The position numbers and the translations under genes were made by a program. Below the pieces are notes generated by a model. It did no database searches. It was not told the origin of the DNA and was given only the letters and a program-made list of their open reading frames with translations. Of a stretch of DNA of 64,000 bases, positions 1-64,000 are shown one piece after another. Within the stretch, counting starts at the first letter, position 1; each line of letters starts with the position of its first letter. Origin of the DNA: Candidatus Harrisonbacteria bacterium (lineage in GTDB: Bacteria; Patescibacteriota; Minisyncoccia; UBA6257; 02-FULL-45-10c). Location: positions 67,078-131,077 of the forward strand of contig JACROC010000005.1 in the NCBI GenBank assembly GCA_016214655.1, given 5' to 3'.

Positions 1-306
1 GCTTTTTCGTTCAGATAAAAACTGTATTGATCGGTACAGTAGGATACGCCCCGGGCAAGGATCTGCTCAACGCATTTTTCCATATCCAGCTCCTTATAAT
101 ACTCCGTTTCAATTAAATTCAATATTTCAAAAAAGGTTATTTTAGCTCCGGCCTTGCTTTGAGTATTGCGAAAAAGCTCATTTAAAGATGTCGGTGCGGA
201 TTTTTGCTGATTTTGTTCAGGATACAAAGGCGCTTCCGGATCATTAGAAAAACCGTTATTCGTAAATACAAACAGAATTAAGATTGCACAAACCAGTCTT
301 CGCATT
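1..306 (-). CDS. hypothetical secreted protein (N-terminal part only, runs off the window start)
   Basis: ATG at 304-306 preceded by AAGGAGG SD on the minus strand. Open frame continues to position 1. N-terminus MRRLVCAILILFVF is signal-peptide-like. Not in the ORF track because it is truncated by the window edge. Confidence 0.4.
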
Positions 307-416
307 CATCCTCCTTATTCAATTTTCAATTTGCTTATATTAAACAGGAAACTAAGAAAAAAAGCAAACAGAATACCCGGAACAAAAGACGATTTTGGGT
401 ATTTCTAAAGTAATAC

Positions 417-1082
417 CTAAAAAGTCGCAAAGGGGCCGGCTATTAAGTAATAAAACCAATTAATAATTGGCGCTATCAGCTGAAAGTCAAAGAAAATAAA
501 GACCAATAAAATCCACAGGCCGTACTCTTCTAAAAATCGCTGTACATTATAATATTTTGGAGGTAAAAGAGCAAATAATATTTTAGAGCCGTCCAGCGGC
601 GGAATTGGCACCAGATTAAAAATAGCCAGCAGGATATTAATTAAAATAATCACATTAAAAAGCATGATTAAAGAAAGGTTTAAGCTGACTTGTTTATCAA
701 AAGCAATCGCTTCTAGGGTTAATAGCGGAGCAATCAGCCGAATCAAAATTCCGAAAACAACCGCCAGCAGAATATTGGCTAGCGGCCCGGCTGCACCGAT
801 AATTGCCGACCCCATTTTTGGATTTTTTAGGTTGCCGGGATTATAAGGAACTGGTTTTGCCCAGCCAAACAAAATTGGGCTTCGCGTCAATATTAAAAAT
901 AGTGGCAAAAATACCGATCCAATCGGATCCAAATGTTTTAAGGGATTTAAATTCAAGCGGTCCATTTCCTTGGCCGTCTCATCCCCCAAACGATAAGCTA
1001 CCGCGCCATGCGAAACCTCATGAACCATCACGGAAAAAATAAGGACGATTAGCTGAAATATTAATAAGACGATCTCATCCAT
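417..1082 (-). CDS. site-2 protease family (peptidase M50-like) membrane metalloprotease
   Basis: HEVSHG HExxH motif near the N-terminus within a polytopic membrane protein. LDGS-like motif later in the sequence (PLDGSKI). Confidence 0.7.
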   Translation of the reverse strand: MDEIVLLIFQLIVLIFSVMVHEVSHGAVAYRLGDETAKEMDRLNLNPLKHLDPIGSVFLPLFLILTRSPILFGWAKPVPYNPGNLKNPKMGSAIIGAAGPLANILLAVVFGILIRLIAPLLTLEAIAFDKQVSLNLSLIMLFNVIILINILLAIFNLVPIPPLDGSKILFALLPPKYYNVQRFLEEYGLWILLVFIFFDFQLIAPIINWFYYLIAGPFATF

Positions 1083-2053
1083 GGTTTTTGTTCTTTTTGT
1101 ATTTTATAAAGTTCCGGGTCAATTGTTCTGATAAAACAAGTTTTGCCGAGGTCGTGGCTCCAGTTTTGCCGGTACGGCCCTTCATAGTACGGCTGAACTG
1201 GTGTTGCTTTGGGGCTTCCAACTAAGCCTTCCGAAGGTAAATTAAAAACCGCGCACAACTCAAAAGAAAGGGGGCTAGCTACCTTATATTCATAAGGCAA
1301 ATTATTTTCCGGATCTTGCGGCGGCATAAATCCGGTAATGTCGTTTTTAAGTTCAACTAACTGAGCTGGAAGCTGGCCCTTCTGAATCCAATAGTTGATA
1401 ATTTCATTTTGTAAAATCTGCAGATCATTGATTCGCCTCTCATCAAACTGGTAAAGCCTGGCCTTAAAAGGAGATCCGGCAGTGAAAAAACCGCCGGCTA
1501 CGCTGATTAAAATTATTAATGCAACTGACCAAGCTAATAAGCGCAGATTTTTTTGAGCCAGCTTATTTCGCAAATCTAAAAGATAATATTCGAAGATAGT
1601 TCCCGCCACCAGAAGAATTACCAATATTTTCAGGAGGAAACGGCCGGTTAAATCTCCGCCCAAAAAATTGTAAACCAGCGTTACTAAATCGGTGATAATA
1701 ACTATGGCCGTCAGAAAAAGCGTGAAGTAAACCAGCCACTTTCTTATTTTTAATTCACGTTTCTCCGGGTTTTTGGAATAATCTTTATATAAAAGCCAGG
1801 AAACTAATAAATAAACCGGGAAAACGATAATTAATGAGGCCATGGACCAGCGGATCGGCCAGGCGACGGACGAATAATAAATCGGAAAAAGCGGATCCGG
1901 AAAAAGAATATTAATATATTGGAACAAAAGAGCTATCAAGCTCCCAGCGCTGATATAAAGAGCAATGATGCCAAGAAGATGCAAAAAAACGTCTTTCGGC
2001 AAACTTTTATTATTTTCATTCATAAGAAAGTTATTTATATTATACCACAGCAA
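1061..2053 (-). CDS. hypothetical polytopic membrane protein (DUF5671-like)
   Basis: Multiple hydrophobic helices and a C-terminal soluble domain. No recognisable catalytic motif. Confidence 0.45.
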   Translation of the reverse strand: MLWYNINNFLMNENNKSLPKDVFLHLLGIIALYISAGSLIALLFQYINILFPDPLFPIYYSSVAWPIRWSMASLIIVFPVYLLVSWLLYKDYSKNPEKRELKIRKWLVYFTLFLTAIVIITDLVTLVYNFLGGDLTGRFLLKILVILLVAGTIFEYYLLDLRNKLAQKNLRLLAWSVALIILISVAGGFFTAGSPFKARLYQFDERRINDLQILQNEIINYWIQKGQLPAQLVELKNDITGFMPPQDPENNLPYEYKVASPLSFELCAVFNLPSEGLVGSPKATPVQPYYEGPYRQNWSHDLGKTCFIRTIDPELYKIQKEQKPWMRSSY

Positions 2054-2083
2054 ATGAAAATCCCCCCTAAGGGAGAGTTTGGT

Positions 2084-2560
2084 TCAATCATCTCTGGCTA
2101 TTACTATTGATAAAGCTGCGATTCGCTCTTGCGGGCGTTGCTTTTCCATAAAAGAAATCCTTACTTTGTTGGCGATCTTGCGGCCGTTGGCAAAATTTAT
2201 CTCCACATCCAAAACAAAAATTTCATTCAATTTCTTGATAACCCAGCGGTTGTTTATGAAAAGTGCCAATCCTCGTGGAGAGCCAATGGTCATATTATTC
2301 AACGTCAGCCATTCAGTATAGACTGCGCCTTGGTTAAAAAAATCTATAGTGATAGCCTTGAGGCCCAAGGATTCATTCTGATATTCAATAACCGTCCCTA
2401 TTTTATCTAGCGGGTCTGCGGTTCCAAAGTTTTCCCAAGGGACGAATCTGCCATTGCGATGCGACAAATCATATTTTCCTATTTTTTCCCATCCCTCACC
2501 TTCATATTTATTCTGATCGGAAAAATCCGGCCTCCTTACGGTCCAGTCTAGTCCGGGCAT
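2084..2560 (-). CDS. hypothetical protein
   Basis: 158-aa ORF co-directional with its neighbours. No motif recognised. Confidence 0.35.
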   Translation of the reverse strand: MPGLDWTVRRPDFSDQNKYEGEGWEKIGKYDLSHRNGRFVPWENFGTADPLDKIGTVIEYQNESLGLKAITIDFFNQGAVYTEWLTLNNMTIGSPRGLALFINNRWVIKKLNEIFVLDVEINFANGRKIANKVRISFMEKQRPQERIAALSIVIARDD

Positions 2561-2641
2561 TTTGACCTATTCTATTTAGGTTTAAGATTCTAATTACAGA
2601 ATGCGTCTAGAATTATCAGAAGTCAATGAATTATGCCGCAG

Positions 2642-3613
2642 TTATTTAATCAACTTTTTAAATTCTTCTACCATTGGAACTTGTTCCGCCTCAACTTTAT
2701 ATTCCGTTGCTATATAATAAGCCGTCCAATCGGCAAAAATCAGAGAAGAAAAGATTTTTTGAAATGGCGTTTTTCCGTTTAGAATAATAACTTCTACCGG
2801 AAATCCACGTTCCCTATATAAACGTTCTGTAACATTCATTCGTTTTAAGATTTTAAGATTATCCGAAGAATCTTTAAGGAAAAGAAAAAAGAAATTTTTG
2901 GAAAGATCCCTGGTGGTATCTTGCGTATCAAATCCGGTCATTTCATTATGGTTAAGCTCTGGAAAGTTATTAATAAAGGCGGGAATTTTGCCGGTTTCAT
3001 TAAATTTAATCTTCCAATTGTAGGCAATGGGGAAGTTTTTCTGCGAAGAATAAATCACCGGGACATGCCCTTTTAATTTTTTAGCTAATGCTTTTCCGTC
3101 GCGTTCTTGCTGGTATGGCCTCAATGAATTAGCTAACTCTAAAGTTTCTCTTAACCCGTTCCTATCCCCCATGATTTTCAGGATGGCCTTAATATTCAGA
3201 CCCGTAGCAGAGCGCGGCTGAAGGTTAAAGTTGGGCATATGAATATATGGTTTCTTGTGTTTTCTTGCCAGATCCATGAGTTTACCGCCAGTACTTACAG
3301 CGGCTATTGGTAATTTTTCTTTTACTGCTTTTAAAAATGTGCTGATGGTTTCCTCGGTGTTGCCAGAATAGGAATTAGCAATAATTAAAGTTTCCTTAAG
3401 CTGGTTTTTAGGAATATTCGGCAGATCATAATTCCGATGCTCAATGATTTCTAACCCCGGATTTCTGATTTTCAGAAGCCCCGCAATTAAATTTGAGCCG
3501 CCCATCCCGGCTACGATAAATTTATCGTATTTTCTCAGGCTTTTTTCGTTCTCTATTTTCGGCTCGTATTCAAATTGTTTCGCAAAGTTTTTAATTGCTT
3601 CATACATTGACAT
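2642..3613 (-). CDS. bifunctional phosphoglucose/phosphomannose isomerase (SIS domain)
   Basis: Two SIS-type motifs (VAGMGGSNL, ANSYSGNTEE) and the archaeal-type PGI/PMI C-terminal region. Confidence 0.7.
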   Translation of the reverse strand: MSMYEAIKNFAKQFEYEPKIENEKSLRKYDKFIVAGMGGSNLIAGLLKIRNPGLEIIEHRNYDLPNIPKNQLKETLIIANSYSGNTEETISTFLKAVKEKLPIAAVSTGGKLMDLARKHKKPYIHMPNFNLQPRSATGLNIKAILKIMGDRNGLRETLELANSLRPYQQERDGKALAKKLKGHVPVIYSSQKNFPIAYNWKIKFNETGKIPAFINNFPELNHNEMTGFDTQDTTRDLSKNFFFLFLKDSSDNLKILKRMNVTERLYRERGFPVEVIILNGKTPFQKIFSSLIFADWTAYYIATEYKVEAEQVPMVEEFKKLIK

Positions 3614-3656
3614 ATGGGTATTTTATCTAATTATACCAATTTTGTATAATTTAGTT

Positions 3657-4592
3657 ATGAACTGGCAATTTTTAATCACCCTTCTTGGTTTGGCTACTTT
3701 TGAGGTAATCAGCAGCGTTGATAACGCGATTGTTAATGCTCATGTCCTTAAAACCTTGCCGGAAAAATTCCGGAAGTTTTTCTTGGTCTGGGGATTGCTT
3801 TTTGCGGTATTTTTAATGCGAGGCGTCTTGCCTTTTTTGATTGTTTGGTTGGCTAACCCAAGTCTTTCTCTGGGCCAGGTCTTAGGTTTTGTTTTTTCCA
3901 GCAGTCCGGAAGTGGAAACTTACGTCCAGCAATCAAAAGGCCTTCTGCTTTTGGGCGGCGGCGTTTATTTATTTTTTGTTTTCCTGGCGTGGCTATTTCT
4001 GGAAGAAAAAAAATATGCTTTTTTGGTGGAACACTTTATTCACCGCCAGTCAGTTTGGTTTTATGCGATTTCTTCAATATTTTTTACGTCCATCATTTAT
4101 ATCTCTCTTAAAATCAATCCCCTCCTAGCTTTATCTGCATCTATCGGCTCCACTGCGTTTTTTATTACTGATGGCTTTAAGAAAAACGCGGAAGAAGCGG
4201 AAAAAAAATTAATGCACGGATCCAATTTAAGCGCCTGGAGCAAGATTTTATATCTGGAAGTCTTGGACGCTTCTTTCTCAATTGACGGCGTGATCGGAGC
4301 TTTTGCTTTCACGATTTCCATTCCGCTGATACTTTTAGGCAACGGACTTGGAGCTTTTATTGTCCGAGAACTCACTATCAAGGGCATGGATATAATATCT
4401 AAATTTGCCTACTTAAAAAATGGCGCTATGTATTCTATCGGCATGCTCGGCGGTTTAATGGTTCTGGAAAGTTTTGGACAACACTACCCATTCTGGCTGG
4501 CTCCGCTCAACACCTTTTTGCTTCTCGGAATTTTCCTGTACTTATCTTATGTAGAAATCAAAGAAAAAGAAGCATCCGGCCATAAAATATAA
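3657..4592 (+). CDS. DUF475/TerC-like integral membrane protein
   Basis: Starts MNWQFL. SVDNAIVNA motif typical of DUF475/TerC. Extended -10 TGTATAAT ends about 7 nt before the ATG. The 5' extension of the track ORF (from 3444) overlaps the convergent PGI/PMI gene and is rejected. Confidence 0.6.
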   Translation: MNWQFLITLLGLATFEVISSVDNAIVNAHVLKTLPEKFRKFFLVWGLLFAVFLMRGVLPFLIVWLANPSLSLGQVLGFVFSSSPEVETYVQQSKGLLLLGGGVYLFFVFLAWLFLEEKKYAFLVEHFIHRQSVWFYAISSIFFTSIIYISLKINPLLALSASIGSTAFFITDGFKKNAEEAEKKLMHGSNLSAWSKILYLEVLDASFSIDGVIGAFAFTISIPLILLGNGLGAFIVRELTIKGMDIISKFAYLKNGAMYSIGMLGGLMVLESFGQHYPFWLAPLNTFLLLGIFLYLSYVEIKEKEASGHKI

Positions 4593-4627
4593 AAAGCCCA
4601 CAGATTAAATCTGCGGGCCGCTATAGA

Positions 4628-5233
4628 TTAACTTTCGGAACCAGCCAGAGCTTTCTTCCGGAGACGCTGGAAAATTTCTGCCTGCTCACGCGCGTCATCT
4701 AACGCATTGTGGGTATGCGGAAGCTTGGAAAGAAACTCTTTATCCATTGCTTTTTTAGCAGTTTCCCACCAAAACCGTTTCCGCATTAACCCGGCATAAT
4801 ATGCTTTGATATCCCATCCGGAAATTCCAAACGGATTATGTCCCAAGAAGTGGATAAAATACCAATGGATAAACATCCAGTCATAAGTTGCATTAAAAGC
4901 GATAAATACCGGGCGTCTGTCTGATCCGCAGACTTCTTTCAGCCATTGGTCAAATTCTTTCATGGCAACCGCGGGATCTGCTCCGGATATTTTCAATTTT
5001 TCCCGATCAAGGCCGGATATGCTCGCGGCTCTCTCAAAGTACTTTTCTGAAATTGGCTTTAATTCCCGATAGAAGCCATTTTCCGGAGAACGGATAACGC
5101 AAGCGCCAAAGGATGATATTGAGTAATCGCCGGGAATTGGGCCGTCGGCCTCAACATCAATTGATATAAATAATTCTTTCAAGGTTCTGCCTCCTTTCCA
5201 GATTTTTATCATCTGGATATTATAGGGTATCAA
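4628..5233 (-). CDS. DEDD-type 3'-5' exonuclease (DnaQ-like)
   Basis: SIDVEADGP (exo I) and HNALDDAREQA (exo III, DEDDh) motifs. Confidence 0.65.
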   Translation of the reverse strand: MIPYNIQMIKIWKGGRTLKELFISIDVEADGPIPGDYSISSFGACVIRSPENGFYRELKPISEKYFERAASISGLDREKLKISGADPAVAMKEFDQWLKEVCGSDRRPVFIAFNATYDWMFIHWYFIHFLGHNPFGISGWDIKAYYAGLMRKRFWWETAKKAMDKEFLSKLPHTHNALDDAREQAEIFQRLRKKALAGSES

Positions 5234-5507
5234 AAAATAAGTTGGATGTCAATTTACTGAGCTTAGTACTGAAAAGAGCTAACTTCTCTCCCCTCTTCCA
5301 TCGTTTTATTTCACTCTCTCTTCTGCGGGCTTCTTTTAGTGTCGCAAATGATTCTGAATATTTCAGTTTTACCGGCCGGCGGATTTTTGTGTAATGAGCT
5401 CCTGATTTTGAAGTATTATGCTGCTTTAAGCGCTTTTCTAAGTCTTTAGTGCAACCTACATACAAAGATTTGTCGGCGCATTCTAGTATGTAGGTGAAGT
5501 AAGGCAT
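5220..5507 (-). CDS. GIY-YIG nuclease family protein (UPF0213)
   Basis: YFTYILECADKSLYVGCT...LEKRLKQHN is a canonical GIY-YIG N-terminus. Overlaps the exonuclease gene start, so they form an operon. Confidence 0.75.
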   Translation of the reverse strand: MPYFTYILECADKSLYVGCTKDLEKRLKQHNTSKSGAHYTKIRRPVKLKYSESFATLKEARRRESEIKRWKRGEKLALFSTKLSKLTSNLFFDTL

Positions 5508-5740
5508 TTAATTTTTTAAAATTTGTTAGTTTCAGTAGTTTTCTATGTCTCCGATTATTTCAACGATGAATGCAACCGGCCCAACAACAAGGCCGGCGCT
5601 TTCCTTCTATAAGCTCCGTGCGCGTCCTTTTGATGTGATTTCTTCTTGTTTCCGGTTTTTTAGTGGAAATAATCTAGCAGATCCATTAGCCATATGATAA
5701 TTGTATCAAAACTGCTCGCGAGTAAGTTGTAATTATTAAT

Positions 5741-6211
5741 ATGAACAATTTGTTCTTAAGGATAGTAATTGTGCTCATCGGTATCGTGGCGCTGGCCATC
5801 ATGATCCGGTTTCCCTTGACCGAAGGGAGGGCCGTAAACTTAGACCTGTTTAGTATTTACGCTGATCCATTCATTATATATGGGTACGCAGTATCTATCG
5901 CATTTTTTGTTGCACTGTATCAGGCATTTAAATTACTCGGATACATCGGGCAAAATAAAGTATTCTCACTAAGCTCCGTGAGAGCTTTAAGGACTATAAA
6001 ATATTGCGCAATCATATTAAGTGCCTCAATTGTAATGGCAGTACTGTTCATTATGAAATCTCATAATACAGATGACAATCCAGCGGGCTTTATTGCTATA
6101 GGTATTTTGACTACTTTTATTTCTATCGTAATCGCCACTGCGACAGATGTATTCGAGAAGCTCTTGCAAACTGCTGTAGAGATGAAGCCGGAAAACGATC
6201 TAGCCGTCTAA
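5741..6211 (+). CDS. hypothetical membrane protein (DUF2975-like)
   Basis: Four predicted TM helices. 156 aa. Confidence 0.45.
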   Translation: MNNLFLRIVIVLIGIVALAIMIRFPLTEGRAVNLDLFSIYADPFIIYGYAVSIAFFVALYQAFKLLGYIGQNKVFSLSSVRALRTIKYCAIILSASIVMAVLFIMKSHNTDDNPAGFIAIGILTTFISIVIATATDVFEKLLQTAVEMKPENDLAV

Positions 6212-6242
6212 CTATATGGCTAAAATCACATGAAATCCTTTC

Positions 6243-6332
6243 TGGCGGAGGGTACAGGATTCGAACCTGTGATCCCCTTTCGGAGAAACTTGCTTTCCAA
6301 GCAAGCGCACTAGACCGCTGTGCGAACCCTCC
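6243..6332 (-). tRNA. tRNA-Ser (anticodon GGA)
   Basis: Reverse complement folds as a cloverleaf. Acceptor GGAGGGU/ACCCUCC. D stem GCAC/GUGC. Anticodon stem CUUGC/GCAAG with loop UUGGAAA. Long variable arm. T arm ACAGG-UUCGAAU-CCUGU. Encoded CCA. Confidence 0.85.
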
Positions 6333-6374
6333 AATTGCGCGGAGCGCAATAATTTATAACTTACAACAAAATAA

Positions 6375-6719
6375 CTACGCTTTCAATCCGTGCTGATTTA
6401 TTCTTGCGGCAAAAGCAAATTGATCAAAGTAGGATTGCAAACCGCTTAAAGAGCTTTTATATTCTTTGCCTCCATATATAGCATCCACAAATACTTCCCT
6501 TGCCCGATTAATTTCTCTAAGCCGGCCGCGCCAGCGCGGATCAGCTAAAGTTAAATCAAAAAGTTCTAAAGCGCGCTCGGCCGCTCCTCTAAAAAGCTTT
6601 TCATCTTTTTCTTGCCAGCGCGCCGCCCGGCTGACTTCGCTGCCAATATTGCCCATTTGCTCTTTTAAACTTAACTGCTGCCATCGGCCGGCGGCTAATT
6701 CTTTATGCTGAAAATCCAT
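6375..6719 (-). CDS. hypothetical protein
   Basis: 114-aa ORF with locally higher GC. Stop/start overlap with the next gene. Confidence 0.4.
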   Translation of the reverse strand: MDFQHKELAAGRWQQLSLKEQMGNIGSEVSRAARWQEKDEKLFRGAAERALELFDLTLADPRWRGRLREINRAREVFVDAIYGGKEYKSSLSGLQSYFDQFAFAARINQHGLKA

Positions 6720-7066
6720 CAGGATACTAATTTTTTAATTATCTGCTTTATTTTATCTCTGACTTCATCTTTTTCTACGCCGCGAGAACGATTGCCGTAA
6801 CTGGGTTTTAAATTTACCATGGAATCAAATTCAATAAAGTCATCTCCGGACTTTTCCAGATAAAGATTGATGCCCCAAGTATTTTCTCTTTTAGACCCCT
6901 CGTTTTCCATTAATAAAGACTCCTCATCTGCATGCAATTCTCCGCCAACTGCCATAATCCTCTGCTCCACATCTACCACTGCCTTTATTACATCGCCAAA
7001 TTCCTCTTTTGCCATTTCTAAAAGCTCTGCTTTGGTAATAGAATTTTTTACAATTTTTATTGCCAT
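6719..7066 (-). CDS. hypothetical protein (DUF5674-like)
   Basis: 115-aa acidic protein. Family assignment is from memory only. Confidence 0.4.
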   Translation of the reverse strand: MAIKIVKNSITKAELLEMAKEEFGDVIKAVVDVEQRIMAVGGELHADEESLLMENEGSKRENTWGINLYLEKSGDDFIEFDSMVNLKPSYGNRSRGVEKDEVRDKIKQIIKKLVS

Positions 7067-7080
7067 AGTTAGAGATTAAA

Positions 7081-8037
7081 TTATATTTTTAAACCACGCA
7101 ACGCTTTTAGGCGTTCTTCTACCGGCGGGTGGGTTAGGAATAATCCGTGCAAAAACGGCTTTTGCGGTTTTTGATCAAATGGATCATCAAACCAAAGATG
7201 AGCAGTGGTGTTATTAGCAACCCGGAGTGGGGTTGGATCTTTGGAAATTTTAATGAGCGCATTGGCAAGCGCATCCGGATAGCGAGTGAGCAGTGCCCCA
7301 GAAGCATCGGCCAACAGTTCCCTTTTTCTGGAAATTGCCAGACGCATTAAGGTTGCAGCCAGTGGCGCTAAAAGCGCTAAGACTAGACCAATTATAATTA
7401 AAATCGGATGTATATTATTCCGTTCATCTCGACTTGACCGGTGCCACCATAATGATCTCATAAAAAAATCGGATGCAATTGAAATAAAGCCAACTAAAAC
7501 CACTGCGGCAGTAGAGATTAGCATATCCCGATTCCCTATATGAGAAAGTTCATGGGCAATCACGCCTTCCAATTCAGATCGATCAAGCCGGCTTAAAAGT
7601 CCAGTGGTCACGGCTACGACTGCATGTTCCGGATTCCGTCCGGTCGCAAAAGCATTCGGCGCCGGTTCATTGATAATATAAATTTTCGGCGTCGGCAGAC
7701 CAGCGGTAATCGCCAGATTTTCCACTACATTATAAAGTTCTTTGGCATTTTCTTTGGTGACTGGTTCGGCATGCGACATCCGCAAAACAATTTTATCGGA
7801 AAACCAATAACTGGTGACGCTCATGCCCATGCTGAAAATAACCGCAACATATAAGATAGACGGGTCGCCGTATGCCTGCGAAAATACCCAGCCAACTCCC
7901 ATAACAACGCCGAAAAATAACGTGAAAAGCAGCCAAGTTTTGCGGATATTGGAATCCTTATGAGTGTACAAATTTGATGGCATGTTTGAGTGAATTATGA
8001 ATGATGAATTAGGAATAAAAGAAGAACCAAAAACCAT
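7081..8037 (-). CDS. htpX: zinc metalloprotease HtpX (peptidase M48)
   Basis: HELSHI motif, TM helices and a C-terminal EERLKAL region. The true start may be the internal Met (MPSNLY), 17 codons downstream. Confidence 0.8.
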   Translation of the reverse strand: MVFGSSFIPNSSFIIHSNMPSNLYTHKDSNIRKTWLLFTLFFGVVMGVGWVFSQAYGDPSILYVAVIFSMGMSVTSYWFSDKIVLRMSHAEPVTKENAKELYNVVENLAITAGLPTPKIYIINEPAPNAFATGRNPEHAVVAVTTGLLSRLDRSELEGVIAHELSHIGNRDMLISTAAVVLVGFISIASDFFMRSLWWHRSSRDERNNIHPILIIIGLVLALLAPLAATLMRLAISRKRELLADASGALLTRYPDALANALIKISKDPTPLRVANNTTAHLWFDDPFDQKPQKPFLHGLFLTHPPVEERLKALRGLKI

Positions 8038-8071
8038 TATTCATGATTCTTGATTCATAATTCGTAGAGTC

Positions 8072-8626
8072 CTAGAACTTTACTTTGACCGGAGCTTTTT
8101 CAGAAGTTTCAGCCTCAAAGAATTTTTCTTCAGAAAAACCAAATGGCTTTGCAATAAGATTAGTCGGGAAACTTTGGACTGCGGTATTGAGTGACATAAC
8201 CATAGTATTATAAAAACGGCGGGAGGCTTGGATTTTATTTTCAGTGTCCGCAAGTTCTCGCTGTAAATCTAAGAAATTAGCATTAGCTTTCAGGTCCGGA
8301 TAATTTTCGGAAACCGCAAATAGTGTTTTTAAGGTATTGGAAAGCTGTGTCTCCGCTTGATCACGATCTAAAGGACTGCCACCCATAGACATAACTGCGG
8401 TGCGGGCTTTGGTGACATTTTCTAAAACTGATTTTTCATGCTGCATATATCCTTTGACGGTTTCAATTAAATTGGGAATTAGGTCAAACCGGCGTTTTAA
8501 TTGGACATCAATATCGGAAAGCGCTTCTTTTGCTCGGTTGCGATAACGAACCAATGAATTAAATGTAAAAACTAGCCACAGCACAACGACTCCCAAAACC
8601 CCTAATAAAATATATAAAGTATTCAT
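8072..8626 (-). CDS. lemA: LemA family protein
   Basis: N-terminal TM helix followed by a LemA-like region (RYRNRAKEALSDIDVQLKRRFDLIPNL). Confidence 0.8.
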   Translation of the reverse strand: MNTLYILLGVLGVVVLWLVFTFNSLVRYRNRAKEALSDIDVQLKRRFDLIPNLIETVKGYMQHEKSVLENVTKARTAVMSMGGSPLDRDQAETQLSNTLKTLFAVSENYPDLKANANFLDLQRELADTENKIQASRRFYNTMVMSLNTAVQSFPTNLIAKPFGFSEEKFFEAETSEKAPVKVKF

Positions 8627-8668
8627 GGTAATTATTATACTATATTTTTCTTAAATTAAAAATCCCCG

Positions 8669-9103
8669 TTATGGGGATAGGTCTTTTGGCGGAAACACGC
8701 GAGTTGGTGAATTCATATATCGCCGCCAATCATCTCTTTTCTTACGGAGTTTATTTAAATAATTATCCCAGATTTTCAGATCTTCTTTTGAGCGTACGAC
8801 GACCACAACTCGTTCCGGTTTAATCCATTGATAGATATCTTCAAAAGAGTCATATACATCAATTGTTGTATAGGATGAGGTGCTAGTGATTAATTTCACT
8901 GTAACCGAATCAATATCTACCGAAACATCTTTTAGGCGTTCATCGACTGTAACTTCTTTAAAAAATATTTCACATTTACTGCCGCCAGTCGCATTAACGC
9001 TTTTAAATGGCAGATCCAGATAGGTTGCGGTATCGGAGTTAATGACATACGGATTTGCGGATACATTGCCGATAAAAAGGCTGGCTAAAAGGATTTTCAT
9101 CAC
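8669..9103 (-). CDS. hypothetical secreted protein
   Basis: Signal-peptide-like N-terminus (MMKILLASLFIGNVSA). Hairpin terminator downstream. Confidence 0.4.
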   Translation of the reverse strand: MMKILLASLFIGNVSANPYVINSDTATYLDLPFKSVNATGGSKCEIFFKEVTVDERLKDVSVDIDSVTVKLITSTSSYTTIDVYDSFEDIYQWIKPERVVVVVRSKEDLKIWDNYLNKLRKKRDDWRRYMNSPTRVFPPKDLSP

Positions 9104-9189
9104 TATGCCCTTTATAATATGAGCTGATATTATCTTAGTGCAATTATTTTAAAAGTCAATAAAAATCCCCGGCTTGACCGAGGACAATT

Positions 9190-9678
9190 TTATTTCTTTC
9201 TCCGATATCTTTGATAGCAGTAGTGATATGGCGCATTTTCGCCGCCATATTGCAAAGCGGATTGTTCAATTAATTCAAAAACTGATTCGTCAATCTCCGG
9301 GAAAAATGCGTCGCCTTCAAAATTGTGATTGATTAGTGTCACATAAAGCATACCGGCCTTTAGAAGTGCCTGTTTATAAATTTCGGCTCCGCCAATTACG
9401 TAAAGATCGTCCGGAATGCCCCAATTTAAGATTGCATCTAAAGAGTTAGCCAGCACTATTCCTACAGGACTGACTTTTCCTAGATGCCTGGTTATGACAA
9501 CATTAGTCCTATCCGGAAGAGGCTTCCCGATTGATTCATAAGTCTTACGTCCCATAACCACCCACTTGCCAGTAGTTAATTCTTTAAAACGCTTTAAATC
9601 TTCCGGCAGTTTCCAGGGAAGCTTATTATCTTTACCGATAACCCGATTTCTTCCCATTGCGACAACGATATTAATCAT
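9190..9678 (-). CDS. folA: dihydrofolate reductase
   Basis: [35 protein letters not shown] is a canonical DHFR N-terminus. Start overlaps the thyA stop (ATGA). Confidence 0.85.
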
Positions 9679-10469
9679 ACGGCAATCGGCGCCTTAATGC
9701 CGGGATACGGGTTATATCCAACCAACTCAAAGTCTTCTAATCGATAATCAAAAATTGAGTCAACTTTCCGTTTAATTAGCATCTCCGGAAGCGATCTGGG
9801 TTCTCGGCTAAGCTGGAGATCAGCCTGTTTAAAATGATTTAGATAAATATGCGCATCGCCTAAGACGTGGATAAATTCTCCGGGCTGTAATCCGGTCACC
9901 TCGGCAACCATCATGGTTAACAAAGCATAAGACGCAATATTAAACGGGACGCCGAGAAACATATCGCAGCTCCGCTGATAAAGCAGGCAGGAAAGTTTTC
10001 CGTTAGCAACATAAAATTGGAAAAGACAATGACAGGGCGGCAATTTCATTTTTTCAATATCCGCAACATTCCAAGCGCTTACGATTAATCGGCGGTCGTC
10101 TGGCTTCTGCTTGATACGTTCAATAACAGCAGAAACTTGATCAATATGCCTTCCGTCCGGTGCCGGCCAGGAACGCCACTGGTGTCCATAGACCGGACCC
10201 AGATTACCGTCTTTATCCCCCCACTCATCCCAGATTGTAACCCCATGTTCATGCAGAAATTTTAAGTTGGTATCTCCGCGAAGAAACCATAAAAGTTCAA
10301 CGATAATACTTTTAAGGTGCAATTTCTTGGTAGTCACAATAGGAAATCCTTGAGAGAGATTAAAACGCATTTGCCGGCCGAAAACGCTGATAGTGCCTAC
10401 GCCGGTACGATCGCTTTTTTGAGTGCCGTTTTGCCGGATATCGCGAAGCACATCAAGATATTGCTTCAC
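9675..10469 (-). CDS. thyA: thymidylate synthase (likely GTG start)
   Basis: [11 protein letters not shown] active-site region. A GTG start gives [11 protein letters not shown], a 264-aa protein like canonical ThyA. The track ATG at 10541 lies inside the terminator hairpin and is rejected. Confidence 0.85.
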
Positions 10470-10529
10470 TTTTTTATTTATTTTTTTATTGAGCTTTTTA
10501 TATTGTAAGTTGGGAAAATTAAAAAGGCA

Positions 10530-10562
10530 AATCCCCCACATAAATATTTATGTGGGGGATTA
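10530..10562. terminator. bidirectional intrinsic-terminator-like hairpin
   Basis: Perfect palindrome CCCCCACATAAATATTTATGTGGGGG flanked by A/T runs, between the caspase-like gene and thyA. Confidence 0.5.
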
Positions 10563-11138
10563 TTATTTTTTAGGATAACAAAAATTGTCTAACTGATCAC
10601 CGCAGCGAAGTAAGTCAATATATTTCTCCAAAATAAATGGTGTCCGCTTATCTTTGTCCATTACCCACAAGCGAGGATCTGCTAGCCGCCTTTCTTTCCA
10701 GCACCGTATGATTCCTGGTACAACGGACCCCTCTCCTTCACAAGTCTTTGGCGCTAACCCCAATAAAAGATATCGGCATTGTAATCCGCAAATATGATCT
10801 TTAAGCGCCATTCCGAAACAACAGTCATTTACGAAGATAGCTGGCTTACTTCGATTCCTCAGGATTTGGATAAGAGATCTGTAAGACATCAGGCGGTTTT
10901 CCAATAACTGCCACCCATCTCGGTAGCCATGGCCCCCGTAATAAAGTACTACCGGTTCATTAATTTTAGCAATGTCCTTTAAAAAATCCTCCAGGCTGAC
11001 CTTCTTTTTATAAACTTCTTCGTTATAGAAATGGATTCTATCCAACGGCAATTTAACTTGATTTCTGAAATATTCAAAAAATTCCGCAGTTTCCGATTCA
11101 AATTCCGGTTTAAAATGTTGAACTATGACAAGGTGCAT
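10563..11138 (-). CDS. minimal caspase-hemoglobinase-fold (caspase-like) peptidase candidate
   Basis: VVLYYGGHG (His70) and AIFVNDCCFG (Cys106/107) are 36 residues apart, each after a hydrophobic strand, matching the caspase/C14 His-Cys dyad. Strong SD AAAGGAGG 5 nt upstream. Own terminators on both sides. Confidence 0.45.
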   Translation of the reverse strand: MHLVIVQHFKPEFESETAEFFEYFRNQVKLPLDRIHFYNEEVYKKKVSLEDFLKDIAKINEPVVLYYGGHGYRDGWQLLENRLMSYRSLIQILRNRSKPAIFVNDCCFGMALKDHICGLQCRYLLLGLAPKTCEGEGSVVPGIIRCWKERRLADPRLWVMDKDKRTPFILEKYIDLLRCGDQLDNFCYPKK

Positions 11139-11250
11139 TTAGCCTCCTTTGGCTATTTTCTATAAAATAACACGTTTTGTATATTTTTTCAAGAAAAAAT
11201 CCCGCTTGGCGGGATTAATAAATTTAATGACCCTTCGATGAACTCAGGAC

Positions 11251-11805
11251 CTAGTGGTCCATCATTTCTGGATTATATTCCTCAATTGTTAATTTATTGC
11301 GCGCAATCAGCAAACCTCCGGGGCCCTGATGAAATTCCAGCGATTTTTGCAGTAATCGAACGACGCAAGAGTCAATCTTTTCAAGAATAACACCCTGTTC
11401 TTTGCGGGCCATTTCAACGTGTTCCTCTGTATCTTCCTTACGATAATCTTCCAGATAATAAATATTTTTAATCCCAACTGCCAAAAATAAGTTGAAACAA
11501 TCCTTGCACGGGCGAGTAGTAACAAAAGCATATCCGCCACTCAAATCTCTACCGCCGGAAAAAAGCACAGCATTTCTTTCAGCGTGCGTCACCCTGACAC
11601 AATGGCCATCAACCATTAAGTGGCCGACTTCATCGCATTGAGGAGCTCCTGCCGGCGCGCCATTATAACCAGTGGCAACAACTCTTTTATCCTTGAACAA
11701 TGCACAACCAACAATTTTTCTCCGGCATGTCGCTCTTAACGAAGCGCCATAAGCAAGAAAAGAACCGTATTCCAAAAAACTTAACCGCGGCGGATCTTCG
11801 TGCAT
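11251..11805 (-). CDS. dCMP deaminase (cytidine/deoxycytidylate deaminase zinc-binding family)
   Basis: HAERNA and PCKDC zinc-ligand motifs. Confidence 0.8.
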   Translation of the reverse strand: MHEDPPRLSFLEYGSFLAYGASLRATCRRKIVGCALFKDKRVVATGYNGAPAGAPQCDEVGHLMVDGHCVRVTHAERNAVLFSGGRDLSGGYAFVTTRPCKDCFNLFLAVGIKNIYYLEDYRKEDTEEHVEMARKEQGVILEKIDSCVVRLLQKSLEFHQGPGGLLIARNKLTIEEYNPEMMDH

Positions 11806-11884
11806 AATCTCCTCCTTAAATTTTATCGAACTAATTTATAAGTTAAATCAAAAACCCGCTCATTACAAGCGGGTTTTTGTGTTC

Positions 11885-13519
11885 TTACATCATTCCGCCC
11901 ATTCCCCCAGGCGGCATTGCCGGTCCTTCTTTTTTCGGCTCTGGTTTTTCTGTTACTGCGGCGCCAATCACTAAATAGTTTGCCGCAACTGATACAGCGT
12001 TCAAGAATGCAGTTTTGGTAACTTTGAGCGGATCAATAATGCCTGCTTTTTTAAGGTCATCGGTTTTGTTAGTGTGCGCGTTAAAACCCATCCAGGCATC
12101 TTTTTTATTCTTTAATTCTGAAAGAATTTTGGCAGCATTTTCTCCGCTATTTTCGACAATAGAAGTAATTGGGGCTTCCAACGCTCGCTTCAAAATAGTT
12201 TTTACCGCATTAGCTTCGTTATTTTCTTCTTTGGTCTCGCCCATCTCTTTTAGTGCATTAAATAGTGCCATACCACCTCCGGGCACAATTCCCTCTTCCA
12301 TAGCTGCGCGAGTAGCCGCAACCGCATCTTCCACTCTTTGCTTGAGCTCTTTCTGAGCAGATTCAGTAGGGGCGCCAACTTTTATCACAGAAACGCCGCC
12401 AGTAAGTTTTCCGAGACGCTCCTGCAATTTTTCTTTATCAAAGTCAGATTCAGTTTTCTTCAGCTGTACTTTAAGCTGTGATACCCTTGCCGCGATTTCT
12501 TCTTTTGATCCTTTTCCGCCGACAACGGTAGTGTTATCTTTATTTGAAACTACTCGATGAGCCTGGCCTAAATCATGCACATCTGCGGAATCCAGTTTTT
12601 TACCAACCTCTTCAGAAATAAAAGTGGCGCCGGTTACTACGCAAAGATCCTGCAGTATTTCTTTTCTACGATCGCCGAATCCGGGCGCTTTTACTGCAAG
12701 TACATTAAAAATTCCGCGCAATTTATTTACTACCAATGTTGCCAGTGCCTCGCCTTCAACCTCATCGGCAACAATTACCAATTCTTTCTTACCGCTTTGA
12801 ACTATTTTTTCTAAAAGCGGCAAAAGCTCTTGTATAGAAGAAACTTTTTTATCAGTGACTAAAATATAAGGGTTTTCTAGCACCGCTTCCATGCGTTCGC
12901 TATTGGTAACCATATATTGGGAAACATAACCGCGGTCAAACTGCATGCCCTCAACCATTTCATAGGAATTGCCAATGGTATTGGAATCTTCAATAGTAAC
13001 CACGCCATCGCGGCCGACTTTATTCATTACTTCGGCAATCAGTTTTCCAATTTCCGGATCTTTTGCTGAAAGAGTTGCCACCTCTTCAATTTTTTTATTG
13101 TCATTAATCGGTTCACGCTGTTTTTCAAGGGCGTGGATGACCTTTTCACTTGCTTTTTTTAATTCCTCGGCCAGCCGGATCACATTAAATCCTTTTTCCC
13201 GGATGGCGGTTTCCCCTTCATCAATCATGGCGTGCGCCAAGACCACTGAAGTAGTAGTTCCGTCGCCGACATTATCATTAGTTTTATCGGCAGCTTGTTT
13301 AATCAATTCCGCGCCGAGATTTTCATATTTATCTTCCAATTCCACTTCCTTAGCAACTGTCACGCCGTCAAAAGTAACTTGGGGAGCGCCGTAGCCTTTT
13401 TCAATCACAACTGCCCGGCCGCGTGGACCAAGAGTCATGCTAACTGCCGCTGCCAGCTTATCAATGCCTTTTTTAATAGCTGCGCGAGCGTCTTCGTTAA
13501 ATAAAAGTTGTTTTGCCAT
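11885..13519 (-). CDS. groEL: chaperonin GroEL
   Basis: Full-length Hsp60 with a GGM-rich C-terminus (PPGGMGGMM) and a conserved ATP-binding region (GDGTTT). Confidence 0.97.
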   Translation of the reverse strand: MAKQLLFNEDARAAIKKGIDKLAAAVSMTLGPRGRAVVIEKGYGAPQVTFDGVTVAKEVELEDKYENLGAELIKQAADKTNDNVGDGTTTSVVLAHAMIDEGETAIREKGFNVIRLAEELKKASEKVIHALEKQREPINDNKKIEEVATLSAKDPEIGKLIAEVMNKVGRDGVVTIEDSNTIGNSYEMVEGMQFDRGYVSQYMVTNSERMEAVLENPYILVTDKKVSSIQELLPLLEKIVQSGKKELVIVADEVEGEALATLVVNKLRGIFNVLAVKAPGFGDRRKEILQDLCVVTGATFISEEVGKKLDSADVHDLGQAHRVVSNKDNTTVVGGKGSKEEIAARVSQLKVQLKKTESDFDKEKLQERLGKLTGGVSVIKVGAPTESAQKELKQRVEDAVAATRAAMEEGIVPGGGMALFNALKEMGETKEENNEANAVKTILKRALEAPITSIVENSGENAAKILSELKNKKDAWMGFNAHTNKTDDLKKAGIIDPLKVTKTAFLNAVSVAANYLVIGAAVTEKPEPKKEGPAMPPGGMGGMM

Positions 13520-13661
13520 AAATTTATTAAATCCGAAATTCGAATATCGAAACTCGAAACAATATCTAAATTCAAATATTGAAACATTTTGAATTTATAA
13601 TTTTGTTTATTTATTTGAATTTGTTTCGAATTTAGTGCTTCGTGCTTCGGATTTGTCGCGA

Positions 13662-13952
13662 TTATTCTATAATCGCGAGTATGTCTGCTTCCTCCCCGAC
13701 TAAGTATTTTTTGCCGTCGACTTCCAGCTCATCGGGGCCGTATTTTTTAAATAAAACTACATTACCAACTTTTACTGACATTGGCGCGCGCTGGCCGTTT
13801 TCCAAAAGTTTTCCCGGGCCAACCGCCACCACTTTTCCTTTAATTGGTTTTTGTTTTTCCGCCGTTTCTGGCAGTACAATGCCAGATTTGGTGGTCTTTT
13901 CTTCCTCTAGCGGCTCAAGAAAGATGTGATCATTTAATGGGTGTAAATTCAT
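13662..13952 (-). CDS. groES: co-chaperonin GroES
   Basis: 96-aa Hsp10. IVLPETAEKQKPIKGKVVAVGPG mobile-loop region. Confidence 0.95.
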   Translation of the reverse strand: MNLHPLNDHIFLEPLEEEKTTKSGIVLPETAEKQKPIKGKVVAVGPGKLLENGQRAPMSVKVGNVVLFKKYGPDELEVDGKKYLVGEEADILAIIE

Positions 13953-13970
13953 ATATCAGATTTTATTCCC

Positions 13971-13997
13971 TTAGCAATCTTGCGTCAAGAGTGCTAA
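13971..13997. promoter_or_regulatory. CIRCE (HrcA operator) upstream of groES
   Basis: TTAGCAATC-N9-GAGTGCTAA matches the CIRCE consensus TTAGCACTC-N9-GAGTGCTAA with one mismatch. Confidence 0.7.
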
Positions 13998-14052
13998 ATA
14001 TAACTCCTTAAACTATTTAAAGGTTAACAAAATTAAAACCCCGTTTTGGGGT

Positions 14053-14394
14053 TTATATTTTTAGGATATCTTTTAATTCCCGCTCTACTTCTTTATAAAG
14101 CTGGTCGGAATTAGACTCCAGGAGATGCGCCCGGACACAAATCAGATGCTTTACAAAAGGATGCTTGCGGAGATGTTCCTGCATTTTATCTTCCCGGGTT
14201 GCTTTGCCGCTGCAGGTCTTAACCTGTAATGGCAATGCCCAGCCGTCATTTTTAAATATTAAAAAATCTATACCTGCGACATCCAAGGCGTCGTTTTGTT
14301 TATTTATTAAAAAGTGTAAGATTAATCTCCGTTCTTTCATTGATCCTAAAACCTTTGCAACTATATTTTCCGAGAGATTCTCTCTTTTCGGCAA
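14053..14394 (-). CDS. hypothetical protein
   Basis: 113 aa, immediately downstream of the nucleotidyltransferase. It has an R-x4-H spacing (RRLILH) but is not confidently HEPN. Confidence 0.35.
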   Translation of the reverse strand: MPKRENLSENIVAKVLGSMKERRLILHFLINKQNDALDVAGIDFLIFKNDGWALPLQVKTCSGKATREDKMQEHLRKHPFVKHLICVRAHLLESNSDQLYKEVERELKDILKI

Positions 14395-14436
14395 TCTATG
14401 TCCTTATGAAATTTTTAAGGTAATTTAAGTATAAAC

Positions 14437-15111
14437 TTATTTTTGTTTCAGCAGCAACTCTATGCGCCTGGTGTCAGGATGGAATTCTAGCTCGTTATCG
14501 CTAATGATAATTCTTGGCTTATATTCAATACTCTGATTTGCCATAATTTTGATTTTTTCAAATTGAATTTTTTTGAATAGTTTTTCAAACCAATCTCCTG
14601 TTCTACCAGATAAAAGTTGCTCCAATAACTTCTTGGTCTTACTGGCTTTTATATATACATGCCTATTATCTTCCTGATATAAACGGATTTTTTTCATCCA
14701 ATTTTTATTTGCCCGATAGAATTTTTGAATAAGCCGGGGATCGCCGTATACCGGAACTAAAGAATTATATAAATTTTTCCAGTATTTATTATGGGGTGGG
14801 GATAAGCGATATGAATTTGGAGTTACAAAATGATTGAAACAAAGTTTATCTTTGGAATCGTCCGGATGCTTAGCCCACCAACCCAAAGAACGGAAAATTA
14901 AGAAACAAATAAGCCTTGCTGTAAAGATTCTCCCTTGCCGGACGCCAACAATCACATCAAAATCCGACTCCTCATGCATATTTCCAGTCGCAAGCGATCC
15001 CGCGGCAAATACAAAATCAACAAATGGAATAAATCTAAATGGCCAAACGCATCTTAAAAATTTTTGCCATTTTAGTTTATATATATTATTACTTGACATA
15101 TATTGAAGCAT
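14437..15111 (-). CDS. nucleotidyltransferase (Pol-beta superfamily) domain protein
   Basis: AGSLATGNMHEESDFDVIV is a GS...DxD NTase motif. Confidence 0.6.
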   Translation of the reverse strand: MLQYMSSNNIYKLKWQKFLRCVWPFRFIPFVDFVFAAGSLATGNMHEESDFDVIVGVRQGRIFTARLICFLIFRSLGWWAKHPDDSKDKLCFNHFVTPNSYRLSPPHNKYWKNLYNSLVPVYGDPRLIQKFYRANKNWMKKIRLYQEDNRHVYIKASKTKKLLEQLLSGRTGDWFEKLFKKIQFEKIKIMANQSIEYKPRIIISDNELEFHPDTRRIELLLKQK

Positions 15112-15128
15112 CTGCTATAGTATGCATA

Positions 15129-15346
15129 CCCGCTTAGTATGGACGTCTTTTCCGAGGAAACCACTGGGAAAAGGCAATTTGCTCCGTAATGCGTGGATCT
15201 AAGAAACCTGGCGATGGCTGCAGTACAGATCGTGGCCCCGGCGGAAGTGGTCCGCACCGGAATCAGCCCGTGGTTAAGGTGGTAGGCTAATAACTTACCA
15301 CCTCCCCTTGGACGCGGCCCCCTTTGGAAACATCGGGGGCTTCTTT
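15129..15346 (+). ncRNA. unassigned ncRNA of about 220 nt with its own promoter and intrinsic terminator
   Basis: Near-consensus promoter TTGACA (15093-15098), 17-nt spacer, TATAGT (15116-15121). GC-rich structured body. Hairpin GGCCCCC..GGGGGC (15317-15340) followed by a U-run. No credible ORF. The overlapping track ORFs 15072..15257 and 15308..15628 are antisense or spurious. Confidence 0.45.
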
Positions 15347-16393
15347 TTATTCTTCCGAAACCACCTCCGGCTTTTCCAGAAGCTCCGGCTCTATACCGAC
15401 CGCGCTGTCGGTAATCTTCAAAACATCTTTATCAATTTTTCCAAGCTCTTTATAAGCACTGTTGTACATATTGACTGTAGTGCCAAGATGAGTGCCGAGT
15501 TTTTGCATGTATTCTTCATAACTGGAAAGATGTTTACCCAAAGCTTCAACTCGTTTCCTAATTTCTTTTGCCGATTCTTCAATCTGGAGAGCTTTAAGGC
15601 CCTGCAAAACAGTTTGCAAATAGGCTAGAAAAGAAGTCGGCGAAACAATTATCACGTGTTTATCTTTAAAGGCGTATTGGACCAGGTCTTGAGTATTAGT
15701 TTTTACAGTCCCAATTTTATTGATTAAAAGATCGTAATAGATCGCTTCTGCCGGAATAAACATAAAAGCAAAATCCATTGTCCCTTCTTCCGGTTTTACG
15801 TATTTGGAAGTTTCGTCAATTCGATTTTTTAAATCCTGCTTAAATGTTTTTTCTAATTCTTCACGAGTTTCCTGATCTCGGGCGTCCAGAATACGGTTAT
15901 AATTCTCCAGGCTGAATTTAGAATCTATAGGGATAACTTTATCTTGCACAAAAATAACTGCATCAACGATGCTTCCGTCTTTAAACGGATACTGCATCTG
16001 ATAACGTCCTGGCGGCAGAACATTTTTTAAAAGCGTCTCCAGATAATATTCGCCAAGTACTCCGCGCTGTTTTGGATTTTTCAGAATATCCTGAAGATTT
16101 TGAAGCTGGTCGGCAAAACTAACCACCTGCTTATTAGTCTCGTCTAATTTCGTTAAGCGTTCCGTTACGTCCCGAATAATGCGCGCGCTTTCAACAGATT
16201 GCCTTTGCATAGACCGGGTTGATTCTCCAAGCTTTAAATCCAGTGTCCGGACCACTTCATTCATCTGATTCTGCAGCAACATAAAAGCCCGATCATCGGT
16301 TTTATGTTCTTTATTTTGATTTTTTAAAGCCCAAAATACCGCGGCAAATCCACAAATAACAATAGACAGAAGCAATAATGAAAATAAGTCCAT
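15347..16393 (-). CDS. rmuC: DNA recombination protein RmuC
   Basis: N-terminal TM helix, long coiled coil and a C-terminal RmuC nuclease-like domain. Confidence 0.75.
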   Translation of the reverse strand: MDLFSLLLLSIVICGFAAVFWALKNQNKEHKTDDRAFMLLQNQMNEVVRTLDLKLGESTRSMQRQSVESARIIRDVTERLTKLDETNKQVVSFADQLQNLQDILKNPKQRGVLGEYYLETLLKNVLPPGRYQMQYPFKDGSIVDAVIFVQDKVIPIDSKFSLENYNRILDARDQETREELEKTFKQDLKNRIDETSKYVKPEEGTMDFAFMFIPAEAIYYDLLINKIGTVKTNTQDLVQYAFKDKHVIIVSPTSFLAYLQTVLQGLKALQIEESAKEIRKRVEALGKHLSSYEEYMQKLGTHLGTTVNMYNSAYKELGKIDKDVLKITDSAVGIEPELLEKPEVVSEE

Positions 16394-16450
16394 ATGTAAA
16401 AGTACTTTTATTTTATCATAAAATTTAAAATCTGCCTCCAGCGGGGCAGA

Positions 16451-16612
16451 TTATTTTTTAAGTCCCAAAACATCAAAAATGGCAATTGCGGATTTGGCGG
16501 AAAGTTGGGCTAAGACATCAACTAATCTGGAATGAAGTTCGTAAAGCGGGACCAATAGTATTAATGCTAACAACATTAGCATAATGGCGGCTAAAAACTG
16601 TCTTATTTTCAT
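16451..16612 (-). CDS. small hydrophobic protein (53 aa)
   Basis: MKIRQFLAAIMLMLLALILLVPLYELHSRLVDVLAQLSAKSAIAIFDVLGLKK. The ATG overlaps the upstream gene's TAA (TTAAATG). A hairpin plus T-run follows on the minus strand (16425-16450). Below the ORF-track length cut-off. Confidence 0.3.
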   Translation of the reverse strand: MKIRQFLAAIMLMLLALILLVPLYELHSRLVDVLAQLSAKSAIAIFDVLGLKK

Positions 16613-16999
16613 TTAAAGGAGGGATTTTATACAATTGCGCCAGGCCAGGATTCTTTTTCGTTTGAAAAGAACGATCTCTTTTATCGGGGAAAGGCTATTA
16701 ACGTAGAAATAACCTCCCAAGTGCAGTATGAATGGCAAATTGATTTGTTTTCGATAGCCGGCTCCAGCCCCATTAGTTACTCGAAACAAATGGGCGCGTA
16801 ATGGGAACAAGGAGATAATTTCTAAGAAATAATGGGTTCCCCGCTGGGTTTCAATCCTTAAGATATCCCCATACCTTACATATAATGGAACTAGCAGACA
16901 CCCTAATGAAAAGTAGTCGTCCGGTGATTTAAGAAGTAAACGGTTAACTAAAGCATCATTTATCTGCAAGCTCGGCAATATAAATGTGTTGGGCGCCAC
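16613..16999 (-). CDS. hypothetical protein
   Basis: 128 aa. Strong SD AAAAGGAGGAA directly upstream of the ATG. Confidence 0.45.
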   Translation of the reverse strand: MAPNTFILPSLQINDALVNRLLLKSPDDYFSLGCLLVPLYVRYGDILRIETQRGTHYFLEIISLFPLRAHLFRVTNGAGAGYRKQINLPFILHLGGYFYVNSLSPIKEIVLFKRKRILAWRNCIKSLL

Positions 17000-17051
17000 A
17001 TTTCCTCCTTTTCGTACGCTTATAACATGTTACTATAATTAATATAATATG

Positions 17052-17645
17052 TCAAGCAATTACCTTAATCATACTCAGAAGAAGAAAAATTCCGATGGTA
17101 TTCAAAATAAAAGATAATGATATAAATTTCCAAGAACTCACTTTATAAATTCCCAACAGCACTACTCCCAGCTCGTCTGGCAGCGGAGAAGCTATAATGA
17201 TGGCGCCGATTATTGGCATTAAAAAATTAAAATGGGAAGTCGTTAAAAGATTAAGAAATCGCAGACTGTATTCTCCGCCTAACGTCTTAAATAAATCCAT
17301 TAACTCGTCCGCCAGCTCATCTCTGATAAATTTAAAAATGGTAAAATCCCCAAGCACAGCGCCCAAACCGGCAAATACAGATACTAAAATTAAATTTAAA
17401 TTTTCGGCAAAAAGGGCCAATACCGCCGTGGCTGGGACTACGGTAAAGACCGAAGTCCAGAATATGCCGGCAACAAAAGCCCCAAAATAGTCCAGATCAT
17501 TTAAGGTTACCACCCATCTTTGCAACACCCCAGTTCTCAATAGAACGTAGGTTAAAAATATACTGGCAAATAAAATAGTTAAATTTGGATATCTGCGATT
17601 CCGATGGTCCATATTAAAATTATAATAAAAAGCCCCTTTACTCAA
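17052..17645 (-). CDS. membrane protein (DedA/TVP38-like, tentative)
   Basis: Five or six TM helices, 197 aa. Weak similarity to DedA-type topology only. Confidence 0.4.
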   Translation of the reverse strand: MSKGAFYYNFNMDHRNRRYPNLTILFASIFLTYVLLRTGVLQRWVVTLNDLDYFGAFVAGIFWTSVFTVVPATAVLALFAENLNLILVSVFAGLGAVLGDFTIFKFIRDELADELMDLFKTLGGEYSLRFLNLLTTSHFNFLMPIIGAIIIASPLPDELGVVLLGIYKVSSWKFISLSFILNTIGIFLLLSMIKVIA

Positions 17646-17653
17646 AAGCGGGC

Positions 17654-18058
17654 TTATAAACGCCTGTGACGATTCCGAAATACGTTTATTTTTACCGGGG
17701 GCTGATCTCTCTCAACTTGAAGATGCAGAGCTACTCCAATGTACTGATTATCTAGTTTTATGACACTGATTTTTATTTCTTCTCCAGGCATGCCAGTAAC
17801 CCATTGTCCTTCAGCCATTAACTGCGAAGCAACCACTATCAGGTGCTTATCAATAAACTTATACCAGATTCTGCCTACCGCGCCGCGCCAATAAATATTA
17901 ATCTCTCTAACAATTTCGTTCGGCCGCCGAATGCCTTGGTACAAAGTTTGCGATCCCAATAATCTTTCTATATTATCCCCGGAAGAAGTTGCCCACAGCT
18001 CTTCACTTTTTTTTATGACCTTCCATTCTTGCGTATCCCAGACTTTGGGGAATTCCAT
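17654..18058 (-). CDS. hypothetical protein
   Basis: 134-aa ORF co-directional with its neighbours. Confidence 0.4.
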   Translation of the reverse strand: MEFPKVWDTQEWKVIKKSEELWATSSGDNIERLLGSQTLYQGIRRPNEIVREINIYWRGAVGRIWYKFIDKHLIVVASQLMAEGQWVTGMPGEEIKISVIKLDNQYIGVALHLQVERDQPPVKINVFRNRHRRL

Positions 18059-18103
18059 ACCTCCCCTTTCTAGAAAGAACTTACTTTAAAAATAACGCAT
18101 TAT

Positions 18104-19291
18104 TTAAATATTATCTAGCTCTGACTGATATTTATTTAGGACTTCCTGGAACGCCGGCTGATCAGCTTCTTTTACCGGCTCACCGGCAGGAACTTTCTCC
18201 GTGAAAGGATTGATCAAAGATCCGAATTTATGCATTTCATAATGGAGGTGCGGCCCAGTGGAAAGCCCGGTTGAACCAACATAACCAACCACCTGCCCTT
18301 GTTTAACCTTTGTTCCAACGCGAATACCTTTGGCTAAACTCATAAAGTGCCCGTAAACTGTACTGTAGGTTTCATTGTGGCGGACTTTAATTGAAATTCC
18401 GTAATAGCCATTCCAGCCGGCCTGGACAACTGTGCCATCGCCAACACTAACTGCCGGCGTTCCTTGCGGAGCAGCGTAATCAATGCCGCGATGCCGGGTA
18501 AAAGTTTTTAAAATCGGATTAAATCGCTTATAGCTATATCCAGAGCTAATATACTTATATTGGAGCGGCGCCTTCAAAAATACTTTTTGAAGCGAGTTAC
18601 CTTCTTTATCATAATATCCCTCTTTAGTTTCGGCCCCGGTGAAATAAAATCCACGAAAACTTTCTCCATTATTAATAAATTCTGCGGCAATAATTTTACC
18701 GGGATGATCATATTGTCCGTCGCGATATTTTTTTTCATAAATAACTTTGAAACTGTCGCCCTTTTGTATTTGAGCGGCAAAATCTATCTGCCAAGCGAAC
18801 ATCTCCGCCAGCGCCAAAGCCAACCGTTCATCTAAGCCTTGATCAAGAATAGTTTCATATAAAGAACTTTCAATTGTTCCTCTAGCGCGGTCAATCTCAA
18901 TCATATATTCGATCGGCACCTTTTCTGCTTGCCATGCTTCCGCGGTAGTAGAGGCATTTTTAACGATAAGCTTTTCTTCCTTATCAATTTCATAAATTAA
19001 TTCTTCCAAATTCCCATTTTCTCCGTTATAGACTAAGGCTATTTCTTTGCCAGCTACAATCTTCGCCAAGTCATAGACCTCTTTAGCGCTCCCCAAAATA
19101 GCACTTGTGGTAGAAGTCGCCATACCAACTTCCTTCGCCAAAACACTGAAAGTTGTGCCGGCTAAAATTTCTTTTTTAACAGTTATTTTTGGATCAATAG
19201 CAGAAGTAGTGCTGCGATTCCCACCAAAAAAATATACTGATCCAATAATGCCGATTATGATTATGGTTATTTTTCCCGCCGAAGAATACAT
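18104..19291 (-). CDS. M23 family metallopeptidase (peptidoglycan DD-endopeptidase-like)
   Basis: C-terminal HxxxD...GSTGLSTGPHLHYE M23 motifs. N-terminal TM anchor. Confidence 0.8.
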   Translation of the reverse strand: MYSSAGKITIIIIGIIGSVYFFGGNRSTTSAIDPKITVKKEILAGTTFSVLAKEVGMATSTTSAILGSAKEVYDLAKIVAGKEIALVYNGENGNLEELIYEIDKEEKLIVKNASTTAEAWQAEKVPIEYMIEIDRARGTIESSLYETILDQGLDERLALALAEMFAWQIDFAAQIQKGDSFKVIYEKKYRDGQYDHPGKIIAAEFINNGESFRGFYFTGAETKEGYYDKEGNSLQKVFLKAPLQYKYISSGYSYKRFNPILKTFTRHRGIDYAAPQGTPAVSVGDGTVVQAGWNGYYGISIKVRHNETYSTVYGHFMSLAKGIRVGTKVKQGQVVGYVGSTGLSTGPHLHYEMHKFGSLINPFTEKVPAGEPVKEADQPAFQEVLNKYQSELDNI

Positions 19292-19329
19292 AACTGGATT
19301 CTATCAAGGAATCTATCTCAATAACAATT

Positions 19330-19422
19330 CCTAACGCGGCATCTCAAATTTAAATTTAGATCAAGGCGCGAGAAGGAAATCGTAGTTATAACTACCTTTC
19401 CGACAAGCAGCGGTGAGATGAA
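19330..19422 (-). other. structured RNA element, copy 1 (5' of the M23 peptidase gene in minus orientation)
   Basis: Shares conserved GGCGCGAGRAGGAAATCGTA-hairpin-TACCTTTCCGACRAGCA with copy 2. The internal hairpin and the closing stem differ but stay complementary (CATCTCA/TGAGATG). Confidence 0.4.
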
Positions 19423-19531
19423 CTTATTATTTTTTTTGAGGATTATTATTAAGATAGGTTCTTAAACTTTGCTAATTTTCGGATCTTTGTTTACTCTAAT
19501 CTATAGTCATTTGATAACCAGGTAATGATAT

Positions 19532-20485
19532 ATGTATGGCCGCTTGGAAGAAATAGACGAGATGCGCGGTTTGGCAGTCTTTATTATGATAATTTTTGAT
19601 TTTCTCTATATGTTTACTGCCGCACCTCCGTGGCTAAAGCATTCCACTGGTAACGGCTTTACCATTGCCGATTTAGTGGCTCCGCTATTCCTGTTTGCGC
19701 TTGGCTTGTCTTATCCCTTGTCTCTTTACCGACGAAGAGAAAGCAGGGGGTTAGTCAGTGCTATCCTGCACTTTATGCGGCGCTCTTTAACGTTAATTCT
19801 ATTTGGAATATTAGGAGAATTTTTGGTTAGATATTCACTGACTATTCGTTGGGGAGTTTTGCAAATGATTGGATTAAGTTCACTGTTATCGCTTCCCTTT
19901 CTTTTTGTCGGTTACAAAAAGCGGCTGGCGGCAGCTTTTGGATTCATCGCGGCTTGGCATCTCATTTTTCTCTTCTTGAATGTTGATGATCCTAACTTAG
20001 GAAGCATGGGCGGACCAATGGCATGCCTTGGCTGGATGTCAATCGTTTTGTTGGCTACTTCCTTAATGGAGATGTACGAACAAAAATTGCTTTCACTGAT
20101 GGAATTTTCCTCTTATGTAAATTGGGTGTTGATTATTTGGTTGGGAGTCTATGTTTGTCGAATAATTGGTCAGCTGCACTCACCTATCAATAAGTGGCTG
20201 GTGACCGCTCCCTATATTCTCTATAGCTTGGAGTGGATTATCCCGCTTTTCGTTGTTTTTCAGATCAAAGAGCATTTTGATCTACGGATACCGATTTTGT
20301 CTTTGCTTGGCAAAAATGCCCTGATTTTGTATATGCTAGCTGGGATCTTCGGCTTGTTGGTAGAAAAAAATTTGCCGTCTGACTTACCAGTCTATTTAGT
20401 CTTTGTAACTTGTGTTTCCGGTACTTCTGTCATGATTTTATTTGCAAAATACCTAGATCGGAAACAGTGGTATTTTAAAGTTTAA
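19532..20485 (+). CDS. DUF1624 (acyltransferase-3-like) membrane protein
   Basis: N-terminal RLEEIDEMRGLAVFIMII motif typical of DUF1624. About 9 TM helices. Confidence 0.55.
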   Translation: MYGRLEEIDEMRGLAVFIMIIFDFLYMFTAAPPWLKHSTGNGFTIADLVAPLFLFALGLSYPLSLYRRRESRGLVSAILHFMRRSLTLILFGILGEFLVRYSLTIRWGVLQMIGLSSLLSLPFLFVGYKKRLAAAFGFIAAWHLIFLFLNVDDPNLGSMGGPMACLGWMSIVLLATSLMEMYEQKLLSLMEFSSYVNWVLIIWLGVYVCRIIGQLHSPINKWLVTAPYILYSLEWIIPLFVVFQIKEHFDLRIPILSLLGKNALILYMLAGIFGLLVEKNLPSDLPVYLVFVTCVSGTSVMILFAKYLDRKQWYFKV

Positions 20486-20539
20486 AAATCAAAAACCCGC
20501 ATTTTACTGCGGGTCTTTAATTTTTATATTCCGAAATTT

Positions 20540-20746
20540 TTATCTTCCGAAACCTCCGCGGCCTCCCCTGAATGCTGGCCGGCGCTTTTTATTGCAATCG
20601 TAGCAATACAAGCGTCCATAGGTGCCATCTTCGCGCTTGGTTGGCTCAAATGGCAGCTCTTTGATCGGAGTGCCGCACTCTGAGCAGGTCAGGTTTAAAG
20701 CTGATACGTCATACATCTGACGTTGCGGCCGATTTTGCATATCCAT
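20540..20746 (-). CDS. small zinc-ribbon protein with RGG/FGR tail
   Basis: CSECG...CYDC four-Cys ribbon. C-terminal RPAFRGGRGGFGR. Confidence 0.5.
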   Translation of the reverse strand: MDMQNRPQRQMYDVSALNLTCSECGTPIKELPFEPTKREDGTYGRLYCYDCNKKRRPAFRGGRGGFGR

Positions 20747-20823
20747 CTCGTTCGCTTAAATTTATTTATATTTTTTCGTATATCTTTAGGCGAACGACTG
20801 TGGCCCTATCTTTACAAAAATCC

Positions 20824-20980
20824 CTTAACGCGTTGCAGGTTAAATTTACTTAGTATCAGGCGCGAGGAGGAAATCGTATCAGTAGATACCTTTCCGACGA
20901 GCAACGCCGTAATAAGTAAATTTAATCGCAACCCTTCGGGATACAGCCAATTTGTATTCATAACTGCGTTGCTCCTCCTC
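20824..20980 (-). other. structured RNA element, copy 2, plus adjacent hairpin-rich region
   Basis: Homologous to copy 1 with a compensatory closing stem (TTAAATTTACTTA/TAAGTAAATTTAA). Followed by a CCCUUCGGG UUCG-tetraloop hairpin. A segment at 20966-20980 is complementary to both halves of the conserved core (possible alternative pairing). Confidence 0.4.
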
Positions 20981-21228
20981 AACGTGCCTATTGGCACAGT
21001 TTCGTCGTCGCACCTGATTCCGAATAAAATTAGCTAGTATCGCATTAGGGAGATTTTATAAAGATAGGGTCTATATTATAATTCGCATGAGCGCTTTCGC
21101 ATTGCCAAAGGCCAAGGGCCGGAGGCGCGCTATTCGCGTGCAACTACTATCGCCTAACTACGATAAGAAAAAGCATAGCACGTTAGCTTATAGAAATCAA
21201 AAACCGCGAATTTATCGCGGCTTTACCA

Positions 21229-21330
21229 TTATCTCATAACCCAAACAGCCACAATAAGCACAACCAGAAGAATCGCCCATCTTAGCAAAAGCGGTTTCCA
21301 AGACATTCCCCAAGACATTCCCCAAGACAT
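21229..21330 (-). CDS. 33-aa hydrophobic peptide with N-terminal MSWG x3 repeat
   Basis: SD AAAGGAG 7 nt upstream. Sequence MSWGMSWGMSWKPLLLRWAILLVVLIVAVWVMR. Encoded partly by a 12-nt tandem repeat x3. Intrinsic terminator CCGCGATAAATTCGCGG plus TTTTT immediately downstream (21195-21225). Confidence 0.35.
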   Translation of the reverse strand: MSWGMSWGMSWKPLLLRWAILLVVLIVAVWVMR

Positions 21331-21410
21331 AGCCAAGCTCCTTTATCAAAGATTAATCTAGCTATAGCTTTATATAAATCGCAAAAAAACTCAACTGTAC
21401 ATATACAAAC

Positions 21411-23051
21411 CTACTCCCTAACCAAATGCTCAAATGCGTACTTTAAGCTAGCACCCACTTTCTTGCCTGGGTTAAAGATATTTTTAGGGTCAAAGATATG
21501 TTTAGTTTCTTCAAAAAGCTTATAAACTTTTTCGCCATACATTTTTTTGAGAAAAGGACTGCGAATTAAGCCATCATTATGTTCGGCGGTAATGGAGCCG
21601 CCATATTCCAAAACAAGATTATATACCTCGTCTGAAAGTCCGCGAATGATCTCGGCAGATTTGGGATCAGCCAAATCCATCAGCGGAATAATATGAAAAT
21701 TGCCATCGCCCACATGCCCGGCAATGGTATAAGTTAGCTCATATCGATCAAGAATTTTATTCAAGCGCGGCAAAAACTCTGGCAGATCTTCCACGCGCAC
21801 TATAAAATCATCGATAAACGGCGCGGTCCTCTTGCCGCGAACGTGTTTTCTTAAAAGATTGAAACTTTCCCGCCGCATTGTCCAATATTTTTTAGCATCT
21901 TCCTCATTCGGGCTGATTCTGAATTTAATTTGCAAAGATTTCAAATTTCGCTTCAAATCTTGCAGTCGATTTTCTAAATTCTTTTCATTATTATCCGCTA
22001 ATTCAACTAATAAAATCAATTTGGGGAAACCGCCGGTAAGCGTCATCCAGGCTTCGGGCAAAAAACTCAAACCCAATTTTATTAAATTTTTCGGCTTTAA
22101 AATCTTGATTAAATCCGGCAGAAAACGCATTGCTAATTTAAGAGTGTGGTCATCAAACGATTCAAAACTTTCCGGCTGGAATTTCATCACTATTCTGATT
22201 ATTTCTAACAGCAGATTTAAATCTTTAAGGAAAATCACTGTCAGCCGCGAATACGGCTTAGGCTTAACCAGTCTGAATTTGATTTTCGTGATAACTCCCA
22301 GAGTTCCCTGCGAACCGACAAAAAGCTTGGTTAAATCAAAAATTTTCCCATCCCAGATATCCCAAAGATTATAACCGGCGGAGTTTTTAGACACATTAGG
22401 CTCGGCTTTCTGCAAAAGATCAAAATTATATTTGGCTAAATCATACATTTTACGGTATATTTCTCCCTCCAAATCACCCCGCCTTCTTTTCATCAATAAT
22501 TCGTCTTCGTTCAGCGGCCTCAAAACATGTTCTTCCCCGTCGCTCAAAACCGTATGCAATTCCATGACATAATTTTCGGTTTTTCCATAGGCCAGCGTCT
22601 TTTCGCCACCGGCATTATTAGCTACCATCCCGCCGACGGCGCAAATTTCCCGTGAAGCGGGATAAGTCGGCAAAATCAAACCATGCTTTAAAGTTTCTTT
22701 TTCAAAGTCTCTGTAGAAAACTCCCGGTTCTACTACTGCATGTCCGCTTTCCGCATTTTGGACGCCAACTTCAATAATTTTATTAAAATATTTTGTAAAA
22801 TCCAAAACCACCGATTCCGAAAGCGGCGCGCCGGTCATATCGGTGCCTCCGGACCTGGGAGTCAAAGAAATGTTCTTATTTTCGTTCGCAAATTTAATTA
22901 ATTTTTTCAGATCTTCAGTATCCTTTGGAAAAACCACCGCTTCCGGCGTTATTTCAAATAAGCTGGCATCGTGGCTGTACTTGGCCTTTGTCGCTTCATC
23001 ATCCAGCACTTCGCCTTTTAATATTTTTTTTAAATCATTATTCAGCGGCAT
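21411..23051 (-). CDS. FAD-binding oxidoreductase (GlcD / D-lactate dehydrogenase-like)
   Basis: FAD-binding PCMH-type N-terminal domain (RSGGTDMTGAPL) and a C-terminal FAD-linked oxidase domain. Confidence 0.75.
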   Translation of the reverse strand: MPLNNDLKKILKGEVLDDEATKAKYSHDASLFEITPEAVVFPKDTEDLKKLIKFANENKNISLTPRSGGTDMTGAPLSESVVLDFTKYFNKIIEVGVQNAESGHAVVEPGVFYRDFEKETLKHGLILPTYPASREICAVGGMVANNAGGEKTLAYGKTENYVMELHTVLSDGEEHVLRPLNEDELLMKRRRGDLEGEIYRKMYDLAKYNFDLLQKAEPNVSKNSAGYNLWDIWDGKIFDLTKLFVGSQGTLGVITKIKFRLVKPKPYSRLTVIFLKDLNLLLEIIRIVMKFQPESFESFDDHTLKLAMRFLPDLIKILKPKNLIKLGLSFLPEAWMTLTGGFPKLILLVELADNNEKNLENRLQDLKRNLKSLQIKFRISPNEEDAKKYWTMRRESFNLLRKHVRGKRTAPFIDDFIVRVEDLPEFLPRLNKILDRYELTYTIAGHVGDGNFHIIPLMDLADPKSAEIIRGLSDEVYNLVLEYGGSITAEHNDGLIRSPFLKKMYGEKVYKLFEETKHIFDPKNIFNPGKKVGASLKYAFEHLVRE

Positions 23052-23733
23052 ATCTTTTATAATAAAGCGGAACGACTTTTAACGCCAAAATAATAGCAAA
23101 GATTATGGCAAAACCGCACATAATTGAGGGTGTTGCATTCCAGGCTGCCGCCGCAGAGATTAAATAAACAATTCCCATTGGAAGCATAAAAGATGCATAT
23201 CCTAATATCATCCAATACAAGATTGCCGCATTTTTAACCAGCAACGTCTTGACCGCTACCCAAATTCCCAAAAACAAAAATCCGAAATAATAAACGGCGT
23301 AAGTCCACCACAACTCTTGGGCGGTATTAAAAATAATATAATTACCGCCGCAAGTGGCTTGGCTAATGGCTTTTTCGCCAAAAGCAAAAATAGCGATGTA
23401 TGTGAACATCAGTACATAACCGAATTTCAGAAAATAATCCTTACCGGCCAATAAGGTAATGAGATGTAATCCCAAAACCGGCAAAAGAGTGATGATAATA
23501 AAGCCGATCCGGGACCAAAAGATAGAGTCACTGCCCACACAAATCTGGTATTCGGCGAACTGAAATCCGGCAAGCAGCATAAGCAGTAAAACAGCTAACC
23601 TGCTGAATGGAGTTGTACGGTAACGGATAAAAACATATAGCGCCAAAATGGTTTCAATTAAAAAAGTCGCCAGCATCACTTCCGGCGTAAAACAAAAGAA
23701 AGTTGAATTTTTATTCTTTAAAATTTTGGTCAT
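23038..23733 (-). CDS. hypothetical polytopic membrane protein
   Basis: Seven hydrophobic helices. Start overlaps the upstream gene's stop. Confidence 0.45.
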   Translation of the reverse strand: MTKILKNKNSTFFCFTPEVMLATFLIETILALYVFIRYRTTPFSRLAVLLLMLLAGFQFAEYQICVGSDSIFWSRIGFIIITLLPVLGLHLITLLAGKDYFLKFGYVLMFTYIAIFAFGEKAISQATCGGNYIIFNTAQELWWTYAVYYFGFLFLGIWVAVKTLLVKNAAILYWMILGYASFMLPMGIVYLISAAAAWNATPSIMCGFAIIFAIILALKVVPLYYKRYAAE

Positions 23734-24248
23734 TGTGTTTCTGATTCGTATTTTATTTCAATTTTATCTTTATCTTTCATTATATAGTTCTCAAATTCAT
23801 TATTTTCTGATCCATTAACCGACATCTTTACTTTTCCCTGAGGTCCGTTGCAGTAATTAAAAATACAATTAGCGTTAAAATCCCGCTGCCAAGCCTTAAA
23901 AAATTTATCCAACTTAATATCGTTTTTAGCGACTAATCCGGTAAATTCCAAATGTAATACTCCGCTATCATCGTGCGTATGAATCGGATTATGAACGGCA
24001 CTCAATCCAATTCCCTCCGGTATTTGATGCTCTTCACCGTTAATAAAAATTTTCAGCTCTGAATGCCAATGCATGCCCTGTCTGGAAATAATTTGATCTT
24101 CCGGCAGAGATGGCAGCGAAATAACAAACCAAACGGCTAATGCCGCCAATCCAACAATAATGCCAGCCGGAAGGATAATCCTTTTGAGATATTCAAATCG
24201 ATGGGTTTTTTGCCGTTTAGTATTCCAATTTTCTTTTTTACACATCAT
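23730..24248 (-). CDS. membrane-anchored His-rich putative metal-binding protein
   Basis: N-terminal TM helix, then MHWHSE...HNPIHTHDDSGVLHLE His cluster. Confidence 0.4.
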   Translation of the reverse strand: MMCKKENWNTKRQKTHRFEYLKRIILPAGIIVGLAALAVWFVISLPSLPEDQIISRQGMHWHSELKIFINGEEHQIPEGIGLSAVHNPIHTHDDSGVLHLEFTGLVAKNDIKLDKFFKAWQRDFNANCIFNYCNGPQGKVKMSVNGSENNEFENYIMKDKDKIEIKYESETQ

Positions 24249-26482
24249 TATTGAACTGTAATCTTGCCAGTCGCCTTAAGTACATCGTTTAACGGCCACC
24301 AGGATTGGAATTCAAATGGCTCGTCGGCTAAAAATTCAACCGTTGCCGTACTGCCAGGCTTTACCGCTTCAGTTTTAAATTTAGGACTAGTAAATCTCAA
24401 ACCGCCGTAATAAACGTTTTCGGTTCTCACCAAAAAATGAATTTTGACTTTTGACCCCCTTGGCACGCTTAATGATGGGTTTGGATAAAATCCGCGATCA
24501 TCTGCCTCTAATTTAAATTCGTATGGCATTGGCTCAGACGTGGCTGGTTCCGGTAAAATACATTCCGCCGGTAAAGTGCACCCCTTTTCATCGGTGCGGC
24601 TGACTAATTTGCCGCCTTTTTCGGCGCAAGATTTCTCAAATTCCGGAGATGGCGCTGCAAACAACGGACAAGATGCGGGTTTTGCACCAATCCGGCATTC
24701 TCCTGTATATTGGATGCCTGCTCCAGCAATTTTCGCAGTACAGGCATTGGAATAGGTTTTGCCGTCTAATCCGCAAACCGGATTATATTCTTGAGTACAG
24801 ATTTCCGGCTTTTCAATTTCCCGCATGGCTGGAGTTGCAGCCGGTATCTCACAAGCTGACAATTCTTTTTTTAGAGTCTCATATTTTAATTTGTAATCTG
24901 CTTCACCAATTTTTTCTGATTTCAACAATTCTTCCAGTTGAGCCAAGCTGCCCCTTAATCCTTCGCATCGAGACGGCAAAACTGAAGTAACTTGCGGCTT
25001 TACTTCGGTCGGTATGGCTCTTTTAACTTCTGCTTTTTTCAGCTCTGCATCCTTCCCGCCGCTTTCAATAAAACGGGACAAATCGTTTAAATAACCCCTA
25101 ACATGACTAACGTGAAGGACCACATCTTCCAAGTTATTCCGTAAAAGCGCATCTTGCGCGGAAGTGAGATATTTTCTTGCCTCTGCTAAAATAGCGTAAG
25201 CTTTTGGATTTTTTTCCGGAGTAAATTCCCTTAATTTTAATATCTCTTCATATTTATTAATTTTTATTTCCAGCTCGTTTAACTCGGCTTTTAAGCGATC
25301 TGCTTGCGGACGCTCTTCTTCCAGCATCTTAAAAGCGTTTCTGGCTAAGACTTCCGCCGATCGCGCTTGTCCGAAAGCCTCCCCGTAATTATTGTCCGCA
25401 TATGCTGATTGCGCTTCCGTTAAATGCTCTTTGGATTGATTCAATAATGCAACCGGAACACGCGGAGCATTCTCCGTTTGTTTGATTCTTTCTTCTAATT
25501 TTTTAAGCACTTCTTCGGCGCGAGTTAATTGTTCTTTAGCTTTAGCGGCAATATTTTCTTGTTCACGGGTCGTTTTATCTAAAATAGCTCCTGCCTTATT
25601 TAAGGCCTCTGACAACCTCTGCTCTGCTTTTTCCTTAATCTCGTCAAAAATTACCGATCTTCTTGCGGTGTCTCCCGGTAATTCCGTAATTGCATCCTGG
25701 ACAGCTTGAGAACCCCCTTTTTCAAACAGATCTTTGATATCCGATTCTAACTTTTGAGAAAACTCCTGGCGAAGCCTTTCTAAAGATTGTTTTGCCGCTT
25801 CCGAAGCATTTTGCGAAAGATTATCAATGAATTCTACAGAACGAAGGTGCTTCAGGTCCCCTCCCTTGGTTTCTATCAAGGCTTTTTCCAATTTAACTGC
25901 AAATTTGGCAGGTTCATCTTTTTCAGCTGCCCGAGATACGGACTCCTCTAATTTTTTTTGAGTATCCGCCGTTAAACTGGATATTTTTTCATCATTTTCA
26001 AATTGCTTTGAAATCCCATCAATGATATTGGCGTGCTTGACTGTTTTTCCGGTCAAATCACCTAAAAGACGGTCAATGTTCGGATTTTGGGAAGTCTCTT
26101 TTAATAATTCCAGCCTGGAACTCAATCTTACTTGGGCTTCCTGATAATTCTCCAATGCTTCAGTGATGGCTTCTGCATCTTCCGGCCTTGCTTCCTGGAC
26201 TTTCTTTAATTCTGCCGCTTTTTCATTGGTAATTTTTAATTCAAATTCGGTTTTCTTAACCGGGTCAAAAGTAAAAACCCGCCGAAACCCTCTGCCCCAT
26301 TCTTTTAGAAAATAAAACGGGTTGGTTGGTAATAGCCCCGGGTTTTCAATGCCTAAATCCGAAGCAGTAACATTTTCTGTCTCTATAATCGCAGATGTTT
26401 CTGCCGCTTGTGCGTAAACGACTGCCGCGCCCATCGGTAAAAGATTAATTATTAACAACGAAGAAATTAAGTATTTTTTCAT
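24248..26482 (-). CDS. large secreted coiled-coil protein with Kazal-type inhibitor-like domain
   Basis: Signal peptide, extensive charged coiled-coil segments and CTQEYNPVCGLDGKTYSNACTAKIAG (Kazal signature), plus a C-terminal beta-rich domain. Confidence 0.55.
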   Translation of the reverse strand: MKKYLISSLLIINLLPMGAAVVYAQAAETSAIIETENVTASDLGIENPGLLPTNPFYFLKEWGRGFRRVFTFDPVKKTEFELKITNEKAAELKKVQEARPEDAEAITEALENYQEAQVRLSSRLELLKETSQNPNIDRLLGDLTGKTVKHANIIDGISKQFENDEKISSLTADTQKKLEESVSRAAEKDEPAKFAVKLEKALIETKGGDLKHLRSVEFIDNLSQNASEAAKQSLERLRQEFSQKLESDIKDLFEKGGSQAVQDAITELPGDTARRSVIFDEIKEKAEQRLSEALNKAGAILDKTTREQENIAAKAKEQLTRAEEVLKKLEERIKQTENAPRVPVALLNQSKEHLTEAQSAYADNNYGEAFGQARSAEVLARNAFKMLEEERPQADRLKAELNELEIKINKYEEILKLREFTPEKNPKAYAILAEARKYLTSAQDALLRNNLEDVVLHVSHVRGYLNDLSRFIESGGKDAELKKAEVKRAIPTEVKPQVTSVLPSRCEGLRGSLAQLEELLKSEKIGEADYKLKYETLKKELSACEIPAATPAMREIEKPEICTQEYNPVCGLDGKTYSNACTAKIAGAGIQYTGECRIGAKPASCPLFAAPSPEFEKSCAEKGGKLVSRTDEKGCTLPAECILPEPATSEPMPYEFKLEADDRGFYPNPSLSVPRGSKVKIHFLVRTENVYYGGLRFTSPKFKTEAVKPGSTATVEFLADEPFEFQSWWPLNDVLKATGKITVQ

Positions 26483-26512
26483 ATTAACTTTAATTATATC
26501 ACACCTTCGCTA

Positions 26513-27058
26513 TTGCAACTGATAACGGTTGATTTTATGATGCAAACAGCTGTTTTAGATGAAATCAGCACCATGAAAGAGCGACCAGCAAAGAGGGTGC
26601 CTGAATCGGCTATAAATGATAGCCTCTATATGATTCAGCCGAATGACCTTAATTATTTAGGAACAATTTTTGGCGGCACAGTTATGGCGGAATCAGATAA
26701 AATCGCTGCCGTAGTCGCTAAAATACATTGCGGGCAAACCTGTGTAACAGCATCGGTAGATGCCTTCCGCTTTCTGGCTCCGGCTTACGTCAGTGAAGTC
26801 TTGGTGTTTAAGGCATCCGTAAATCGAGTTTGGAACGCCTCATTAGAAGTTGGCATTAAGGTCTTTGCCAAAAATACATTAACCGGAGAAAACCGCCATA
26901 TAGTTTCCGCCTATTTTACCTTTGTTCCAATAGATGAAACCCGGAAGCCTGTACCGGTAAAATATTCCCTTAACCCGGAAACCGAGGAAGAAAAACGCCG
27001 CTGGCGAGAAGCAGATAAGCGGCGGGAACGTCGCCTGCAGGAAAGAAGTAAAAAATAA
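26513..27058 (+). CDS. acyl-CoA thioesterase (hotdog fold, YciA-like)
   Basis: LNYLGTIFGGTVMAESDKIAAVVA hotdog motif. Basic C-terminal tail. The true start may be the internal Met at MKERPAK. Confidence 0.65.
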   Translation: MQLITVDFMMQTAVLDEISTMKERPAKRVPESAINDSLYMIQPNDLNYLGTIFGGTVMAESDKIAAVVAKIHCGQTCVTASVDAFRFLAPAYVSEVLVFKASVNRVWNASLEVGIKVFAKNTLTGENRHIVSAYFTFVPIDETRKPVPVKYSLNPETEEEKRRWREADKRRERRLQERSKK

Positions 27059-27069
27059 AAATACCCCGA

Positions 27070-27606
27070 TTAAATCTGGGGCGTTTTTTTATTGGGTCTT
27101 TTATTTAGCCAATAGATTATTCCGTAAAATATAATTAATAAGGAATAATTCGGTATTAAAAATTCCAGTCTTGCCCAGGAAATCACACTTGCTTTATAGG
27201 GGGAAAACGGCCATAAAAATGGCGTCGGGAAAAATCTGGAAGTATGGGTTGGTATATCGCTCAAAATATGAAGTCCCCACGTCCCCATTTCCCAAAATGG
27301 CTTTCTCCGGATAAGCCAAATTAAAAGAAAAACGGCTAAAAAGACTATCAAACTGTGGGTGTAATTATAAAGCGTAAAAACGTAGTGAGGCACGAATGCT
27401 CCATTTAGTCCATGCTCTCCGCTGGCAAATTCCGGCCGGAATAATCCCCGGAAAAATAAATTTTCTATAAATAAAATTCCGAAAGAAAATAAGTCCGGCG
27501 CTACTCCGAAAAATACCGCCCATAAAATTTTTAACTTCTTGCGCGGCGGCAAAGAAATAGCCTTATAAATTCCTCCTGACCAAAGAGCATGAGAAAATAT
27601 GTCCAT
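27070..27606 (-). CDS. membrane-bound metal-dependent hydrolase (DUF457/YdjM-like)
   Basis: MDIFSHALWSGG N-terminus typical of the YdjM/DUF457 family. Confidence 0.6.
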   Translation of the reverse strand: MDIFSHALWSGGIYKAISLPPRKKLKILWAVFFGVAPDLFSFGILFIENLFFRGLFRPEFASGEHGLNGAFVPHYVFTLYNYTHSLIVFLAVFLLIWLIRRKPFWEMGTWGLHILSDIPTHTSRFFPTPFLWPFSPYKASVISWARLEFLIPNYSLLIIFYGIIYWLNKRPNKKTPQI

Positions 27607-28005
27607 CTACTTTTTCTTTTCTAATTCAAGGCAGACCGAGTTAATGCAATATCTTTTTCCATCAGGTGCAGGCCCGTCGTCAAAAATATGCCCGAGGTGC
27701 GAACCGCATTTTTTACAGACAACTTCAGTTCTTTTCATTCCGTAACTGGCATCTTCGCGAAGCTCAATATTTTCTAGATTAGCCGGTTCAGTGAAACTCG
27801 GCCAGCCTGTTCCGGAATCAAATTTGGTGTCAGAAGAAAAAAGTTCGACGCCGCAAGCTGCGCACCTATACATTCCCTTAGAGTGCTCATTCCAATATTT
27901 TCCGGAAAACGGAGCTTCGGTTCCCTTCTCGCGCATCACTTTATATTGTTCCGAAGTCGGTTCCTTTTTTAGCTCTTTTTCGGTTTTTAGATTTTTTTGA
28001 TTCAT
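27607..28005 (-). CDS. msrB: peptide-methionine (R)-S-oxide reductase MsrB
   Basis: Two CxxC pairs (CAACG, CKKCG) and RCxxC...HLGHIF SelR motifs. Confidence 0.85.
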
Positions 28006-28033
28006 TTAATCGAATAATATCATGGATACTTCT

Positions 28034-28777
28034 TTACGGCTTGATCAGTGAATATAATTCATCCTCCAGTTTATAAAAATCACCTGAGCGTTCGGCCCTG
28101 GGCCTCGGCAAAGAGTTTGACGTCACTTTCTCTATTTTACCCGGCCGCGGAGTCAAAACCGCAACCCGGTCGCCCAACTTTAAAGCCTCAGAAATAATGT
28201 GCGTTACCATAACTATCGTCGGCTTTCTTTTTTGCCAAATATTTAAAAGTTCTTTCCGTAATTCTTCCGCGGTAAAAGAATCGAGCTCGGAAAACGGTTC
28301 GTCCATAAAAATTATTTTCGGATTTGTTACTATTGCCCGCGCGATTCCGACCCGCTGGCGCATTCCCCCGGAAAGCTCTTTTGGCCTGGAATTTTTAAAT
28401 TGCTCAAGACCAAATAATTTAAGTTCTTCCGCGACCCGCCTCTTTCTTTCATTTTTAGAAATCTTTCTTCCGATTAATCCAAGTTCTATATTTTCTTCCA
28501 CCGTCAGCCAGGGCAGGAGCGCAAATTGCTGAAAAACAAAACTGGTATCGGCACTGCTGATTCCGGCCTTTAATTTAACCTCGCCATCATAAGATTTTTC
28601 CAGGCCGCTCATGATGCGGAGCAATGTTGATTTACCGGATCCGGAAGGCCCTACCAATACCAGAAATTCGCCGTCAAAAACTTCCAGATTAATATCTTCC
28701 AATACCTTAAGAGGCGGCAAGTCCGGCCGTTCTTTAAAAGTTTTGTTTATTTTATGAAGCGAGATTATCGGTTCCAT
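28034..28777 (-). CDS. ABC transporter ATP-binding protein (NitT/TauT nitrate/sulfonate/taurine family)
   Basis: Walker A GPSGSGKST, signature LSGGMRQRVGIARA and Walker B IIFMDEPFS. Confidence 0.8.
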   Translation of the reverse strand: MEPIISLHKINKTFKERPDLPPLKVLEDINLEVFDGEFLVLVGPSGSGKSTLLRIMSGLEKSYDGEVKLKAGISSADTSFVFQQFALLPWLTVEENIELGLIGRKISKNERKRRVAEELKLFGLEQFKNSRPKELSGGMRQRVGIARAIVTNPKIIFMDEPFSELDSFTAEELRKELLNIWQKRKPTIVMVTHIISEALKLGDRVAVLTPRPGKIEKVTSNSLPRPRAERSGDFYKLEDELYSLIKP

Positions 28778-28780
28778 TAT

Positions 28781-29518
28781 TTATTCTTCCGTTTCGTGGT
28801 GGCCCCACTCCAGCAGAGGCAGCCAGACCAGTTTATTAATGCTAAAAATCAATGCCAGAAAGCCTAAAATCCCGAATATTGTGACATTGGCATTGTTAGA
28901 AAACTGCTGGAAAAAACTTCCAAGGCCGGTTTTGATGCCGACGATTATTTCCGTCGCTACCAGCGCTTCCCACCCCTCTCCCAGCCCTATAATTGAACCG
29001 GTTATAAGACCGGTCACGCTTACCGGCCAAAGGAAATACCGCAGGTAATCCAGCCCGCTTAAACGCGACATTATTGCCGCTTCTTCCCAGTCCTGCCTTA
29101 TCAGCTTCAGAGAGCTGACAATTGAAAATAGAATCGGCCAGATCACCGTCAATACGAGAAAAAATATAATGGTAAAGTTAGACGGCCCGAAAAAGAAAAC
29201 AGCAAGGGGCAAAGCGGCAAAAGTTGGGAAACTTTGAAGCACGTCAAAAATCGGAAGCGCGACGGCTGCAAATTTTTCCTGATGGAAAAGAACCGCCAAA
29301 CACCAAGCCATAACCGCCGCAATCAAATAGGCCGCCAGAAGCCGCCAACCGGAAATTAAAATGTCCAATAATAATTTTGTTGAAGGAATATTGGCCAAAC
29401 CCGAAAATACCAGAAAAAAAAGAAATGGAAATAAAACAATCAAAAGGGTTATTGCCAAATGCCACCGCTTTTTATAAATTTTCATCAATTTTTTCCGCAT
29501 GCTTTTATTATAAATCAA
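28781..29518 (-). CDS. ABC transporter permease (NitT/TauT family)
   Basis: Polytopic protein with an EAA-like loop (EAAIMSRLSG), upstream of the ATPase. Confidence 0.7.
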   Translation of the reverse strand: MIYNKSMRKKLMKIYKKRWHLAITLLIVLFPFLFFLVFSGLANIPSTKLLLDILISGWRLLAAYLIAAVMAWCLAVLFHQEKFAAVALPIFDVLQSFPTFAALPLAVFFFGPSNFTIIFFLVLTVIWPILFSIVSSLKLIRQDWEEAAIMSRLSGLDYLRYFLWPVSVTGLITGSIIGLGEGWEALVATEIIVGIKTGLGSFFQQFSNNANVTIFGILGFLALIFSINKLVWLPLLEWGHHETEE

Positions 29519-29969
29519 ATCTCATCCTGAATTTATATTCTTTAAATCCGGCGCTTTTCCAGAATCTTATTCCGGCTTCGTTTCTGACGTCTACGCTAAG
29601 CTCAATGTTTTTAGCTTTTTTTATTTCAAACCATTTTAAAGCTTCATTTAAAAGCTGTCTGGCAATTCCCCGCTTACGATACTTTTCTGAAACAAAAGCA
29701 TCATAAATAATTCCGATTTTTTTTACGATCGCATAATCTGGCGCCCTTTCCACCCCGGCCCTCAAATAGCCGACCAACTTCCCGTTATCTTCCGCTACCA
29801 AACTCCTGGTGTCTTTATCGTTCAGCCAAAATTTCACGTCCTCCTCCAAAGTTTTATATTCGGAAAATGCTTTATAATATCCATCAATTTCATGGTGGTA
29901 ATCCACCATGCCTTCAATTAAATTCAATAATCCAAGTAAATCTGATTTTTGTAAATTTCTTATAATCAT
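29508..29969 (-). CDS. GNAT family N-acetyltransferase
   Basis: Acetyl-CoA-binding motif RKRGIARQLL...A. Start chosen at MIIRNLQKS, since the track N-terminal extension is low-complexity. -10 TATAGT close to the ATG. Confidence 0.6.
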   Translation of the reverse strand: MIIRNLQKSDLLGLLNLIEGMVDYHHEIDGYYKAFSEYKTLEEDVKFWLNDKDTRSLVAEDNGKLVGYLRAGVERAPDYAIVKKIGIIYDAFVSEKYRKRGIARQLLNEALKWFEIKKAKNIELSVDVRNEAGIRFWKSAGFKEYKFRMRFDL

Positions 29970-30035
29970 ATAGGATTGACTATAGCAAAAATTTGTTATA
30001 AAATATAGGCGGTTCTTAAAAACTAAAAATGCAGT

Positions 30036-31157
30036 ATGAAAAGAGCAGTTTACGCCGGCAGTTTTGATCCGCCCACCATCGGCCATCTCTGGATGATAGA
30101 GCAGGGAGCCAAACTTTTTGACGAATTAATAGTAGCCCTCGGAACTAATGCGGATAAAAAATACGCTTTTACGGAACAAGAGAGATTGGCTATGCTTGGC
30201 AAATGTACGGCCCATTTATCGAATGTCAAAGTGACATTTTTTGTTAATCAATTTTTAGTAAATTACGCGCGCTCCGCCGGAGCAACATACATTTTACGCG
30301 GTATTAGAAACGAAAGTGATTATGAATACGAAAAAGGAATGCGCTACATCAATAGCGATCTTGATCCTCAAATCACAGCCATATTTCTTATTCCGCCGCG
30401 AAAAATTGTAGAAATTAGTTCCAGTTTGGTAAAGGGATTGATCGGGCCAGAAGGCTGGGAGAAAATAATCGGAAAATTTGTTACTCCAGCCGTTCATCAA
30501 AAATTATTAGAGAAGTTTAGAGACTCAACGAACGAAGCGTCGTTAAAAAATCGGTGGTTAGCACTTTGCATGACAATAGGCGCCACTCAAGATACCGAAA
30601 AAATATTTGCTATTTTATCTCGTCTATATTCTGAAAAGGAACGCGCCTATCATAAATTTCTACATATTGAGGAATGTCTTAATGAGCTAGAAAATACGCG
30701 GGCATTATGTATGGATCCAAACACTTTAGAAATGGCCATCTGGTTTCACGATGCTATCTATAATCCACGCTTGAAAAATAACGAGGAACAAAGCGCTAAG
30801 CTGGCGTATGAAGCTACAAAGACGATGGGGCTTTCAGAAACATTTGCACAAAAAGTTGCTGACCTTGTTCGAACCACAATCCATAAAGCTGTTCCGACTG
30901 ATCCAGACGCTCAATTACTCACAGATATTGATTTATCTATTCTTGGAAAACTGGCGGCAGAATTTGATGAATATGAGAAGAAGATTCGTAAAGAATATAG
31001 CTGGGTTTCAGAAGACCAATTCCGCGCTGGCCGCACCGCTATTCTCCGATCTTTTCTTGCTCGTCCAAGCATCTACGCTACAGAATATTTCCGAAACAAG
31101 TATGAAAAACAAGCCCGCGAAAATCTGGCTAGGTCGCTTGCCAAACTTTCACCATAA
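30036..31157 (+). CDS. coaD: phosphopantetheine adenylyltransferase (CoaD) fused to HD-superfamily phosphohydrolase-like domain
   Basis: The N-terminal 160 aa read AVYAGSFDPPTIGHLWMI...ISSSLVKGL, a canonical CoaD. The C-terminal 200 aa has YHKFLHIEE...WFHDAIYNP His/Asp motifs like COG4339 HD-type hydrolases. Confidence 0.65.
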   Translation: MKRAVYAGSFDPPTIGHLWMIEQGAKLFDELIVALGTNADKKYAFTEQERLAMLGKCTAHLSNVKVTFFVNQFLVNYARSAGATYILRGIRNESDYEYEKGMRYINSDLDPQITAIFLIPPRKIVEISSSLVKGLIGPEGWEKIIGKFVTPAVHQKLLEKFRDSTNEASLKNRWLALCMTIGATQDTEKIFAILSRLYSEKERAYHKFLHIEECLNELENTRALCMDPNTLEMAIWFHDAIYNPRLKNNEEQSAKLAYEATKTMGLSETFAQKVADLVRTTIHKAVPTDPDAQLLTDIDLSILGKLAAEFDEYEKKIRKEYSWVSEDQFRAGRTAILRSFLARPSIYATEYFRNKYEKQARENLARSLAKLSP

Positions 31158-31209
31158 ACCAAAAACGCCCATTGGGCGTTTTTAAATTTCATTTAATTAT
31201 ACCAAGAAC

Positions 31210-31428
31210 TTAACTGATCTCTATAATTTTCTGCTTGGATTTCAAACCGGAAATTATTTCGATATTGGACTGTGCTACATGAAAATACTCCGCAACCGTT
31301 TTGATTATTGCCGAATTAGCCCTCCCCTCAATCGGCGATTCTTTTACTGATATTTTAAAATGATTTTCATCCAATTTTTCCACTTCATTCTTCTTGACTC
31401 CAGTTTTTATTTTCACAAAAATTTTCAT
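31210..31428 (-). CDS. DUF167 (YggU-like) protein
   Basis: 72 aa with a GRANSAIIKTVAEYFHVAQSNIEIISGLKSKQKII pattern typical of DUF167. Confidence 0.65.
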   Translation of the reverse strand: MKIFVKIKTGVKKNEVEKLDENHFKISVKESPIEGRANSAIIKTVAEYFHVAQSNIEIISGLKSKQKIIEIS

Positions 31429-32106
31429 TTAAAAAAGCAAATCTAATTCTTTTTGATTTAATTCGCGGGTTTGGCCGGGTTTTAATTTGCCAAGCATAAT
31501 ATGCCCAATACGGATCCTTTTTAGGGCTTCCACGGTATAACCAAGCTCTCCTAGCATCACGCGTATCTGGTGCCGCTTTCCTTCCCTCAACACAACCGAA
31601 AGCGTATACTCATTAATCATTTTGGTTTTTGCCGGAAGCATTCTGCCGAATGTTTCCGTACGCATTCCTTTTTGAAAGATAGCAGGAATGCCTTTTCTCA
31701 ATTTCTCCCGGGTATTTACAATATATTCTTTTTCGAATTTCTCTTCACTGCCTAAAATTTTAGATGTAACCCGGCCGTCATTAGTTAAAATTAAAAGCCC
31801 TTCGGATTCCTTATCCAGCCTGCCAATCGGAAATAGTCCTCTTTCCCGCCATTCGGCAATCACGCTTTCTGATCCTTCCTGTATTTGCGTTGCCAAACCC
31901 CGCGGCTTGTAATAAGCAAGATATTCGTAAGTTTTTTTATTTTCTCCGCGCAATTCCACCTTATCCTTTCCAAGGATTTGCATACCCGGTTCAGCGCGTT
32001 TGCCATTCACCAAAACCTTACCGGCTAAAATAAGCTTATCTGCCTCCCTTCGCGAAGCCAGGCCTTTATCGCGCAAATATTTATTAATCCGAATTGGATA
32101 TTCCAT
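31429..32106 (-). CDS. pseudouridine synthase (RsuA/RluB family, S4 domain)
   Basis: N-terminal S4 domain (RINKYLRDKGLASRREADKLILAGKV). Catalytic GRLDKESEGLLILTNDG. Confidence 0.8.
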   Translation of the reverse strand: MEYPIRINKYLRDKGLASRREADKLILAGKVLVNGKRAEPGMQILGKDKVELRGENKKTYEYLAYYKPRGLATQIQEGSESVIAEWRERGLFPIGRLDKESEGLLILTNDGRVTSKILGSEEKFEKEYIVNTREKLRKGIPAIFQKGMRTETFGRMLPAKTKMINEYTLSVVLREGKRHQIRVMLGELGYTVEALKRIRIGHIMLGKLKPGQTRELNQKELDLLF

Positions 32107-32115
32107 TGAATTACA

Positions 32116-34308
32116 TCAACTAAGCGGCATTTGAAACCAAAAAGTGCTTCCTTTCCCCTCTTCTGATTCAAAACCTATTTTGCCGTCATGCTGTTCAATA
32201 AAATATTTAGCCAGCGAAAGTCCGATCCCGGATGCATCTGTTTTCATTGTATAAGCATTAGTAGCACGGAAAAATCTGGAAAAAATCCGCGGCTGTTCAG
32301 CCGTTGGAATCCCAATACCGGTATCAATGATCTCAAATCTAATTTCGGAATCCCCGGCCTGCATCTTTACGGTAATTTTTCCTTTATTCGGAGTATAGGT
32401 CACGGCATTATCTAATAACTGTTCCAATGCTTTACGCATCTTTTCCCCGTCGCAATTTACCGGCGGAAGTTCTTTTTGGGGATCTATATATTGAAATTCC
32501 AGCTCTTTAAGATTAATCCTATTTTTAAATTCGCCCATTACCGATTTCCAGATGCTATCCAGTGAAATTTCTTCCTTTTTAAATGTAATTCTTCCCTCCT
32601 CAACGTCCATTACGGTTAATATATCGTCAAGCCGCTTTAAAACTTCAATATTAGCTTCATAAGGAATTTTTAAGAAATTTCTCTGTTCGTCCTTTAATTT
32701 TCCGATATCTCCTGCTAATAGCGTCTCAATACTCCAGCGCATAGAGTTCAATGGCGTACGGAGCTGATGCGACATTAATTGAATGAATTTATTCCGCAAA
32801 TCGTTCAGCTCTTTAACGCGTTTATCGGCATGCGCTTTTTCTGTGGCATCGCTCGAATAAATCATGACAACTTTTACCCGTCCGGCCCCATCTTTAATCG
32901 GAGAAAAAATACTTAAACACCAGCCGTGCATAGAACCTTCCGGTGTATGGGCAAATTCTATTATTCCGCGTTCTCCACGCAAAGCATTCTTATACATTTT
33001 TTGCACTGCCTCACGAAATCCGCTTTCAATAGTTTTTATCCAATCCCATTGCAAAATATCCGCCCCCTCTTTAATAAAATGCTCATCCCTTCCGTATTTA
33101 TTCAGAAAAATTACCCGGCCTTCGCTATTGACAATCTTTATACAAATCGGGACAGTTTCAATAAGATTGCGATATTTTTCCTCACTTCTTAAAAGCTCCC
33201 CCGTTCTCTTAAGCACCATTTGTTCAAGATTATCATATGCCTCCTTCAGCTTTTGTGACATTAAGTTAAAAGATTCTGTGAATTTTCCTCGTTCATCACT
33301 TGATGATACCTGCAAGGTAATACTGTACTCACCTTTTTGTATTCTTACGGCCGCACTATACCAATCTTTTATCTGATTGTTGATTCTTCTGCCTAGAAAG
33401 TAAGATATTATGCCAACAATTAATAAGTCTAATATAGTAAAGATCATTACCCTATTACGCAAATTCAAAATTGGAGCTAAAAGCACATTCTTGTCTCCGG
33501 AAATAATAATCCCCCAGTTATTTCCCGGAAAATCCCTGAATCCAGTGCCATTTGCAAACCCGCTGAATACCACTTCCTTATGCGGAGAATAGAATTCCTC
33601 AATAAATCCGCTTTTGCCCTCTAAAACCATATTCACTGACGGAATATCCGGGGCTTTCTCTTTTAAAATTTTATCTTTAAAATATTCATCGGTGGAAAAA
33701 ATAACATTACGATTTTTATCAATTAATAATGCATGAGTTCCTTCCTCAATTATTACTTTATCTAAAAGGGCCTGAATATCCTCGGCAATGTAGCGCATAA
33801 CCAAAACACCCCAAGGCTTGCCTCTTGTATTAAGTACCGGTGCGGCAAAATAAATGATTGGTATATTAAGGTCCTCGGCAATCCTAATATCCCGTCCCGC
33901 ACTTATCTTTCCGGCCAATGCATCCTCCCAGTACGGGGTCAACTCATGCTGTTTCCCAACATCTTTATCCTTAGTATCAACCAACCTGACTCTGTCCATA
34001 TTGAAAAAAGACAAAGAGGCATAACCGGCTTTATTTTGATACGCAAGCAAAATATTCTTTATATCTTCTAAGCTGCTGGACTCGTCCTTTAGCACCAAAC
34101 TTTCCTTTAAGCGTAAAAGGTCGTGGTAATTGTTGTACATGATCGTTTCGATCATGGCCATCACGGTTTTTGAGTCATTCTGTAAATGATGTTCAGTGTC
34201 CTGTTTAATAGCAGATTCTCCGGCCTGTTCGCCTAAATAACTAATGCCGATAACCGGCACTAGTGAAATAACAATTAAAAGTAAAATAATTTTATAAATC
34301 AGCTTCAT
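32116..34308 (-). CDS. sensor histidine kinase (extracytoplasmic sensor domain, PAS, HisKA, HATPase_c)
   Basis: Two TM helices flank a periplasmic domain. H-box LMSHQLRTPLNSM. C-terminal G1/G2 boxes (DTGIGIP, GIGLSLAK). Confidence 0.8.
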   Translation of the reverse strand: MKLIYKIILLLIVISLVPVIGISYLGEQAGESAIKQDTEHHLQNDSKTVMAMIETIMYNNYHDLLRLKESLVLKDESSSLEDIKNILLAYQNKAGYASLSFFNMDRVRLVDTKDKDVGKQHELTPYWEDALAGKISAGRDIRIAEDLNIPIIYFAAPVLNTRGKPWGVLVMRYIAEDIQALLDKVIIEEGTHALLIDKNRNVIFSTDEYFKDKILKEKAPDIPSVNMVLEGKSGFIEEFYSPHKEVVFSGFANGTGFRDFPGNNWGIIISGDKNVLLAPILNLRNRVMIFTILDLLIVGIISYFLGRRINNQIKDWYSAAVRIQKGEYSITLQVSSSDERGKFTESFNLMSQKLKEAYDNLEQMVLKRTGELLRSEEKYRNLIETVPICIKIVNSEGRVIFLNKYGRDEHFIKEGADILQWDWIKTIESGFREAVQKMYKNALRGERGIIEFAHTPEGSMHGWCLSIFSPIKDGAGRVKVVMIYSSDATEKAHADKRVKELNDLRNKFIQLMSHQLRTPLNSMRWSIETLLAGDIGKLKDEQRNFLKIPYEANIEVLKRLDDILTVMDVEEGRITFKKEEISLDSIWKSVMGEFKNRINLKELEFQYIDPQKELPPVNCDGEKMRKALEQLLDNAVTYTPNKGKITVKMQAGDSEIRFEIIDTGIGIPTAEQPRIFSRFFRATNAYTMKTDASGIGLSLAKYFIEQHDGKIGFESEEGKGSTFWFQMPLS

Positions 34309-34316
34309 AAAAATAT

Positions 34317-35006
34317 CTATTCAACTATTTTTCTTTTTTCCAGCCACTCGCAGCGTTTGCAGAAATTATTAGGGCCAGGAAATGGGCCGTTTAAAAGATC
34401 AATCATTTCTTTCATTTTTTTAGGAAACTCTGCAAGATCAATTGCAACTTCATCGGCATGAAAATTCAGGTCCATCGACATTGAAGGATCTTCCCTGTCT
34501 TTCGTGTAATAATGAAGCAAATATGCTTTATTCCCTACCTCATACCCACGATTGGCGAACATCCAGGCATAAGCCGCCAGCTGTAAACGGTAATATTTCT
34601 GCTTGTCTTCTTTTGGAGGATCGCCGGAAGATTTATAATCAGCCGGAATAAATTCGTTATTCTTGCCGAGAAAAAGTTCATCAATTTTGCCATCAAGTAC
34701 GTATCCCAATTTTTCATCTATATACCGGAGCGCAGTCTTGTTATTGCGCCATTCTTCCAATTGGACTAAATCCGGAAAAAGACGGATTCCTTTAACTTCT
34801 GCGGCAAGTTCCGGCGGCAACCCGCCTTTTGCGCGAAATAAATCATACCGGGACTTAAGCCGCGAATCCATTGCGTCATTAAGGCGGAGCGGCAAAGTAA
34901 ACGGATGGCTGCCGATATGATTTTCCGCCCAAAAACAGCTTGGGCAATCCACAAAGCTGTACAACTTGCTGGGGCTCAATTTCCAGAATCCTTCATTATT
35001 TCGCAT
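34317..35006 (-). CDS. PD-(D/E)XK nuclease, Cas4/RecB-like with Cys cluster
   Basis: N-terminal CPSC and C-terminal CKRCEW cysteines (4Fe-4S-like arrangement). DGKIDEL and IPADYKSS are RecB motif II/III-like. Confidence 0.5.
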   Translation of the reverse strand: MRNNEGFWKLSPSKLYSFVDCPSCFWAENHIGSHPFTLPLRLNDAMDSRLKSRYDLFRAKGGLPPELAAEVKGIRLFPDLVQLEEWRNNKTALRYIDEKLGYVLDGKIDELFLGKNNEFIPADYKSSGDPPKEDKQKYYRLQLAAYAWMFANRGYEVGNKAYLLHYYTKDREDPSMSMDLNFHADEVAIDLAEFPKKMKEMIDLLNGPFPGPNNFCKRCEWLEKRKIVE

Positions 35007-35068
35007 ATCTTTTTTATTTTAGCATAAACAAAAACAAAAAACCGCTGATAATCAGCGGCAATCGGCCA

Positions 35069-35269
35069 TCAAGGCCTCGGACAAGGTTCTACTCGATCCA
35101 TAACATATACGTGATATTCCGTAGTCTCCGGATCACGATCGTGCAAGAGCTTTTCATACTTGCATCCGTTAGTGCATCCCACTTCATCAATTTCTCCTTG
35201 GCATTCTTTACAGATTAATTTCCGTAATTCTTTCCTAAGACTTTTCTTGAGGTTTGGCTTTTTGGCCAT
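35069..35269 (-). CDS. small cysteine-rich zinc-ribbon protein
   Basis: CKECQ...CTNGC...C pattern in 66 aa. Confidence 0.35.
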   Translation of the reverse strand: MAKKPNLKKSLRKELRKLICKECQGEIDEVGCTNGCKYEKLLHDRDPETTEYHVYVMDRVEPCPRP

Positions 35270-35332
35270 TTAATATCTCCGATTTTCAAATCGTCTGAAT
35301 AAAATAATAACACTGTAATTTAGAACAAACAA

Positions 35333-36112
35333 CTATTGCACAATCCTTCCGCCGAAATAAGTTCCGGTTGATCTCCGTTTTTCCTCATTTTTGTAGCAAG
35401 TAAGTCCGGTAAAATTTCCGCTCATGGTATTGCTGGTTATAGCGCCAGAAAAACCTATTCCGGAAGCGCCGCCGCTTCTTACGCTCCAATTGGCTGTATC
35501 ACCGGAACGCGATCCGCCCACAGATCCGCTTACACCCGCATCCGCGCTAAATTCCCCGCTGATAACTCCGCCGTTTTCTGATAAAAACGCCTGCCATCCG
35601 CCAGTTTCACCCTTGCATTCCGGAGGCGCAGTAACAGTATATTGGCCATGCCATTCTCCGGTAGCTGTTACTGGCTTAGGCGCAGGAGCAGGTGCCGGAG
35701 CCGGCTGAACTATAGGAGTACCATATCTTGAGTCTGTACTTACAGGTTCTTTTGGCAATTCTAACGGTTTTTCCTCAACTGGCCGCGCTGGAAATGGATT
35801 ATTTACCGTGGGCTGAATTTCCTCCACTGGAGCAGGGGCTTTTTTAAAAAAATCCGAAATTTCTTCCTTAAAAGCGACACCCATCCAGCCGGTCATTATA
35901 GCTAAGAGTCCGAGCGCAATTAAAATCTCCATTCCCGTAAATCCACCCTCCTGATCTTTTTCTTCGTCTTCAGTATTATGGCTGCCATCGGCGCAACCAC
36001 ATTCCCTTAAAGATTTGCCGTGATCCGGGCAATCTTCTGCCTGGCAAACTCCGGACTTATCCGACAACCCCTCGCACCCGCCGGTACAAACATAATGTTT
36101 ATTATTTTTCAT
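35333..36112 (-). CDS. membrane-anchored protein with Cys-rich N-terminal domain, Pro-rich linker and Gly/Ser-rich extracellular domain
   Basis: Start set at MKNNKHY. CTGGCEG...CQAEDCPDHG...CGCADGSH cytoplasmic metal-binding-like segment, one TM helix, a PAPAPAPAP linker and a C-terminal GS-rich region. Confidence 0.45.
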   Translation of the reverse strand: MKNNKHYVCTGGCEGLSDKSGVCQAEDCPDHGKSLRECGCADGSHNTEDEEKDQEGGFTGMEILIALGLLAIMTGWMGVAFKEEISDFFKKAPAPVEEIQPTVNNPFPARPVEEKPLELPKEPVSTDSRYGTPIVQPAPAPAPAPKPVTATGEWHGQYTVTAPPECKGETGGWQAFLSENGGVISGEFSADAGVSGSVGGSRSGDTANWSVRSGGASGIGFSGAITSNTMSGNFTGLTCYKNEEKRRSTGTYFGGRIVQ

Positions 36113-36192
36113 AAATTTATTTATAAATATATTATAGCATAAATTAAAAAACCGCCCTGACATTATATCGGGGCGATTTTTCTTAGTGGCGT

Positions 36193-36390
36193 TTATGCAC
36201 GCTCTACGTTAGTAGCAGCCGGGCCTTTTTCGCTTTGAGTGACCTCAAAAGTGACTTCGTCGCCAACTTTTAATTCATCAAATGCCACGCCCTTCAATTC
36301 TTTAGAATGGAAGAAGAGATCCTTTGTTTCGCCTTCGCGAGAAATGAATCCGAATCCCCGATCCGTAAGAGTTTTGATTGTTCCTTTCAT
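36193..36390 (-). CDS. cspA: cold-shock protein (CspA family)
   Basis: GTIKTLTDRGFGFISREGETKDLFFH contains RNP1- and RNP2-type motifs. Confidence 0.9.
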   Translation of the reverse strand: MKGTIKTLTDRGFGFISREGETKDLFFHSKELKGVAFDELKVGDEVTFEVTQSEKGPAATNVERA

Positions 36391-36509
36391 ATAATATTTA
36401 TAATTACTTTTTGCGATAAATTCGACTAGGTTTTCGTGTCTTATTTGCTTGAAGATAATACTATACTATAATTTATAGTTTGTCAAGTCCCCAGTACATA
36501 CGCGTATTT

Positions 36510-37265
36510 TTACGCCGCAAGCCAGCCGCCATCCACATAAAATGTGGCGCCAGTCACATAACTTGATTCTTCAGAAGCTAAAAATATCACCATTGCCGAT
36601 ACTTCTTCCGGTCTGCCGATACGCTTCAATGGAACACGGGTTTTAATTTCATTTGCCACTTCTTCAGTAACTTGTCCCACCATCGGCGTTTGAATAGCTC
36701 CCGGTGCAATCACGTTCACCGTAATGCCAAGCGGCGCCCACTCTATTGCCATCGTTTCACTCATTCCAATTATTCCGCCTTTAGACGCGGCATAATGGGC
36801 TGCGCCTTCAAAACCGATACCAACTCCGCCAGAAGCGATCGAGGCTATATTTATAATTCTGCCCCATTTTTGTTTTGCCATTTCCTGGGCCGCGCGCTGG
36901 GCGCATAAAAATTCTCCCTTCAAATTAATCGCAATGGTTTTATCCCAGTCTTTTTCAGACATTTCCAGCGCCGGTTTCGGATCAAAAATTCCGGCATTGT
37001 TCACTAAAATATCCAGCCGCCCAAACTGCCGCAACACTTCGTTAAAAACGCCGTCAACTTCTGATTTATCTGATACATCCATCTTAAAACAAACTCCCAG
37101 GCCGCCGCCTCCTTTTATTTTATCAACCACCGACTGGCATTCCGCCAAATCAACATCAGTTACCACAACCGTTGCTCCCTGCTTTGCAAGCGTAAGCGCA
37201 TGAGAGCGGCCCATACCGCGCCTCCCGCCAGTAACCAACGCAATTTTTCCTTTTAGATCAAACAT
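36510..37265 (-). CDS. SDR family oxidoreductase (FabG-like)
   Basis: TGGRRGMG cofactor-binding motif and a YAASK catalytic Tyr/Lys pair. Confidence 0.8.
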   Translation of the reverse strand: MFDLKGKIALVTGGRRGMGRSHALTLAKQGATVVVTDVDLAECQSVVDKIKGGGGLGVCFKMDVSDKSEVDGVFNEVLRQFGRLDILVNNAGIFDPKPALEMSEKDWDKTIAINLKGEFLCAQRAAQEMAKQKWGRIINIASIASGGVGIGFEGAAHYAASKGGIIGMSETMAIEWAPLGITVNVIAPGAIQTPMVGQVTEEVANEIKTRVPLKRIGRPEEVSAMVIFLASEESSYVTGATFYVDGGWLAA

Positions 37266-37299
37266 TATTTATAAGTTTATTATATTTTAATAAATTATT

Positions 37300-38448
37300 C
37301 TACTCTTTAGGAGTAAAATATTTTTTACCTTTCAGTTTTTCCGGCAGAAGTTCGTCCTTGGTATATTTTTCATATCCCTTTCCGTATCCCAAATTTTTCA
37401 TCAGTTTAGTGGGTGCGTTCCTGATTTTCATCGGCACCGGAAGATTGCCCAATTTCTCCGCATCCTCCATCGCCAGCAGATATGCTTCATAAGCGCTCCT
37501 GTCTTTTTTGGCAAGCGACAGATAAACCACCCCGTGCGCGAGGTTAATGCCGCATTCAGGCATACCAATGATATCCACTGCCTGAAATACTTCATTAGCA
37601 ACTACCAGCGCCGTTGGCTGAGCCATCCCGATATCTTCGCTGGCAAATATCACCATGCGCCGGGCAACAAACTTCGGATCTTCTCCGGCTTTCAGCATCC
37701 GGGACAGATAATAAAGCGCCGCATCCGGCTGGCTAGCCCGCATGCTTTTAATGAATGCACTGATGAGATTGTAGTGCTCCTCGCCTTTTTTATCATAACG
37801 CAAAAATTTAGACTGGAGAGTATTTTTCAGATTCTTGAGATTAATCTTTTTATATAGTCCGTAAGTATTTTCCAGCATGGCAATCGCCTGCCGGGCATCG
37901 CCATTAGCCATCGCCACCAGCCATTCCACGGATTCTTTATCCATCGGATAACCGGCCCGCTTGATTATCTTTTCCATATCCGCCGCCGGCAATTCATTAA
38001 GCACAAAAACCCGGCACCTGGAAAGCAAAGCCGGAATCACTTCAAAGCTCGGATTTTCAGTAGTCGCGCCGATCAGCGTCAGTTCGCCGCGCTCCACAAA
38101 AGGCAACAGAAAATCCTGCTGGGCTTTATTGAAGCGGTGAATTTCATCCAAAAATAAAACTTTCGGCTTGCCCCGCACCGAACCCATAAAACCATCCTCA
38201 ATAATGCGCCGGATATCATCCTTACCGGCCGAAACCGCAGAAAGCTCATACATCTCCGCATCCAGGCTTTTGGCATAAATTCTCGCTAAAGTTGTTTTGC
38301 CGCATCCCGGCGGACCCCAAAGGATAAAAGAAAAAAGATGCTTCTTTTCAATGGCAGTCCTAAGCGGACCACCCTTGCCGGCCAAATGTTCCTGGCCGAT
38401 AAAATCCTTTAAGGTTAAAGGCCGTATTTTTGAAGCCAATGGTTCCAT
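37300..38448 (-). CDS. rarA: replication-associated recombination protein A (RarA/MgsA AAA+ ATPase)
   Basis: [15 protein letters not shown] Walker [16 protein letters not shown] Walker B and sensor regions, plus a C-terminal MgsA domain. Confidence 0.85.
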
Positions 38449-38514
38449 GCTAATAAAATAAAACTGCTATCAGAATTTGCATTATGCATTTTTTGCACAT
38501 TGCTTTTTATTCAA

Positions 38515-39174
38515 TTAATTAAGAAAGCTCGGCTTTTTAATGACCTGAACTACCTTCCCGTTGATCATAAAATTATCATTCGGGTGGATATAGATCGGCG
38601 GAAAATCTTTGGTAGATTCAGACATCAGCACCACCTGGTTATTATTTTTATCCAGATAAAATTTCTTGATGTTCGCCATGCCATCAATAATGGAAAGCAC
38701 AATGTCTCCGGTTTTGACGTTCTTATCGTCTACATTCACAACCACATAATCCCCGTCTTCAATATTTTTCCCGCCGATTTTCGCCCGGTTCATACTGGGA
38801 CCGACTACTTTCAGGGCAAAAAGACGGCTCTCCTTAGCTTTTGCCGGCGCAAGCAATGAACTGGAAATCCTTAAAAATCCTTCAATATTAGTTTCGGCAA
38901 AAATCGTCGCTGGTCCGGCATTTACCGATCCTAAAATAGGAATAGTAAGGAGCTTGCCGTTGCCGGACATAGTTTCCCATTCCTGCCTGATTTTCTTGAT
39001 CATTCCCTTAGCTTTATTAATTTTAATAAGCCCCTTAGCTTGGAGCTGTAAAAGATGATGTTTAACTTTCTGCGGAGAATCCACTCCGATAAACGACCCT
39101 ATTTCTCTCAAGGTATGCTGGCCCAAGTTTTTCTCCTGGGCGACTTTTAATAATTGTTCTTGTATTTTATGCAT
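38515..39174 (-). CDS. lexA: LexA repressor (HTH plus S24 peptidase)
   Basis: N-terminal winged HTH. Cleavage-site-like NAGP. Catalytic Ser in VVGPSM and Lys in a KVVQVIKK-type C-terminus. Confidence 0.75.
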   Translation of the reverse strand: MHKIQEQLLKVAQEKNLGQHTLREIGSFIGVDSPQKVKHHLLQLQAKGLIKINKAKGMIKKIRQEWETMSGNGKLLTIPILGSVNAGPATIFAETNIEGFLRISSSLLAPAKAKESRLFALKVVGPSMNRAKIGGKNIEDGDYVVVNVDDKNVKTGDIVLSIIDGMANIKKFYLDKNNNQVVLMSESTKDFPPIYIHPNDNFMINGKVVQVIKKPSFLN

Positions 39175-39182
39175 ACCCGGTG

Positions 39183-39446
39183 CTACAACTTCGATTGGTA
39201 ATAGATTTTAAGCCGTTTAGCTAAAAACCTGCGACCTCTCGTAGTTTTTAAATATTCTTCGCGCCTTTCCGCGTCTTGTTGATTGACGCAAGCTTCAAAA
39301 TAAATAAGTTTCATAGGTAATCGTGGTTTAGTAGAAAATGATTTACCTTGATTATGTTCTTCTATCCTGCGCTTCAAATTATTGGTGTAACCGACATACC
39401 TTTGCTTATCATATAAACTTTCTAATACGCAAACGTAGAAGAACAT
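39183..39446 (-). CDS. GIY-YIG nuclease family protein (UPF0213)
   Basis: MFFYVCVLESLYDKQRYVGYTNNLKRRIEEHN. Start moved to the internal Met matching the family N-terminus. Lies immediately upstream of lexA, probably as an operon. Confidence 0.7.
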   Translation of the reverse strand: MFFYVCVLESLYDKQRYVGYTNNLKRRIEEHNQGKSFSTKPRLPMKLIYFEACVNQQDAERREEYLKTTRGRRFLAKRLKIYYQSKL

Positions 39447-39604
39447 AATCGAAGTTGTAGCACCGGGCATATTCTTATTATAGCATATTAGTTATGTAAA
39501 AGTACAACCCAGTTGACAGAGTTGACAAGATTTTAAAGAATATAAGGGTGTTGTTGGGATAAAAACTTATAAAACTCCCGCGGAAGGGAAATTTATTATT
39601 CTAA

Positions 39605-40003
39605 TTAAAAATTTAAAAAGAAGATTGCTAACTGCAGTACCGTTGCAAATGCGCCCCAGAAAAGATACGGCAAAAGCAAAACAAAAATCAATTTTGAATA
39701 TTGCCAAATTCTGTATTCAAAAAATGCCAAAGTCCCTAAAATTATTAAAATATCGATTGATGCCGGCCAAAGCGGCCTTAACCCTAGCTGAATTGGGGTG
39801 AATAAAAGATTGGCAGCCAGATTAGCAAGAAAAATCCACAGTAAATTTTTCGGCGCTTCTTTCCTATAAACTAAATAAATCAAATATATTCCCGCGGCCG
39901 CGATCAGCGGATAGATAATCCCCCACGCCAGCCCAAACACCCGTTCCGGCGGAGAAAAAAATGGCTTTTGAATATTCTGATAGAATTCTTGATAAGTTCT
40001 CAC
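39605..40003 (-). CDS. TspO/MBR family (tryptophan-rich sensory protein-like) membrane protein
   Basis: Five TM helices with conserved Trp/Pro positions (GLAWGIIYPLIA, LFTPIQLGLRPLWPA). Confidence 0.65.
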   Translation of the reverse strand: MRTYQEFYQNIQKPFFSPPERVFGLAWGIIYPLIAAAGIYLIYLVYRKEAPKNLLWIFLANLAANLLFTPIQLGLRPLWPASIDILIILGTLAFFEYRIWQYSKLIFVLLLPYLFWGAFATVLQLAIFFLNF

Positions 40004-40080
40004 ATTTTTATTCTACCATACTAAATTCCCGCGGAAGGCAAATTTAGAAACAAAAAACCGCCTAGTTAATCAGGCGGTTA

Positions 40081-40836
40081 TTATTTTTTAGACAAACTCC
40101 AGACAAGAGCAGTGGCATTATCTTCCAAGCCCCGATCCTCTGCCCACTTCATAACATCTTGAGCTGTTGAGCGCCGCATCGCGCATTCTTTGATTTCTTC
40201 AAGAAGCTTGCCGGTGTTGTGATGTCCCGGATCAAAAACTCCATCCGATGCGACCAACACCCACTCTGGATTATGAATCGTATAAATGTCCGGTTCACGC
40301 GAAAGGACTTTGCCGAGATAAGAATCGCCTAAAGCCCGGCTCATTTGCAAACCACGGACTAAAGCACTTAAGTCGGTCCAGATATATCCATCCGCATATA
40401 TTCCGCCGCGCTGTTCCGCCGCTTTCCGCTCTTTAAGATTGGAACGGACATTATGTTCCGGGCTTACATTAAGATTCCCCTCTTGATCCAATACCACTAC
40501 CGGAGAATCACCGAGAACCGCAACCGAAACCCCGGGAATACCATCCAACAGCAGCGCGGCTGAAAAAGTTGAACCCTCACTATAAGCTTCGGTTTGGCTG
40601 TTCAAATCGGCAACCAAGCAGCGCAGGGATTCTTCTGCCTGGCTTTCATCTGTGATCTGAAATAAATCTTTGATTTTTTCCGCGCAAAGTTCCGCAACCG
40701 CTTTCCCGACATGGCCATCCATCACCGCAAGCAGCCAACCTTTTAAATCAGGCTTATCAATCCGCAAGCGGACATATCTGTCTTCCTGATGACTCCTTGG
40801 GCCTTGCCTGATCTCAACACTAACAATGCCTTTCAT
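40081..40836 (-). CDS. PP2C-family serine/threonine phosphatase
   Basis: RSHQEDRY, AVMDGHVG and VASDGVFD metal-binding motifs. Confidence 0.75.
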   Translation of the reverse strand: MKGIVSVEIRQGPRSHQEDRYVRLRIDKPDLKGWLLAVMDGHVGKAVAELCAEKIKDLFQITDESQAEESLRCLVADLNSQTEAYSEGSTFSAALLLDGIPGVSVAVLGDSPVVVLDQEGNLNVSPEHNVRSNLKERKAAEQRGGIYADGYIWTDLSALVRGLQMSRALGDSYLGKVLSREPDIYTIHNPEWVLVASDGVFDPGHHNTGKLLEEIKECAMRRSTAQDVMKWAEDRGLEDNATALVWSLSKK

Positions 40837-40980
40837 TATTCACCCCTCAATAATGCTGATAACAAAATAACTTATCGCGAATCACTCCGTCAATACTCAA
40901 AACTCCTCTGAAAATCAAATTTTATTTTTTTATTATTGCGCCACGACACCGCGGTGTAGTGACGGGCATGTGATATAATG

Positions 40981-41181
40981 CTAAACCAATCTATACTTTT
41001 CATTTCTATAAACTACCCTAACTTTTCTCGTATCTATCTCAATCCATTTTTGGTCCAGCTTATTTTTATAATCCTCTTTCTTTATATAACAATGACCCCA
41101 AATTTTAACTTGGTTTTTCTTATTTTTATCGAAATAAATTTCGGCTAATTTGTTATTTACAATCGCGAAACTCCAGGACAT
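40981..41181 (-). CDS. small protein downstream of XRE regulator (possible toxin partner)
   Basis: 66 aa, basic. Preceded by a repeated operator/promoter cassette identical to the one upstream of 42078..42929. Confidence 0.4.
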   Translation of the reverse strand: MSWSFAIVNNKLAEIYFDKNKKNQVKIWGHCYIKKEDYKNKLDQKWIEIDTRKVRVVYRNEKYRLV

Positions 41182-41263
41182 ATGTTTATTTTATCACAAA
41201 ACAGAGCCACGAGGCGCTGTTTTGATTTTTTACCTCCCGCGGAAGAGAAATTTTATATAAATT

Positions 41264-41566
41264 CTAAACTAAAGAAATTTTCAATTTCCCCTTGAGTGAA
41301 TTAGCGATTTTATTTAGTTTATCCGCTGTAACGTTCTGCTCTCCGCTTTCAATTCTAGCAATCTCGCTCTGAGTGGTTTGCATTTTTTTAGCTAATTCTT
41401 TTTGAGTTAAACCCCTTTTCTTTCTTGCGGAATAAATTTCGTAGCCAAGCGCAAGTCTGTGAAACCTCTCATCGGCTTTCGCCCGAGCTTTTTTAGTTGG
41501 ATATTGCTCTTTTAAAATATCTTCAAAAGAGCGGAATTTAATTTTTGTATTTTGGTTTTTTGTCAT
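41264..41566 (-). CDS. XRE-family helix-turn-helix transcriptional regulator
   Basis: RKKRGLTQKELAKKMQTTQSEIARIESGEQNVTADKLNKIANSL is a canonical Cro/C1-type HTH. Confidence 0.75.
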   Translation of the reverse strand: MTKNQNTKIKFRSFEDILKEQYPTKKARAKADERFHRLALGYEIYSARKKRGLTQKELAKKMQTTQSEIARIESGEQNVTADKLNKIANSLKGKLKISLV

Positions 41567-41680
41567 TATTTTATTTAAATAAAAATAGCATATATGCTAT
41601 ATTTGTCAATGGTGGTTTGTGAATAACTACCCCACTACACCGCGGTGTAGTGACGTGGTAAGTAAAATTAAAGTAAAAAT

Positions 41681-42073
41681 TTATAATTTTACTTCTTTGA
41701 TTTCAATCTGCGATCTACCTTTTCCTTCCTCTTTTGGCTTTTGAAAATTTATAAGTAAACCAATTTTTATTTTGAGAATTCTCATATAATTTTTGATTTG
41801 TTGCTCCTCAGACGCCCCAAGCTCACTACCAACCGCTTTCAACTCCAGAACTACCCTATCCTTCCCGAAACTTACAATTATATCCGGATATCCTTCGCCG
41901 ACATAATGATCTTTGTATTTAAGCTCAACTACTTTTTGATTTTCATATCTGATTTTCGCCAACCTTAAACCAACCTGCATGGCTTTATCATATACATCTT
42001 CCGAAAAACCGGAGCCTAAGGAGCGGTAAACATCCCTGGCGATTTTTTTGATTTTATTCAATTTGTTTTGCAT
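41681..42073 (-). CDS. GxxExxY protein (PD-(D/E)XK nuclease-like)
   Basis: GEGYPDIIV...LELKAV matches the GxxExxY signature. Start taken at MQNKLNKI, 4 nt after the upstream stop. Confidence 0.65.
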   Translation of the reverse strand: MQNKLNKIKKIARDVYRSLGSGFSEDVYDKAMQVGLRLAKIRYENQKVVELKYKDHYVGEGYPDIIVSFGKDRVVLELKAVGSELGASEEQQIKNYMRILKIKIGLLINFQKPKEEGKGRSQIEIKEVKL

Positions 42074-42077
42074 AAGT

Positions 42078-42929
42078 TTATTTTCTCTTATTTTCATCTA
42101 AAGTCTTCCCATTTTTATCTTCCCACTGAGTCCATCCATTTACAGATCTTCCCATGATAACATCTCCAGCAGCGCTCGGACTTCTAAAAATGTGGTCCTT
42201 TGTAAAAATAAAAGATTTGTCATTTTCTTTTTTTAAAACACCGTCATTCTGAAGTTTTTGACGAAGATTTCGGCTGCTCATAGGAAGTCCTCTCCTCTCA
42301 GCTATGCGAACCAATGAACCTTTATAAACCACAAATTCTCCATTCTCAAGTAATAAGCCAGAGCCCCTTGCATCTTTATTTTTTTTATCCTCACAAAAAT
42401 ATTTTTCTTCTGTATCTTTTTTAAGATCGTGAATATCTTGAAATAAAGTAAATCCTAAAAAATTTAAAATAAATTGAATTTTACTAAAAAGTTCATCATT
42501 AACAATCCTTTTGTGTTCTGAAAGCCTGGCTTCTTCTGGTTCTGGTTTTGTTTTATTTTCAATATCATAACGATCTACATGCTTTGCTAATTTTATAGAC
42601 TTACTTTCAAGATATTTTATATCGGCGCTATCTAAATTTTTATTAGTAATTATAACCCCAGTCTCCCAAAATTCTTTTTCTGCGTCATGATTACTAAGTC
42701 TTTGATAAAATTTTTCTGATTGTCCAATATAAACAATCTGTCTTGAAGGATCTTCTCCGGCGCCAAAAAGGAAATAAACTCCTGCCTGATTAACTTCTGA
42801 TCGCTTTCCAAGATCTTTTAATTTATTCCGCGGAACCACAAATACCTCACTATTAAAATTAGCGAGATCAATTATTTTAATTCCGTTTGGATTATCATCA
42901 GGAAGTAATATTGTTATAACTTGCGCCAT
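42078..42929 (-). CDS. GIY-YIG nuclease domain protein with C-terminal DUF4357-like domain
   Basis: N-terminal GVYFLFGAGEDPSRQIVYIGQSE...RLSNHD GIY-YIG core. C-terminal region resembles the DUF4357 domain found on such nucleases. Confidence 0.6.
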   Translation of the reverse strand: MAQVITILLPDDNPNGIKIIDLANFNSEVFVVPRNKLKDLGKRSEVNQAGVYFLFGAGEDPSRQIVYIGQSEKFYQRLSNHDAEKEFWETGVIITNKNLDSADIKYLESKSIKLAKHVDRYDIENKTKPEPEEARLSEHKRIVNDELFSKIQFILNFLGFTLFQDIHDLKKDTEEKYFCEDKKNKDARGSGLLLENGEFVVYKGSLVRIAERRGLPMSSRNLRQKLQNDGVLKKENDKSFIFTKDHIFRSPSAAGDVIMGRSVNGWTQWEDKNGKTLDENKRK

Positions 42930-43318
42930 ATATTTATTTTATCACAAAACAGCGCCACAAGGCGCTGTTTTAATTTTTTGACTCCCGCGGAAGGGAATTT
43001 TTATTTAACTTCTTAATAAACAACCTGCTTAAGCAGACACCCTCGCAAAAAGAAATAAAGTAATTACTTACCTTTAATCTAATGATCCCAAACCCTTATC
43101 GCTATAAGAAAAACCTTAACCGAGAAGAATGCCACAAGATGCATCGCGTAAAACCATATTTCATCAAACATCTGTATTCCCCATATCTTATATGAAATCC
43201 AGAATACCAAAGAATGAAAAACTAAATAAGTTAAACTCCCAATGAATCGATTAGAGTTTGGAGATAAACCATTTGAAGATCTATAATGATGCTGGAATTT
43301 TATCATTTACATACTATC

Positions 43319-43678
43319 TTATTTAATTAAACTGGCTTCAAGTAATTTACCCGTAACAGAATTTATTCTTTCGTAAATCACAAAAACTTTACTTTTAGCC
43401 ATTCCAATATTTTCTATCTTTTTATCAAAATGAACGATATCGTTTCTGTATTCTTGTATGAAATTTCGCAAATAAGTAATATCAATTTTTATACTCTCCC
43501 CTAGTTTCTTTTCAAAAATTGGTGCTAAAAAATTTCCATTGCCACAAGCAGGCTCAAGAAAGCGAGATTCGATTCTCTCTGTCTCATTTTTAACCAAATC
43601 TAACATTGCATCCACCTCTCGTTCCCGGGTGAATACTTCGCCATGATCCTTAACTCTTTGTTTAGACTTTATTTGCAT
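43319..43678 (-). pseudogene. N-terminal fragment of an N6-adenine DNA methyltransferase (Eco57I-like), truncated
   Basis: VFTREREVDAMLDLV...LEPACGNGNFL holds motif X and motif I only. No NPPY motif IV. Followed by an unrelated small ORF, so the gene is decayed. Confidence 0.5.
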
Positions 43679-43924
43679 AATATTTTATTTAAAAAATCTC
43701 GCTGTCGGCACGCCGAGGGCTTTAGTGATTCTTTTGACGGTATAAAAAGTCGAGTTCGGTGTTGCCCTAGCTTCAATTTTAGCGTCAATAAATACATCTT
43801 AAAGTGCTTATAAAATTTTTGTTCCTTGGGTATAATTTATACATAAATTATACATCAAATTAATTCTTAATAAGAATCAACAAAAGTTAATAACAGGGTT
43901 CACCTAGCTAGGCGAATCTTGAAA

Positions 43925-44104
43925 AAACTAAACCTATCTGTCGTACGGCAACTACGGAAGCGCCAAAAGCTAGGAACCGCAGCCCCGACGATATGTCGGG
44001 GCTTTTTGCGATAGCAAAACCAGGTTTTTGGCGCTGAGACGTAGGAGCCGTCCCGCGCTGGACGGGACGGACTCCGGTGCCGGTAGACAAATAGGTTTAG
44101 TTTT
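43925..44104 (+). ncRNA. GC-rich structured RNA, paralog A of an unassigned family
   Basis: 5' AACTAAACCTATCTG pairs with 3' CAAATAGGTTTAGTT. Conserved cores GTCGTACGGCAACTACGGA and CCGGTGCCGGTAG are shared with paralog B. Internal hairpins GCGCCAAAAG..TTTTGGCGC and CCGTCCC..GGACGGG. The track ORF 43908..44090 is spurious. Confidence 0.45.
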
Positions 44105-44162
44105 AAAGAGGTTTAAAAATCAAAAAGAGGCCTTATGGCCTCAAATTATCTTAGCTCGGCTA

Positions 44163-44459
44163 TTAAGCCGTCTTAAATTCAGGATATAACTGCACATCAT
44201 TTTCTAGATTCCGGATTCTCTTTATTAAACTCTTGTGCACGTATATTTCTGGAGTTCTAGGCGCGGGAGACTTAAATAAAAATATATCATTGCTTATGCT
44301 GCAGTTAATCCAGACTTCAAAATCTGGGCGGAGCACAATCAGATTATTTTTTAAATCCCAGCTATCCAGGTCCCCAAGGTCAAATACCGCTCCCCCGGGA
44401 GATACGCCGTGCGGAGTCATGTGCAACTGCTCGGTAAATACAACCTCCAACATGTCCAA
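44163..44459 (-). CDS. hypothetical protein
   Basis: 98 aa, downstream of fic. A hairpin plus T-run terminator follows on the minus strand (44115-44140). Confidence 0.4.
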   Translation of the reverse strand: MDMLEVVFTEQLHMTPHGVSPGGAVFDLGDLDSWDLKNNLIVLRPDFEVWINCSISNDIFLFKSPAPRTPEIYVHKSLIKRIRNLENDVQLYPEFKTA

Positions 44460-44538
44460 TCCCTTTATAAAAAGTTCTGAAAAGAGTATATCAATAAGTT
44501 TTTACAAGGTCAAAGATGAGATACTATATTGCCGTCAA

Positions 44539-45420
44539 CTAAATACCGATTTTCCAAATATTCTTTTCTAAAAAAGCCTCAATGGTCTGCCGACTGGCCT
44601 TATTGATAAGATTTGAATGAGAGAGTTTATTATTCTTCGCGTATTCGGTTAAGGTAATAATTTTTTTACCCTCTAAATATGCCAACCGTTTATAATAACT
44701 ATTCGTAAGCGCCCTGCCTACTATCTCCTCCATAATGGCAGTTTTGCCTTTTTCATCAAATTCTTTAAACGCTTCGTAATATTTAACCCTATCAATAAAT
44801 TTTATATTTATCGGAACAAAACCTTCCCGGATCAATAAATAGTTATTTATAACTCTTCCAATGCGGCCATTGCCATCAATAAACGGATGGGTATGCTCAA
44901 ATGTAAGATGCAATAACGCAATGCGTTTTATAATATTTTCATGGCTGCTTGCGTTATATTCTGCAAGCATTTTTTCTAATCGTTCTATTATTTCTTTTGG
45001 CGCCGGAGCGATGTGGCTACCGACACGAACACGCTCGTCACCTTTTCTAAATCTTCCGGCTATATCGTCACGGATGTTAGAAATAAGCATTTTGTGAAGT
45101 GACAACATGACGTCCAACGTCAATTCTTGTTCTTTAGCTCTTTTATCTATGTACGACACCACTCGCGCAAGATTTTTTGCTTCAAAAATCTCGCGTTCAC
45201 TGATAAATCGGTCCAAGTCAATCTGGAGAAGTATCTTTTCCGTCTCCTCAAGCGTGAGAGTACTATTCTCAATGGCGTTTGAGTTATATACCTGTTCAGC
45301 GACCTCAGCCTCAGAGACAAGTTTAATAAGCGCATTTTTACCAACAGATGCTTTGTAGTATCTCTCGCGAAGAGAATGTATCTTATTAAATACGCCAGAT
45401 ATTTTTGTCATATATAACAA
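44539..45420 (-). CDS. fic: Fic/DOC family protein (AMPylase-type motif)
   Basis: HPFIDGNGRIGR matches the HPFx(D/E)GNGRxxR Fic motif. Confidence 0.8.
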   Translation of the reverse strand: MLYMTKISGVFNKIHSLRERYYKASVGKNALIKLVSEAEVAEQVYNSNAIENSTLTLEETEKILLQIDLDRFISEREIFEAKNLARVVSYIDKRAKEQELTLDVMLSLHKMLISNIRDDIAGRFRKGDERVRVGSHIAPAPKEIIERLEKMLAEYNASSHENIIKRIALLHLTFEHTHPFIDGNGRIGRVINNYLLIREGFVPINIKFIDRVKYYEAFKEFDEKGKTAIMEEIVGRALTNSYYKRLAYLEGKKIITLTEYAKNNKLSHSNLINKASRQTIEAFLEKNIWKIGI

Positions 45421-45430
45421 TTATAGCCAC

Positions 45431-45528
45431 TTTCACGGTTTTGTCAATATAACCGTGAAAATACCTGTTTTTTCCTATATTTACACGGTTTTGGATCGTT
45501 CTATATTCAATTGTCAAGTAATTGACAA
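45431..45528. promoter_or_regulatory. inverted-repeat operators in the fic promoter region
   Basis: TTTCACGGTT-N10-AACCGTGAAA (45431-45460) and TTGTCAA-gtaa-TTGACAA (45511-45528), upstream of the minus-strand fic start. Confidence 0.45.
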
Positions 45529-46125
45529 CTAACGTACAGAATATTTTTTTCGATTCCAAAAACAATGTTCCATATGGTCATTCACCATCCCGGTTGCCTG
45601 CATATGGGCGTACAAAGTCGTTGGACCGAGAAATTTGAAGCCACGGTTCTTCAGATCTTTTGACCACGTAATAGCCTCATCGCTCACCGCCTTATAGTCG
45701 CTCATTTTCGCCACCTTATTGATAATCGGACGATTATCTACAAACCCCCACATATATTTTGAGAAGGTGCCAAATTCTTTTTTAACTTCCAAAAACCGGG
45801 CGGCGTTGTTGATGGCCGCTTCTATCTTTAATCGGTTCCGCACAATTCCGGCATCCTGCATCAGGCGGTTAAAATCTTTTTTAGTAAACCTGGCTACCCG
45901 CACCGGATCAAAACCCGCAAAAGCCTTCCGGAAGTTTTTCCTTTTATTAAGAATCGTCCTCCAGCTCAAACCGGCCTGGAAACTCTCCAGGCACAAAAAT
46001 TCAAATATCTTTTTATCATCATGAAGCGGAACGCCCCATTCCTTATCGTGATATTCTTTCATTAAGAAATCCTGCTCCAATACCCACTTGCACCGCCCTA
46101 GTGTTTTATTTATTGTCCGTACCAT
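45529..46125 (-). CDS. tag: DNA-3-methyladenine glycosylase I
   Basis: RCKWV...YHDKEWGVP...FEFLCLESFQAGLSW aligns with the E. coli Tag N-terminus. C-terminal zinc ligands HMEHC. Confidence 0.85.
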   Translation of the reverse strand: MVRTINKTLGRCKWVLEQDFLMKEYHDKEWGVPLHDDKKIFEFLCLESFQAGLSWRTILNKRKNFRKAFAGFDPVRVARFTKKDFNRLMQDAGIVRNRLKIEAAINNAARFLEVKKEFGTFSKYMWGFVDNRPIINKVAKMSDYKAVSDEAITWSKDLKNRGFKFLGPTTLYAHMQATGMVNDHMEHCFWNRKKYSVR

Positions 46126-46178
46126 AACCCCAATGATAACAAAATAATTTTCAATAAAAAAACGGCGCTTTGGCCGTT

Positions 46179-46907
46179 CTATTCTTGGACTATCTTAATA
46201 TCTATAGAACACCGGAAAACTGCGGAAAATAGAGTAAACATAGAATAAATCCAAAATACTGATAAAACAGTGTCATTGATAAAATACGCGCCGACATCAA
46301 AAAATATTCTTCCGCCGTCCAAAAATCCCGCCGGCATCAAATTAAGAACAAAAAGCATCAGGTTAAAATGCAGGAAATATTTTACCGCATCATTCACGGC
46401 TACCGGACCGACCCTTAAAGGAAGTTTTACATGACTGCTGAAAGTGAAAAAATGCGTAAAGAATAAGGCGGCTGACAACAATAATTGCAGCGGAAGCTCT
46501 GCGGCATTGCACGAAAAATCCTTCCAGGAAAGTTTTCCGTTCCAAACTGCCAGAAGTTGGAGAAGTAAAACAGTAAATATGACACCCAGCGCGTTATTCC
46601 GAACACCAGCCAAGCTGATCATGCATCGGTCTAAAACAGGCATAGCTTTTTCCTTCAGATTTCCCGCTTTAGTCGGACGGACATAAGCCATAATCGGGAT
46701 TAAGCGGACATTCAGATTCCAACCGCCCATATCATGGGAATAAAGTATAGGCCCGAGACCAAGTGAAAATTCTTCCACCGGTATGTTTCTTTTTTGACAT
46801 TCGCGAAAATGGCCGAATTCATGCAAAGCAAAACAGGCTTCCAATACCGCTAAAACTAAGAAAATTCGAAGTATCCACTTCGGGCCGCGCAGAGGATCGG
46901 CAGACAT
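46179..46907 (-). CDS. membrane metalloprotease (HExxH, site-2-protease-like)
   Basis: HEFGHF motif in the first TM region. Polytopic. Confidence 0.5.
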   Translation of the reverse strand: MSADPLRGPKWILRIFLVLAVLEACFALHEFGHFRECQKRNIPVEEFSLGLGPILYSHDMGGWNLNVRLIPIMAYVRPTKAGNLKEKAMPVLDRCMISLAGVRNNALGVIFTVLLLQLLAVWNGKLSWKDFSCNAAELPLQLLLSAALFFTHFFTFSSHVKLPLRVGPVAVNDAVKYFLHFNLMLFVLNLMPAGFLDGGRIFFDVGAYFINDTVLSVFWIYSMFTLFSAVFRCSIDIKIVQE

Positions 46908-46988
46908 TCTTATTCCGCTTTCAAAGATACTGACCCCAGATTACATGAAAATAATCAAGCGCGCAACAAAAATCCGCCGATTGGCGGA

Positions 46989-47312
46989 CTACTGGGTCAA
47001 GAATTTTTTCAGAAACTCTTCAGTGGACGGGATACCTCGGGCAACATCAACCTGCCGGCCGTTCTTGAATAAAATCAAAGTCGGAATAGAACGGACATTG
47101 TATTCCAGCGGAGTCATCGCATTCTGGTCGATATTCAATTTTACAAATTTTACCTTGCCAGCAAACTTTTTCGCGTACTCTTCAAACATCGGCGCCAACG
47201 CTTGGCACGGCGCGCACCATGGAGCCCAGAAATCCACTACTACCGGCTTATCGGAACGCAAAACCACTTCCTCAAAATTCGCGTCAGTAACTTCCTCTAC
47301 GTATTCGTTCAT
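46989..47312 (-). CDS. trxA: thioredoxin
   Basis: VVDFWAPWCAPCQALAP contains the WCxPC active site. 107 aa. Confidence 0.85.
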   Translation of the reverse strand: MNEYVEEVTDANFEEVVLRSDKPVVVDFWAPWCAPCQALAPMFEEYAKKFAGKVKFVKLNIDQNAMTPLEYNVRSIPTLILFKNGRQVDVARGIPSTEEFLKKFLTQ

Positions 47313-47321
47313 ACTAGCTTC

Positions 47322-47352
47322 CTATTTATTTTATCAAAACTAAGCTGAATAT
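47322..47352. terminator. bidirectional terminator hairpin
   Basis: AAAAATTCCC-tgttaatcct-GGGAATTTTT perfect 10-bp inverted repeat flanked by A/T runs, between the RRM gene and trxA. Confidence 0.4.
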
Positions 47353-47438
47353 ATAATAGTCCAGAAAATTTAAAATTGCAAGCGGGAAAATAAAAATTCC
47401 CTGTTAATCCTGGGAATTTTTATTAGGTATAGATTGTT

Positions 47439-47765
47439 TTACCAATCTCTCTGCCGGCGCTCACCGCCGCCAAAGCCACCTCGGCCACCGCGGCCTCCTC
47501 CGCCTTCGCGTCGCGGTTCCATCGGACGAGCTTCATTAACAGTCAACGGACGACCATCGTGCTCTTTACCATTGAACATTTCAATAGCTTTCTGAGCTTC
47601 TTCATCCGAAGCCATTTCTACGAAGCCAAATCCCTTGGATCGGCCAGACATTTTGTCCATGATAACGGTAGCTGTCTCAACGGTTCCAGCCTGAGAAAAA
47701 AGATCTCTCAAGTTATCACCGGTAGTGCCCCAGGACAAATTGCCTACATATAATTTCTTTGCCAT
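47439..47765 (-). CDS. RRM-type RNA-binding protein with RGG C-terminus
   Basis: KLYVGNLSW (RNP2), KGFGFVEM (RNP1) and a GGGRGGRGGFGGG tail. Start set at MAKKLYVG. Confidence 0.85.
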   Translation of the reverse strand: MAKKLYVGNLSWGTTGDNLRDLFSQAGTVETATVIMDKMSGRSKGFGFVEMASDEEAQKAIEMFNGKEHDGRPLTVNEARPMEPRREGGGGRGGRGGFGGGERRQRDW

Positions 47766-48003
47766 ATTACACAAACAATGTAACTAATAACAAACTAACG
47801 ACCTTTTCACGCTTCGCTACACTTAATTATAATTATTTTTGTGTAAGAAGGGGCAATATAAACTTGCTTGACAATTATAGCATAAAGGGACTTGTAAAGT
47901 CAATGACGCAAAAACCCCACTGAATTAACCGGCTCTCCTTGTCAAAATTTGATAAATATGGCATAATATAACGAGTTTCATTTCTAACTTCACAGGAGGA
48001 AAC

Positions 48004-49809
48004 GTGAAAAATTTCGTCTGGAAAGTTCTGGAAATCTACAAGCCCTTCAGAAGGATTGCTTTAGTGATGCTTTTATTCCTGACTGTGATGCAATCGCTGT
48101 CCATTATTTCGCCGTTTTTGCTCGGAAAAATCGTAGACAGCGTGGTCTCCAAAAAACCGCTGGAATTCATCTTATCGCTGGCAGGAATTTCTTTGGGAAT
48201 ATTCTTGCTGCGCGACGTCCTGCTCAATTATTACAAAGAAAAATTCGAACTGGACTGGGTTGATTACGATATCCCCCGCTACGTGGCTAATAAGACTCTG
48301 AAAAAAGTTTTCAGCTTGTCCATCGGCCAGCATAACAATCAGCATTCGGGCATCAAGCAAAGCATCATCAACCGCGGGGAACACTCGCTGCAGACGCTCG
48401 CTTTTATGACGCTCTACGAAGTCATGCCGCTGATCCTCAAAATCGGCGTCATGGGAACTTTCATCCTGGTCAGGAATCCGCTGATCGGCGGAGTTCTGAT
48501 TACTGCCGGCTTAATCTTTGGCGGCATCAGCATCTATATCAATTCGCTGCTTCAAGACGAATTGGAAAATCATCAGGAAATCGGACACCGGAATTATAAA
48601 AGACACTCGGAACTGCTCCGGAACGTGGAACTGATTCTGGTCAGCGCTCAGGAAAAAAAGGGGCAAGATGAGTACGATCAAGCGCTCGCCCGCTACTCCG
48701 ATGCCGGCAAACATCTCTGGAAAAGATATATCCGGCTTACAGGGTTAAGGAATGTTGCAATCGGAGTTGCCAAATTCGCAATCGTAGCTGTCGGCGTTAT
48801 GCAGGTTTACCAAAACCAATACACGCCAGGCGATCTGGTGCTTTATCTTTCGCTGTCCAGCGATCTCATGGGAAATCTCTGGAGCATCGGCCCGATTCAC
48901 CGGCAAGTCCTGGATCTTTATACCGCAGTCAATAAGTATTTCACTCTGCTGGATATTGAACCGGAAGTTAAGACAGATGCTAACCCGGTCAAACCGGATA
49001 ATCTCCGCGGCCGGATTGAGTTTAAAGATGTATCCTTCACCTATCCGGTCAGAAAATATATCGTCAGCGACGAAGAGGAAAAATCCGGAGAGGACCCGAA
49101 GCCGCGGGATAAAAACCACGGAGCGCTTTTCAATGTCAGTTTCACTATTGAAGCCGGGCAAAAAATAGCGCTGGTCGGCCATTCCGGTGCCGGCAAATCA
49201 ACTATCGCCTATCTTATATTAAGAGCTCATGATCCGGACCAAGGGCAGATTATCGTGGATGAAAACGATCTCCGCCAACTGGATCTTCACGAATACCGCC
49301 GGCGGATCGGCGTAGTGGAACAGCAAGTCGGATTATTTGACGCCACTTTGCGCTATAATATCTTGTTCGGACTGCAAAACGGCCAGCAAGTCACCGATGA
49401 AGAACTCCGGGAGATCGCCAGGATTTCCTGCATTGACCGTTTCTTCTACCGGCTAGAAAAAGGTTTTGACACGTTTATCGGAGAAAGAGGCGTACGGCTT
49501 TCCGGCGGAGAACGCCAGCGAGTCGGCATTGCCCGCGCATTAATCAAGAAACCGAAAATGCTGATCCTGGATGAAGCGACTTCCAGTCTGGATTCGGAAA
49601 ACGAATCACTGATCCGGGAAGCTATCGGAAAGGCATCGCAGGGAAAAACTACCATCATCATCGCCCACCGCCTTTCCACCATCAGGGACGCCGATAAAAT
49701 TCTGGTTCTGGATAAAGGCAGTCTGGTTGGGCAAGGTAAACATCAAGAACTGCTGGAGTCCTGCGAGACTTACCGGAATCTCATCACTCATCAGATAGTA
49801 AAACCCTAA
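48004..49809 (+). CDS. ABC exporter, fused permease/ATPase (MsbA-like)
   Basis: GTG start with AGGAGG SD. Six TM helices, Walker A GHSGAGKST, signature LSGGERQRVGIARA and Walker B ILILDEATS. -35 TTGTCA / -10 CATAAT promoter upstream. Confidence 0.85.
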   Translation: MKNFVWKVLEIYKPFRRIALVMLLFLTVMQSLSIISPFLLGKIVDSVVSKKPLEFILSLAGISLGIFLLRDVLLNYYKEKFELDWVDYDIPRYVANKTLKKVFSLSIGQHNNQHSGIKQSIINRGEHSLQTLAFMTLYEVMPLILKIGVMGTFILVRNPLIGGVLITAGLIFGGISIYINSLLQDELENHQEIGHRNYKRHSELLRNVELILVSAQEKKGQDEYDQALARYSDAGKHLWKRYIRLTGLRNVAIGVAKFAIVAVGVMQVYQNQYTPGDLVLYLSLSSDLMGNLWSIGPIHRQVLDLYTAVNKYFTLLDIEPEVKTDANPVKPDNLRGRIEFKDVSFTYPVRKYIVSDEEEKSGEDPKPRDKNHGALFNVSFTIEAGQKIALVGHSGAGKSTIAYLILRAHDPDQGQIIVDENDLRQLDLHEYRRRIGVVEQQVGLFDATLRYNILFGLQNGQQVTDEELREIARISCIDRFFYRLEKGFDTFIGERGVRLSGGERQRVGIARALIKKPKMLILDEATSSLDSENESLIREAIGKASQGKTTIIIAHRLSTIRDADKILVLDKGSLVGQGKHQELLESCETYRNLITHQIVKP

Positions 49810-50115
49810 GAATTTATCAAGGAGCCAAACGGCTCCTTTTTTGTCATAACAAAAACTCCCCGGTGGCCACCGGGGAGTTTTTCTCACACTAACGAGACTT
49901 TCTTTTTTTTACAGCTTTTCTCTTTGCCATTTTGTTATCTTCAGCTTTTAGCGTTTAGCTGTTAGCTTTTAGATTTTTATTTTGGTTTATAAATTTGACT
50001 GCTGCCGGAAATTTTTTGCGCGGAAAATTTTCGGCGAGCTGAACGATTTATTTTTCGTCCATTAAATATAACGAGAATTGAAAATTTTGTTACAAAAAAC
50101 TGTGCAAAGCGCAGT

Positions 50116-50451
50116 TTATAAACCTAAAAAATCCAGCAGAGCCATGAACCAGTTCTTCCTCTCTGCCGCCTCCTCCTCCTCTTTCTTTAGAACTTCAAGA
50201 AGCACTGTGTTATTTGGCATACGGTCTTCTGCCGGAAGATATCCGCTACGGAAACGCATTTTTCGCAATTGCGGCATCATATAATAAGCTGTAATACATT
50301 GACCACTGCCACTTGAGTAGCAAAAAAGAATATCACCTTTTAAATCCACGGCTATAATCTCGCCAGATCGAAAAGGCCGCTTACAGCTTTCACAGAAATT
50401 CCGCTCACCGCGATACACCGGCAATCTAAGATACTGCTTTTCGCTAATCAT
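50116..50451 (-). CDS. hypothetical Cys-containing protein
   Basis: CESCK...CYSSGSGQC. 111 aa. Tightly coupled to the upstream gene. Confidence 0.4.
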   Translation of the reverse strand: MISEKQYLRLPVYRGERNFCESCKRPFRSGEIIAVDLKGDILFCYSSGSGQCITAYYMMPQLRKMRFRSGYLPAEDRMPNNTVLLEVLKKEEEEAAERKNWFMALLDFLGL

Positions 50452-50453
50452 AG

Positions 50454-50903
50454 TTAATCTCCACCCGATGACAAGTATCTTATTTTAATCCCCAGCCTCA
50501 ATGCCTGTTCATGCTCCCACTTTGCGCCATAAGAACTCTGCCAATCCGACATGAAGTACAAGATTTTTACCAGACCAGACTCAAAGATAGGCAAATAAAA
50601 TTTGTGAAGCAACTGATCCCCGCCTTGATAATACGGCGTGGCCTTAATCCGGAACATCGGCTGTTCAAACAGCATTTGATTGAAAATACTTTCTCCCCTA
50701 TCCCGGAGCAAATCAATCGTCTTTTGAAACCGCTCCAAATTCTTTTCAACCGAACCAAGCCCCCCGGAAGTAATCGGCCCACAAACTTGCGCGACTGGTT
50801 GAGGCATTCGCCTAATAATCCGCAAAGCCAAATCCGCTAGTTCCTCAAAAGTATTCACAGCCTGAACATCGGCAATATCCTGATTGAGCCAGTATGGCTC
50901 CAC
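50454..50903 (-). CDS. hypothetical protein (DUF4406 / nucleoside 2-deoxyribosyltransferase-like, tentative)
   Basis: VCGPITSGG and YFMSDWQSSYGAKWEHEQAL resemble the DUF4406 family. Low confidence. Confidence 0.4.
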   Translation of the reverse strand: MEPYWLNQDIADVQAVNTFEELADLALRIIRRMPQPVAQVCGPITSGGLGSVEKNLERFQKTIDLLRDRGESIFNQMLFEQPMFRIKATPYYQGGDQLLHKFYLPIFESGLVKILYFMSDWQSSYGAKWEHEQALRLGIKIRYLSSGGD

Positions 50904-50959
50904 CTGACCCCCGCATTATTCTCTACTCAAGAAACTGAAAGGAGCTTAACATGAGTATT

Positions 50960-51526
50960 TTAAAATTTAAAGGGCGACCACGCACCCCGCCGGAGCAATA
51001 TAGGACGGCCGTTTTTAATTTCAATTAAAGTTGAAGGCGGAGACTCTAATTTTCCCGCATCAACATAAAAATCCGCTTTATTGCCGAAATATTTTTTAGC
51101 CTCTATAATAGTTTTTGCCGAGGGATAACCCTCCCAATTAGCGCTTGGCGCCACCAGCGAACCAGTTTTCTTTAAAAGTCGGATTAAATCTTTTTTCTTC
51201 GGCAAACGGAAAGCTAAAGTTTTAGTACCGCGATGCAGGTATTTAAATTTTTTATCTGCACATGGCAAAATAACGCTCACTTTTCCCGGCCATAACTTTT
51301 CAAGCAGTTTCTTTGTTTCTCTGTTTAATCTAATGTTAAAAAGTTTTAGGTCTCTTAAAGAGCTAATCAAAATAATCAGCGGCTTTTGGGGATTCCTTTT
51401 CCGCAATTTATAAATTCTGACCACGGCTTTTTTGGACATTGCCAAACCGACTACTCCATAAATAGTATCAGTCGGCAGAACTCCAACTCCTCCACTTGAT
51501 AAAATTTTTCCGATATCCTGTTTCAT
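50960..51526 (-). CDS. tsaC: L-threonylcarbamoyladenylate synthase (YrdC/TsaC family)
   Basis: GVLPTDTIYGVVG and the YrdC fold signature. 188 aa. Confidence 0.75.
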   Translation of the reverse strand: MKQDIGKILSSGGVGVLPTDTIYGVVGLAMSKKAVVRIYKLRKRNPQKPLIILISSLRDLKLFNIRLNRETKKLLEKLWPGKVSVILPCADKKFKYLHRGTKTLAFRLPKKKDLIRLLKKTGSLVAPSANWEGYPSAKTIIEAKKYFGNKADFYVDAGKLESPPSTLIEIKNGRPILLRRGAWSPFKF

Positions 51527-51573
51527 TAAATTAATTTTAATATAAAAACAAAAAATCCTGAAAAATTCAGGAT

Positions 51574-51993
51574 TTAATTTGGGTTATTTTTAATTTCCGG
51601 ATCTATAGAAAACATGATGCGATTGCCTTTGGATTTTTCTAATTCCTGCCTTTCCTCTTCAGTAGCAAAAAGATAAAATTGCGTATTTTCTCCTTCCGGA
51701 AATACTCCTTTTCCGTTTTGATCAACTGGTTTGACAGTAAATTTTACGTATCCTTTTTCTACCATTTCCATTTCAATGCGCATGCAATGAAATGGAATTT
51801 GTTTTGCAACGCATTTCCTGTTCAGTTTATCCATATTTGCCGCGAAAAGCCCCAGTAACGTCAATAATTGGCTCGCATTAATTTCCTGATTGCGTTTTTG
51901 CGCGACTTCCGCAATATCTTGAATAAAGGTATTAACAAAATCATTTGTAACCACAGAAAGCTCGTATCCCCTGAAAACATCTATAAACTTCAT
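51574..51993 (-). CDS. hypothetical protein
   Basis: 139 aa, no motif recognised. Confidence 0.4.
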   Translation of the reverse strand: MKFIDVFRGYELSVVTNDFVNTFIQDIAEVAQKRNQEINASQLLTLLGLFAANMDKLNRKCVAKQIPFHCMRIEMEMVEKGYVKFTVKPVDQNGKGVFPEGENTQFYLFATEEERQELEKSKGNRIMFSIDPEIKNNPN

Positions 51994-52072
51994 CTATTCT
52001 CCTTTTTAAATGTCCTATTGTCACTATATACAATTTCGTTCCAAAACAAAATACCGGCGCTTGACCGGTATT

Positions 52073-52405
52073 TTATCTGTTATCTCCGTCCCCCTGAAGC
52101 TTGCCGCGTGCCTGACGGGATCTTAACTTCTCAATATTAGCCTCCGCCACTTCATTTAAACTTAATCCAAGTTCCGCCGAAAGCTGAGAAACATACCAAA
52201 GCGCATCGCCAATTTCTTTAGCCATTTCTTTCTTAGTTTCTGCATTAATTACTCCTTTTTTGTCCCTGATAACTTTCTTCATTTTATCCGTCACCTCACC
52301 TGCCTCGCTCGCTAATCCCAAAGTCGTATAAATTAAATTCAAACCATCTTCAGTGGGATAAATCGCAGTGCTCTTAGTAAATTCTTGATATTCTTCAAAT
52401 GTCAT
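52073..52405 (-). CDS. MazG-like nucleotide pyrophosphohydrolase
   Basis: EAGEV...EIGDALWYVSQLS is the MazG EExxE/D motif context. Confidence 0.65.
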   Translation of the reverse strand: MTFEEYQEFTKSTAIYPTEDGLNLIYTTLGLASEAGEVTDKMKKVIRDKKGVINAETKKEMAKEIGDALWYVSQLSAELGLSLNEVAEANIEKLRSRQARGKLQGDGDNR

Positions 52406-52479
52406 AAATTAACTTTAACATAAAAATTTCCGAAAAAGAAAAGCTCCTTTTAACTTGCGCCAAAAGGAGCTTCAAAATT

Positions 52480-53259
52480 TTATCCGGGCTTCACGCCAAA
52501 CCGATACTTATCTAAAAATGATTTACCCGACTCCTCTAAATTACAAACGTAATTCAATAAACCGCCAAAAATCATTGAGCCCGTCATGCCAATTATCCAA
52601 CAAAAAGGAAAAAGTAACACAAGCAAACAGAACCTCCAATCTTCAAAAAATAAACCTAGGCCAATCGAAAAAATGATTTGAAAAACGACCCCATAGAAGG
52701 ATTTACGCCAGTCAGCCGATGATTGAATCTTCTTGCTCTTTTCTACTAATTCCTTAATTTTTTCAAAAGGCATCAAACTCTCGGCCCAGCGTGCGATAAG
52801 ATACGGAGTATTCTTGAAATATCCGATAAGAATCGGGTCCTGCATTTCCGGAGATTCCGGCGTCCGTATCTCATAAACTTCAAATAAGCCGAGATTCTTC
52901 GCTAATTTCCATTCAGCTAAAACTTCTTCCGGAATCTGATCAAATCTATAATCTTTAAAATCACTTTCGCTATACAACCTCGGCAACCAAGTTCCCCAAA
53001 TTTTCATATTCTCCGTTGAAATTTCCGGATAAAAAGCACCTCGCCGTATTATACTGCCCCTCAAACATTCCAACTTTAATGATAGAATTTGTTCCTCTAC
53101 CAGCTTAACCTGAGCCAGCAACCCAAGCTCTAAATATTGATTTTTAAGGGCCTCAAGCTTGATTATCGCATCTCCATGACTGCTTTCTGCTTTCGTTCTT
53201 TCAGTCTCCATCACTTCCCGCGATGGAAGTTCTGCCACACGATACGTCTCTATTTTCAC
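52480..53259 (-). CDS. hypothetical protein with C-terminal TM helices
   Basis: GTG start preceded by AAAGGAGG. -35 TTGACA / -10 TTAATAT promoter upstream. 259 aa. Confidence 0.45.
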   Translation of the reverse strand: MKIETYRVAELPSREVMETERTKAESSHGDAIIKLEALKNQYLELGLLAQVKLVEEQILSLKLECLRGSIIRRGAFYPEISTENMKIWGTWLPRLYSESDFKDYRFDQIPEEVLAEWKLAKNLGLFEVYEIRTPESPEMQDPILIGYFKNTPYLIARWAESLMPFEKIKELVEKSKKIQSSADWRKSFYGVVFQIIFSIGLGLFFEDWRFCLLVLLFPFCWIIGMTGSMIFGGLLNYVCNLEESGKSFLDKYRFGVKPG

Positions 53260-53386
53260 AAATGCCTCCTTTCTACGGTCCTATTTGTACTGCTAAGCTA
53301 TCAAGTAAATGCTTCTGATATATTAACACAAAAAATTAGCTTGTGTCAATCGATACGCAATGAACCTTTTTATATCTTATTAAATT

Positions 53387-53488
53387 AAAAGACTGTGCTG
53401 TTTTCGGATATTCGGGCTGGCGGTGGGATCAATTTACCCTGAAAGGGTTTAAATATATAGGCGATATCCAAAAATAGCACAGTCTTTT
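53387..53488. other. structured element between the cyclase gene and the next promoter
   Basis: Perfect 13-bp closing stem AAAAGACTGTGCT/AGCACAGTCTTTT encloses GGATAT/ATATCC and a CCCTGAAAGGG GNRA hairpin. A U-run follows on both strands. Confidence 0.4.
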
Positions 53489-53494
53489 AGCCGA

Positions 53495-55240
53495 TTATTG
53501 TGATTCGATAGTATAAATATTCAGCGGTTCTTTGCGGCCTTTTACAGCTACTGACCCTAAGAATTTAAAGTTATACTTGCCTTTAATTTTATTTTTAGTG
53601 GTCTCGCCGATGATAATTTGGGTTTTATATTCCTTATTCAATCCTTCCAGGCGCGACGCCACATTAACCGTGTCCCCCATCACCGTATAATCAAACCGCA
53701 GATCCGAACCGACATTTCCGACAATCGCCGGACCAGTATAAAGACCGATGCCGATATTAATTTCCGGATCGCCGATGGCTTTCAGTTCTTTATTTAATTC
53801 CTTCAGCTTATCCAGCATTTTCAGCGAAGCCACCAAGGCATTTTCCGCCTGATCCGGATCATCAATCGGCGCGCCCCAAAAAGCCATAATCGCATCGCCA
53901 ATATACTTATCTAATACCCCACCATTATCTAAAACTTCTTTAGTCATGGCGGTAAAATATTTATTTAAAATCCTAACCAATTCTTTTGGCGTAGTTTTTT
54001 CCGAAATAGTCGTAAAACCGCGGATATCAGAGAAAAATACCGTCACCTCTTTTTCTTCGCCGCCAAGCTTAACTTTAGCGGGGTCGCTCAAAATTTCATT
54101 TAAAACATCTTTGGAAACATATTTAGAAAAAAGGTTCTTAATCTCCCGCTTTTCTTTCTCCACGACAAAATACCTGTATCCGAAAACCCACAGAGTGGAA
54201 AGCACCCAGGAAAAATTAACATGCAGCAAATTAACCGCTATGCCTTTATCAAAAAGCAAAATTATCAGAATTAAATAAATAAATCCGAATATGACGTTTA
54301 CCGCGACTGCCGCCAAAGAACTCCGCGCAACCATCATAAAAACCAAAGCCGGCAACAAAGCGGAAAAGAAAATCCAGATAAACGATGACGCCGCGTCCAA
54401 AGAACTTAATCGATACCCACTAAGCAGCATATTAATAATACTTGCCTGTATCCCGACTCCAGACATCGCCCTGCCCCTTGAAAATGAAGTCAGCTGTTCA
54501 TCGTGAAGATCAGCCGCAGTCGCTCCAATAAGTACAATTTTTCCCTTCAATTTAGATAAGAAGTCTTCATCTTCCAATATGCGCCAAAAACTCATATATC
54601 CTATCTGTGCCGGCGGCAAAGCATAAACGATTTTATTTATACCCGACAAAGAGGATTCATCAAGAACTTCCTTGCCGGATTTTTTAACTAACTCATAGGC
54701 AAAAGCTTTCACGCCATCAACGGCCAGCGGAAACCGCCGGACAACATTATCTCTGTCTGAAATTAAATTCACGCTTCCTAAACTGACATTTTTAGAATTT
54801 TCAAAAATCGGCAGAGGTTTTGATAAGTTTCCGGCTCTGGCTTGGCCATTTTCCAAAATCAACGGCTGGGCTTCTGCCGGCATTACCACGGGATAAGAAA
54901 TTTCATTTAAGGCATCGGCCAGGGCCCGGTCATCCTGAATTCCCAAACGAGATGGTTCGGAAAAGATTACGTCCAGCCCAACTGCAGCCGGCGGATTCTG
55001 ATTAAACTTTAAAAGCGCGTCGGCAAAAACCTTTCTCGGCCACGGCCACTGTCCGATATTCCGGATGGATTCATCTTCAATCCCCAAAATTACAATCTCG
55101 TTATGGTTAAAATATTTTTCTGAAAATAAAAGGTCTTCAAAAAAGTTTTCCAGGCCGACGAAAAACCCGGCGGAAAAAGAAGCGGAAACTATAATTCCCG
55201 CCGCCAAAGCAATAAATAAGTAAGGTAGTTTTCTAGCCAT
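53495..55240 (-). CDS. class III adenylate/guanylate cyclase with CHASE2 sensor domain
   Basis: N-terminal CHASE2 region between TM helices. C-terminal FSDIRGFTTISE...YIGDAIMAFWGAP cyclase motifs. Confidence 0.8.
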   Translation of the reverse strand: MARKLPYLFIALAAGIIVSASFSAGFFVGLENFFEDLLFSEKYFNHNEIVILGIEDESIRNIGQWPWPRKVFADALLKFNQNPPAAVGLDVIFSEPSRLGIQDDRALADALNEISYPVVMPAEAQPLILENGQARAGNLSKPLPIFENSKNVSLGSVNLISDRDNVVRRFPLAVDGVKAFAYELVKKSGKEVLDESSLSGINKIVYALPPAQIGYMSFWRILEDEDFLSKLKGKIVLIGATAADLHDEQLTSFSRGRAMSGVGIQASIINMLLSGYRLSSLDAASSFIWIFFSALLPALVFMMVARSSLAAVAVNVIFGFIYLILIILLFDKGIAVNLLHVNFSWVLSTLWVFGYRYFVVEKEKREIKNLFSKYVSKDVLNEILSDPAKVKLGGEEKEVTVFFSDIRGFTTISEKTTPKELVRILNKYFTAMTKEVLDNGGVLDKYIGDAIMAFWGAPIDDPDQAENALVASLKMLDKLKELNKELKAIGDPEINIGIGLYTGPAIVGNVGSDLRFDYTVMGDTVNVASRLEGLNKEYKTQIIIGETTKNKIKGKYNFKFLGSVAVKGRKEPLNIYTIESQ

Positions 55241-55255
55241 GTTTAAATTACGGCT

Positions 55256-56704
55256 CTATCCCCGGGTAGAATCAAAGTTCAGATCAACTTTCAATTCCAC
55301 TTTAAATAAAGGGCTTTTACCGAGAAAAGCTTCGCCGGTTTTTTCATTTTTCCAGGTCACCGCTACTAATCCCTGGGCTTCGCCCAGTTCGGAAACTTCC
55401 GGGCTGAGGCCGGCGGAAAACATTCCGGGTTTTGCCATTCTTCCGATCGGCCCGATAACCTGCCAGGAAACCGCGTCAGTAACATCGCGGGACGAGCCGT
55501 CGCTCATTCTTAAAAGAGCCTGAAAGAAAATGTCGTCTCCTTCAAAAACCTGGCTTAAATTATTTTTAGCCACTACTTCCAATCCTTTCGGGATAATCTG
55601 AACAGCCAGTTTTATTGCCGGTAAAATTTCTTCGGTAGCATCTTTTACCTCTACAGATCTGGTAACCGTCTGCACTTCTTCCTTTAAAGATTCTAACCGC
55701 GTTTTCGCTTCTTCAGTCTTTAATTCCAAATTTTCGCGCTGATCTTTCACTTCATCCTTAATCGCTTCTTTAATCTGTTCCCGCTTTTCCTGAAATTCTT
55801 TCCGCCTGTCTTCAATGGCATCTTTAAACTCTTCCTGAAGTTCTTTTCTCATTTCTTTCATTGCCTCTTTTTCATCCTTCATCCTTTCTTTCAGCTCCCG
55901 AATCTTCTGATTTAATTTATCGTCTTCTTGAATTGCCCGCTTAACCCAGTCCTTTTTTAAAACTTCCTCCGAAACCTCTTTGACTTCCATTAAAGCTTTC
56001 CCGGCCTCCGTTGCAACGGCAGAAGCGTTGGATTTTATCTGGCCCAATGCCAAATGCGTTTTCATGTCCTGAATTGCTTCTTTTTTGACTTCTAAAAACT
56101 TTTTCGCGTCTACAACCATGCTGACTTCTTGCATGACCTCTTTAGTATCCGGATCAACCATTTTAACCTCCACTTTATTTTCGTGGCCGACAAAGCTGGC
56201 TTTTCCTTCTTCAATGTATTCCACTCCGAATGCGGTACCTCGGACCGTAGCTACGGCAGTGCTGGTTTTAACTTCCCAAGCCGATTCCGGCGTAGCCAAA
56301 GTAATAATTTTTGACCAAACCCGTCCCCATAAAAGATTAATCCTGACCACCAGCGAATCTTTTTGCGCATCATACGATCCCCTTTCTAAAATAATCCGCG
56401 TGTCCGAATCCAGTCTGGCAACCGAACCGTCCGAAAAATGAATATTAGCCAAGCCGCCTTTCTGCACTTTTATAACTGTGCCTTCCAGCAGCTCATCGCC
56501 AGTTTTTAATTCCCTGATTTCGGTTTTCTGATCCGGCGCCAGCTCCACAACTCTCGGCGAAACAACTTCCAGCCACGGCCGCAAAATTTCCAAAACGGCT
56601 TCTTGTTCCGGCGCCATAAATCCAGGAAACTGCTTAACAATCAAAAAACCGCCCCCTACCAGCACGGCTACGCCTAGCAAAGCTAAAACCACGCTTAATT
56701 TCAT
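55256..56704 (-). CDS. FecR-domain protein with coiled-coil region
   Basis: VRGTAFGV FecR signature. Signal/TM N-terminus. Long K/E-rich coiled coil. Immediately upstream of the cyclase. Confidence 0.65.
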   Translation of the reverse strand: MKLSVVLALLGVAVLVGGGFLIVKQFPGFMAPEQEAVLEILRPWLEVVSPRVVELAPDQKTEIRELKTGDELLEGTVIKVQKGGLANIHFSDGSVARLDSDTRIILERGSYDAQKDSLVVRINLLWGRVWSKIITLATPESAWEVKTSTAVATVRGTAFGVEYIEEGKASFVGHENKVEVKMVDPDTKEVMQEVSMVVDAKKFLEVKKEAIQDMKTHLALGQIKSNASAVATEAGKALMEVKEVSEEVLKKDWVKRAIQEDDKLNQKIRELKERMKDEKEAMKEMRKELQEEFKDAIEDRRKEFQEKREQIKEAIKDEVKDQRENLELKTEEAKTRLESLKEEVQTVTRSVEVKDATEEILPAIKLAVQIIPKGLEVVAKNNLSQVFEGDDIFFQALLRMSDGSSRDVTDAVSWQVIGPIGRMAKPGMFSAGLSPEVSELGEAQGLVAVTWKNEKTGEAFLGKSPLFKVELKVDLNFDSTRG

Positions 56705-56779
56705 AACTTCTCTATATTAATTAAAAAAATAGGTTTTTACAAGAAAATATTGAATATATATACAAACCACCTTTTGATA

Positions 56780-56808
56780 TTGACAAAATTATTTAAATAT
56801 CTTAGTAT
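56780..56808 (+). promoter_or_regulatory. sigma70-type promoter of the sixA-like operon
   Basis: TTGACA (56780-56785), 17-nt spacer, TAGTAT (56803-56808). Confidence 0.55.
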
Positions 56809-57022
56809 ATAAACATATGTTATTATCAAATAACTGCCAATGGAATAAGCACATCGGATCTGACCGCAAAACCTATGCGGCAGAGTTCGGTTTGTTTAAC
56901 CAAGGCGGTTTTTATACTCAATAACTTCAGCATCTAACTGAATGTAAAGAACGCCTCGGCTAGACAGACCGGGGCGTTTTTCGGTCTGTCTAGAAGAAGT
57001 ACCTTGAAAAAGGAGGAGGGGA
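56809..57022 (+). promoter_or_regulatory. long structured 5' leader with terminator-like and alternative hairpins
   Basis: Terminator ACGCCTCGG-loop-CCGGGGCGT plus TTTTT (56951-56981) overlaps the perfect 12-bp inverted repeat CTAGACAGACCG/CGGTCTGTCTAG (56960-56993). Upstream hairpins CCGCaaaacctatGCGG. Strong SD AAAGGAGGAGGGG before the ATG. Confidence 0.45.
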
Positions 57023-57445
57023 ATGAAAGTGCTGTGTATCAGACATGGTGAAGCTTGTGATAGCTTATCTGAAAAAGGCAAAATTCAAATTAAGCAAGCG
57101 GCGGATATCCTAAAGAAACATAACATCGCTAATAATGCTATGGTTTTCACTTCCCCGCTGAAGAGGGCGGTAGAATCAGCAAAAATCATTACTGATAACT
57201 GTGGCTTTAAAAAGGCCGAAGTCGTTCAGTGGTTGAATTTTGAGGAATCGTCCCCCGATTACGCCTTAAATCAAATTAAGAATTTAATGCGTATCCATGA
57301 AAAGAAATTTTCAACGATGATCGTGATAAGCCACGCTCCTCTATTGGAAGGACTGATAGAAATTTTTGGCAATCGTTCCAGAATCGGAAACGGCGAAATT
57401 TTTGAAATTGACATCAAAACCCGGACTTGTAGGCGGCTGGTCTAA
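57023..57445 (+). CDS. histidine phosphatase family protein (SixA-like)
   Basis: LCIRHGEA is the RHG catalytic motif. A late HAPLL motif is also present. 140 aa. Confidence 0.6.
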   Translation: MKVLCIRHGEACDSLSEKGKIQIKQAADILKKHNIANNAMVFTSPLKRAVESAKIITDNCGFKKAEVVQWLNFEESSPDYALNQIKNLMRIHEKKFSTMIVISHAPLLEGLIEIFGNRSRIGNGEIFEIDIKTRTCRRLV

Positions 57446-57465
57446 ATAAAAGGGGAACTAAAGTA

Positions 57466-58140
57466 ATGACCGAAAAACAAAAGCAGGCGAAAGAACAACT
57501 ACTACAATCATTGAAGCCGAAATTGCGCAATGAAAAATTTCTTTTGGTAAGTTACAACGCCGTTGAGGGCTTCGAAAGCGGCATCCACGGTAATGGCAGA
57601 TTAATAATTTTTGCAAACGATATCGGAAGAGGCTTCCTTACTAGAGAAGACGGCACCCTGGATCGGGAATTGCAAGAAAGGTGCAATCAGGCATTTGCTG
57701 CAGTAGAAAAAGAATTGAATGATACAAGCCCTGAAAATTTTACTGTTAATAAATTGGAAGGGGCCTTGCGTTCCGCTCAAGCGAAAAATCCTGAATTGCC
57801 GATTATAAATGGAAGCAATAAAGGTATGGAAGATGCACGTGCGAAAAAAGTGATGCAAAATTTAAGCGGCAAAGCAAAAGAGATTGTGTTATTGCGAAAC
57901 ATCAAATTCGTAATAATTTATGCGGGATTGCACGCTTTTAAATCAGCTATAGAATTAGCCAAAAGCGTAAAAAAGCAAAACAAAAATACCCGGATTCTGG
58001 TGGTATCTTGCCCCTGTGATTGGCACGATAAAGAACAGCTATTAGAAGGCACCAGTATTAACATAATGGGATGCGAATGCGGCGGGAGGTTAACGATGGG
58101 AATGATTGCAAAAGATATTGAAAAATTGATTTCTGAATAA
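57466..58140 (+). CDS. hypothetical protein
   Basis: 224 aa. C-terminal CPCDWH...GCECGG Cys cluster. Confidence 0.4.
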   Translation: MTEKQKQAKEQLLQSLKPKLRNEKFLLVSYNAVEGFESGIHGNGRLIIFANDIGRGFLTREDGTLDRELQERCNQAFAAVEKELNDTSPENFTVNKLEGALRSAQAKNPELPIINGSNKGMEDARAKKVMQNLSGKAKEIVLLRNIKFVIIYAGLHAFKSAIELAKSVKKQNKNTRILVVSCPCDWHDKEQLLEGTSINIMGCECGGRLTMGMIAKDIEKLISE

Positions 58141-58144
58141 CCAT

Positions 58145-58729
58145 ATGGAAGAAAAACAAAAAGTTGTCTTTCTTAAGGGCAAGAAGGTAATTCTGCGGCC
58201 ACTAAATAAAGAAACTGATTTAGAACACATCACACGATGGATTAATGATCATGAGGTCACCCAATATCTAACCATATATCTTCCCACAACTAGGAAAAAC
58301 GAGGAAGGATGGCTCGATTCATTGAATAAGGATAAAGAGAATATTGTTTTAGCCATTGAAACCCTGGACGGCAAATTTATCGGGACGATGGGAATCCATC
58401 AAATTAACTGGAAAGATAGAACCGCTACCACCGGAGCATTAATCGGTGAAAAAGAATATTGGGGCAAGGGTTATGGTACAGATGCAAAAATGCTCCTCCT
58501 TGAATATGCTTTTCACACGCTGAATCTTCGAAAAATCTGCTCGGTAGTCTTTTCCTTCAACAAAAGGAGCTTGCGGTACAGTCTGCATTGCGGCTACAAG
58601 ATTGAAGGCACGAAAAGAAAACAAATGTTCCGAAAAGGCAGATATTGGGATGAGATTATACTAGGACTTTTCAAAGAAGAATGGCTGCCAATCTGGAGGC
58701 GATACAGAAAAACTGGTAGAATACGATAG
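58145..58729 (+). CDS. GNAT family N-acetyltransferase (RimJ/RimL-like)
   Basis: WGKGYGTDAKMLLLEYAFHTLNLRKI acetyl-CoA-binding region. Confidence 0.7.
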   Translation: MEEKQKVVFLKGKKVILRPLNKETDLEHITRWINDHEVTQYLTIYLPTTRKNEEGWLDSLNKDKENIVLAIETLDGKFIGTMGIHQINWKDRTATTGALIGEKEYWGKGYGTDAKMLLLEYAFHTLNLRKICSVVFSFNKRSLRYSLHCGYKIEGTKRKQMFRKGRYWDEIILGLFKEEWLPIWRRYRKTGRIR

Positions 58730-58770
58730 AAATAGTTATAAGCTGGTACTTAAGGTACCAGTTTTTTATT

Positions 58771-60423
58771 ATGAATAAAAAAGATATATTATTTTATATT
58801 TTAGTAACCGCGGCACTTCTCCGGTTGGTTAATCTTTCAGTCGGCGATACGATAAGCGATGAGGTATTCATGTCGTTCCGGGGCATCGGAATGATTGATT
58901 TTGACGAAGCCGCACAGCAAATCACGCCATGGGAATGGCAGGATCCGGATATTAAGTGGTGGGCTAAATTATCTTTCCATGACCATCCCCTGCTGGTTCC
59001 ATATATACAGCACATTTCTATGGCTATGTTCGGCGAAAATAATTTTGCCTTCCGGCTGCCATCGGCAATCTTAGGGACGGCCTCGGTATATCTTTTATAT
59101 CTCATCGGCACACTTCTTTATTCTGAAAATGCTAGCCTACTATCCGCCGCATTCCTAGGATTAACTCTCAACCACGTATATATCAGCCGGACTGGCATGC
59201 AAGAGGCATATGTCATATTCTTTATACTGCTAGGATTTTATATTTTCTTAAAATCATTGCGTAATGAAAAATATTTACCTTGGGTTGGCGCGGTCATAGG
59301 GCTGGCGGCGGAAACAAAATATACTTCACTGATTTTAGTGCCGATTTTTCTAACTTATCTCCTAATATTTAAACGGAATTATTTCAAAAATAAATATTTA
59401 TGGTATGGGATTCTGCTTTTCTTTTTGATTTTCAGCCCAACAATTATTTATAACACAATGCTTTACCGGGAAACTGGACATTTTGATTTTCAATTTTCCC
59501 ATATCTTCGGACAGCGGCCGGAAGTCTGGAAAGTAGCTCCCGGAAAAGAAATCGGGACGCTGGGAGACAGAATCCGAAATTTCATCCCGCGGATGATTGC
59601 CAGTAATTCTTGGTTATTCCTATCAACAACTGCGTTTTCACTTATCGCTTTTCTCTGGTTATTATTTAAAAATCCGCGGGAAACCTTAAACAAAAATTCC
59701 TTTTTGCTTATTGTTTTTTCCTTTTTGCTGTTACTGCTATTACTGATCGGTCCGTCATACAGATTCCTGACCATGCTAACGCCATTTTTAACTTTAGCAA
59801 TCGGTCTAATGCTGATAAAAATTTGGGACTTGCATTATTTCGGAAATAAATTCGCATTATTAATAATTGCTTTGATTTTTCTTTTTGAAATCTTCTATTC
59901 AATCAATAATCAAATCCTCGCCTACCCCATAGGACCAGAACCATGGCTCGCTTCAAAAGTCCGTTACGAAAATTATAACTGGGGCTATAATGAGCTGGGT
60001 GAATTCCTGGAAAAAGAATTAAGCGGGAAAATGCCGGCGCTTTCGTTCGATCTCCAATACAAATTTTTGGAAGACCTGCGGGATCAAGCTTTAGAAAAAG
60101 GACAACGGGGTGGCCTGGAACCCTACCCGGCATTATTTGTTTACAGCGGAAATTTTGATATGGCCGCCAAACTTTGGATACTGGACCGCCTCCAGATTTA
60201 TCACGCCTGGCCAATTATCAGTTTAAAAACCTATTATGACTACTTGCAAGAGCGCGGTTTTGATTATTATGATAGAGCCGGCTTTAAAAATTACTATTTT
60301 ATTTTACAGACAAATACGGTACCATCGGAAGCAGACCAGGCGCTGATGCGAGGCGTGCCTATCAGTATTTATAACAAGCGTGGCGAAGAGATATTCAAAA
60401 TTTATAAATATACTAACTTATAA
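58771..60423 (+). CDS. glycosyltransferase family 39/83-like membrane protein (ArnT/PMT-type)
   Basis: About 12 TM helices, an N-terminal DE-containing loop (ISDEVFMSFRG) and a large C-terminal periplasmic domain. Confidence 0.6.
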   Translation: MNKKDILFYILVTAALLRLVNLSVGDTISDEVFMSFRGIGMIDFDEAAQQITPWEWQDPDIKWWAKLSFHDHPLLVPYIQHISMAMFGENNFAFRLPSAILGTASVYLLYLIGTLLYSENASLLSAAFLGLTLNHVYISRTGMQEAYVIFFILLGFYIFLKSLRNEKYLPWVGAVIGLAAETKYTSLILVPIFLTYLLIFKRNYFKNKYLWYGILLFFLIFSPTIIYNTMLYRETGHFDFQFSHIFGQRPEVWKVAPGKEIGTLGDRIRNFIPRMIASNSWLFLSTTAFSLIAFLWLLFKNPRETLNKNSFLLIVFSFLLLLLLLIGPSYRFLTMLTPFLTLAIGLMLIKIWDLHYFGNKFALLIIALIFLFEIFYSINNQILAYPIGPEPWLASKVRYENYNWGYNELGEFLEKELSGKMPALSFDLQYKFLEDLRDQALEKGQRGGLEPYPALFVYSGNFDMAAKLWILDRLQIYHAWPIISLKTYYDYLQERGFDYYDRAGFKNYYFILQTNTVPSEADQALMRGVPISIYNKRGEEIFKIYKYTNL

Positions 60424-60447
60424 TAAATAACTGCTGGGTTCCATTGA

Positions 60448-60590
60448 GAGATCTGCCTGTCTGTCGTGCGGCAATTACGGAGCCCTGAAATGCTTGGATT
60501 TTTGCGAAGCAAAAAATTTCAGGGCGAGGCATAGGCGGCACCGACCGCAGGAGTCGGTGAACGCCGGTGCCGGTAGGCAGATAGGCTGAG
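60448..60590 (+). ncRNA. GC-rich structured RNA, paralog B, immediately 5' of tgt
   Basis: CCTGTCTGTCGTGCGGCAATTACGGAGCC ... CCGGTGCCGGTAGGCAGATAGG. Closing helix CCTGTCTG/CAGATAGG. Internal hairpins GCCCTGAAAT..ATTTCAGGGC and CACCGAC..GTCGGTG. Confidence 0.45.
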
Positions 60591-60609
60591 CTCTTATAGA
60601 ATAGCTAAA

Positions 60610-61758
60610 ATGATTAAATTTAAAATTCTAAAAAAATCCAATAAGAGCCGGGCGAGACTGGGGTTGCTGGAAACGCCGCATGGAGTAGTGGAAACACCGT
60701 CGCTGGTGCCGGTAGCAACACAGGCAGTAGTTAAAACACTGACAAGTGAAGAGGTTCTGCAAACTAAAACCCAGATTTTAATTTCCAATACTTTTCATCT
60801 CCATTTAAAACCGGGGGAGAAAATTGTAGAATCCGCCGGCGGGATCCATAAATTTATGAACTGGCTAAAATCGCTGATGACCGACTCCGGCGGTTTTCAG
60901 GTATTTAGCTTAGGATTCGGACACGACCTTCAAGTCGGAAAAGTTTTAAAATATTTTCCAGGGCAAGAACGGAGGGAAATTCTGGATAAAAGCGCCCAAC
61001 CGAAACAAGTTAAAATCACCAATGATGGCGTACATTTCCGGTCACCCTTAGACGGCAAAGAATTATTTATTGGCCCCAAGGAATCCATGAAAATCCAGCA
61101 GGCGCTGGGAGCGGATATTATTTTTGCTTTTGACGAATGCACCTCTCCCCTTTCTACCTACGAATACGTGAAAGAATCTTTAAAAAAAACACATGCCTGG
61201 GCAAAAATTTGTACTAAAGAAGTAAAATCCGGCCAAGCTCTATTCGGTATTATTCAAGGATCAAGATTTAAAGATCTGCGGCACGAAAGCTCTACTCTTA
61301 TAAATTCGCTTGGTTTCCCCGGCTACGGCATCGGCGGAGACTTGGGGACCAGCAAAGAAGACATGAAAAAGATTTTGGAGTGGACCATTCCCTACCTCGA
61401 CGAAAATAAACCCCGACACCTGCTTGGCATCGGCTACCTGGAAGATATGGAAAATATTATAAAAAACGGCATTGATACCTTTGATTGCACCGTACCAACG
61501 CATTACGGCCGCCGAGGAATTGCTTTCACCAGCGAAGGGAAATTAGACCTGCGCAAGACAAAATTTCTAAAAGATAAAAGCCCGCTTGATAAAAAATGCA
61601 AATGCAAAGTTTGCCAAACTTACACGCGGCAGTATATTTGCCACCTTCTTAAGGCAAATGAAATAACCCCGCTTAGTTTATTAACCTTTCACAATATTTA
61701 TTTCTTCAACACTTTTGTAGAAAAGATTAGGGAGAAAATAAAACAAGGGAAGCTTTAG
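60610..61758 (+). CDS. tgt: queuine tRNA-ribosyltransferase
   Basis: Full-length TGT with catalytic Asp regions and a zinc site CKCKVCQTYTRQYICHL. Confidence 0.9.
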   Translation: MIKFKILKKSNKSRARLGLLETPHGVVETPSLVPVATQAVVKTLTSEEVLQTKTQILISNTFHLHLKPGEKIVESAGGIHKFMNWLKSLMTDSGGFQVFSLGFGHDLQVGKVLKYFPGQERREILDKSAQPKQVKITNDGVHFRSPLDGKELFIGPKESMKIQQALGADIIFAFDECTSPLSTYEYVKESLKKTHAWAKICTKEVKSGQALFGIIQGSRFKDLRHESSTLINSLGFPGYGIGGDLGTSKEDMKKILEWTIPYLDENKPRHLLGIGYLEDMENIIKNGIDTFDCTVPTHYGRRGIAFTSEGKLDLRKTKFLKDKSPLDKKCKCKVCQTYTRQYICHLLKANEITPLSLLTFHNIYFFNTFVEKIREKIKQGKL

Positions 61759-61818
61759 GTTGTCAAACTAAAAATTTTCTACTATAATCTCTGCAGCAAC
61801 TTAACTCCATATAAAGGG

Positions 61819-62787
61819 TTGAAAATGTTAAATAATAACCCCGTAAGAACAACGACTTTAAATGTCGTGGAAACTGCCAGGCAGGTTAAAATTAACCGCG
61901 AGGCAATTGAAAAGCTAGCCGCAGAATGGAATAAGACCGGCCTGCCTATCACTTGCTGGAACAGCAGAATGCATTTAGAAACAGATGACGAAACGAAAAT
62001 GCTGGATTATTTGATTATTTTAGACAGTTTAAATTTCTGCTTCTGGCATCCGAGAAAAGAACGCTGGAGCATCGTCTATAACCACGAAAAATATAGTGGA
62101 TACTTTGCCCTTTCGCTGGCTTTAAAAAATTACTTTGAAAGGCATCCCAGCAAAGCTAACCTAAGAAATTTCGCCGATATTTCATTTGAAGATTTTATTT
62201 ATCTGCTCCAAGGCGGAAATCATCTGCTCTTCCTGGATAAACGCTGGGAAATTATAAAAGCCGTAAGCCAATATCTGGTTAAGCGCGGAGGTTCCAAGGC
62301 ATTTATTCTTTCCGCCGATCAGAAATTATCCATCCTGATTCCTAAAATTGCAGAGTCTCTCTCTTCTTTCGATGACACGGCTGATTATAACGGAAAAAAA
62401 GTTTATATTTGGAAAAGAGCGCAAATTCTTGCCGTCGACATTTATGGCGCGCTATGCGGGCGCGGAGCAGGATATTTTACCGATCTAGATTACCCGACGG
62501 CTTTCGCTGATTATAAACTCCCGCAAATCCTGGTACACTACGGAATTCTGGAATATTCGCCTGAGCTTAAAAAGAAAATAGAAGATGGTGATCATATTCC
62601 GCCTGGATCCGCAGAAGAAGTGGAAATACGCAGCGCCACTGTCTGGGCGGTTGAATGGCTGAAAAACGAGCTAAAAAAATACGGCGGCCTATATGAATCG
62701 TTTCTGCTGGACTGGGTTCTTTGGGAACAATCACAGAAGGAAAAGATGCAGTTCCCCCATCACCGGACGCAAACAATTTTTTACTAA
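61819..62787 (+). CDS. DUF2419-like protein (putative queuosine-salvage Qng1 family)
   Basis: LDSLNFCFW segment and adjacency to tgt. Family recall from memory, so moderate confidence. Confidence 0.45.
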   Translation: MKMLNNNPVRTTTLNVVETARQVKINREAIEKLAAEWNKTGLPITCWNSRMHLETDDETKMLDYLIILDSLNFCFWHPRKERWSIVYNHEKYSGYFALSLALKNYFERHPSKANLRNFADISFEDFIYLLQGGNHLLFLDKRWEIIKAVSQYLVKRGGSKAFILSADQKLSILIPKIAESLSSFDDTADYNGKKVYIWKRAQILAVDIYGALCGRGAGYFTDLDYPTAFADYKLPQILVHYGILEYSPELKKKIEDGDHIPPGSAEEVEIRSATVWAVEWLKNELKKYGGLYESFLLDWVLWEQSQKEKMQFPHHRTQTIFY

Positions 62788-62801
62788 ATTAAAATGGCAC
62801 C

Positions 62802-63221
62802 TTAACTGGTGCCTTTTAAATTCATCCCGATGGCAAAATTGAAAACTCTAACTTGCTCTACGCGATCAGGCGCAACCCGGAGTTCAACGGAAACACCGCA
62901 AAATTTCCCATCCAATGATAAACCCTGAAAAGCTATGGATTCATTTTCCATTCCGCCAAGCCATTGTCCGGCTTTTTTAATCTGGGCGTAAACCGGCTTA
63001 AACTCCTTAACATTCCCAACCCACATCCGCGCCAATAACTGATTGCCAAAAACATAAATCTCTAATGCCCTTTCCAATGGATTATTAATTTTCTGATAAA
63101 CTTTCTTTACTCCGACTACCCTTTCTGTACCATCATCAAGCTCAAGTTTGAAATCCTCAGTTTCAACCAAACACCACTCCCAGCTATCTTTGACTCTGGG
63201 AAATTTCATCCACTCCTCCAA
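62802..63221 (-). CDS. hypothetical protein
   Basis: 139 aa, no motif recognised. Confidence 0.4.
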   Translation of the reverse strand: MEEWMKFPRVKDSWEWCLVETEDFKLELDDGTERVVGVKKVYQKINNPLERALEIYVFGNQLLARMWVGNVKEFKPVYAQIKKAGQWLGGMENESIAFQGLSLDGKFCGVSVELRVAPDRVEQVRVFNFAIGMNLKGTS

Positions 63222-63246
63222 TCCAAGAAACTGGTAATATTCTAAC

Positions 63247-63963
63247 CTATTGTCCCGATAAATTAAAGGGCGGCAGATAATTGCCTAATAATTTTCGCTT
63301 CCACCAATCGCCGGTTTTTTGCTTCTCTTCAAAATTAGTAAACTGATAATCATAAAGCTGGGCGCGGACATAGCGCGGCGGCCGGTCTGGAAAAGGATTT
63401 TTTCCAAGCAAAGCAAGAACCGGCTCTGATCCCTCCAATATTTTTTTCGCAAAATTAACGAACCAAAGATTCTGCCGGAAAGTTCCCAGCGCCGCAAACC
63501 ACATTTGCCAATCCAGTCGCGGCTGATAAGGAGCCGCCCATTGCGGCGCCCGCTTTAAATTCCCCGGCTTATATTTAAATTCATACTCTTTCCAATTCTG
63601 GCCGTCATTGCTTCCTTCCAAAATAATTTCTGGCCGGCTAGTAGTCATAGTTGCAAATAGGCCGTAAGTATTAACAACACGAAATGGCGCAATGATTTCC
63701 TGCAACTTAACCACCGGCTTAATTTCGGTTCCAAAAACTACCGCCAGTAATTGCGAACTGTTAATAACAACTATCACGGCCGAAATAACACCAATTGCCA
63801 ATTTGCCGTAATAAGATCCCCGTTTTATGGAAAACGACTTTTTAAAAAATCTAATAATGGCCTTGGGCGTCCAGCGCAGTAAAATTGAATCTTCCAATAA
63901 AAAGATACAAAGCAGGGTAGTTAACAGATTGAAAAAGTTATAATTGCCAGTGAGTAAAATCAA
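63247..63963 (-). CDS. lipase-maturation-factor-like membrane protein (possibly N-terminally incomplete in the window)
   Basis: TM helices followed by a W-rich soluble domain (WQMWFAALG) resembling the LMF family. The upstream window edge may truncate the true start. Confidence 0.4.
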   Translation of the reverse strand: MILLTGNYNFFNLLTTLLCIFLLEDSILLRWTPKAIIRFFKKSFSIKRGSYYGKLAIGVISAVIVVINSSQLLAVVFGTEIKPVVKLQEIIAPFRVVNTYGLFATMTTSRPEIILEGSNDGQNWKEYEFKYKPGNLKRAPQWAAPYQPRLDWQMWFAALGTFRQNLWFVNFAKKILEGSEPVLALLGKNPFPDRPPRYVRAQLYDYQFTNFEEKQKTGDWWKRKLLGNYLPPFNLSGQ

Positions 63964-64000
63964 AGCTTCTAAAGTGACAATTGATCCGGCCGCAAAAAAT

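Follow-up and report, generated by a model that had tools for sequence, protein, structure and literature searches.

A predicted single-domain cysteine peptidase of clan CD from an unannotated protein family of Patescibacteria

Caspases and legumains have a common layout: a sheet of six strands with five helices, plus a second, small sheet of three strands that lies between beta3 and alpha3 (PMC4357240). According to McLuskey and Mottram, the catalytic histidine is located at the end of beta3 and the catalytic cysteine at the end of beta4 (PMC4357240). In caspase-7, for example, the dyad is formed by His144 and Cys186, which are 42 residues apart, and the sheet of the metacaspase TbMCA2 has eight strands, two of them additional ones inserted after beta4 and before beta5, with Asp211 among the proposed S1 residues (PMC4357240). 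Prokaryotic caspase homologues are very diverse (PMC3501461, PMC5756287). A search of the literature on caspases, metacaspases, orthocaspases and C14 peptidases in CPR bacteria (Patescibacteria, Parcubacteria, Harrisonbacteria) returned nothing relevant.

We analyzed a 64-kb stretch of DNA (the window) that contains a gene, termed gene X or X in the following, for a homologue of these peptidases (Table 1). The predicted protein is identical to an NCBI entry, hypothetical protein HZB99_01960 of Candidatus Harrisonbacteria bacterium. A first-pass annotation had described a 191-aa ORF with a strong Shine-Dalgarno sequence and terminators on both sides, and these features were indeed present. The AGGAGG motif is found 4 nt before the ATG (minus-strand sequence, AAAGGAGGCTAAATG), and terminator-like hairpins are located on either side of the gene. 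The scan for such sites returned 9 in 3.2 kb, compared to 3.5 +/- 1.8 in shuffled sequences. A promoter-like site upstream of gene X was also noted in a consensus scan, in which the number of promoter-like sites was not above that in shuffles. No paralogue of gene X was found elsewhere in the 64-kb window.

Table 1. Features of gene X, its product and its neighbours. Positions refer to nucleotides of the window, except for the elements of the structure model, which are given in residues of the gene X protein.
Feature	Position	Strand	Basis or remark
GroES	13662-13952	(-)	Cpn10 annotation of syntenic genes; upstream anchor of block
GroEL	11885-13519	(-)	Cpn60 annotation of syntenic genes; upstream anchor of block
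dCMP deaminase, upstream neighbour	11251..11805	(-)	PF00383, E=4.8e-15
Terminator-like hairpin, interval between dCMP deaminase stop and gene X	11198..11216	(-)	8 pairs + T-run
Promoter-like site upstream of gene X, TTGAAA-17-TATTTT with TG (extended -10)	11164..11192	(-)	consensus scan only
Shine-Dalgarno sequence AGGAGG of gene X	11143..11148	(-)	sequence reading; 4 nt upstream of ATG 11136-11138
Gene X ORF, 191 aa, ATG start	10563..11138	(-)	clan CD cysteine peptidase homologue, single domain
His70 codon (GGHG), predicted catalytic histidine, just past strand beta3	10929..10931	(-)	invariant in 95 homologues
Asp105, Cys106 and Cys107 codons (NDCC), just past beta4	10824-10826, 10821-10823, 10818-10820	(-)	Cys107 = predicted nucleophile
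Terminator-like hairpin abutting gene X stop codon	10530..10561	(-)	14 pairs
Thymidylate synthase ThyA	9675..10469	(-)	PF00303, E=3.9e-125; likely start GTG 10469
Dihydrofolate reductase FolA	9190..9678	(-)	PF00186, E=1.7e-54
u144, conserved uncharacterised 144-aa protein, hydrophobic N-terminus	8669..9103	(-)	no Pfam match; synteny
LemA	8072-8626	(-)	Pfam, synteny; downstream anchor of conserved block
HtpX-like M48 peptidase	7081-8037	(-)	Pfam, synteny; downstream anchor of conserved block
Model strands beta1 to beta6	2-7, 35-38, 63-68, 100-105, 123-127, 178-180		AlphaFold2 model
Model helices alpha1 to alpha5	11-27, 49-57, 86-93, 109-118, 140-148		AlphaFold2 model
Further model helix	167-177		AlphaFold2 model

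When 1.84 billion cluster representatives were searched exhaustively with phmmer, 95 proteins were identified at E<=1e-3. They correspond to about 95 clusters at 50% identity; a profile search of a 5.8-billion-protein index added few further members. The 95 proteins are mostly 150-300 aa long, and nearly all have a GHG near residue 70 and a D-C-C about 36 residues further on. The few members that carry a source name are from Harrisonbacteria or Patescibacteria. A scan of contigs contributed one true locus (L008); a second candidate from Ginsengibacter (L009) was discarded as a false positive, since the ORFs there are unrelated to gene X.

The first-pass annotation had also pointed out GGHG (His70) and NDCCFG (Cys106/107), each after a hydrophobic strand, as a possible catalytic dyad. 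Both motifs are present in the gene X protein as described, the former in PVVLYYGGHG, with His70, and the latter in AIFVNDCCFG, with Asp105, Cys106 and Cys107. Ten further proteins with 46-56% identity to gene X retain YYGGHG and NDCC. In the alignment of all 95 sequences, no columns other than those of His70 and Cys107 are invariant, which argues that the two motifs are not a product of chance. Residues G69, G71, W76, Y86, W147 and G180 are conserved in at least 90% of the sequences, and G69, H70, G71, C107, W147, R178, G180 and D184 are kept in all locus copies that cover them, including both members of tandem pairs. The annotation had named both of the adjacent cysteines. Since some members have Ser, Ala or Thr in place of Cys106 and Cys107 is invariant, the conservation pattern suggests that Cys107, rather than Cys106, is the likely nucleophile. 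The cysteines C121, C146 and C187 were considered as a possible metal site, but their conservation is confined to the close clade of gene X, and we therefore discarded the idea for the family as a whole. Pairwise dN/dS values among homologues were between 0.10 and 0.21 and, even with dS near saturation, pN was far below pS. Gene X is under purifying selection.

Comparison of the gene X protein with curated families gave only weak matches. The C14 model (PF00656) scored 16.7 bits (E=0.0062, gathering threshold 21.4) and the C25 gingipain model (PF01364) 12.8 bits (E=0.067, threshold 23), both below threshold, and the Pfam C13 model (PF01650) did not match the protein. When 49 members of the family were scanned singly against Pfam, weak matches were obtained with C14 and C25 (22 of 49 each), Raptor_N (15 of 49) and C13 (4 of 49), the best E-values of any member being 4.7e-5 for C14 and 0.027 for C13. 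All other Pfam families were matched by one member each. The recurrent weak matches are restricted to clan CD families or caspase-like domains. A single-sequence phmmer search and a profile of 11 close homologues retrieved nothing useful from the PDB sequences. A profile built from the 49 sequences was more informative, matching Arabidopsis metacaspase-4 (E=1e-4), GPI8 (E=0.008) and Raptor (E about 0.04). In the alignment with GPI8, the GHG motif falls on His164 and the DCC motif on Cys206.

Outside clan CD, the gene X protein gave sub-threshold matches to the HAD-IG 5'-nucleotidase family PF05761 (20.8 bits, E=2e-4, threshold 28.5) and to TIGR02244 (17.8 bits, E=1.5e-3, threshold 237). A nucleotidase identity is tempting in the context of neighbouring nucleotide genes. 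However, the 5'-nucleotidase was matched by a single one of the 49 members, the window protein itself, and no 5'-nucleotidase or other HAD-family protein was present among the 50 fold matches listed for the structure model described below. HAD motif I is moreover N-terminal, and the gene X protein has no room for it. This was the only profile match to an unrelated family, which is the kind of result that would have spoken against the caspase fold, and we dismissed it. No PADLOC-DB family matched the gene X protein at E<=1, and there were no matches to PHROGs. The gene X family lies outside the curated models of Pfam, NCBIfam, PADLOC and PHROGs, and its members are called hypothetical at NCBI. 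As no curated family threshold was reached, we read the family as a separate and undescribed small one within clan CD, which is probably new.

The matches to Raptor raise the question of whether the gene X protein might be a catalytically inert scaffold with a caspase fold, i.e. a pseudo-protease comparable to the N-terminal domain of Raptor or to pseudo-orthocaspases. The 15 weak Raptor_N matches and the appearance of Raptor in the profile search of PDB sequences are in line with such a role. Nevertheless, we regard it as very unlikely, because His70 and Cys107 are the very residues that remain strictly invariant in 95 divergent sequences. Known pseudo-variants no longer have the dyad; in pseudo-orthocaspases, Tyr or Ser is found in its place (PMC6426788).

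The structure of the gene X protein was predicted with AlphaFold2. From an alignment of only 11 sequences, residues 1-105 were modelled well and residues 107-191 had pLDDT values below 50, and a Foldseek search with this model already returned caspase-2, metacaspases and legumain as best matches. With the 95-sequence alignment, a model with pLDDT 97.6 and pTM 0.93 was obtained. The order of its secondary-structure elements along the chain is that of the caspase/legumain layout (with PMC4357240 as reference), and residues 70 to 85, ahead of alpha3, contain three short strands. The segment VVLYYGG-H70-G places the histidine after beta3 (63-68), and IFVNDC-C107 places the cysteine after beta4 (100-105), which are the clan CD dyad positions. 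The claim of the first-pass annotation that the two residues have the spacing of a caspase-type dyad needs a slight amendment: the positions are those of clan CD and align with those of GPI8, but the distance of 37 residues is a little under the 42 of caspase-7 and GPI8.

Among PDB structures, the best Foldseek match was the GPI8/PIGK chain 7wld_K (E=1.7e-4, TMq 0.64). Other top matches were plant legumains, ligases/butelase, caspase-4, metacaspase-9 and CED-3, and nearly all had a probability of 0.99-1.00. The E-values were modest (1e-4), and identity to known structures was 10-16%. In the BFVD library, the search identified a 200-aa caspase domain protein of Megaviridae (A0A5J6VJD2, E=1.2e-6, TMq 0.60, TMt 0.58), along with other giant-virus caspases and metacaspases. 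Top matches were almost all from clan CD, with a few other alpha/beta proteins of low TM score further down in the PDB and BFVD lists; no gingipain was found among the top 50 Foldseek matches. The agreement of the top matches in both libraries supports the reading as a caspase fold. Comparison of a structure model and of profiles with the families of clan CD had been proposed at the outset, and it brought up GPI8, legumain, caspases and metacaspases. The proposal of a caspase fold is thus upheld by a confident model and by clan CD matches, with the amendment that the nearest structures are of the C13 family and not caspases proper.

The predicted domain occupies the entire chain from residue 2, so that a signal peptide, a prodomain, a linker or a further domain could not be accommodated. 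The absence of a fused effector or sensor domain, already remarked upon in the first reading of the sequence, was confirmed in this way. According to the model, the gene X protein amounts to a complete catalytic domain of clan CD.

The prominence of GPI8 and plant ligases among the matches could be taken to mean that the gene X protein is a transpeptidase or peptide ligase, in which an amine nucleophile would resolve the Cys107 thioester, so that a peptide or protein becomes linked to a second molecule. The transamidase subunit GPI8/PIGK and the peptide asparaginyl ligases/butelase rank highest among the structural matches, and of the PDB sequences it is GPI8 that aligned with the family profile at both catalytic motifs. 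However, hydrolases and ligases of the C13 family have one fold and are indistinguishable at this level, the C14 families do just as well in sequence comparisons, and the signal peptide, the membrane anchor and the partner subunits that GPI8 has are all missing in the case of gene X. A dedicated ligase or transpeptidase therefore seems unlikely to us. We think that gene X quite probably encodes a cytoplasmic single-domain cysteine peptidase of clan CD that is predicted to be active and belongs to an unannotated family of its own. In the broader sense, an active cytoplasmic cysteine endopeptidase or transpeptidase is the most likely product.

In a peptidase of this kind, Cys107 would act as the nucleophile that forms the acyl-enzyme, and His70 would serve as general acid/base. 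Asp105 is located at position -2 from Cys107, as is Asp211 relative to Cys213 in TbMCA2, and may line the S1 pocket like this residue. If the analogy holds, a basic residue in P1 would be expected, and we take the arrangement as a hint of such a preference. In the absence of prodomain, inter-subunit linker and sensor domain, activity would presumably be controlled by oligomerisation or substrate access and not by proteolytic maturation. Oligomerisation is plausible in view of the tandem paralogues that occur in several relatives (see below). Together with these paralogues, the conserved R178-x-G180...D184, which sits on and past beta6, suggests by analogy that subunits may associate along beta6 as in caspases.

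The window neighbours of gene X were compared with 29 related loci by tblastn. Pfam assigned the adjacent genes to dCMP deaminase (PF00383), ThyA (PF00303) and FolA (PF00186), in accordance with the neighbours named in the first-pass annotation. For ThyA, the PF00303 profile starts at residue 2 of the 264-aa version of the protein, and the ATG of the longest ORF (10541) is inside a hairpin. In the close clade, defined by X proteins of 46-56% identity, the gene order is GroES-GroEL-(0-2 small genes)-dCMP deaminase-X-thymidylate synthase-u144-LemA-HtpX. X directly follows dCMP deaminase, or a dCTP deaminase (DCD) in L005, in all close-clade loci that extend upstream. Nearly all loci of the close clade that reach this far have a homologue of u144, located between X or the thymidylate synthase and LemA/HtpX, or at the end of the contig.

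The synthase gene itself varies. ThyA and FolA are located downstream of X in the window and in L003/L004, L011 and L015; ThyX is found there in L001/L010, and another ThyX, 32-34% identical to it, in L012 and L013/L014. A further divergent ThyX with an RHR...SGRY motif lies beside X in L008, and L002 has no thymidylate synthase. The X proteins of L001 (ThyX) and L003 (ThyA/FolA) are 68% identical. In the locus of P0012, where X is 40% identical to that of the window, DCD takes the place of dCMP deaminase and there is no synthase. More distant orthologues with 28-35% identity (L007, L016-L018, L020, L021, L023/24, L026, L028) have X following GroEL, with LemA/HtpX as the immediate next genes on every contig that extends beyond X. 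X is often represented by two tandem paralogues in these loci, which lack thymidylate genes. The neighbours of the remote members P0030, P0038 and P0044 are unrelated. The unusual placement of gene X among thymidylate synthesis genes that had been remarked upon initially is thus real, but it is a property of the closest clade and not of the family. The thymidylate genes represent a clade-specific addition to the conserved GroES-GroEL...LemA-HtpX block in which gene X lies in its sub-lineage. The GroESL...LemA-HtpX arrangement is the older anchor and is itself not family-wide.

A contribution of gene X to dTMP synthesis, either as a cysteine enzyme that acts on a nucleotide or folate intermediate or as a regulatory protease with dCMP deaminase or thymidylate synthase as its target, would account for some of these observations. 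Wherever a locus of the close clade extends upstream, X directly follows a deaminase that produces dUMP or dUTP, and it is mostly found directly before thymidylate synthase despite exchange of the latter (ThyA with FolA, and at least three divergent types of ThyX). Coupling to the pathway would explain why X has stayed wedged between deaminase and synthase through at least three synthase replacements. In L015, the ATG of X lies only about 1 nt past the deaminase stop, suggesting co-transcription of the two genes, and the weak 5'-nucleotidase match of the window protein also points towards nucleotides. Several findings argue against this explanation. Thymidylate genes are missing from loci with orthologues of 28-35% identity (L007, L016-L018, L021, L023/24, L026), remote members have the unrelated neighbours mentioned above, and X is bracketed by terminator-like hairpins in both the window and L001. 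The nucleotidase match is sub-threshold and occurs in 1 of 49 members. Replacement of a gene in situ by an analogue does not require that its neighbour be involved. Peptide bonds are, to our knowledge, the sole target of clan CD members. We therefore consider a role in dTMP synthesis very unlikely, and the function of gene X can probably not be read from its thymidylate neighbours.

Prokaryotic caspase homologues are often linked to conflict systems, so that gene X might alternatively serve in defence against phages or in cell suicide as an effector protease, comparable to the caspase-like proteases that are tied to CRISPR, gasdermins or other defence systems. The presence of several family paralogues per genome would fit such a function. 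Nonetheless, it appears extremely unlikely, given that PADLOC and PHROG matches were lacking, that no sensor or effector domain is fused to the protein and no neighbour gene matched a defence or phage family, and that X keeps a stable position between housekeeping genes across many genomes. For the predicted clan CD peptidase, the GroES-GroEL...LemA-HtpX block is a weak pointer to a function in the processing or quality control of proteins, although this neighbourhood may be mere inherited gene order among related genomes.

If the peptidase assignment is correct, gene X adds an unannotated family, known so far from Patescibacteria, to clan CD, and provides a candidate cytoplasmic processing protease for the genome-reduced CPR bacteria. 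With 191 residues, the chain is near the bare minimum of a caspase/legumain catalytic domain, which would make it a convenient model for catalysis by the core fold in the absence of prodomains, linkers and regulatory domains. No new kind of system is revealed, and equally small proteins with a caspase domain are already known from giant viruses. A link to the thymidylate genes, if true, would mean that X controls dCMP deaminase or thymidylate synthase by proteolysis, or that it is the first clan CD enzyme in nucleotide metabolism.

Among known systems, the C13 family (GPI8/PIGK, legumain, asparaginyl endopeptidases and ligases) contains the structures nearest to the gene X model. Identity is only 10-14%, and C13 proteins are at least twice as large as the gene X protein, which lacks a signal peptide, a prodomain and a C-terminal LSAM/cap domain. 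In legumain the motif is E-A-C-E-S, compared to D-C-C-F-G in gene X. His164 and Cys206 of GPI8 are 42 residues apart as counted from the alignment, compared to 37 in the gene X protein. Judged by the order of elements, the topology of six strands and five helices is common to C13 and the gene X model (PMC4357240).

The Megaviridae protein A0A5J6VJD2 (200 aa) resembles the gene X protein in its size and single-domain organization, and the structural match is mutual. It is of eukaryotic-virus origin, however, with 13% identity and no known shared gene context, and its function, like that of gene X, is predicted. The caspase-like domain at the N-terminus of Raptor, to which only weak profile matches were obtained, is part of a 1,300-aa scaffold, whereas gene X encodes a free-standing protein with a strict dyad.

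Caspases proper (C14A) contain an inter-subunit linker after the catalytic cysteine. In the gene X protein, alpha4 begins at residue 109, two residues past Cys107, and there is consequently no such linker. The motif is Q-A-C-x-G in C14A and N-D-C-C-F-G in gene X, and the S1 pocket of C14A accommodates Asp by means of Arg, Gln and Arg; Gln184 of caspase-7 is the counterpart of Asp105 in position.

The metacaspases and orthocaspases (C14B) provided the best sequence-profile match (metacaspase-4) as well as the commonest weak Pfam match, the latter tied with C25. Their motifs (Y/F)SGHG and D(S/C)CHSG resemble Y-[SG]-G-H-G and D-C-C in the gene X family. On the other hand, the gene X protein lacks a p10-type extension, a Ca-binding loop and an N-terminal prodomain, and its model has a six-stranded core with the helix 109-118 alone between beta4 and beta5, where TbMCA2 has its extra strands. 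The catalytic histidine of TbMCA2 is His158, which gives a His-Cys spacing of about 55, compared to 37 in gene X. Considering all of these systems, the nearest relatives of gene X appear to be C13/C14B-like rather than caspases proper.

No second copy of gene X, which encodes a caspase-fold (clan CD) cysteine peptidase homologue, was found within the 64-kb window. Two tandem paralogues of the gene are present in more distant relatives, where they lie between GroEL and LemA if the contig includes the flanks. Both retain the His/Cys dyad and they represent distinct sequence types (e.g., G75/Y86/N104/K131 and Y75/F86/A104/E131). Judged from these sequences, the products of the tandem genes may form a heterodimer. 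Some close relatives also carry a second, divergent paralogue. In two related loci (L002 and L008) it is located directly upstream of GroES. In a third (L015) it stands at the start of the contig, with GroES about 3 kb downstream.

A subgroup of the gene X family (P0022, P0024, P0028, P0034, and P0040) is distinguished by Cys-rich insertions in two places, the first after beta1, where CPC and CHC are among the motifs, and the second ahead of the C-terminal RxG motif. The inserted segments may bind zinc.

The distance between gene X and the preceding dCMP deaminase gene varies among loci. In L015 (7294-7301), the deaminase stop codon is followed after about 1 nt by the ATG of gene X, and this gap suggests co-transcription or translational coupling of the two genes. 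In the window and in L001, the gap is roughly 100-250 bp, with a hairpin within it.

Among closely related genomes, the slot directly downstream of gene X is occupied by non-orthologous thymidylate synthases. ThyA and FolA fill it in the window, L003/4, L011, and L015, and at least three ThyX types, divergent from one another, are found there in other loci (L001; L012/L013; L008). The ThyX proteins of L012/L013 share 32-34% identity with that of L001, the L008 ThyX was not detected by tblastn, and in L002 a thymidylate synthase is absent from the slot. The pattern looks like repeated in-situ displacement, with ThyX replacing ThyA/FolA or vice versa. The longest ThyA ORF of the window starts at ATG 10541, inside a terminator-like hairpin 3' of gene X. 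Translation more likely begins at GTG 10469, because the Pfam profile match begins at residue 2 of that version.

Features of the window and of related loci (L numbers; coordinates are those of each locus).
Feature	Location	Strand	Remark
Thymidylate synthase slot	window 9190-10469; L001 8702-9628; L012 2545-3372; L013 1468-2244; L008 8654-9577		
Tandem gene X paralogues	L016 500-2000; L017 1856-3356; L018 7131-8720; L019 2-1398; L023 4061-5717; L024 5859-7515		
Second, divergent gene X paralogue	L008 3714-4562; L015 3-623; L002 1326-1667		some close relatives
Cys-rich insertions	columns about 30-100 and 300-400		gene X family alignment A2
tRNA-Ser(GGA) and DUF5674 protein	window 6243-7066	-	
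tRNA-Ser(GGA)	window 6243-6332		
DUF5674 protein	window 6719-7066		directly downstream of HtpX
u144	window 8669-9103	-	uncharacterised, 144 aa
Two small genes upstream of GroES	window 14053-15111	-	

The tRNA-Ser(GGA) was the only tRNA or Rfam match in the window. The protein u144 has a hydrophobic, signal-like N-terminus; it has no match in Pfam and, in PADLOC, nothing stronger than a weak match to PDC-S07 (E=0.006). In the related loci with a detected homologue (30-77% identity), the gene of the homologue directly precedes LemA/HtpX or lies at the end of the contig. Of the two small genes upstream of GroES, one encodes a 113-aa protein with no Pfam match, and the product of the other is 224 aa long and weakly matches a nucleotidyltransferase family (NTP_transf_2); their synteny is kept in several related loci (L001, L002, L015, L018, and L024).

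Follow-up and report, generated by a model that had tools for sequence, protein, structure and literature searches.

Organization of the gap

The window analysed here is a 64,000-nt stretch of a Candidatus Harrisonbacteria contig (JACROC010000005.1), in which a gap of 664 nt (nt. 20747–21410) lies between a 68-aa ORF (nt. 20540–20746, minus strand) and a FAD oxidase gene (nt. 21411–23051, minus strand). Spacers in the window have a median length of 52 nt, and this gap ranks second largest once a spurious 104-aa ORF is taken out, in agreement with the unusual length noted in a preliminary description of this DNA, all of whose named features are present where it had placed them. The gap had also been called non-coding, and this holds; it contains a structured repeat element and the relic of a gene. 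Two program-listed ORFs (nt. 20723–21037 and 20812–20997) had been suspected to be spurious; both sit on the structured element, and the 104-aa ORF across the element has zero homologues among 5.8 billion protein clusters, though the element itself is widespread as DNA. The annotation is thereby corrected on two counts: ORF calls over the element are spurious, and the MSWG “peptide gene” is what a deletion left behind.

Judged by sequence comparison, the gap is an ordinary spacer of ~126 nt that has been enlarged by a gene deletion and by the insertion of a repeat element of ~270 nt. The ancestral spacer would have run from the stop codon of the FAD oxidase gene, through a promoter and 5′ UTR, to a zinc-ribbon/RGG gene. 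Part of the growth is due to a deletion that removed most of a gene block formerly located here, leaving the start of a cupredoxin gene joined to an old terminator, and part stems from a ~330-nt insertion into the 5′ UTR of the zinc-ribbon gene, 270 nt of which correspond to one full-length copy of the element (hereafter copy 2).

Compared to the related loci L048 and L050, the copy 2 site is ~330 nt longer, the extra DNA lying between two conserved hairpins in the UTR of the zinc-ribbon gene. Hairpin 1 (TATCG-tagttagg-CGATA, nt. 21148–21165, minus strand) is invariant in the window, L048, and L050, and hairpin 2 (GTCGTTCGCCTA ... TAAGCGAACGA, nt. 20747–20801, minus strand), located directly 5′ of the zinc-ribbon ATG, is likewise kept in all three. 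By alignment, the inserted DNA comprises the element and an extra G+C-rich sequence of ~58 nt (nt. 21072–21129, no strand assigned) with a folding z-score of −0.4; the G+C-rich stretch at nt. 21078–21172 displayed no unusual structure. The putative promoter of the zinc-ribbon gene (TTGATT, 17 nt, TATGCT; nt. 21172–21200, minus strand) was assigned by orthology to TTGACT-17-TATACT in L050 and TTGATT-17-TATACT in L048, and since it scores below the threshold of the consensus scan, we infer its position from these orthologues. With the promoter placed here, copy 2 would fall inside the 5′ UTR of the zinc-ribbon gene. As a possible source of an antisense or overlapping regulatory RNA, the plus strand offers only a consensus promoter of chance-level quality (nt. 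21055–21082).

The 33-aa ORF

The 33-aa ORF (nt. 21229–21330, minus strand) does possess the features ascribed to it, namely a Shine-Dalgarno sequence (AAAGGAG, 7 nt 5′ of the ATG), a 12-nt repeat at its N-terminus, a hydrophobic segment, and a terminator-like hairpin. When 1.84 billion representatives were searched with phmmer, the ORF matched a single protein, a 184-aa cupredoxin lipoprotein (P0121; L048:2633–3187), at its N-terminus, with 89% identity across residues 1–28, and the gene for this lipoprotein is intact in a relative of 77% identity. DNA alignment of the region with L048 places the deletion junction at ATGAG. Immediately upstream of the ORF, nt. 21331–21400 (minus strand) align to L048 2575–2632 and represent what is left of the promoter and Shine-Dalgarno region that once served the cupredoxin gene, while downstream, the intrinsic-terminator-like hairpin (nt. 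21200–21224, minus strand) is orthologous to the terminator that follows the cupredoxin genes in L048, its T-run overlapping the −35 box of the following promoter. The N-terminal repeat (nt. 21298–21330, minus strand; 2.8 copies with 100% match via Tandem Repeats Finder) is a 12-nt tandem duplication that changed MSWGASWK to MSWGMSWGMSWK, with a single unit carried by the relative. On the strength of these alignments, we have assigned the ORF as the promoter, Shine-Dalgarno sequence, and first 28 codons (signal peptide) left behind by a deletion in the cupredoxin gene.

The proposal that this ORF encodes a type I toxin, a small membrane peptide, or a leader peptide is not borne out, the only match being residues 1–28 of the cupredoxin and the DNA alignment pointing to a deletion relic. 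The ORF does resemble type I toxin and small membrane peptide genes in being short and hydrophobic, with a Shine-Dalgarno sequence and terminator; it differs from them as a truncated signal peptide that is unconserved by itself and was recently altered by the 12-nt duplication. A small ORF at the corresponding position is absent in the relatives L048 and L050, where conservation of the peptide as a stand-alone 33-aa product was checked, and an exact look-up of the peptide retrieved no copy on record elsewhere. A type I toxin–antitoxin or small membrane peptide gene was consequently rejected, as it is not conserved as an independent small gene in relatives. A leader peptide or attenuator was also discarded, as the ORF precedes a terminator that is followed by a separate promoter kept by orthology. 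The decayed pseudogene that had been named as the outcome contrary to a functional small gene is thus what this part of the gap holds.

Architecture of the repeat element

Copy 2 spans 270 nt (nt. 20802–21071, plus strand), as supported by its fold, its homologues, covariation, and the empty site in L048 and L050. Its parts follow in the order of the 5′ strand of a closing stem (P1), arm I, a central hairpin, arm II, and the 3′ strand of P1. The boundaries of P1 were set by outward pairing, such that the 5′ strand (nt. 20802–20831, plus strand) pairs with the 3′ strand (nt. 21042–21071, plus strand), the latter being further supported by the fold and by covariation. Arm I (nt. 20832–20934, plus strand) is a ~103-nt hairpin consisting of a helix (H1), a tandem-G·A core helix, and an apical hairpin (hp1), which scored 97.1 bits (E = 1.4e-21) with our covariance model R1 and shows compensatory changes in 17 of 19 H1 pairs. 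The two arms are linked by the central hairpin CCCTTCGGG (nt. 20932–20940, plus strand), a 3-bp CCC-UUC-GGG structure that is kept in every full-length homologue, with a variable loop and one pair covarying from CG to UA. Arm II (nt. 20938–21041, minus strand) is paralogous to arm I but inverted, reading as a purine-type arm on the minus strand, where R1 gave 61.9 bits (E = 1e-12); it includes the segment at nt. 20966–20980 and a further hairpin (hp2; GTGCC-TATT-GGCAC, nt. 20984–20997).

Together, these parts would form a three-way junction of a ~30-bp P1, the 3-bp central hairpin, and two ~103-nt arms in strictly convergent inverted orientation, with each arm, on its own strand, predicted to end, beneath a 5-bp hairpin, in a helix whose single Watson-Crick pairs alternate with tandem G·A pairs. 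As the arms are inverted paralogues, a transcript from either strand has one purine-type arm on its 5′ side. The fold of the 271-nt stretch gave a z-score of −8.0, and for copy 2 the energy model favours a rod-like fold (−104 kcal/mol) over the covariation-supported cloverleaf (−82 kcal/mol).

The hairpins, the core, and the complementary segment listed in the preliminary description are all present; however, they are not separate regulatory features but parts of one element of ~270 nt. Similarly, the mutually exclusive structure suggested for the segment GCGTTGCTCCTCCTC (nt. 20966–20980) has a real basis in its 15-nt complementarity to both halves of the core, but it is accounted for by the two arms being inverted paralogues. 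That the core and the segment operate as a riboswitch-like switch, alongside a functional 33-aa toxin, membrane, or leader peptide, strikes us as very improbable. The complementarity is genuine, arm-to-arm pairing is the predicted minimum-energy fold of copy 2, and the ORF retains a Shine-Dalgarno sequence, an ATG, a hydrophobic segment, and a terminator, yet the homologues lack a consistent downstream gene or orientation, Rfam returned no riboswitch match, and the ORF corresponds by orthology to cupredoxin codons 1–28, its relatives being without the small gene and its peptide without an exact copy on record. A riboswitch-like cis leader was rejected on the same grounds of context, as the flanking genes are unrelated and in any orientation, with one copy residing in 23S rRNA.

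The 49-nt core of arm I (nt. 20858–20906, plus strand; direct-repeat family D8) consists of GGCGCGAGGAGGAAATCG, a hairpin, and CCTTTCCGACGAGCAACG. It is found twice in the window, at nt. 20858–20906 and nt. 19364–19412, with 82% identity between the two and a chance expectation of 0.12 for the core pattern, confirming the presence in the gap of another copy of a structured, conserved element. The other copy (copy 1; nt. 19308–19461, plus strand) is half-size and internally deleted, keeping P1 and arm I (72.5 bits with R1, the 3′ strand of H1 being partly mismatched) and lacking the central hairpin and arm II. A third core candidate (nt. 27918–27935) lies within an msrB-like coding sequence and was dismissed as a chance match.

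Homologues, covariation, and strand

Outside the window, the core pattern was found at 16 genome loci and ~21 metagenome loci with Patescibacteria-type composition, while zero matches were seen in viral contigs. G+C-rich matches (L003, L010, L015, L017, L018, L031, L032, L035, L038, and L042) were chance matches in coding regions and were dropped. Patescibacteria genomes and metagenomes yielded ~60 arms, and the arm model gives 81 in 221 kb, always as adjacent pairs with a plus-strand arm followed by a minus-strand arm. This convergent arrangement is identical in all 31 full-length elements, and the element measures 268–278 nt in 22 of 26. It is known from Saccharibacteria, Harrisonbacteria, and further lineages, where it occurs in mRNA spacers, UTRs, and 23S rRNA, with five copies in the H52-bin061_1 genome and subfamilies that are common to different genomes. 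The element belongs to no Rfam 15 family; a search of the whole window at gathering thresholds returned a tRNA-Ser alone, and a search with both window copies at E-values up to 10 returned nothing relevant. We also found no description of the element in the literature.

Covariation across the homologues is very strong and, at the level of aligned sequences, shows the proposed structure to be shared by the family. Compensatory changes were noted in 60 of 74 pairs of the family alignment, including all 19 pairs of P1. Paired cells amount to 91%, compared to 67% in shuffles and 34–45% with slid partners, and none of 500 shuffles matched the observed value. In the core helix, Watson-Crick pairs alternate with tandem G·A/A·G pairs; the Watson-Crick positions switch between GC and CG (37:23 and 39:24), and the G·A positions are purine–purine in 55–63 of 63, with G·A to A·A exchanges. 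A kink-turn or box C/D RNA was rejected, as the tandem G·A pairs lie inside a continuous helix without an adjacent 3-nt bulge, and C or D boxes are absent. Counted arm by arm, each on its own strand, G·U outnumbers A·C (22:5 and 15:5), whereas over the whole element the ratio is 59:42, giving no strand choice; the arm counts were read from a model-fitted alignment of mutually related sequences. Conservation of the core over distant lineages exceeds what is expected of a purely selfish repeat and may point to a role in the host. The near-invariance of the arm I core is in part artefactual, as homologues were retrieved with an exact-match pattern.

These data also bear on whether the element could instead be a family of free-standing, trans-acting ncRNA genes, in which the ~100-nt purine-type arms bind a conserved protein via the tandem-G·A helix and the paired convergence is a matter of gene organisation. 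Strong core conservation over distant lineages at near-constant length, the excess of G·U over A·C on the own strand of both arms, subfamilies common to different genomes, the homologous neighbours at L006 and L014, and a placement independent of neighbour orientation would all suit such genes. We nevertheless regard this as unlikely. P1 covaries from end to end, and covariation between the element ends means that one molecule must span both arms. Moreover, there is no evident conserved promoter or terminator, copies lie 2–4 nt from genes on both sides, with one inside 23S rRNA, and orthologous sites are empty in close relatives.

Genomic context and mobility

The copy 2 site is not the only one that is filled in the window and empty in a relative, as copy 1 is absent from the orthologous 89-nt spacer of L048, and the L048–L050 loci contain zero arms in 32 kb. 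In one genome, L009 and L012 share an element body of 93% identity, while their downstream flanks are 61% identical (the upstream flanks being too short to score), which is within the 53–63% of the other compared pairs. Many copies fill their spacers to within 2–16 nt of the flanking start and stop codons, including between co-directional gene pairs, leaving no room for an outside promoter or terminator, and in one case the last 8 codons and stop of a gene are supplied by the element. The ORFs flanking the copies are housekeeping genes, unrelated to each other from site to site, in 12 tandem, 5 divergent, and 3 convergent arrangements, and clustered copies lie 0.4–2 kb apart. At L006 and L014, the element is kept beside homologous genes, suggesting that some copies are stable for long periods. 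The neighbours at these two loci (242 and 250 aa) are DeoR-type helix-turn-helix proteins and not 23S_rRNA_IVP, and a link to IVS proteins was dropped.

All full-length copies have terminal inverted repeats, formed by the ~30-bp P1 and often reading AGAACC...GGTTCT. No direct repeat indicative of a target-site duplication was visible at 26 junctions, at which the ends are defined by the extent of pairing alone, and no transposase-like gene was seen within 2.5 kb of any copy.

Taken with the structure, these observations lead us to favour, with moderate confidence, a composite gap whose element is a mobile, orientation-symmetric insertion module acting at the RNA level, akin to MITEs and rRNA intervening sequences (IVSs). 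The element would be non-autonomous and inserted independently of orientation, and would be co-transcribed with its host RNA, be it a UTR, an intercistronic spacer, or 23S rRNA. A self-contained fold with a long double-stranded RNA closing stem may render the insertion harmless, with the closing stem probably serving as an RNase III-type processing site and the G·A helix as a conserved recognition surface for a putative partner.

A different reading of the same symmetry is that of a DNA-level palindromic repeat of the REP/BIME/REPIN or transposon-end type, whose hairpins or cruciforms on both strands are recognised by a transposase, recombinase, or nucleoid protein, the RNA fold being incidental. 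The perfect strand symmetry (31 of 31 convergent, both arms being optimised for the strand on which they are read), the ~30-bp terminal inverted repeats, recent intragenomic copies such as L009 and L012, filled versus empty sites, and the clustering of copies are in keeping with this. However, no Y1/RAYT, IS110, TnpB, or other transposase gene was seen near the copies, a target-site duplication was not found, and both the G·U bias and the tandem G·A helix, with its exchanges of G·A for A·A, are signatures typical of RNA. The tolerance of the element in a 23S rRNA gene and in packed operons further argues that the fold of the transcript matters, and we consider a purely DNA-level repeat quite unlikely.

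Comparison with known elements

Of the features by which MITEs are recognised, terminal inverted repeats, several copies per genome with near-identical ones at unrelated sites, and filled and empty orthologous sites are seen here. Close likenesses are the Correia elements of Neisseria, ERIC/IRU of enterobacteria, and RPE of Rickettsia, structured repeats that are co-transcribed with genes. These are likewise imperfect palindromes that are repeated within a genome and end in inverted repeats; they lie either way round in intergenic DNA that is transcribed, at sites that may be filled or empty, and a copy may overlap a gene end. Correia elements are substrates of RNase III. Unlike these families, our element displayed neither a target-site duplication nor a partner transposase, its helices covary widely with a core fixed across very distant lineages, and it has a dual-arm three-way junction with tandem G·A helices.

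REP/BIME/REPIN sequences, which are mobilised by RAYT, share with the element a hairpin unit for which an inverted doublet is the replicating form and singles look like decayed remnants. In contrast, the units of the element are ~103 nt and A+T-rich, rather than 20–40 nt and G+C-rich, neither a GTAG nor a CGTC tag is present, the helices of the two units lack mutual complementarity, and no RAYT gene was seen. Membership in REP/REPIN was rejected given these differences in unit size, composition, and tag, with no Y1 transposase gene seen nearby.

The bridge RNAs of IS110 and the omega RNAs of IscB/TnpB are comparable in size (~180–270 nt) and in having two stem-loops with an internal loop or non-canonical helix. 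In the element, however, the “loops” are conserved and not programmable, and the copies lack an adjacent recombinase or nuclease gene. The element did not match the HEARO and IS605 families of Rfam, and this assignment was rejected, as the flanks hold housekeeping genes with no adjoining IS110 recombinase, TnpB, or IscB gene. TIGR-Tas arrays, which are known in parasitic bacteria, were also rejected; their 36-nt units, 9-nt spacers, and box C/D-like motifs are unlike the element.

The 23S rRNA copy

The CPR (Patescibacteria) make up a large part of bacterial diversity, with tiny genomes and rRNA genes rich in unexplained insertions. In 23S rRNA of Salmonella, Leptospira, and Coxiella, IVSs are excised by RNase III. 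The element resembles such IVSs in being ORF-less, sporadic, and self-contained in its fold, with a long closing stem, and one copy does occur at the tip of a 23S hairpin. It departs from them in that most copies lie in mRNA spacers and UTRs, several per genome, with a conserved core and a near-constant length of ~270 nt.

Short, ORF-less, uncharacterised rRNA insertions have been reported in CPR bacteria (PMC11270868), and if the favoured reading of a mobile RNA-level module is true, the element would account for some of them. It would also constitute a new RNA family for Rfam, in which covariation of textbook quality is combined, over ~270 nt, with an unusual helix in which tandem G·A pairs recur, and would offer a tractable case of a streamlined genome that tolerates or uses a spreading structured insert. 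A bolder and rather doubtful extension is that the element represents a new CPR-specific class of mobile structured RNA, explaining part of the short rRNA insertions in CPR, with the tandem-G·A hairpin as the binding site of a dedicated protein, or as a catalytic or self-processing module for its own excision or spread, and the convergent arms as an adaptation to transcription either way.

The only rRNA-borne copy found is that of L026 (nt. 2485–2752), which resides within a 422-nt insertion replacing 14 nt at a hairpin apex of the 23S rRNA (LSU model ~274–294), a site that, compared to those of IVSs, is neither the classical helix 25 nor helix 45.

Architecture of the element in the 20747–21410 gap

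The gap at 20747–21410 comprises 664 nt bounded by a 68-aa zinc-ribbon-like ORF (20540–20746, minus strand) and an FAD-linked oxidase (21411–23051, minus strand), and ranks second-largest in the window once a spurious 104-aa ORF is discounted. The window derives from a Candidatus Harrisonbacteria genome, and an NCBI protein under that name is 100% identical to its FAD oxidase. The preliminary description noted the unusual length of the gap, in keeping with a median spacer of 52 nt, and also regarded the track ORFs across it as almost certainly spurious. The features it listed were present: a second copy of a 49-nt core (20858–20906, matching 19364–19412), the hairpins CCCTTCGGG and GTGCC-TATT-GGCAC, and a 15-nt segment complementary to both core halves. 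These hairpins and the alternative-pairing segment were treated as separate features, but all belong to one conserved element (copy 2, 20802–21071), and the origin of the gap is composite.

Homologues of the element have much more than the core in common. It begins with a ~30-bp closing stem (P1), followed by helix H1, the core with its apical hairpin and the H1 return strand (arm I), then a CCC-loop-GGG hairpin, helix H2, a second core (CCTCCTC and CGTCGTC on either side of a second hairpin), the H2 return strand (arm II), and the P1 return strand. A covariance model built from arm I (R1) matched arm I of copy 2 (20832–20934, plus strand, 97 bits), the arm of copy 1 (19338–19440, plus strand, 72 bits), and arm II of copy 2 (20938–21041, minus strand, 62 bits), with no further copies in the whole 64 kb window. 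Given the minus-strand match, the second arm is an inverted paralogue of the first, which explains the complementary segment as the 5′ strand of the arm II core. In copy 1 (19308–19461), P1 and arm I remain, whereas arm II and the central hairpin are gone, as is the 3′ portion of H1. Two adjacent arms, the left on the plus and the right on the minus strand, were seen in 31/31 full-length elements from 40 loci, and total length was 268–278 nt in 22 of 26 elements.

Covariation, fold, and the tandem G·A core

Across 22 full-length members, 60 of the 74 predicted pairs displayed compensatory double changes, and 91% of cells were paired, compared to 67% with shuffled and 34–45% with slid partners. 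The covariation score was 0.61 against 0.19 in shuffles (0/500 attained the observed value), and the element structure is real. P1 covaries across the two ends of the element in 19/19 pairs, a pattern that calls for a single-stranded molecule running its full length. We consider it unlikely that the element is a family of free-standing RNA genes, and slightly less likely still that it acts at the DNA level as a hairpin repeat like REP/REPIN. Under the energy model, the cloverleaf is the minimum-energy fold in about half of the members, while a rod form, with the arms paired to each other, is favoured in copy 2 (−104 vs. −82 kcal/mol for the cloverleaf).

Aligning 63 arms, each in its own orientation, we found the core to be a continuous helix. 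It consists of two Watson–Crick pairs (GC 45/AU 12; CG 49/UA 9/GC 3), a first tandem G·A, A·G (55/63; 45 plus 11 A·A), a flipping Watson–Crick pair (GC 37/CG 23), a second tandem G·A, A·G (60/63; 63/63), a second flipping pair (GC 39/CG 24), either two Watson–Crick pairs (36) or a third tandem G·A (21), and finally two A-U pairs, a 2×1 loop, and a covarying 5-bp hairpin. The bulge of a kink-turn is missing. Read on the complementary strand, the purine pairs become pyrimidine mismatches, and in the variable helices, G·U exceeded A·C in the arms' own orientation (22:5 in pattern-selected and 15:5 in partner arms; counts to be read with caution, given an alignment fitted to the model and mutually related sequences). 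Each arm thus looks optimised for its own strand, and whichever element strand is read, one "good" arm lies at its 5′ side.

Distribution and insertion sites

Scanning for the core identified 16 real loci in public genomes and about 21 in metagenomes, all with Patescibacteria-type composition (including Saccharibacteria, Harrisonbacteria, and unclassified CPR bins) and with up to five copies per genome. Viral contigs gave no matches, no Rfam 15 family matched the element, and we found no description of it in the literature. The element is of genuine interest for specialists in RNA and in CPR bacteria.

The distribution is multi-copy, polymorphic, and orientation-free. Two copies on different contigs of one genome (L009 and L012) are 93% identical, reflecting recent copying; their flanks are 61% identical, a value based on the one flank long enough to score and no higher than the 53–63% of the other pairs compared. 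Flanking genes are arranged in tandem around 12 copies, divergently around 5, and convergently around 3, approximately the random expectation. Many copies stop 2–16 nt short of flanking start or stop codons, also between co-directional genes (4-nt gaps on both sides in L041), and one provides the final 8 codons and stop of a gene. No transposase, recombinase, or reverse-transcriptase gene was found near the copies, and no target-site duplication was seen at their ends.

Copies tend to pair 0.3–1.8 kb apart with one or two small genes between, as in L022 (2499–2768 and 4532–4804), L028 (5174–5450 and 5769–6040), and the window (19308–19461 and 20802–21071). The window pair is not a composite transposon, because the intervening genes are syntenic in L048, a relative with no copies. 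In L009 (193–518), P1 has a terminator-like palindrome, AAAAACCCGCCCTAAGGCGGATTTTT, at its base, and the sequence past the right end repeats the element start, which suggests tandem elements with a common palindrome.

Copy 1 is absent from the 89-nt HGSNAT/M23 spacer of L048. At copy 2, the zinc-ribbon gene promoter (TTGACT/TTGATT, 17 nt, TATACT/TATGCT) and two 5′-UTR hairpins are conserved across three Harrisonbacteria genomes, with L048 and a second relative, L050, among them. In the window, ~330 nt, of which the element accounts for 270 and G+C-rich sequence for 58, is inserted exactly between the hairpins. Use of the orthologous promoter would place copy 2 within a minus-strand transcript, as part of this 5′ UTR. 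The G+C-rich stretch (21072–21129) is not unusually structured (z = −0.4). A sigma-70-like site (21055–21082, plus strand; TTTATA, 16 nt, TATAAT; 10/12 matches, within regional chance expectation) points outward from the right end of the element, antisense to the 5′ UTR. The zinc-ribbon protein carries a CxxC...CxxC motif and an RGG-rich tail; its 5′ UTR (20747–20801 and 21130–21200), in which one hairpin runs up to the start codon, resembles a leader through which an RNA-binding protein regulates its own expression.

A 23S rRNA gene in L026 harbours one copy (2485–2752) as part of a 422-nt insertion that takes the place of a hairpin tip at LSU model positions ~274–294. The gene (2027–4310; Harrisonbacteria RIFCSPLOWO2_02_FULL_45_10c, identical sequence in L029 and L046) carries more insertions downstream, of 69 nt and ~21 nt, and a second element copy (1533–1803) lies about 220 nt upstream. 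CPR rRNA genes contain many uncharacterised short ORF-less insertions, some suggested to be RNase III-type intervening sequences (Tsurumaki et al. 2024, PMC11270868).

The behaviour of the element is that of an insertion tolerated in RNA. We propose that it is co-transcribed with host RNAs, where its self-contained fold, with ~30 bp of double-stranded RNA as the closing stem, would render insertions harmless and probably give rise to a processing site of the RNase III type; the G·A helix may offer a recognition surface for some partner, and the two inverted arms would make the element functional in either orientation. Functionally, its nearest counterparts are rRNA intervening sequences and structured repeats of the MITE type (Correia, ERIC, RPE). 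Unlike the former, it does not use the classical IVS sites and lies mostly outside rRNA; unlike the latter, it showed no target-site duplication and has no known transposase. It also carries no REP tag. Bridge/omega RNAs are accompanied by an adjacent recombinase, whereas none lies beside the element.

A cupredoxin relic in the gap

The 33-aa ORF in the gap has the previously noted Shine-Dalgarno site (AAAGGAG, 7 nt 5′ of the ATG), a 12-nt tandem repeat (2.8 copies), and a terminator-like hairpin. The suggestion of a toxin, membrane peptide, or leader peptide fared differently, since phmmer, run against all 1.84 billion representative proteins, matched only residues 1–28 (89% identity) of P0121, a 184-aa lipoprotein-type cupredoxin (MSWGASWKPLLLRWAILLVVLIVAVLCMSGC...) encoded in L048 (2633–3187), where the FAD oxidase is 77% identical to that of the window. 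At the DNA level, window positions 21400 to 21235 (minus strand) align with the upstream region, Shine-Dalgarno site, and first ~28 codons of the P0121 gene; at ATGAG, the alignment skips to the terminator and next promoter 3′ of a second cupredoxin gene, indicating that a deletion took out the body of both genes and left the signal peptide. Judged from this alignment, the ORF is a gene relic of a cupredoxin signal peptide, in which a later 12-nt duplication turned MSWGASWK into MSWGMSWGMSWK. The more distant L050 (70% identity) has neither cupredoxin nor relic at this position, with 126 nt between the FAD-oxidase stop and the zinc-ribbon gene. We found no support for a conserved toxin, membrane-peptide, or leader-peptide gene at this ORF, and an interpretation as riboswitch plus toxin is all but excluded. 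Production of the peptide remains conceivable; this part of the finding is ordinary.

In L048, the FAD oxidase and the zinc-ribbon gene are separated by four genes (1799–2034 and 2050–3588): a ~78-aa pilin-like ORF (KGFTLAELLIV motif), a dCMP deaminase, and the two cupredoxins. This spacer is a hotspot of gene gain and loss.

Other sites in the window

Two other long stretches lack ORFs of at least 60 aa, 2561–3443 (883 nt) and 29519–30035 (517 nt), neither with an Rfam match at gathering thresholds. A separate repeat family at 39575–43016 comprises five copies of CTCCCGCGGAAGGGAAATTT, together with two 90-nt copies (41179–41268 and 42927–43016; 88% identical), both of which have a hairpin and a T-run, and may represent a repeated terminator/promoter module of a gene cluster.

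Follow-up and report, generated by a model that had tools for sequence, protein, structure and literature searches.

A small patch of defence-type genes

In a Candidatus Harrisonbacteria MAG, a patch of about 3 kb with phage-defence-type genes contains a candidate nuclease operon that looks intact, together with the fused remains of two other defence genes, and it is of the ordinary type of bacterial defence island. The patch lies within the window (the whole 64,000-nt stretch of DNA analysed) as follows.

about 40,900–43,900, minus strand: compositionally foreign block, AT-rich, low GC

We consider it probable that this block is a small, horizontally acquired patch whose defence-type genes are partly dead and partly apparently live. 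The GC content at 41–44 kb is 0.33, compared with 0.41 for the whole window, and GC3 is 0.20 in the nuclease gene (PDC-S14) and 0.22 in the HEPN part of the chimeric ORF, while most flanking genes have values of 0.40–0.56. All the minus-strand ORFs listed in an initial annotation are present where it had placed them, and Pfam, NCBIfam and PADLOC searches support each of its domain calls, namely LexA, GIY-YIG, TspO, PP2C, XRE, GxxExxY, GIY-YIG plus DUF4357 and methyltransferase motif I. The degraded restriction-modification (R-M) or defence patch that it proposed is there, but because only about 40,900–43,900 is compositionally foreign, the island is smaller than claimed. Host genes bound the patch: PP2C at one end and, at the other, a structured-RNA gene, orf98, Fic and Tag. 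The scan of genes on either side brought up no integrase or recombinase domain, and the patch itself carries no mobility genes. In a search for relatives, the best RarA match was 79% identical and without synteny, and no close relative of the genome was among the matches.

The chimeric methyltransferase/HEPN ORF

The dead part of the patch is a single ORF made from pieces of two genes.

43319–43678, minus strand: ORF of 119 aa with methyltransferase motif I (LEPACGNGNFL); PADLOC MTase_II, 2.6e-10
43514–43678, minus strand: 5' part, codons 1 to 55–56, the start of the 209-aa motif-I gene of a split Eco57I-type methyltransferase operon
43319–43513, minus strand: 3' part, codons 56–119, the last 64 codons of a HEPN (RNase-LS-like) gene, including RNDIVH
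43505–43513, minus strand: junction, 9-nt microhomology GAAAAGAAA

This ORF had been described as the N-terminal fragment of an N6-adenine methyltransferase carrying motif I only; motif I is present, but only half of the 119 aa is methyltransferase and the rest is HEPN. In the alignments, nucleotide homology changes partner at 43,505–43,513: the methyltransferase part is 71.6% identical in nucleotides to L093 and also aligns to L103, and the HEPN part is 87.5% identical in amino acids and 84.7% in nucleotides to L091, with homology extending 27 nt beyond the stop codon. The intact operon (L103–L105) encodes in order a 194-aa protein, the 209-aa motif-I protein, a 502-aa Eco57I methyltransferase and an 839-aa T5orf172+ResIII protein, and full-length HEPN genes (L088–L091) are found one gene downstream of those for DNA methyltransferases, with AbiU2 or AbiEii genes nearby. 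Judged from its sequence, the chimera is an in-frame deletion scar and not a product of frameshift decay, because its in-frame parts join at the 9-nt microhomology. One illegitimate deletion at this site fused methyltransferase codon 56 to the last 64 HEPN codons, destroying both genes and leaving the 119-aa in-frame chimera. The frameshift remnants suspected in 43079–43900 gave way to this clean fusion: searches of the other frames turned up no further remnants, no frame of 42,930–43,920 contains an NPPY-type motif, and orf75 (43079–43306) has no support as a gene, neither it nor 43,017–43,318 matching anything.

The PDC-S14 and GxxExxY nuclease operon

42078–42929, minus strand: nuclease with GIY-YIG, beta and DUF4357/RAMA-like domains (MBI4991997.1), PADLOC candidate PDC-S14
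41681–42097, minus strand: GxxExxY/PDDEXK_3 PD-(D/E)XK protein; PF13366, 5e-29; TIGR04256, 92.6 bits against a cut-off of 35

At the sequence level, PDC-S14 and GxxExxY look like an intact two-gene operon. The PDC-S14 HMM is matched over its full length (residues 2–281 to positions 16–295 of 301, E 2.6e-86), and the PDC-S14, GxxExxY, XRE and orf66 ORFs are all full length relative to their homologues. Among 61 homologues of PDC-S14, Y52, Y67, G69, R77 and E108 are invariant and N125 is near-invariant, and the catalytic residues are present here; the AF2 model has a pLDDT of 94 and gives GIY-YIG fold matches, including in BFVD. The protein is 100% identical to P0001 and is the sole member of its cluster in a collection of 15 billion proteins. 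The GxxExxY translation shows GFSEDVY, PD and ELK motifs, and its gene overlaps the upstream PDC-S14 gene by 20 nt or, with the second ATG as start, begins 5 nt past the PDC-S14 stop codon.

DUF4357 scores 82 bits in the PDC-S14 protein (cut-off 38.4), and RAMA scores 19 bits, under its cut-off of 35.2; a structural comparison of the DUF4357 region with the PDB gave no significant match. RAMA has been described as fused to URI/GIY-YIG and T5orf172 nucleases and predicted to be an m6A discriminator (PMC4738411), and DUF4357 occurs in fusions with GmrSD type IV enzymes and serves as an McrB 'alias' (PMC4619093; PMC11090510). Going by domain architecture and such published predictions, the DUF4357/RAMA-like domain may read DNA adenine modification and direct GIY-YIG cleavage of foreign DNA. 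The reader role is a published prediction here because DUF4357 lacks a PDB match and RAMA is under cut-off. We found no experiment on PDC-S14 in the literature, where the family is a computational defence candidate.

In N6A-modifying R-M systems, restriction nucleases are also described as carrying fused RAMA-type domains (PMC4738411), the methyltransferase remnant stands some 400 bp upstream of the PDC-S14 gene and shares its strand, and one PDC-S14 homologue directly follows a type I HsdR gene. The GIY-YIG+DUF4357 protein could thus be the restriction endonuclease of a classical type II-like R-M system that has lost its adjacent methyltransferase, with an unlinked methyltransferase protecting the genome. 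We regard this as unlikely: the intact operon of the remnant pairs its methyltransferase with T5orf172+ResIII and not with a DUF4357 protein, the PADLOC model of PDC-S14 is a single-gene candidate, and the methyltransferase remnant and the PDC-S14 gene are separated by a terminator-promoter cassette and differ in GC3. The neighbours of PDC-S14 homologues also vary between the three contexts (DUF559 and Gam; TIR, PDDEXK_1, AbiU2 and conjugation genes; type I HsdR), and two of the three contain no DNA methyltransferase within the stretch read, so the dead methyltransferase was not necessarily partnered by PDC-S14 as its restriction enzyme. In our preferred reading PDC-S14 would need no adjacent methyltransferase for its action, akin to type IV enzymes or to defence nucleases that work alone.

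That the entire patch, including this operon, is non-functional debris heading for deletion appears quite improbable. There is one clear deletion scar, orf75 and 43,017–43,318 are matchless, mobility genes were not found and the PDC-S14 cluster has a single member; against this, four genes (PDC-S14, GxxExxY, XRE and orf66) have kept their full length, both nucleases have their catalytic residues, and the promoter and terminator signals, present in two copies, are intact.

Repeated terminator-promoter cassettes

42927–43016, minus strand: cassette R1a, terminator and promoter ahead of the PDC-S14 gene; fold −26.4 kcal/mol, z = −5.1
41179–41268, minus strand: cassette R1b, terminator and promoter ahead of orf66
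41616–41655, minus strand: hairpin H2a, GTCACTACACCGCGGTGTAGTG, past the GxxExxY gene
40925–40964, minus strand: hairpin H2b, GTCACTACACCGCGGTGTCGTG, just past orf66

The repeated promoter/operator cassettes of the initial annotation are real in all three forms: a 90-nt repeat, CCGCGG hairpins and a 20-nt motif. R1a and R1b form a direct repeat with 88% identity that ends on the start codons of the DUF4357 gene and orf66. In R1b, a small CCGCGG hairpin is followed by an A-tract, a strong hairpin with a T-tract (terminator), TGATAAAAT, 6 nt and the orf66 ATG; the layout of R1a is the same, with TGATAAAAT and 6 nt ahead of the PDC-S14 ATG. TGAT-N3-AAT, again 6 nt from the ATG, also precedes the PDC-S14 homologues in L081 and L086. 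The CCGCGG-centred hairpin has two matches (H2a, H2b) versus none expected, and the 20-nt motif occurs in four copies, only within 39,575–43,001. R1a is predicted to contain the promoter driving the PDC-S14 and GxxExxY genes; a leaderless mRNA would arise from the extended −10 promoter 6 nt ahead of the ATG, its transcript would end at the CCGCGG-centred hairpin, and orf66 would be expressed from the duplicate cassette, R1b.

The XRE regulator and orf66

41264–41566, minus strand: XRE-family HTH protein, 100 aa; HTH_3, 4e-14; HTH_37, 3e-7
41582–41609, minus strand: XRE promoter, sigma-70-type TTGACA-16-TATTTT
41585–41600, minus strand: perfect 16-bp palindrome ATAGCATATATGCTAT across the spacer and −10 element, unique in the window at 0 mismatches
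40981–41181, minus strand: orf66, small conserved protein; 178 cluster representatives at E<=1e-3, 69 at E<=1e-10

The XRE protein, which has a 40-aa N-terminal extension, gives PADLOC controller-protein ('Control_protein') and capH-type matches. The palindrome ATAGCATATATGCTAT is its probable autoregulatory operator, and with its own promoter and this operator the XRE repressor probably represents a controller or regulator left behind. For orf66, searches of Pfam, NCBIfam, PHROG and PADLOC gave no family match, and its homologues have different neighbours in each of three contexts. The initial annotation had paired the two as toxin-antitoxin-like, and they are indeed adjacent on one strand, 82 nt apart, with sub-threshold XRE matches to the antitoxin models Y4mF/HipB, MqsA and HigA and one orf66 homologue adjoining a Phd/ParE pair; a type II toxin-antitoxin pair is nevertheless highly improbable, given that the 82-nt gap is R1b, whose sequence includes a −10 element of its own besides a strong hairpin and a T-tract, that neighbours of orf66 homologues in the three contexts include no HTH family match, that orf66 has no toxin family match in those four libraries and that the NCBIfam antitoxin matches all fall far under curated cut-offs.

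Genes flanking the patch

38515–39174, minus strand: lexA, context gene outside the island; Peptidase_S24, 1.3e-20; LexA_DNA_bind, 9e-6
39183–39470, minus strand: ORF of a small YhbQ-type GIY-YIG protein; PF01541, 8e-14
39447–39467 and 39176–39196, minus strand: perfect 21-nt inverted repeats around the small GIY-YIG gene (unit 39176–39467)
39605–40003, minus strand: TspO/MBR membrane protein; PF03073, 5e-25; GC 0.39
40081–40836, minus strand: PP2C phosphatase, right-hand neighbour of the island; PF00481, 3e-14; GC 0.48
43920–44108, plus strand: 'ncRNA A', three-way junction, z = −10.6, at the left edge of the low-GC block, beyond the studied coordinates
44539–45420, minus strand: Fic-domain protein; PF02661, 4e-22; GC 0.37

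The small GIY-YIG, TspO and PP2C genes had been counted as island members. None has a defence assignment in any library searched, and we think it likely that they lie outside the acquired block. PP2C looks like a host-type gene, with an SD-type start and host-like GC; its orthologues are 74–78% identical in three metagenome contigs (L094–L096) that lack island genes alongside and differ on the non-island side too. The 20-nt hairpin motif stands on both sides of TspO and also ahead of the small GIY-YIG gene; this ties the 'host' part to the patch and counts against our preferred explanation.

The stop codon of the small GIY-YIG gene is 8 nt ahead of the lexA ATG. Its 21-nt inverted repeat occurs in two exact copies versus none expected, its transcript folds with a 5'–3' closing helix (z = −9.6), and an empty site reconstructed without the unit has a leaderless lexA start. 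TATG adjoins the outer side of each inverted repeat, and the unit so bounded sits exactly at the lexA start.

On the other side, ncRNA A flanks the patch as the initial annotation had it, a strongly structured RNA at the edge. A second copy lies at 60443–60598 and a third in L039, and compensatory changes in 26 of 44 pairs mark it as a covarying RNA family, with no match to an Rfam family. The Fic gene is possibly part of the variable region; its product carries HPFIDGNGRIGR and the SNAIEN inhibitory-helix motif within one chain and matches 'mobile mystery protein B' under cut-off, and a 12/12 promoter lies at 45447–45420.

Comparison with known systems

The first 56 chimera codons are 65% identical to the 209-aa protein of the split Eco57I-type methyltransferase and T5orf172-ResIII operon (L103–L105), including motif I, but only these 56 codons are left here, the 502-aa catalytic part, the T5orf172-helicase gene and the 194-aa upstream gene being absent. 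The chimera's 64 terminal codons, which contain RNDIVH (Rx4H), share 83–88% identity with 172–178-aa proteins matching RnlA/LsoA-type HEPN (PF18869, at 26.6–26.8 bits, just under the 29-bit cut-off), while the chimera lacks the N-terminal ~108 residues and no RnlB-like partner was identified. The XRE protein resembles R-M controller (C) proteins and XRE antitoxins as a small HTH_3 protein with a perfect palindrome in its own promoter and a PADLOC 'Control_protein' match; it differs from them in its 40-aa N-terminal extension, in its position downstream of the nuclease genes rather than upstream, and in having neither a partner toxin nor an intact R-M system.

PDC-S14 itself corresponds to the URI(GIY-YIG)-RAMA/DUF4357 fusion nucleases (Iyer, Zhang & Aravind 2016, PMC4738411) in domain order and GIY-YIG catalytic residues, and its relatives are encoded amid defence-island-like surroundings. 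It departs from that family, whose function is a prediction, in that the RAMA Pfam model is under cut-off here and an overlapping GxxExxY gene follows, as in none of three relatives examined. Compared with DUF4357-bearing type IV enzymes (GmrSD fusions; McrB-like), its nuclease is GIY-YIG and not DUF262/DUF1524 or McrC, it has no NTPase and its modification dependence is a prediction; in common with them, its gene is not accompanied by a conserved methyltransferase in the contexts read, and the protein ends in a C-terminal DUF4357 module (PMC4619093; PMC11090510).

A compositionally foreign patch of defence-type genes

The initial annotation proposed a decayed restriction-modification (R-M) or defence island at 39183-43678. 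The GIY-YIG, lexA, TspO, PP2C, XRE, GxxExxY, GIY-YIG plus DUF4357 and motif-I ORFs that it listed are all present on the minus strand at the coordinates tabulated here, and searches with Pfam, NCBIfam and PADLOC profiles upheld every domain assignment.

Genes in and beside the patch, with their profile matches
38515-39174, (-), LexA gene; Peptidase_S24 1.3e-20
39183-39470, (-), small GIY-YIG gene; PF01541 8e-14
39605-40003, (-), TspO gene; 5e-25
40081-40836, (-), PP2C gene; 3e-14
41264-41566, (-), XRE HTH_3 gene; 4e-14
41681-42097, (-), GxxExxY / PDDEXK_3 gene; 5e-29, TIGR04256 92.6 bits (cut-off 35)
42078-42929, (-), GIY-YIG plus DUF4357 gene; DUF4357 82 bits (cut-off 38.4), PADLOC PDC-S14 2.6e-86 over the full length
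43319-43678, (-), motif-I ORF; PADLOC MTase_II 2.6e-10

A foreign, defence-type patch does exist, but it is shorter than the proposed island. The GC content is 0.33 at 41-44 kb, compared with 0.41 in the whole window and 0.44-0.48 in the adjoining host genes. GC3 falls to 0.20 in the GIY-YIG plus DUF4357 gene (hereafter the PDC-S14 gene, after its PADLOC candidate family), to 0.22 in the HEPN part of the motif-I ORF and to 0.33-0.34 in the XRE, GxxExxY and orf66 genes (orf66 being a small protein gene at 40981-41181), while it is 0.40-0.56 in the RarA, LexA, TspO, PP2C, Tag, M50 and Trx genes. The patch thus has the atypical base composition of a genomic island (GC3 of 0.20-0.34, against 0.40-0.56 in most flanking genes). 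Besides, the PP2C gene starts behind a Shine-Dalgarno-type GAGGGG, which the patch genes lack. The foreign block therefore spans ~40,900-43,900, with the neighbouring Fic gene (GC 0.37) possibly included. As the annotation had stated, a structured RNA, ncRNA A (43,920-44,108), flanks one side, standing where the low-GC block begins on the left. The small GIY-YIG, TspO and PP2C genes gave no above-noise match to any defence family in the libraries searched.

The other hallmarks of a genomic island, an integrase, flanking direct repeats and a tRNA target, were not found: no recombinase or integrase domain occurs in the genes scanned on either side of the patch, a repeat search of the window returned no direct repeats flanking it, and the window's only tRNA lies at 6.2 kb. 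A RarA scan of 185,579 species genomes gave 80 loci, the top ones being Patescibacteria at up to 79% identity, none with shared gene order. A metagenome scan with PP2C gave three loci, 74-78% identical, with GreA upstream of PP2C and DUF167/DnaJ downstream; the island genes and TspO are absent from them, and the non-island side differs too. With TspO missing as well, gene order is simply not kept at such divergence; the closest genomes are 74-79% identical in core proteins, and none is syntenic. Exact look-ups with the LexA and PDC-S14 proteins turned up no recorded contig.

Judged from its sequence, the region is a small, partly eroded defence-gene patch that combines one well-documented deletion scar with one apparently functional candidate nuclease operon. 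The idea of decay was right, the scar being that of a methyltransferase and a HEPN gene. Minimal genomes of the CPR/Patescibacteria thus appear still to carry and turn over defence genes.

A single deletion probably fused a methyltransferase-type gene to a HEPN gene

The 119-aa ORF at 43319-43678 had been read as the N-terminal fragment of an N6-adenine methyltransferase with motif I only. Its protein search returned two unrelated protein sets. The first set, which covers residues 1-58, consists of motif-I proteins aligned at their N-termini, for example P0141 and P0187 (209 aa) or P0155 (174 aa), and for this half the reading holds: motif I is present, while an NPPY-type motif is absent, [NDS]PP[YFWH] occurring in no frame of 42,930-43,920. 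The second half (residues ~56-119) is HEPN, not methyltransferase. Residues 56-119 are 83-88% identical to the C-termini of the 172-178-aa proteins P0121, P0123, P0126, P0132 and P0209, which score 26.6-26.8 bits against Pfam HEPN_RnaseLS (PF18869), just under its 29-bit cut-off. The Rx4H motif is kept (RNDIVH), but only the C-terminal 64 residues remain of what would be a complete HEPN RNase-LS-like domain.

At the DNA level, methyltransferase-type homology runs from 43,675 to ~43,505, leaving 56 codons, so that the adjacent active methyltransferase of a type II R-M system, carrying both motif I and the catalytic motif IV, is lacking here. HEPN-type homology covers 43,513-43,293, is 84.7% identical to the homologue locus L091 and extends 27 nt beyond the stop codon. 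The two homologies overlap in a 9-nt A/G-rich stretch, GAAAAGAAA. Homologies that abut in this way mark the chimeric ORF as the product of one illegitimate deletion, not of frameshift decay. Frameshifted methyltransferase remnants, for which a check of 43079-43900 had been suggested, were not found there or downstream, other frames included, and the decay took the form of an in-frame deletion fusion. Neither orf75 (43079-43306) nor the remaining DNA to 43,318 gave any match in profile and similarity searches.

An R-M-like module and a HEPN gene probably once stood here, most of both being removed by one deletion, because intact forms of both are known. In loci L103-L105 an operon encodes a 194-aa protein, a 209-aa protein with motif I, a 502-aa Eco57I-family methyltransferase and an 839-aa T5orf172+ResIII protein. 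Because proteins of 209 aa turn up in many independent clusters, this methyltransferase seems to be genuinely split in two genes. In L103 (5001-9652), as in L104 and L105, the 502-aa gene begins 1 nt after the 209-aa, motif-I-only gene and is followed by the 839-aa gene. In each of L088-L091, in turn, the HEPN gene stands one gene downstream of a gene for a DNA methyltransferase: an 841-aa N6_Mtase+Methylase_S protein in L088-L090, where the HEPN gene has an AbiU2 gene after it, and a Dam-type enzyme in L091, where a HARE-HTH gene comes after the methyltransferase and an AbiEii gene lies farther along. For annotation, it follows that a '119-aa methyltransferase-like' ORF can be the fusion scar of two unrelated defence genes, which automated pipelines would misname.

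An apparently intact nuclease operon

The PDC-S14 protein is 100% identical to NCBI MBI4991997.1, recorded as 'GIY-YIG nuclease family protein' and encoded on a contig of 271,595 bp in a Candidatus Harrisonbacteria MAG. Residues 2-281 cover positions 16-295 of the 301 in PADLOC model PDLC04925 (PDC-S14; E 2.6e-86), a full-length match, and four more PADLOC PDC-S14 models match as well. DUF4357 lies at residues 223-277, well over its cut-off, while RAMA (PF18755) reaches only 19 bits against 35.2. The Pfam GIY-YIG match is likewise sub-threshold (18.1 bits against 22.6). The GIY-YIG catalytic set consists of Y, Y, G, R, E and N. Across 61 homologues no variation is seen at Y52, Y67, G69, R77 or E108, and conservation of N125 is 90% or more; all six are present here, which places the protein in the superfamily. 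Its AlphaFold model has a pLDDT of 94.2 (93.9 for the C-terminal 114 residues), and the structures it most resembles are those of GIY-YIG proteins, at weak E-values; the leading one in BFVD has probability 1.00 and rmsd 3.5 over 102 columns, but an E of only 7e-3. Foldseek against the PDB returned nothing at E<=0.001 for the whole model or its C-terminal 114 residues, and a PDB sequence search gave no match for PDC-S14 and only chance-level matches for the GxxExxY protein.

The next gene encodes a GxxExxY protein, with TIGR04256 far above its cut-off, a PF13366 match of 5e-29 and the motifs GFSEDVY, PD and ELK readable in the translation. Read from its first ATG it shares 20 nt with the end of the PDC-S14 gene; read from the second, it begins 5 nt past that gene's stop. 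A GxxExxY gene stands beside none of three PDC-S14 homologues, and in two of these relatives another PD-(D/E)XK-fold gene (DUF559, PDDEXK_1) is found one or two genes downstream. This nuclease operon is apparently functional, as far as its reading frames indicate, and belongs to an uncharacterised but already catalogued family.

The XRE gene and orf66 had been taken for a toxin-antitoxin-like pair of regulator and small partner. The XRE gene has its own promoter (TTGACA-16-TATTTT), with a perfect 16-bp palindrome over the spacer and -10 element. Palindromes across promoters are typical of autoregulated repressors. The palindrome is absent from the R1 cassettes described below, and was rejected as their operator. 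orf66 represents a real family without a known domain (178 cluster representatives at E<=1e-3). One homologue has a PIF1 helicase before it and a Phd/ParE pair after it, another precedes an SNase gene and a third follows a zinc-ribbon protein; none of these three contexts has a neighbouring gene with an HTH family match. The 82 nt between XRE and orf66 are a terminator-promoter cassette. The toxin-antitoxin reading is unsupported because this cassette separates the genes and the homologues have no HTH neighbour: neither co-transcription as a pair nor adjacency conserved elsewhere, as in type II systems, was found.

Compact terminator-promoter cassettes and leaderless starts

The repeated promoter/operator cassettes noted earlier are real, and comprise three repeated units: R1, H2 and a 20-nt motif. 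R1 occurs at 42,927-43,016 and 41,179-41,268 (90 nt, 88% identical). In its fold a small CCGCGG hairpin is joined by a strong one that an A-tract and a T-tract flank, the free energies of the copies being -26.4 and -20.1 kcal/mol, respectively; next come TGATAAAAT, 6 nt and the ATG. The same geometry of extended -10, 6 nt and start codon precedes the TspO, small GIY-YIG and other window genes, as well as PDC-S14 homologues in L081 and L086. The most fitting reading of R1 is accordingly a compact unit of terminator and leaderless promoter, duplicated locally. The CCGCGG-centred hairpin H2 (CACTACACCGCGGTGTAGTG) follows both orf66 and the GxxExxY gene. The 20-nt motif AAATTTCCCTTCCGCGGGAG is present four times, always intergenic and on the minus strand (39575-39594, 40026-40045, 41234-41253 and 42982-43001); it forms a small hairpin with CCGCGG in loop and stem, is confined to 3.4 kb and flanks TspO and the island cassettes. 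These 3.4 kb hold eight of the 27 CCGCGG sites in the window. None of the three units recurs in 1.46 Mb of fetched loci, and a viral-contig scan for the R1 hairpin found nothing. Integron-like or other site-specific cassettes were rejected on this absence and on that of an integrase. The defence genes of the patch may thus be expressed from compact terminator-plus-leaderless-promoter cassettes that can be copied from one gene to another.

Many genes lack a Shine-Dalgarno sequence and carry an extended -10 box (TGnTAnnnT) 5-8 nt ahead of the start codon, among them those at 42929, 41181, 40003, 39470, 46125, 19291 and others in the window, and at ~4980-5003 in both L081 and L086; PP2C and orf98, by contrast, have Shine-Dalgarno-like sequences. 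This suggests that leaderless mRNAs may be common in this lineage. orf98 (44163-44459, minus strand) has a promoter and a terminator besides, and no homologue in any library searched. The adjacent Fic protein (44539-45420, minus strand) carries the HPFIDGNGRIGR active site and the SNAIEN inhibitory-helix motif in one chain, and its gene has a promoter that matches the consensus at 12/12 positions, sited so that a start at 45411 would be leaderless.

A repeat-bounded GIY-YIG gene at the lexA start

As leads, a covarying RNA family without an Rfam match and the small GIY-YIG gene, which inverted repeats enclose right at the start of lexA, are more promising than the patch itself. A 24-nt, 96% inverted repeat around the small GIY-YIG ORF (39172-39471 region) resolves to perfect 21-nt arms at 39,447-39,467 and 39,176-39,196 that enclose it, with TATG abutting each outer side. 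When 39,176-39,467 and one TATG are deleted in silico, the sequence becomes TGCTATAAT-AAGAAT-ATGCATAAA, a leaderless lexA start of standard geometry. In one reading the arms would be the 5'-3' closing helix of the mRNA, hiding both start codons; the fold of the transcript has z = -9.6, and the internal ATG is covered by a further helix of 20 nt. It is an improbable reading that the gene is instead a 292-bp mobile mini-element, whose ends would be the perfect 21-nt inverted repeats and whose target duplication the 4-bp TATG, inserted exactly at the leaderless lexA start codon, where it would have taken over the host promoter with lexA translated behind it. No second copy of the element or of its inverted repeat was found, a viral-contig scan included, and the GIY-YIG paralogue at 5,304-5,507 has no such repeat. 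Copies of the element would be recognised by CCCGGTGCTACAACTTCGATT, and an empty lexA site would read TATAATAAGAATATGCATAAA. If true, the mobile-element reading would describe a bacterial GIY-YIG-encoding, inverted-repeat-bounded element targeting leaderless start codons, of which we found no report in the literature. Upstream of the GIY-YIG/lexA promoter, at 39500-39530, a tandem TGTCAAC-TC-TGTCAAC is followed by GGGTTGTAC; the tandem is a candidate operator, and could perhaps be the LexA box of this lineage.

ncRNA A belongs to a covarying RNA family

ncRNA A, a plus-strand element, has related copies at 60,443-60,598 on the plus strand of the window and at 1091-1237 on the minus strand of L039, from another Patescibacteria MAG (118 bits). 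The family is 147-189 nt long and forms a three-way junction with conserved junction sequences (CGUAYGGCAAUUxCGGAG ... GGUGCCxGUAG). Compensatory changes occur in 26 of 44 pairs across the three members, and 99.2% of cells are paired, against 35-46% with partners slid as a control. No Rfam match was obtained, and the single match of a viral search with the motif is a chance one, inside a GC-rich coding region. The copies stand at the island edge, by PMT/tgt and by FtsZ/RNR; with neighbours so different, ncRNA A behaves as a free-standing small RNA. A leader or riboswitch was rejected on the differing downstream genes (tgt, none, convergent ftsZ), and a MITE because the copies, rather than being near-identical, diverge through compensatory changes. 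Nothing links ncRNA A functionally to the island.

Relation of the nuclease to known defence families

The initial annotation implied that the nuclease and the methyltransferase formed an R-M pair. The contexts of three PDC-S14 homologues all differ: one lies with DUF559 and Mu-Gam genes between murein and GlmU genes, a second among TIR, PDDEXK_1, HEPN_AbiU2 and conjugation genes, and the third directly after a type I HsdR gene. In two of the three, no DNA methyltransferase is found nearby within the stretch read, which argues against PDC-S14 as the obligate partner of the dead methyltransferase. So does the intact operon, where that methyltransferase has a T5orf172-helicase as its partner. 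The lack of a methyltransferase in two of the contexts also fits the single-gene model that PADLOC uses for PDC-S14. A viral-contig scan found no relatives, while three of 50,697 phage records encode one at 26-30% identity. On phage resistance by PDC-S14, a literature search found genome-survey mentions only, and the Harrisonbacteria protein adds an example to this uncharacterised GIY-YIG-DUF4357 family. DUF4357 itself occurs as a fusion partner of GIY-YIG proteins, T5orf172 proteins and GmrSD type IV enzymes (PMC4619093), and is given as an 'alias' of McrB homologues (PMC11090510). The overlapping RAMA domain is a predicted N6-methyladenine discriminator, fused to URI/GIY-YIG and other restriction nucleases (PMC4738411). 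With the methyltransferase destroyed here and none near two of the three relatives, PDC-S14 is favoured as a candidate stand-alone nuclease that reads modification.
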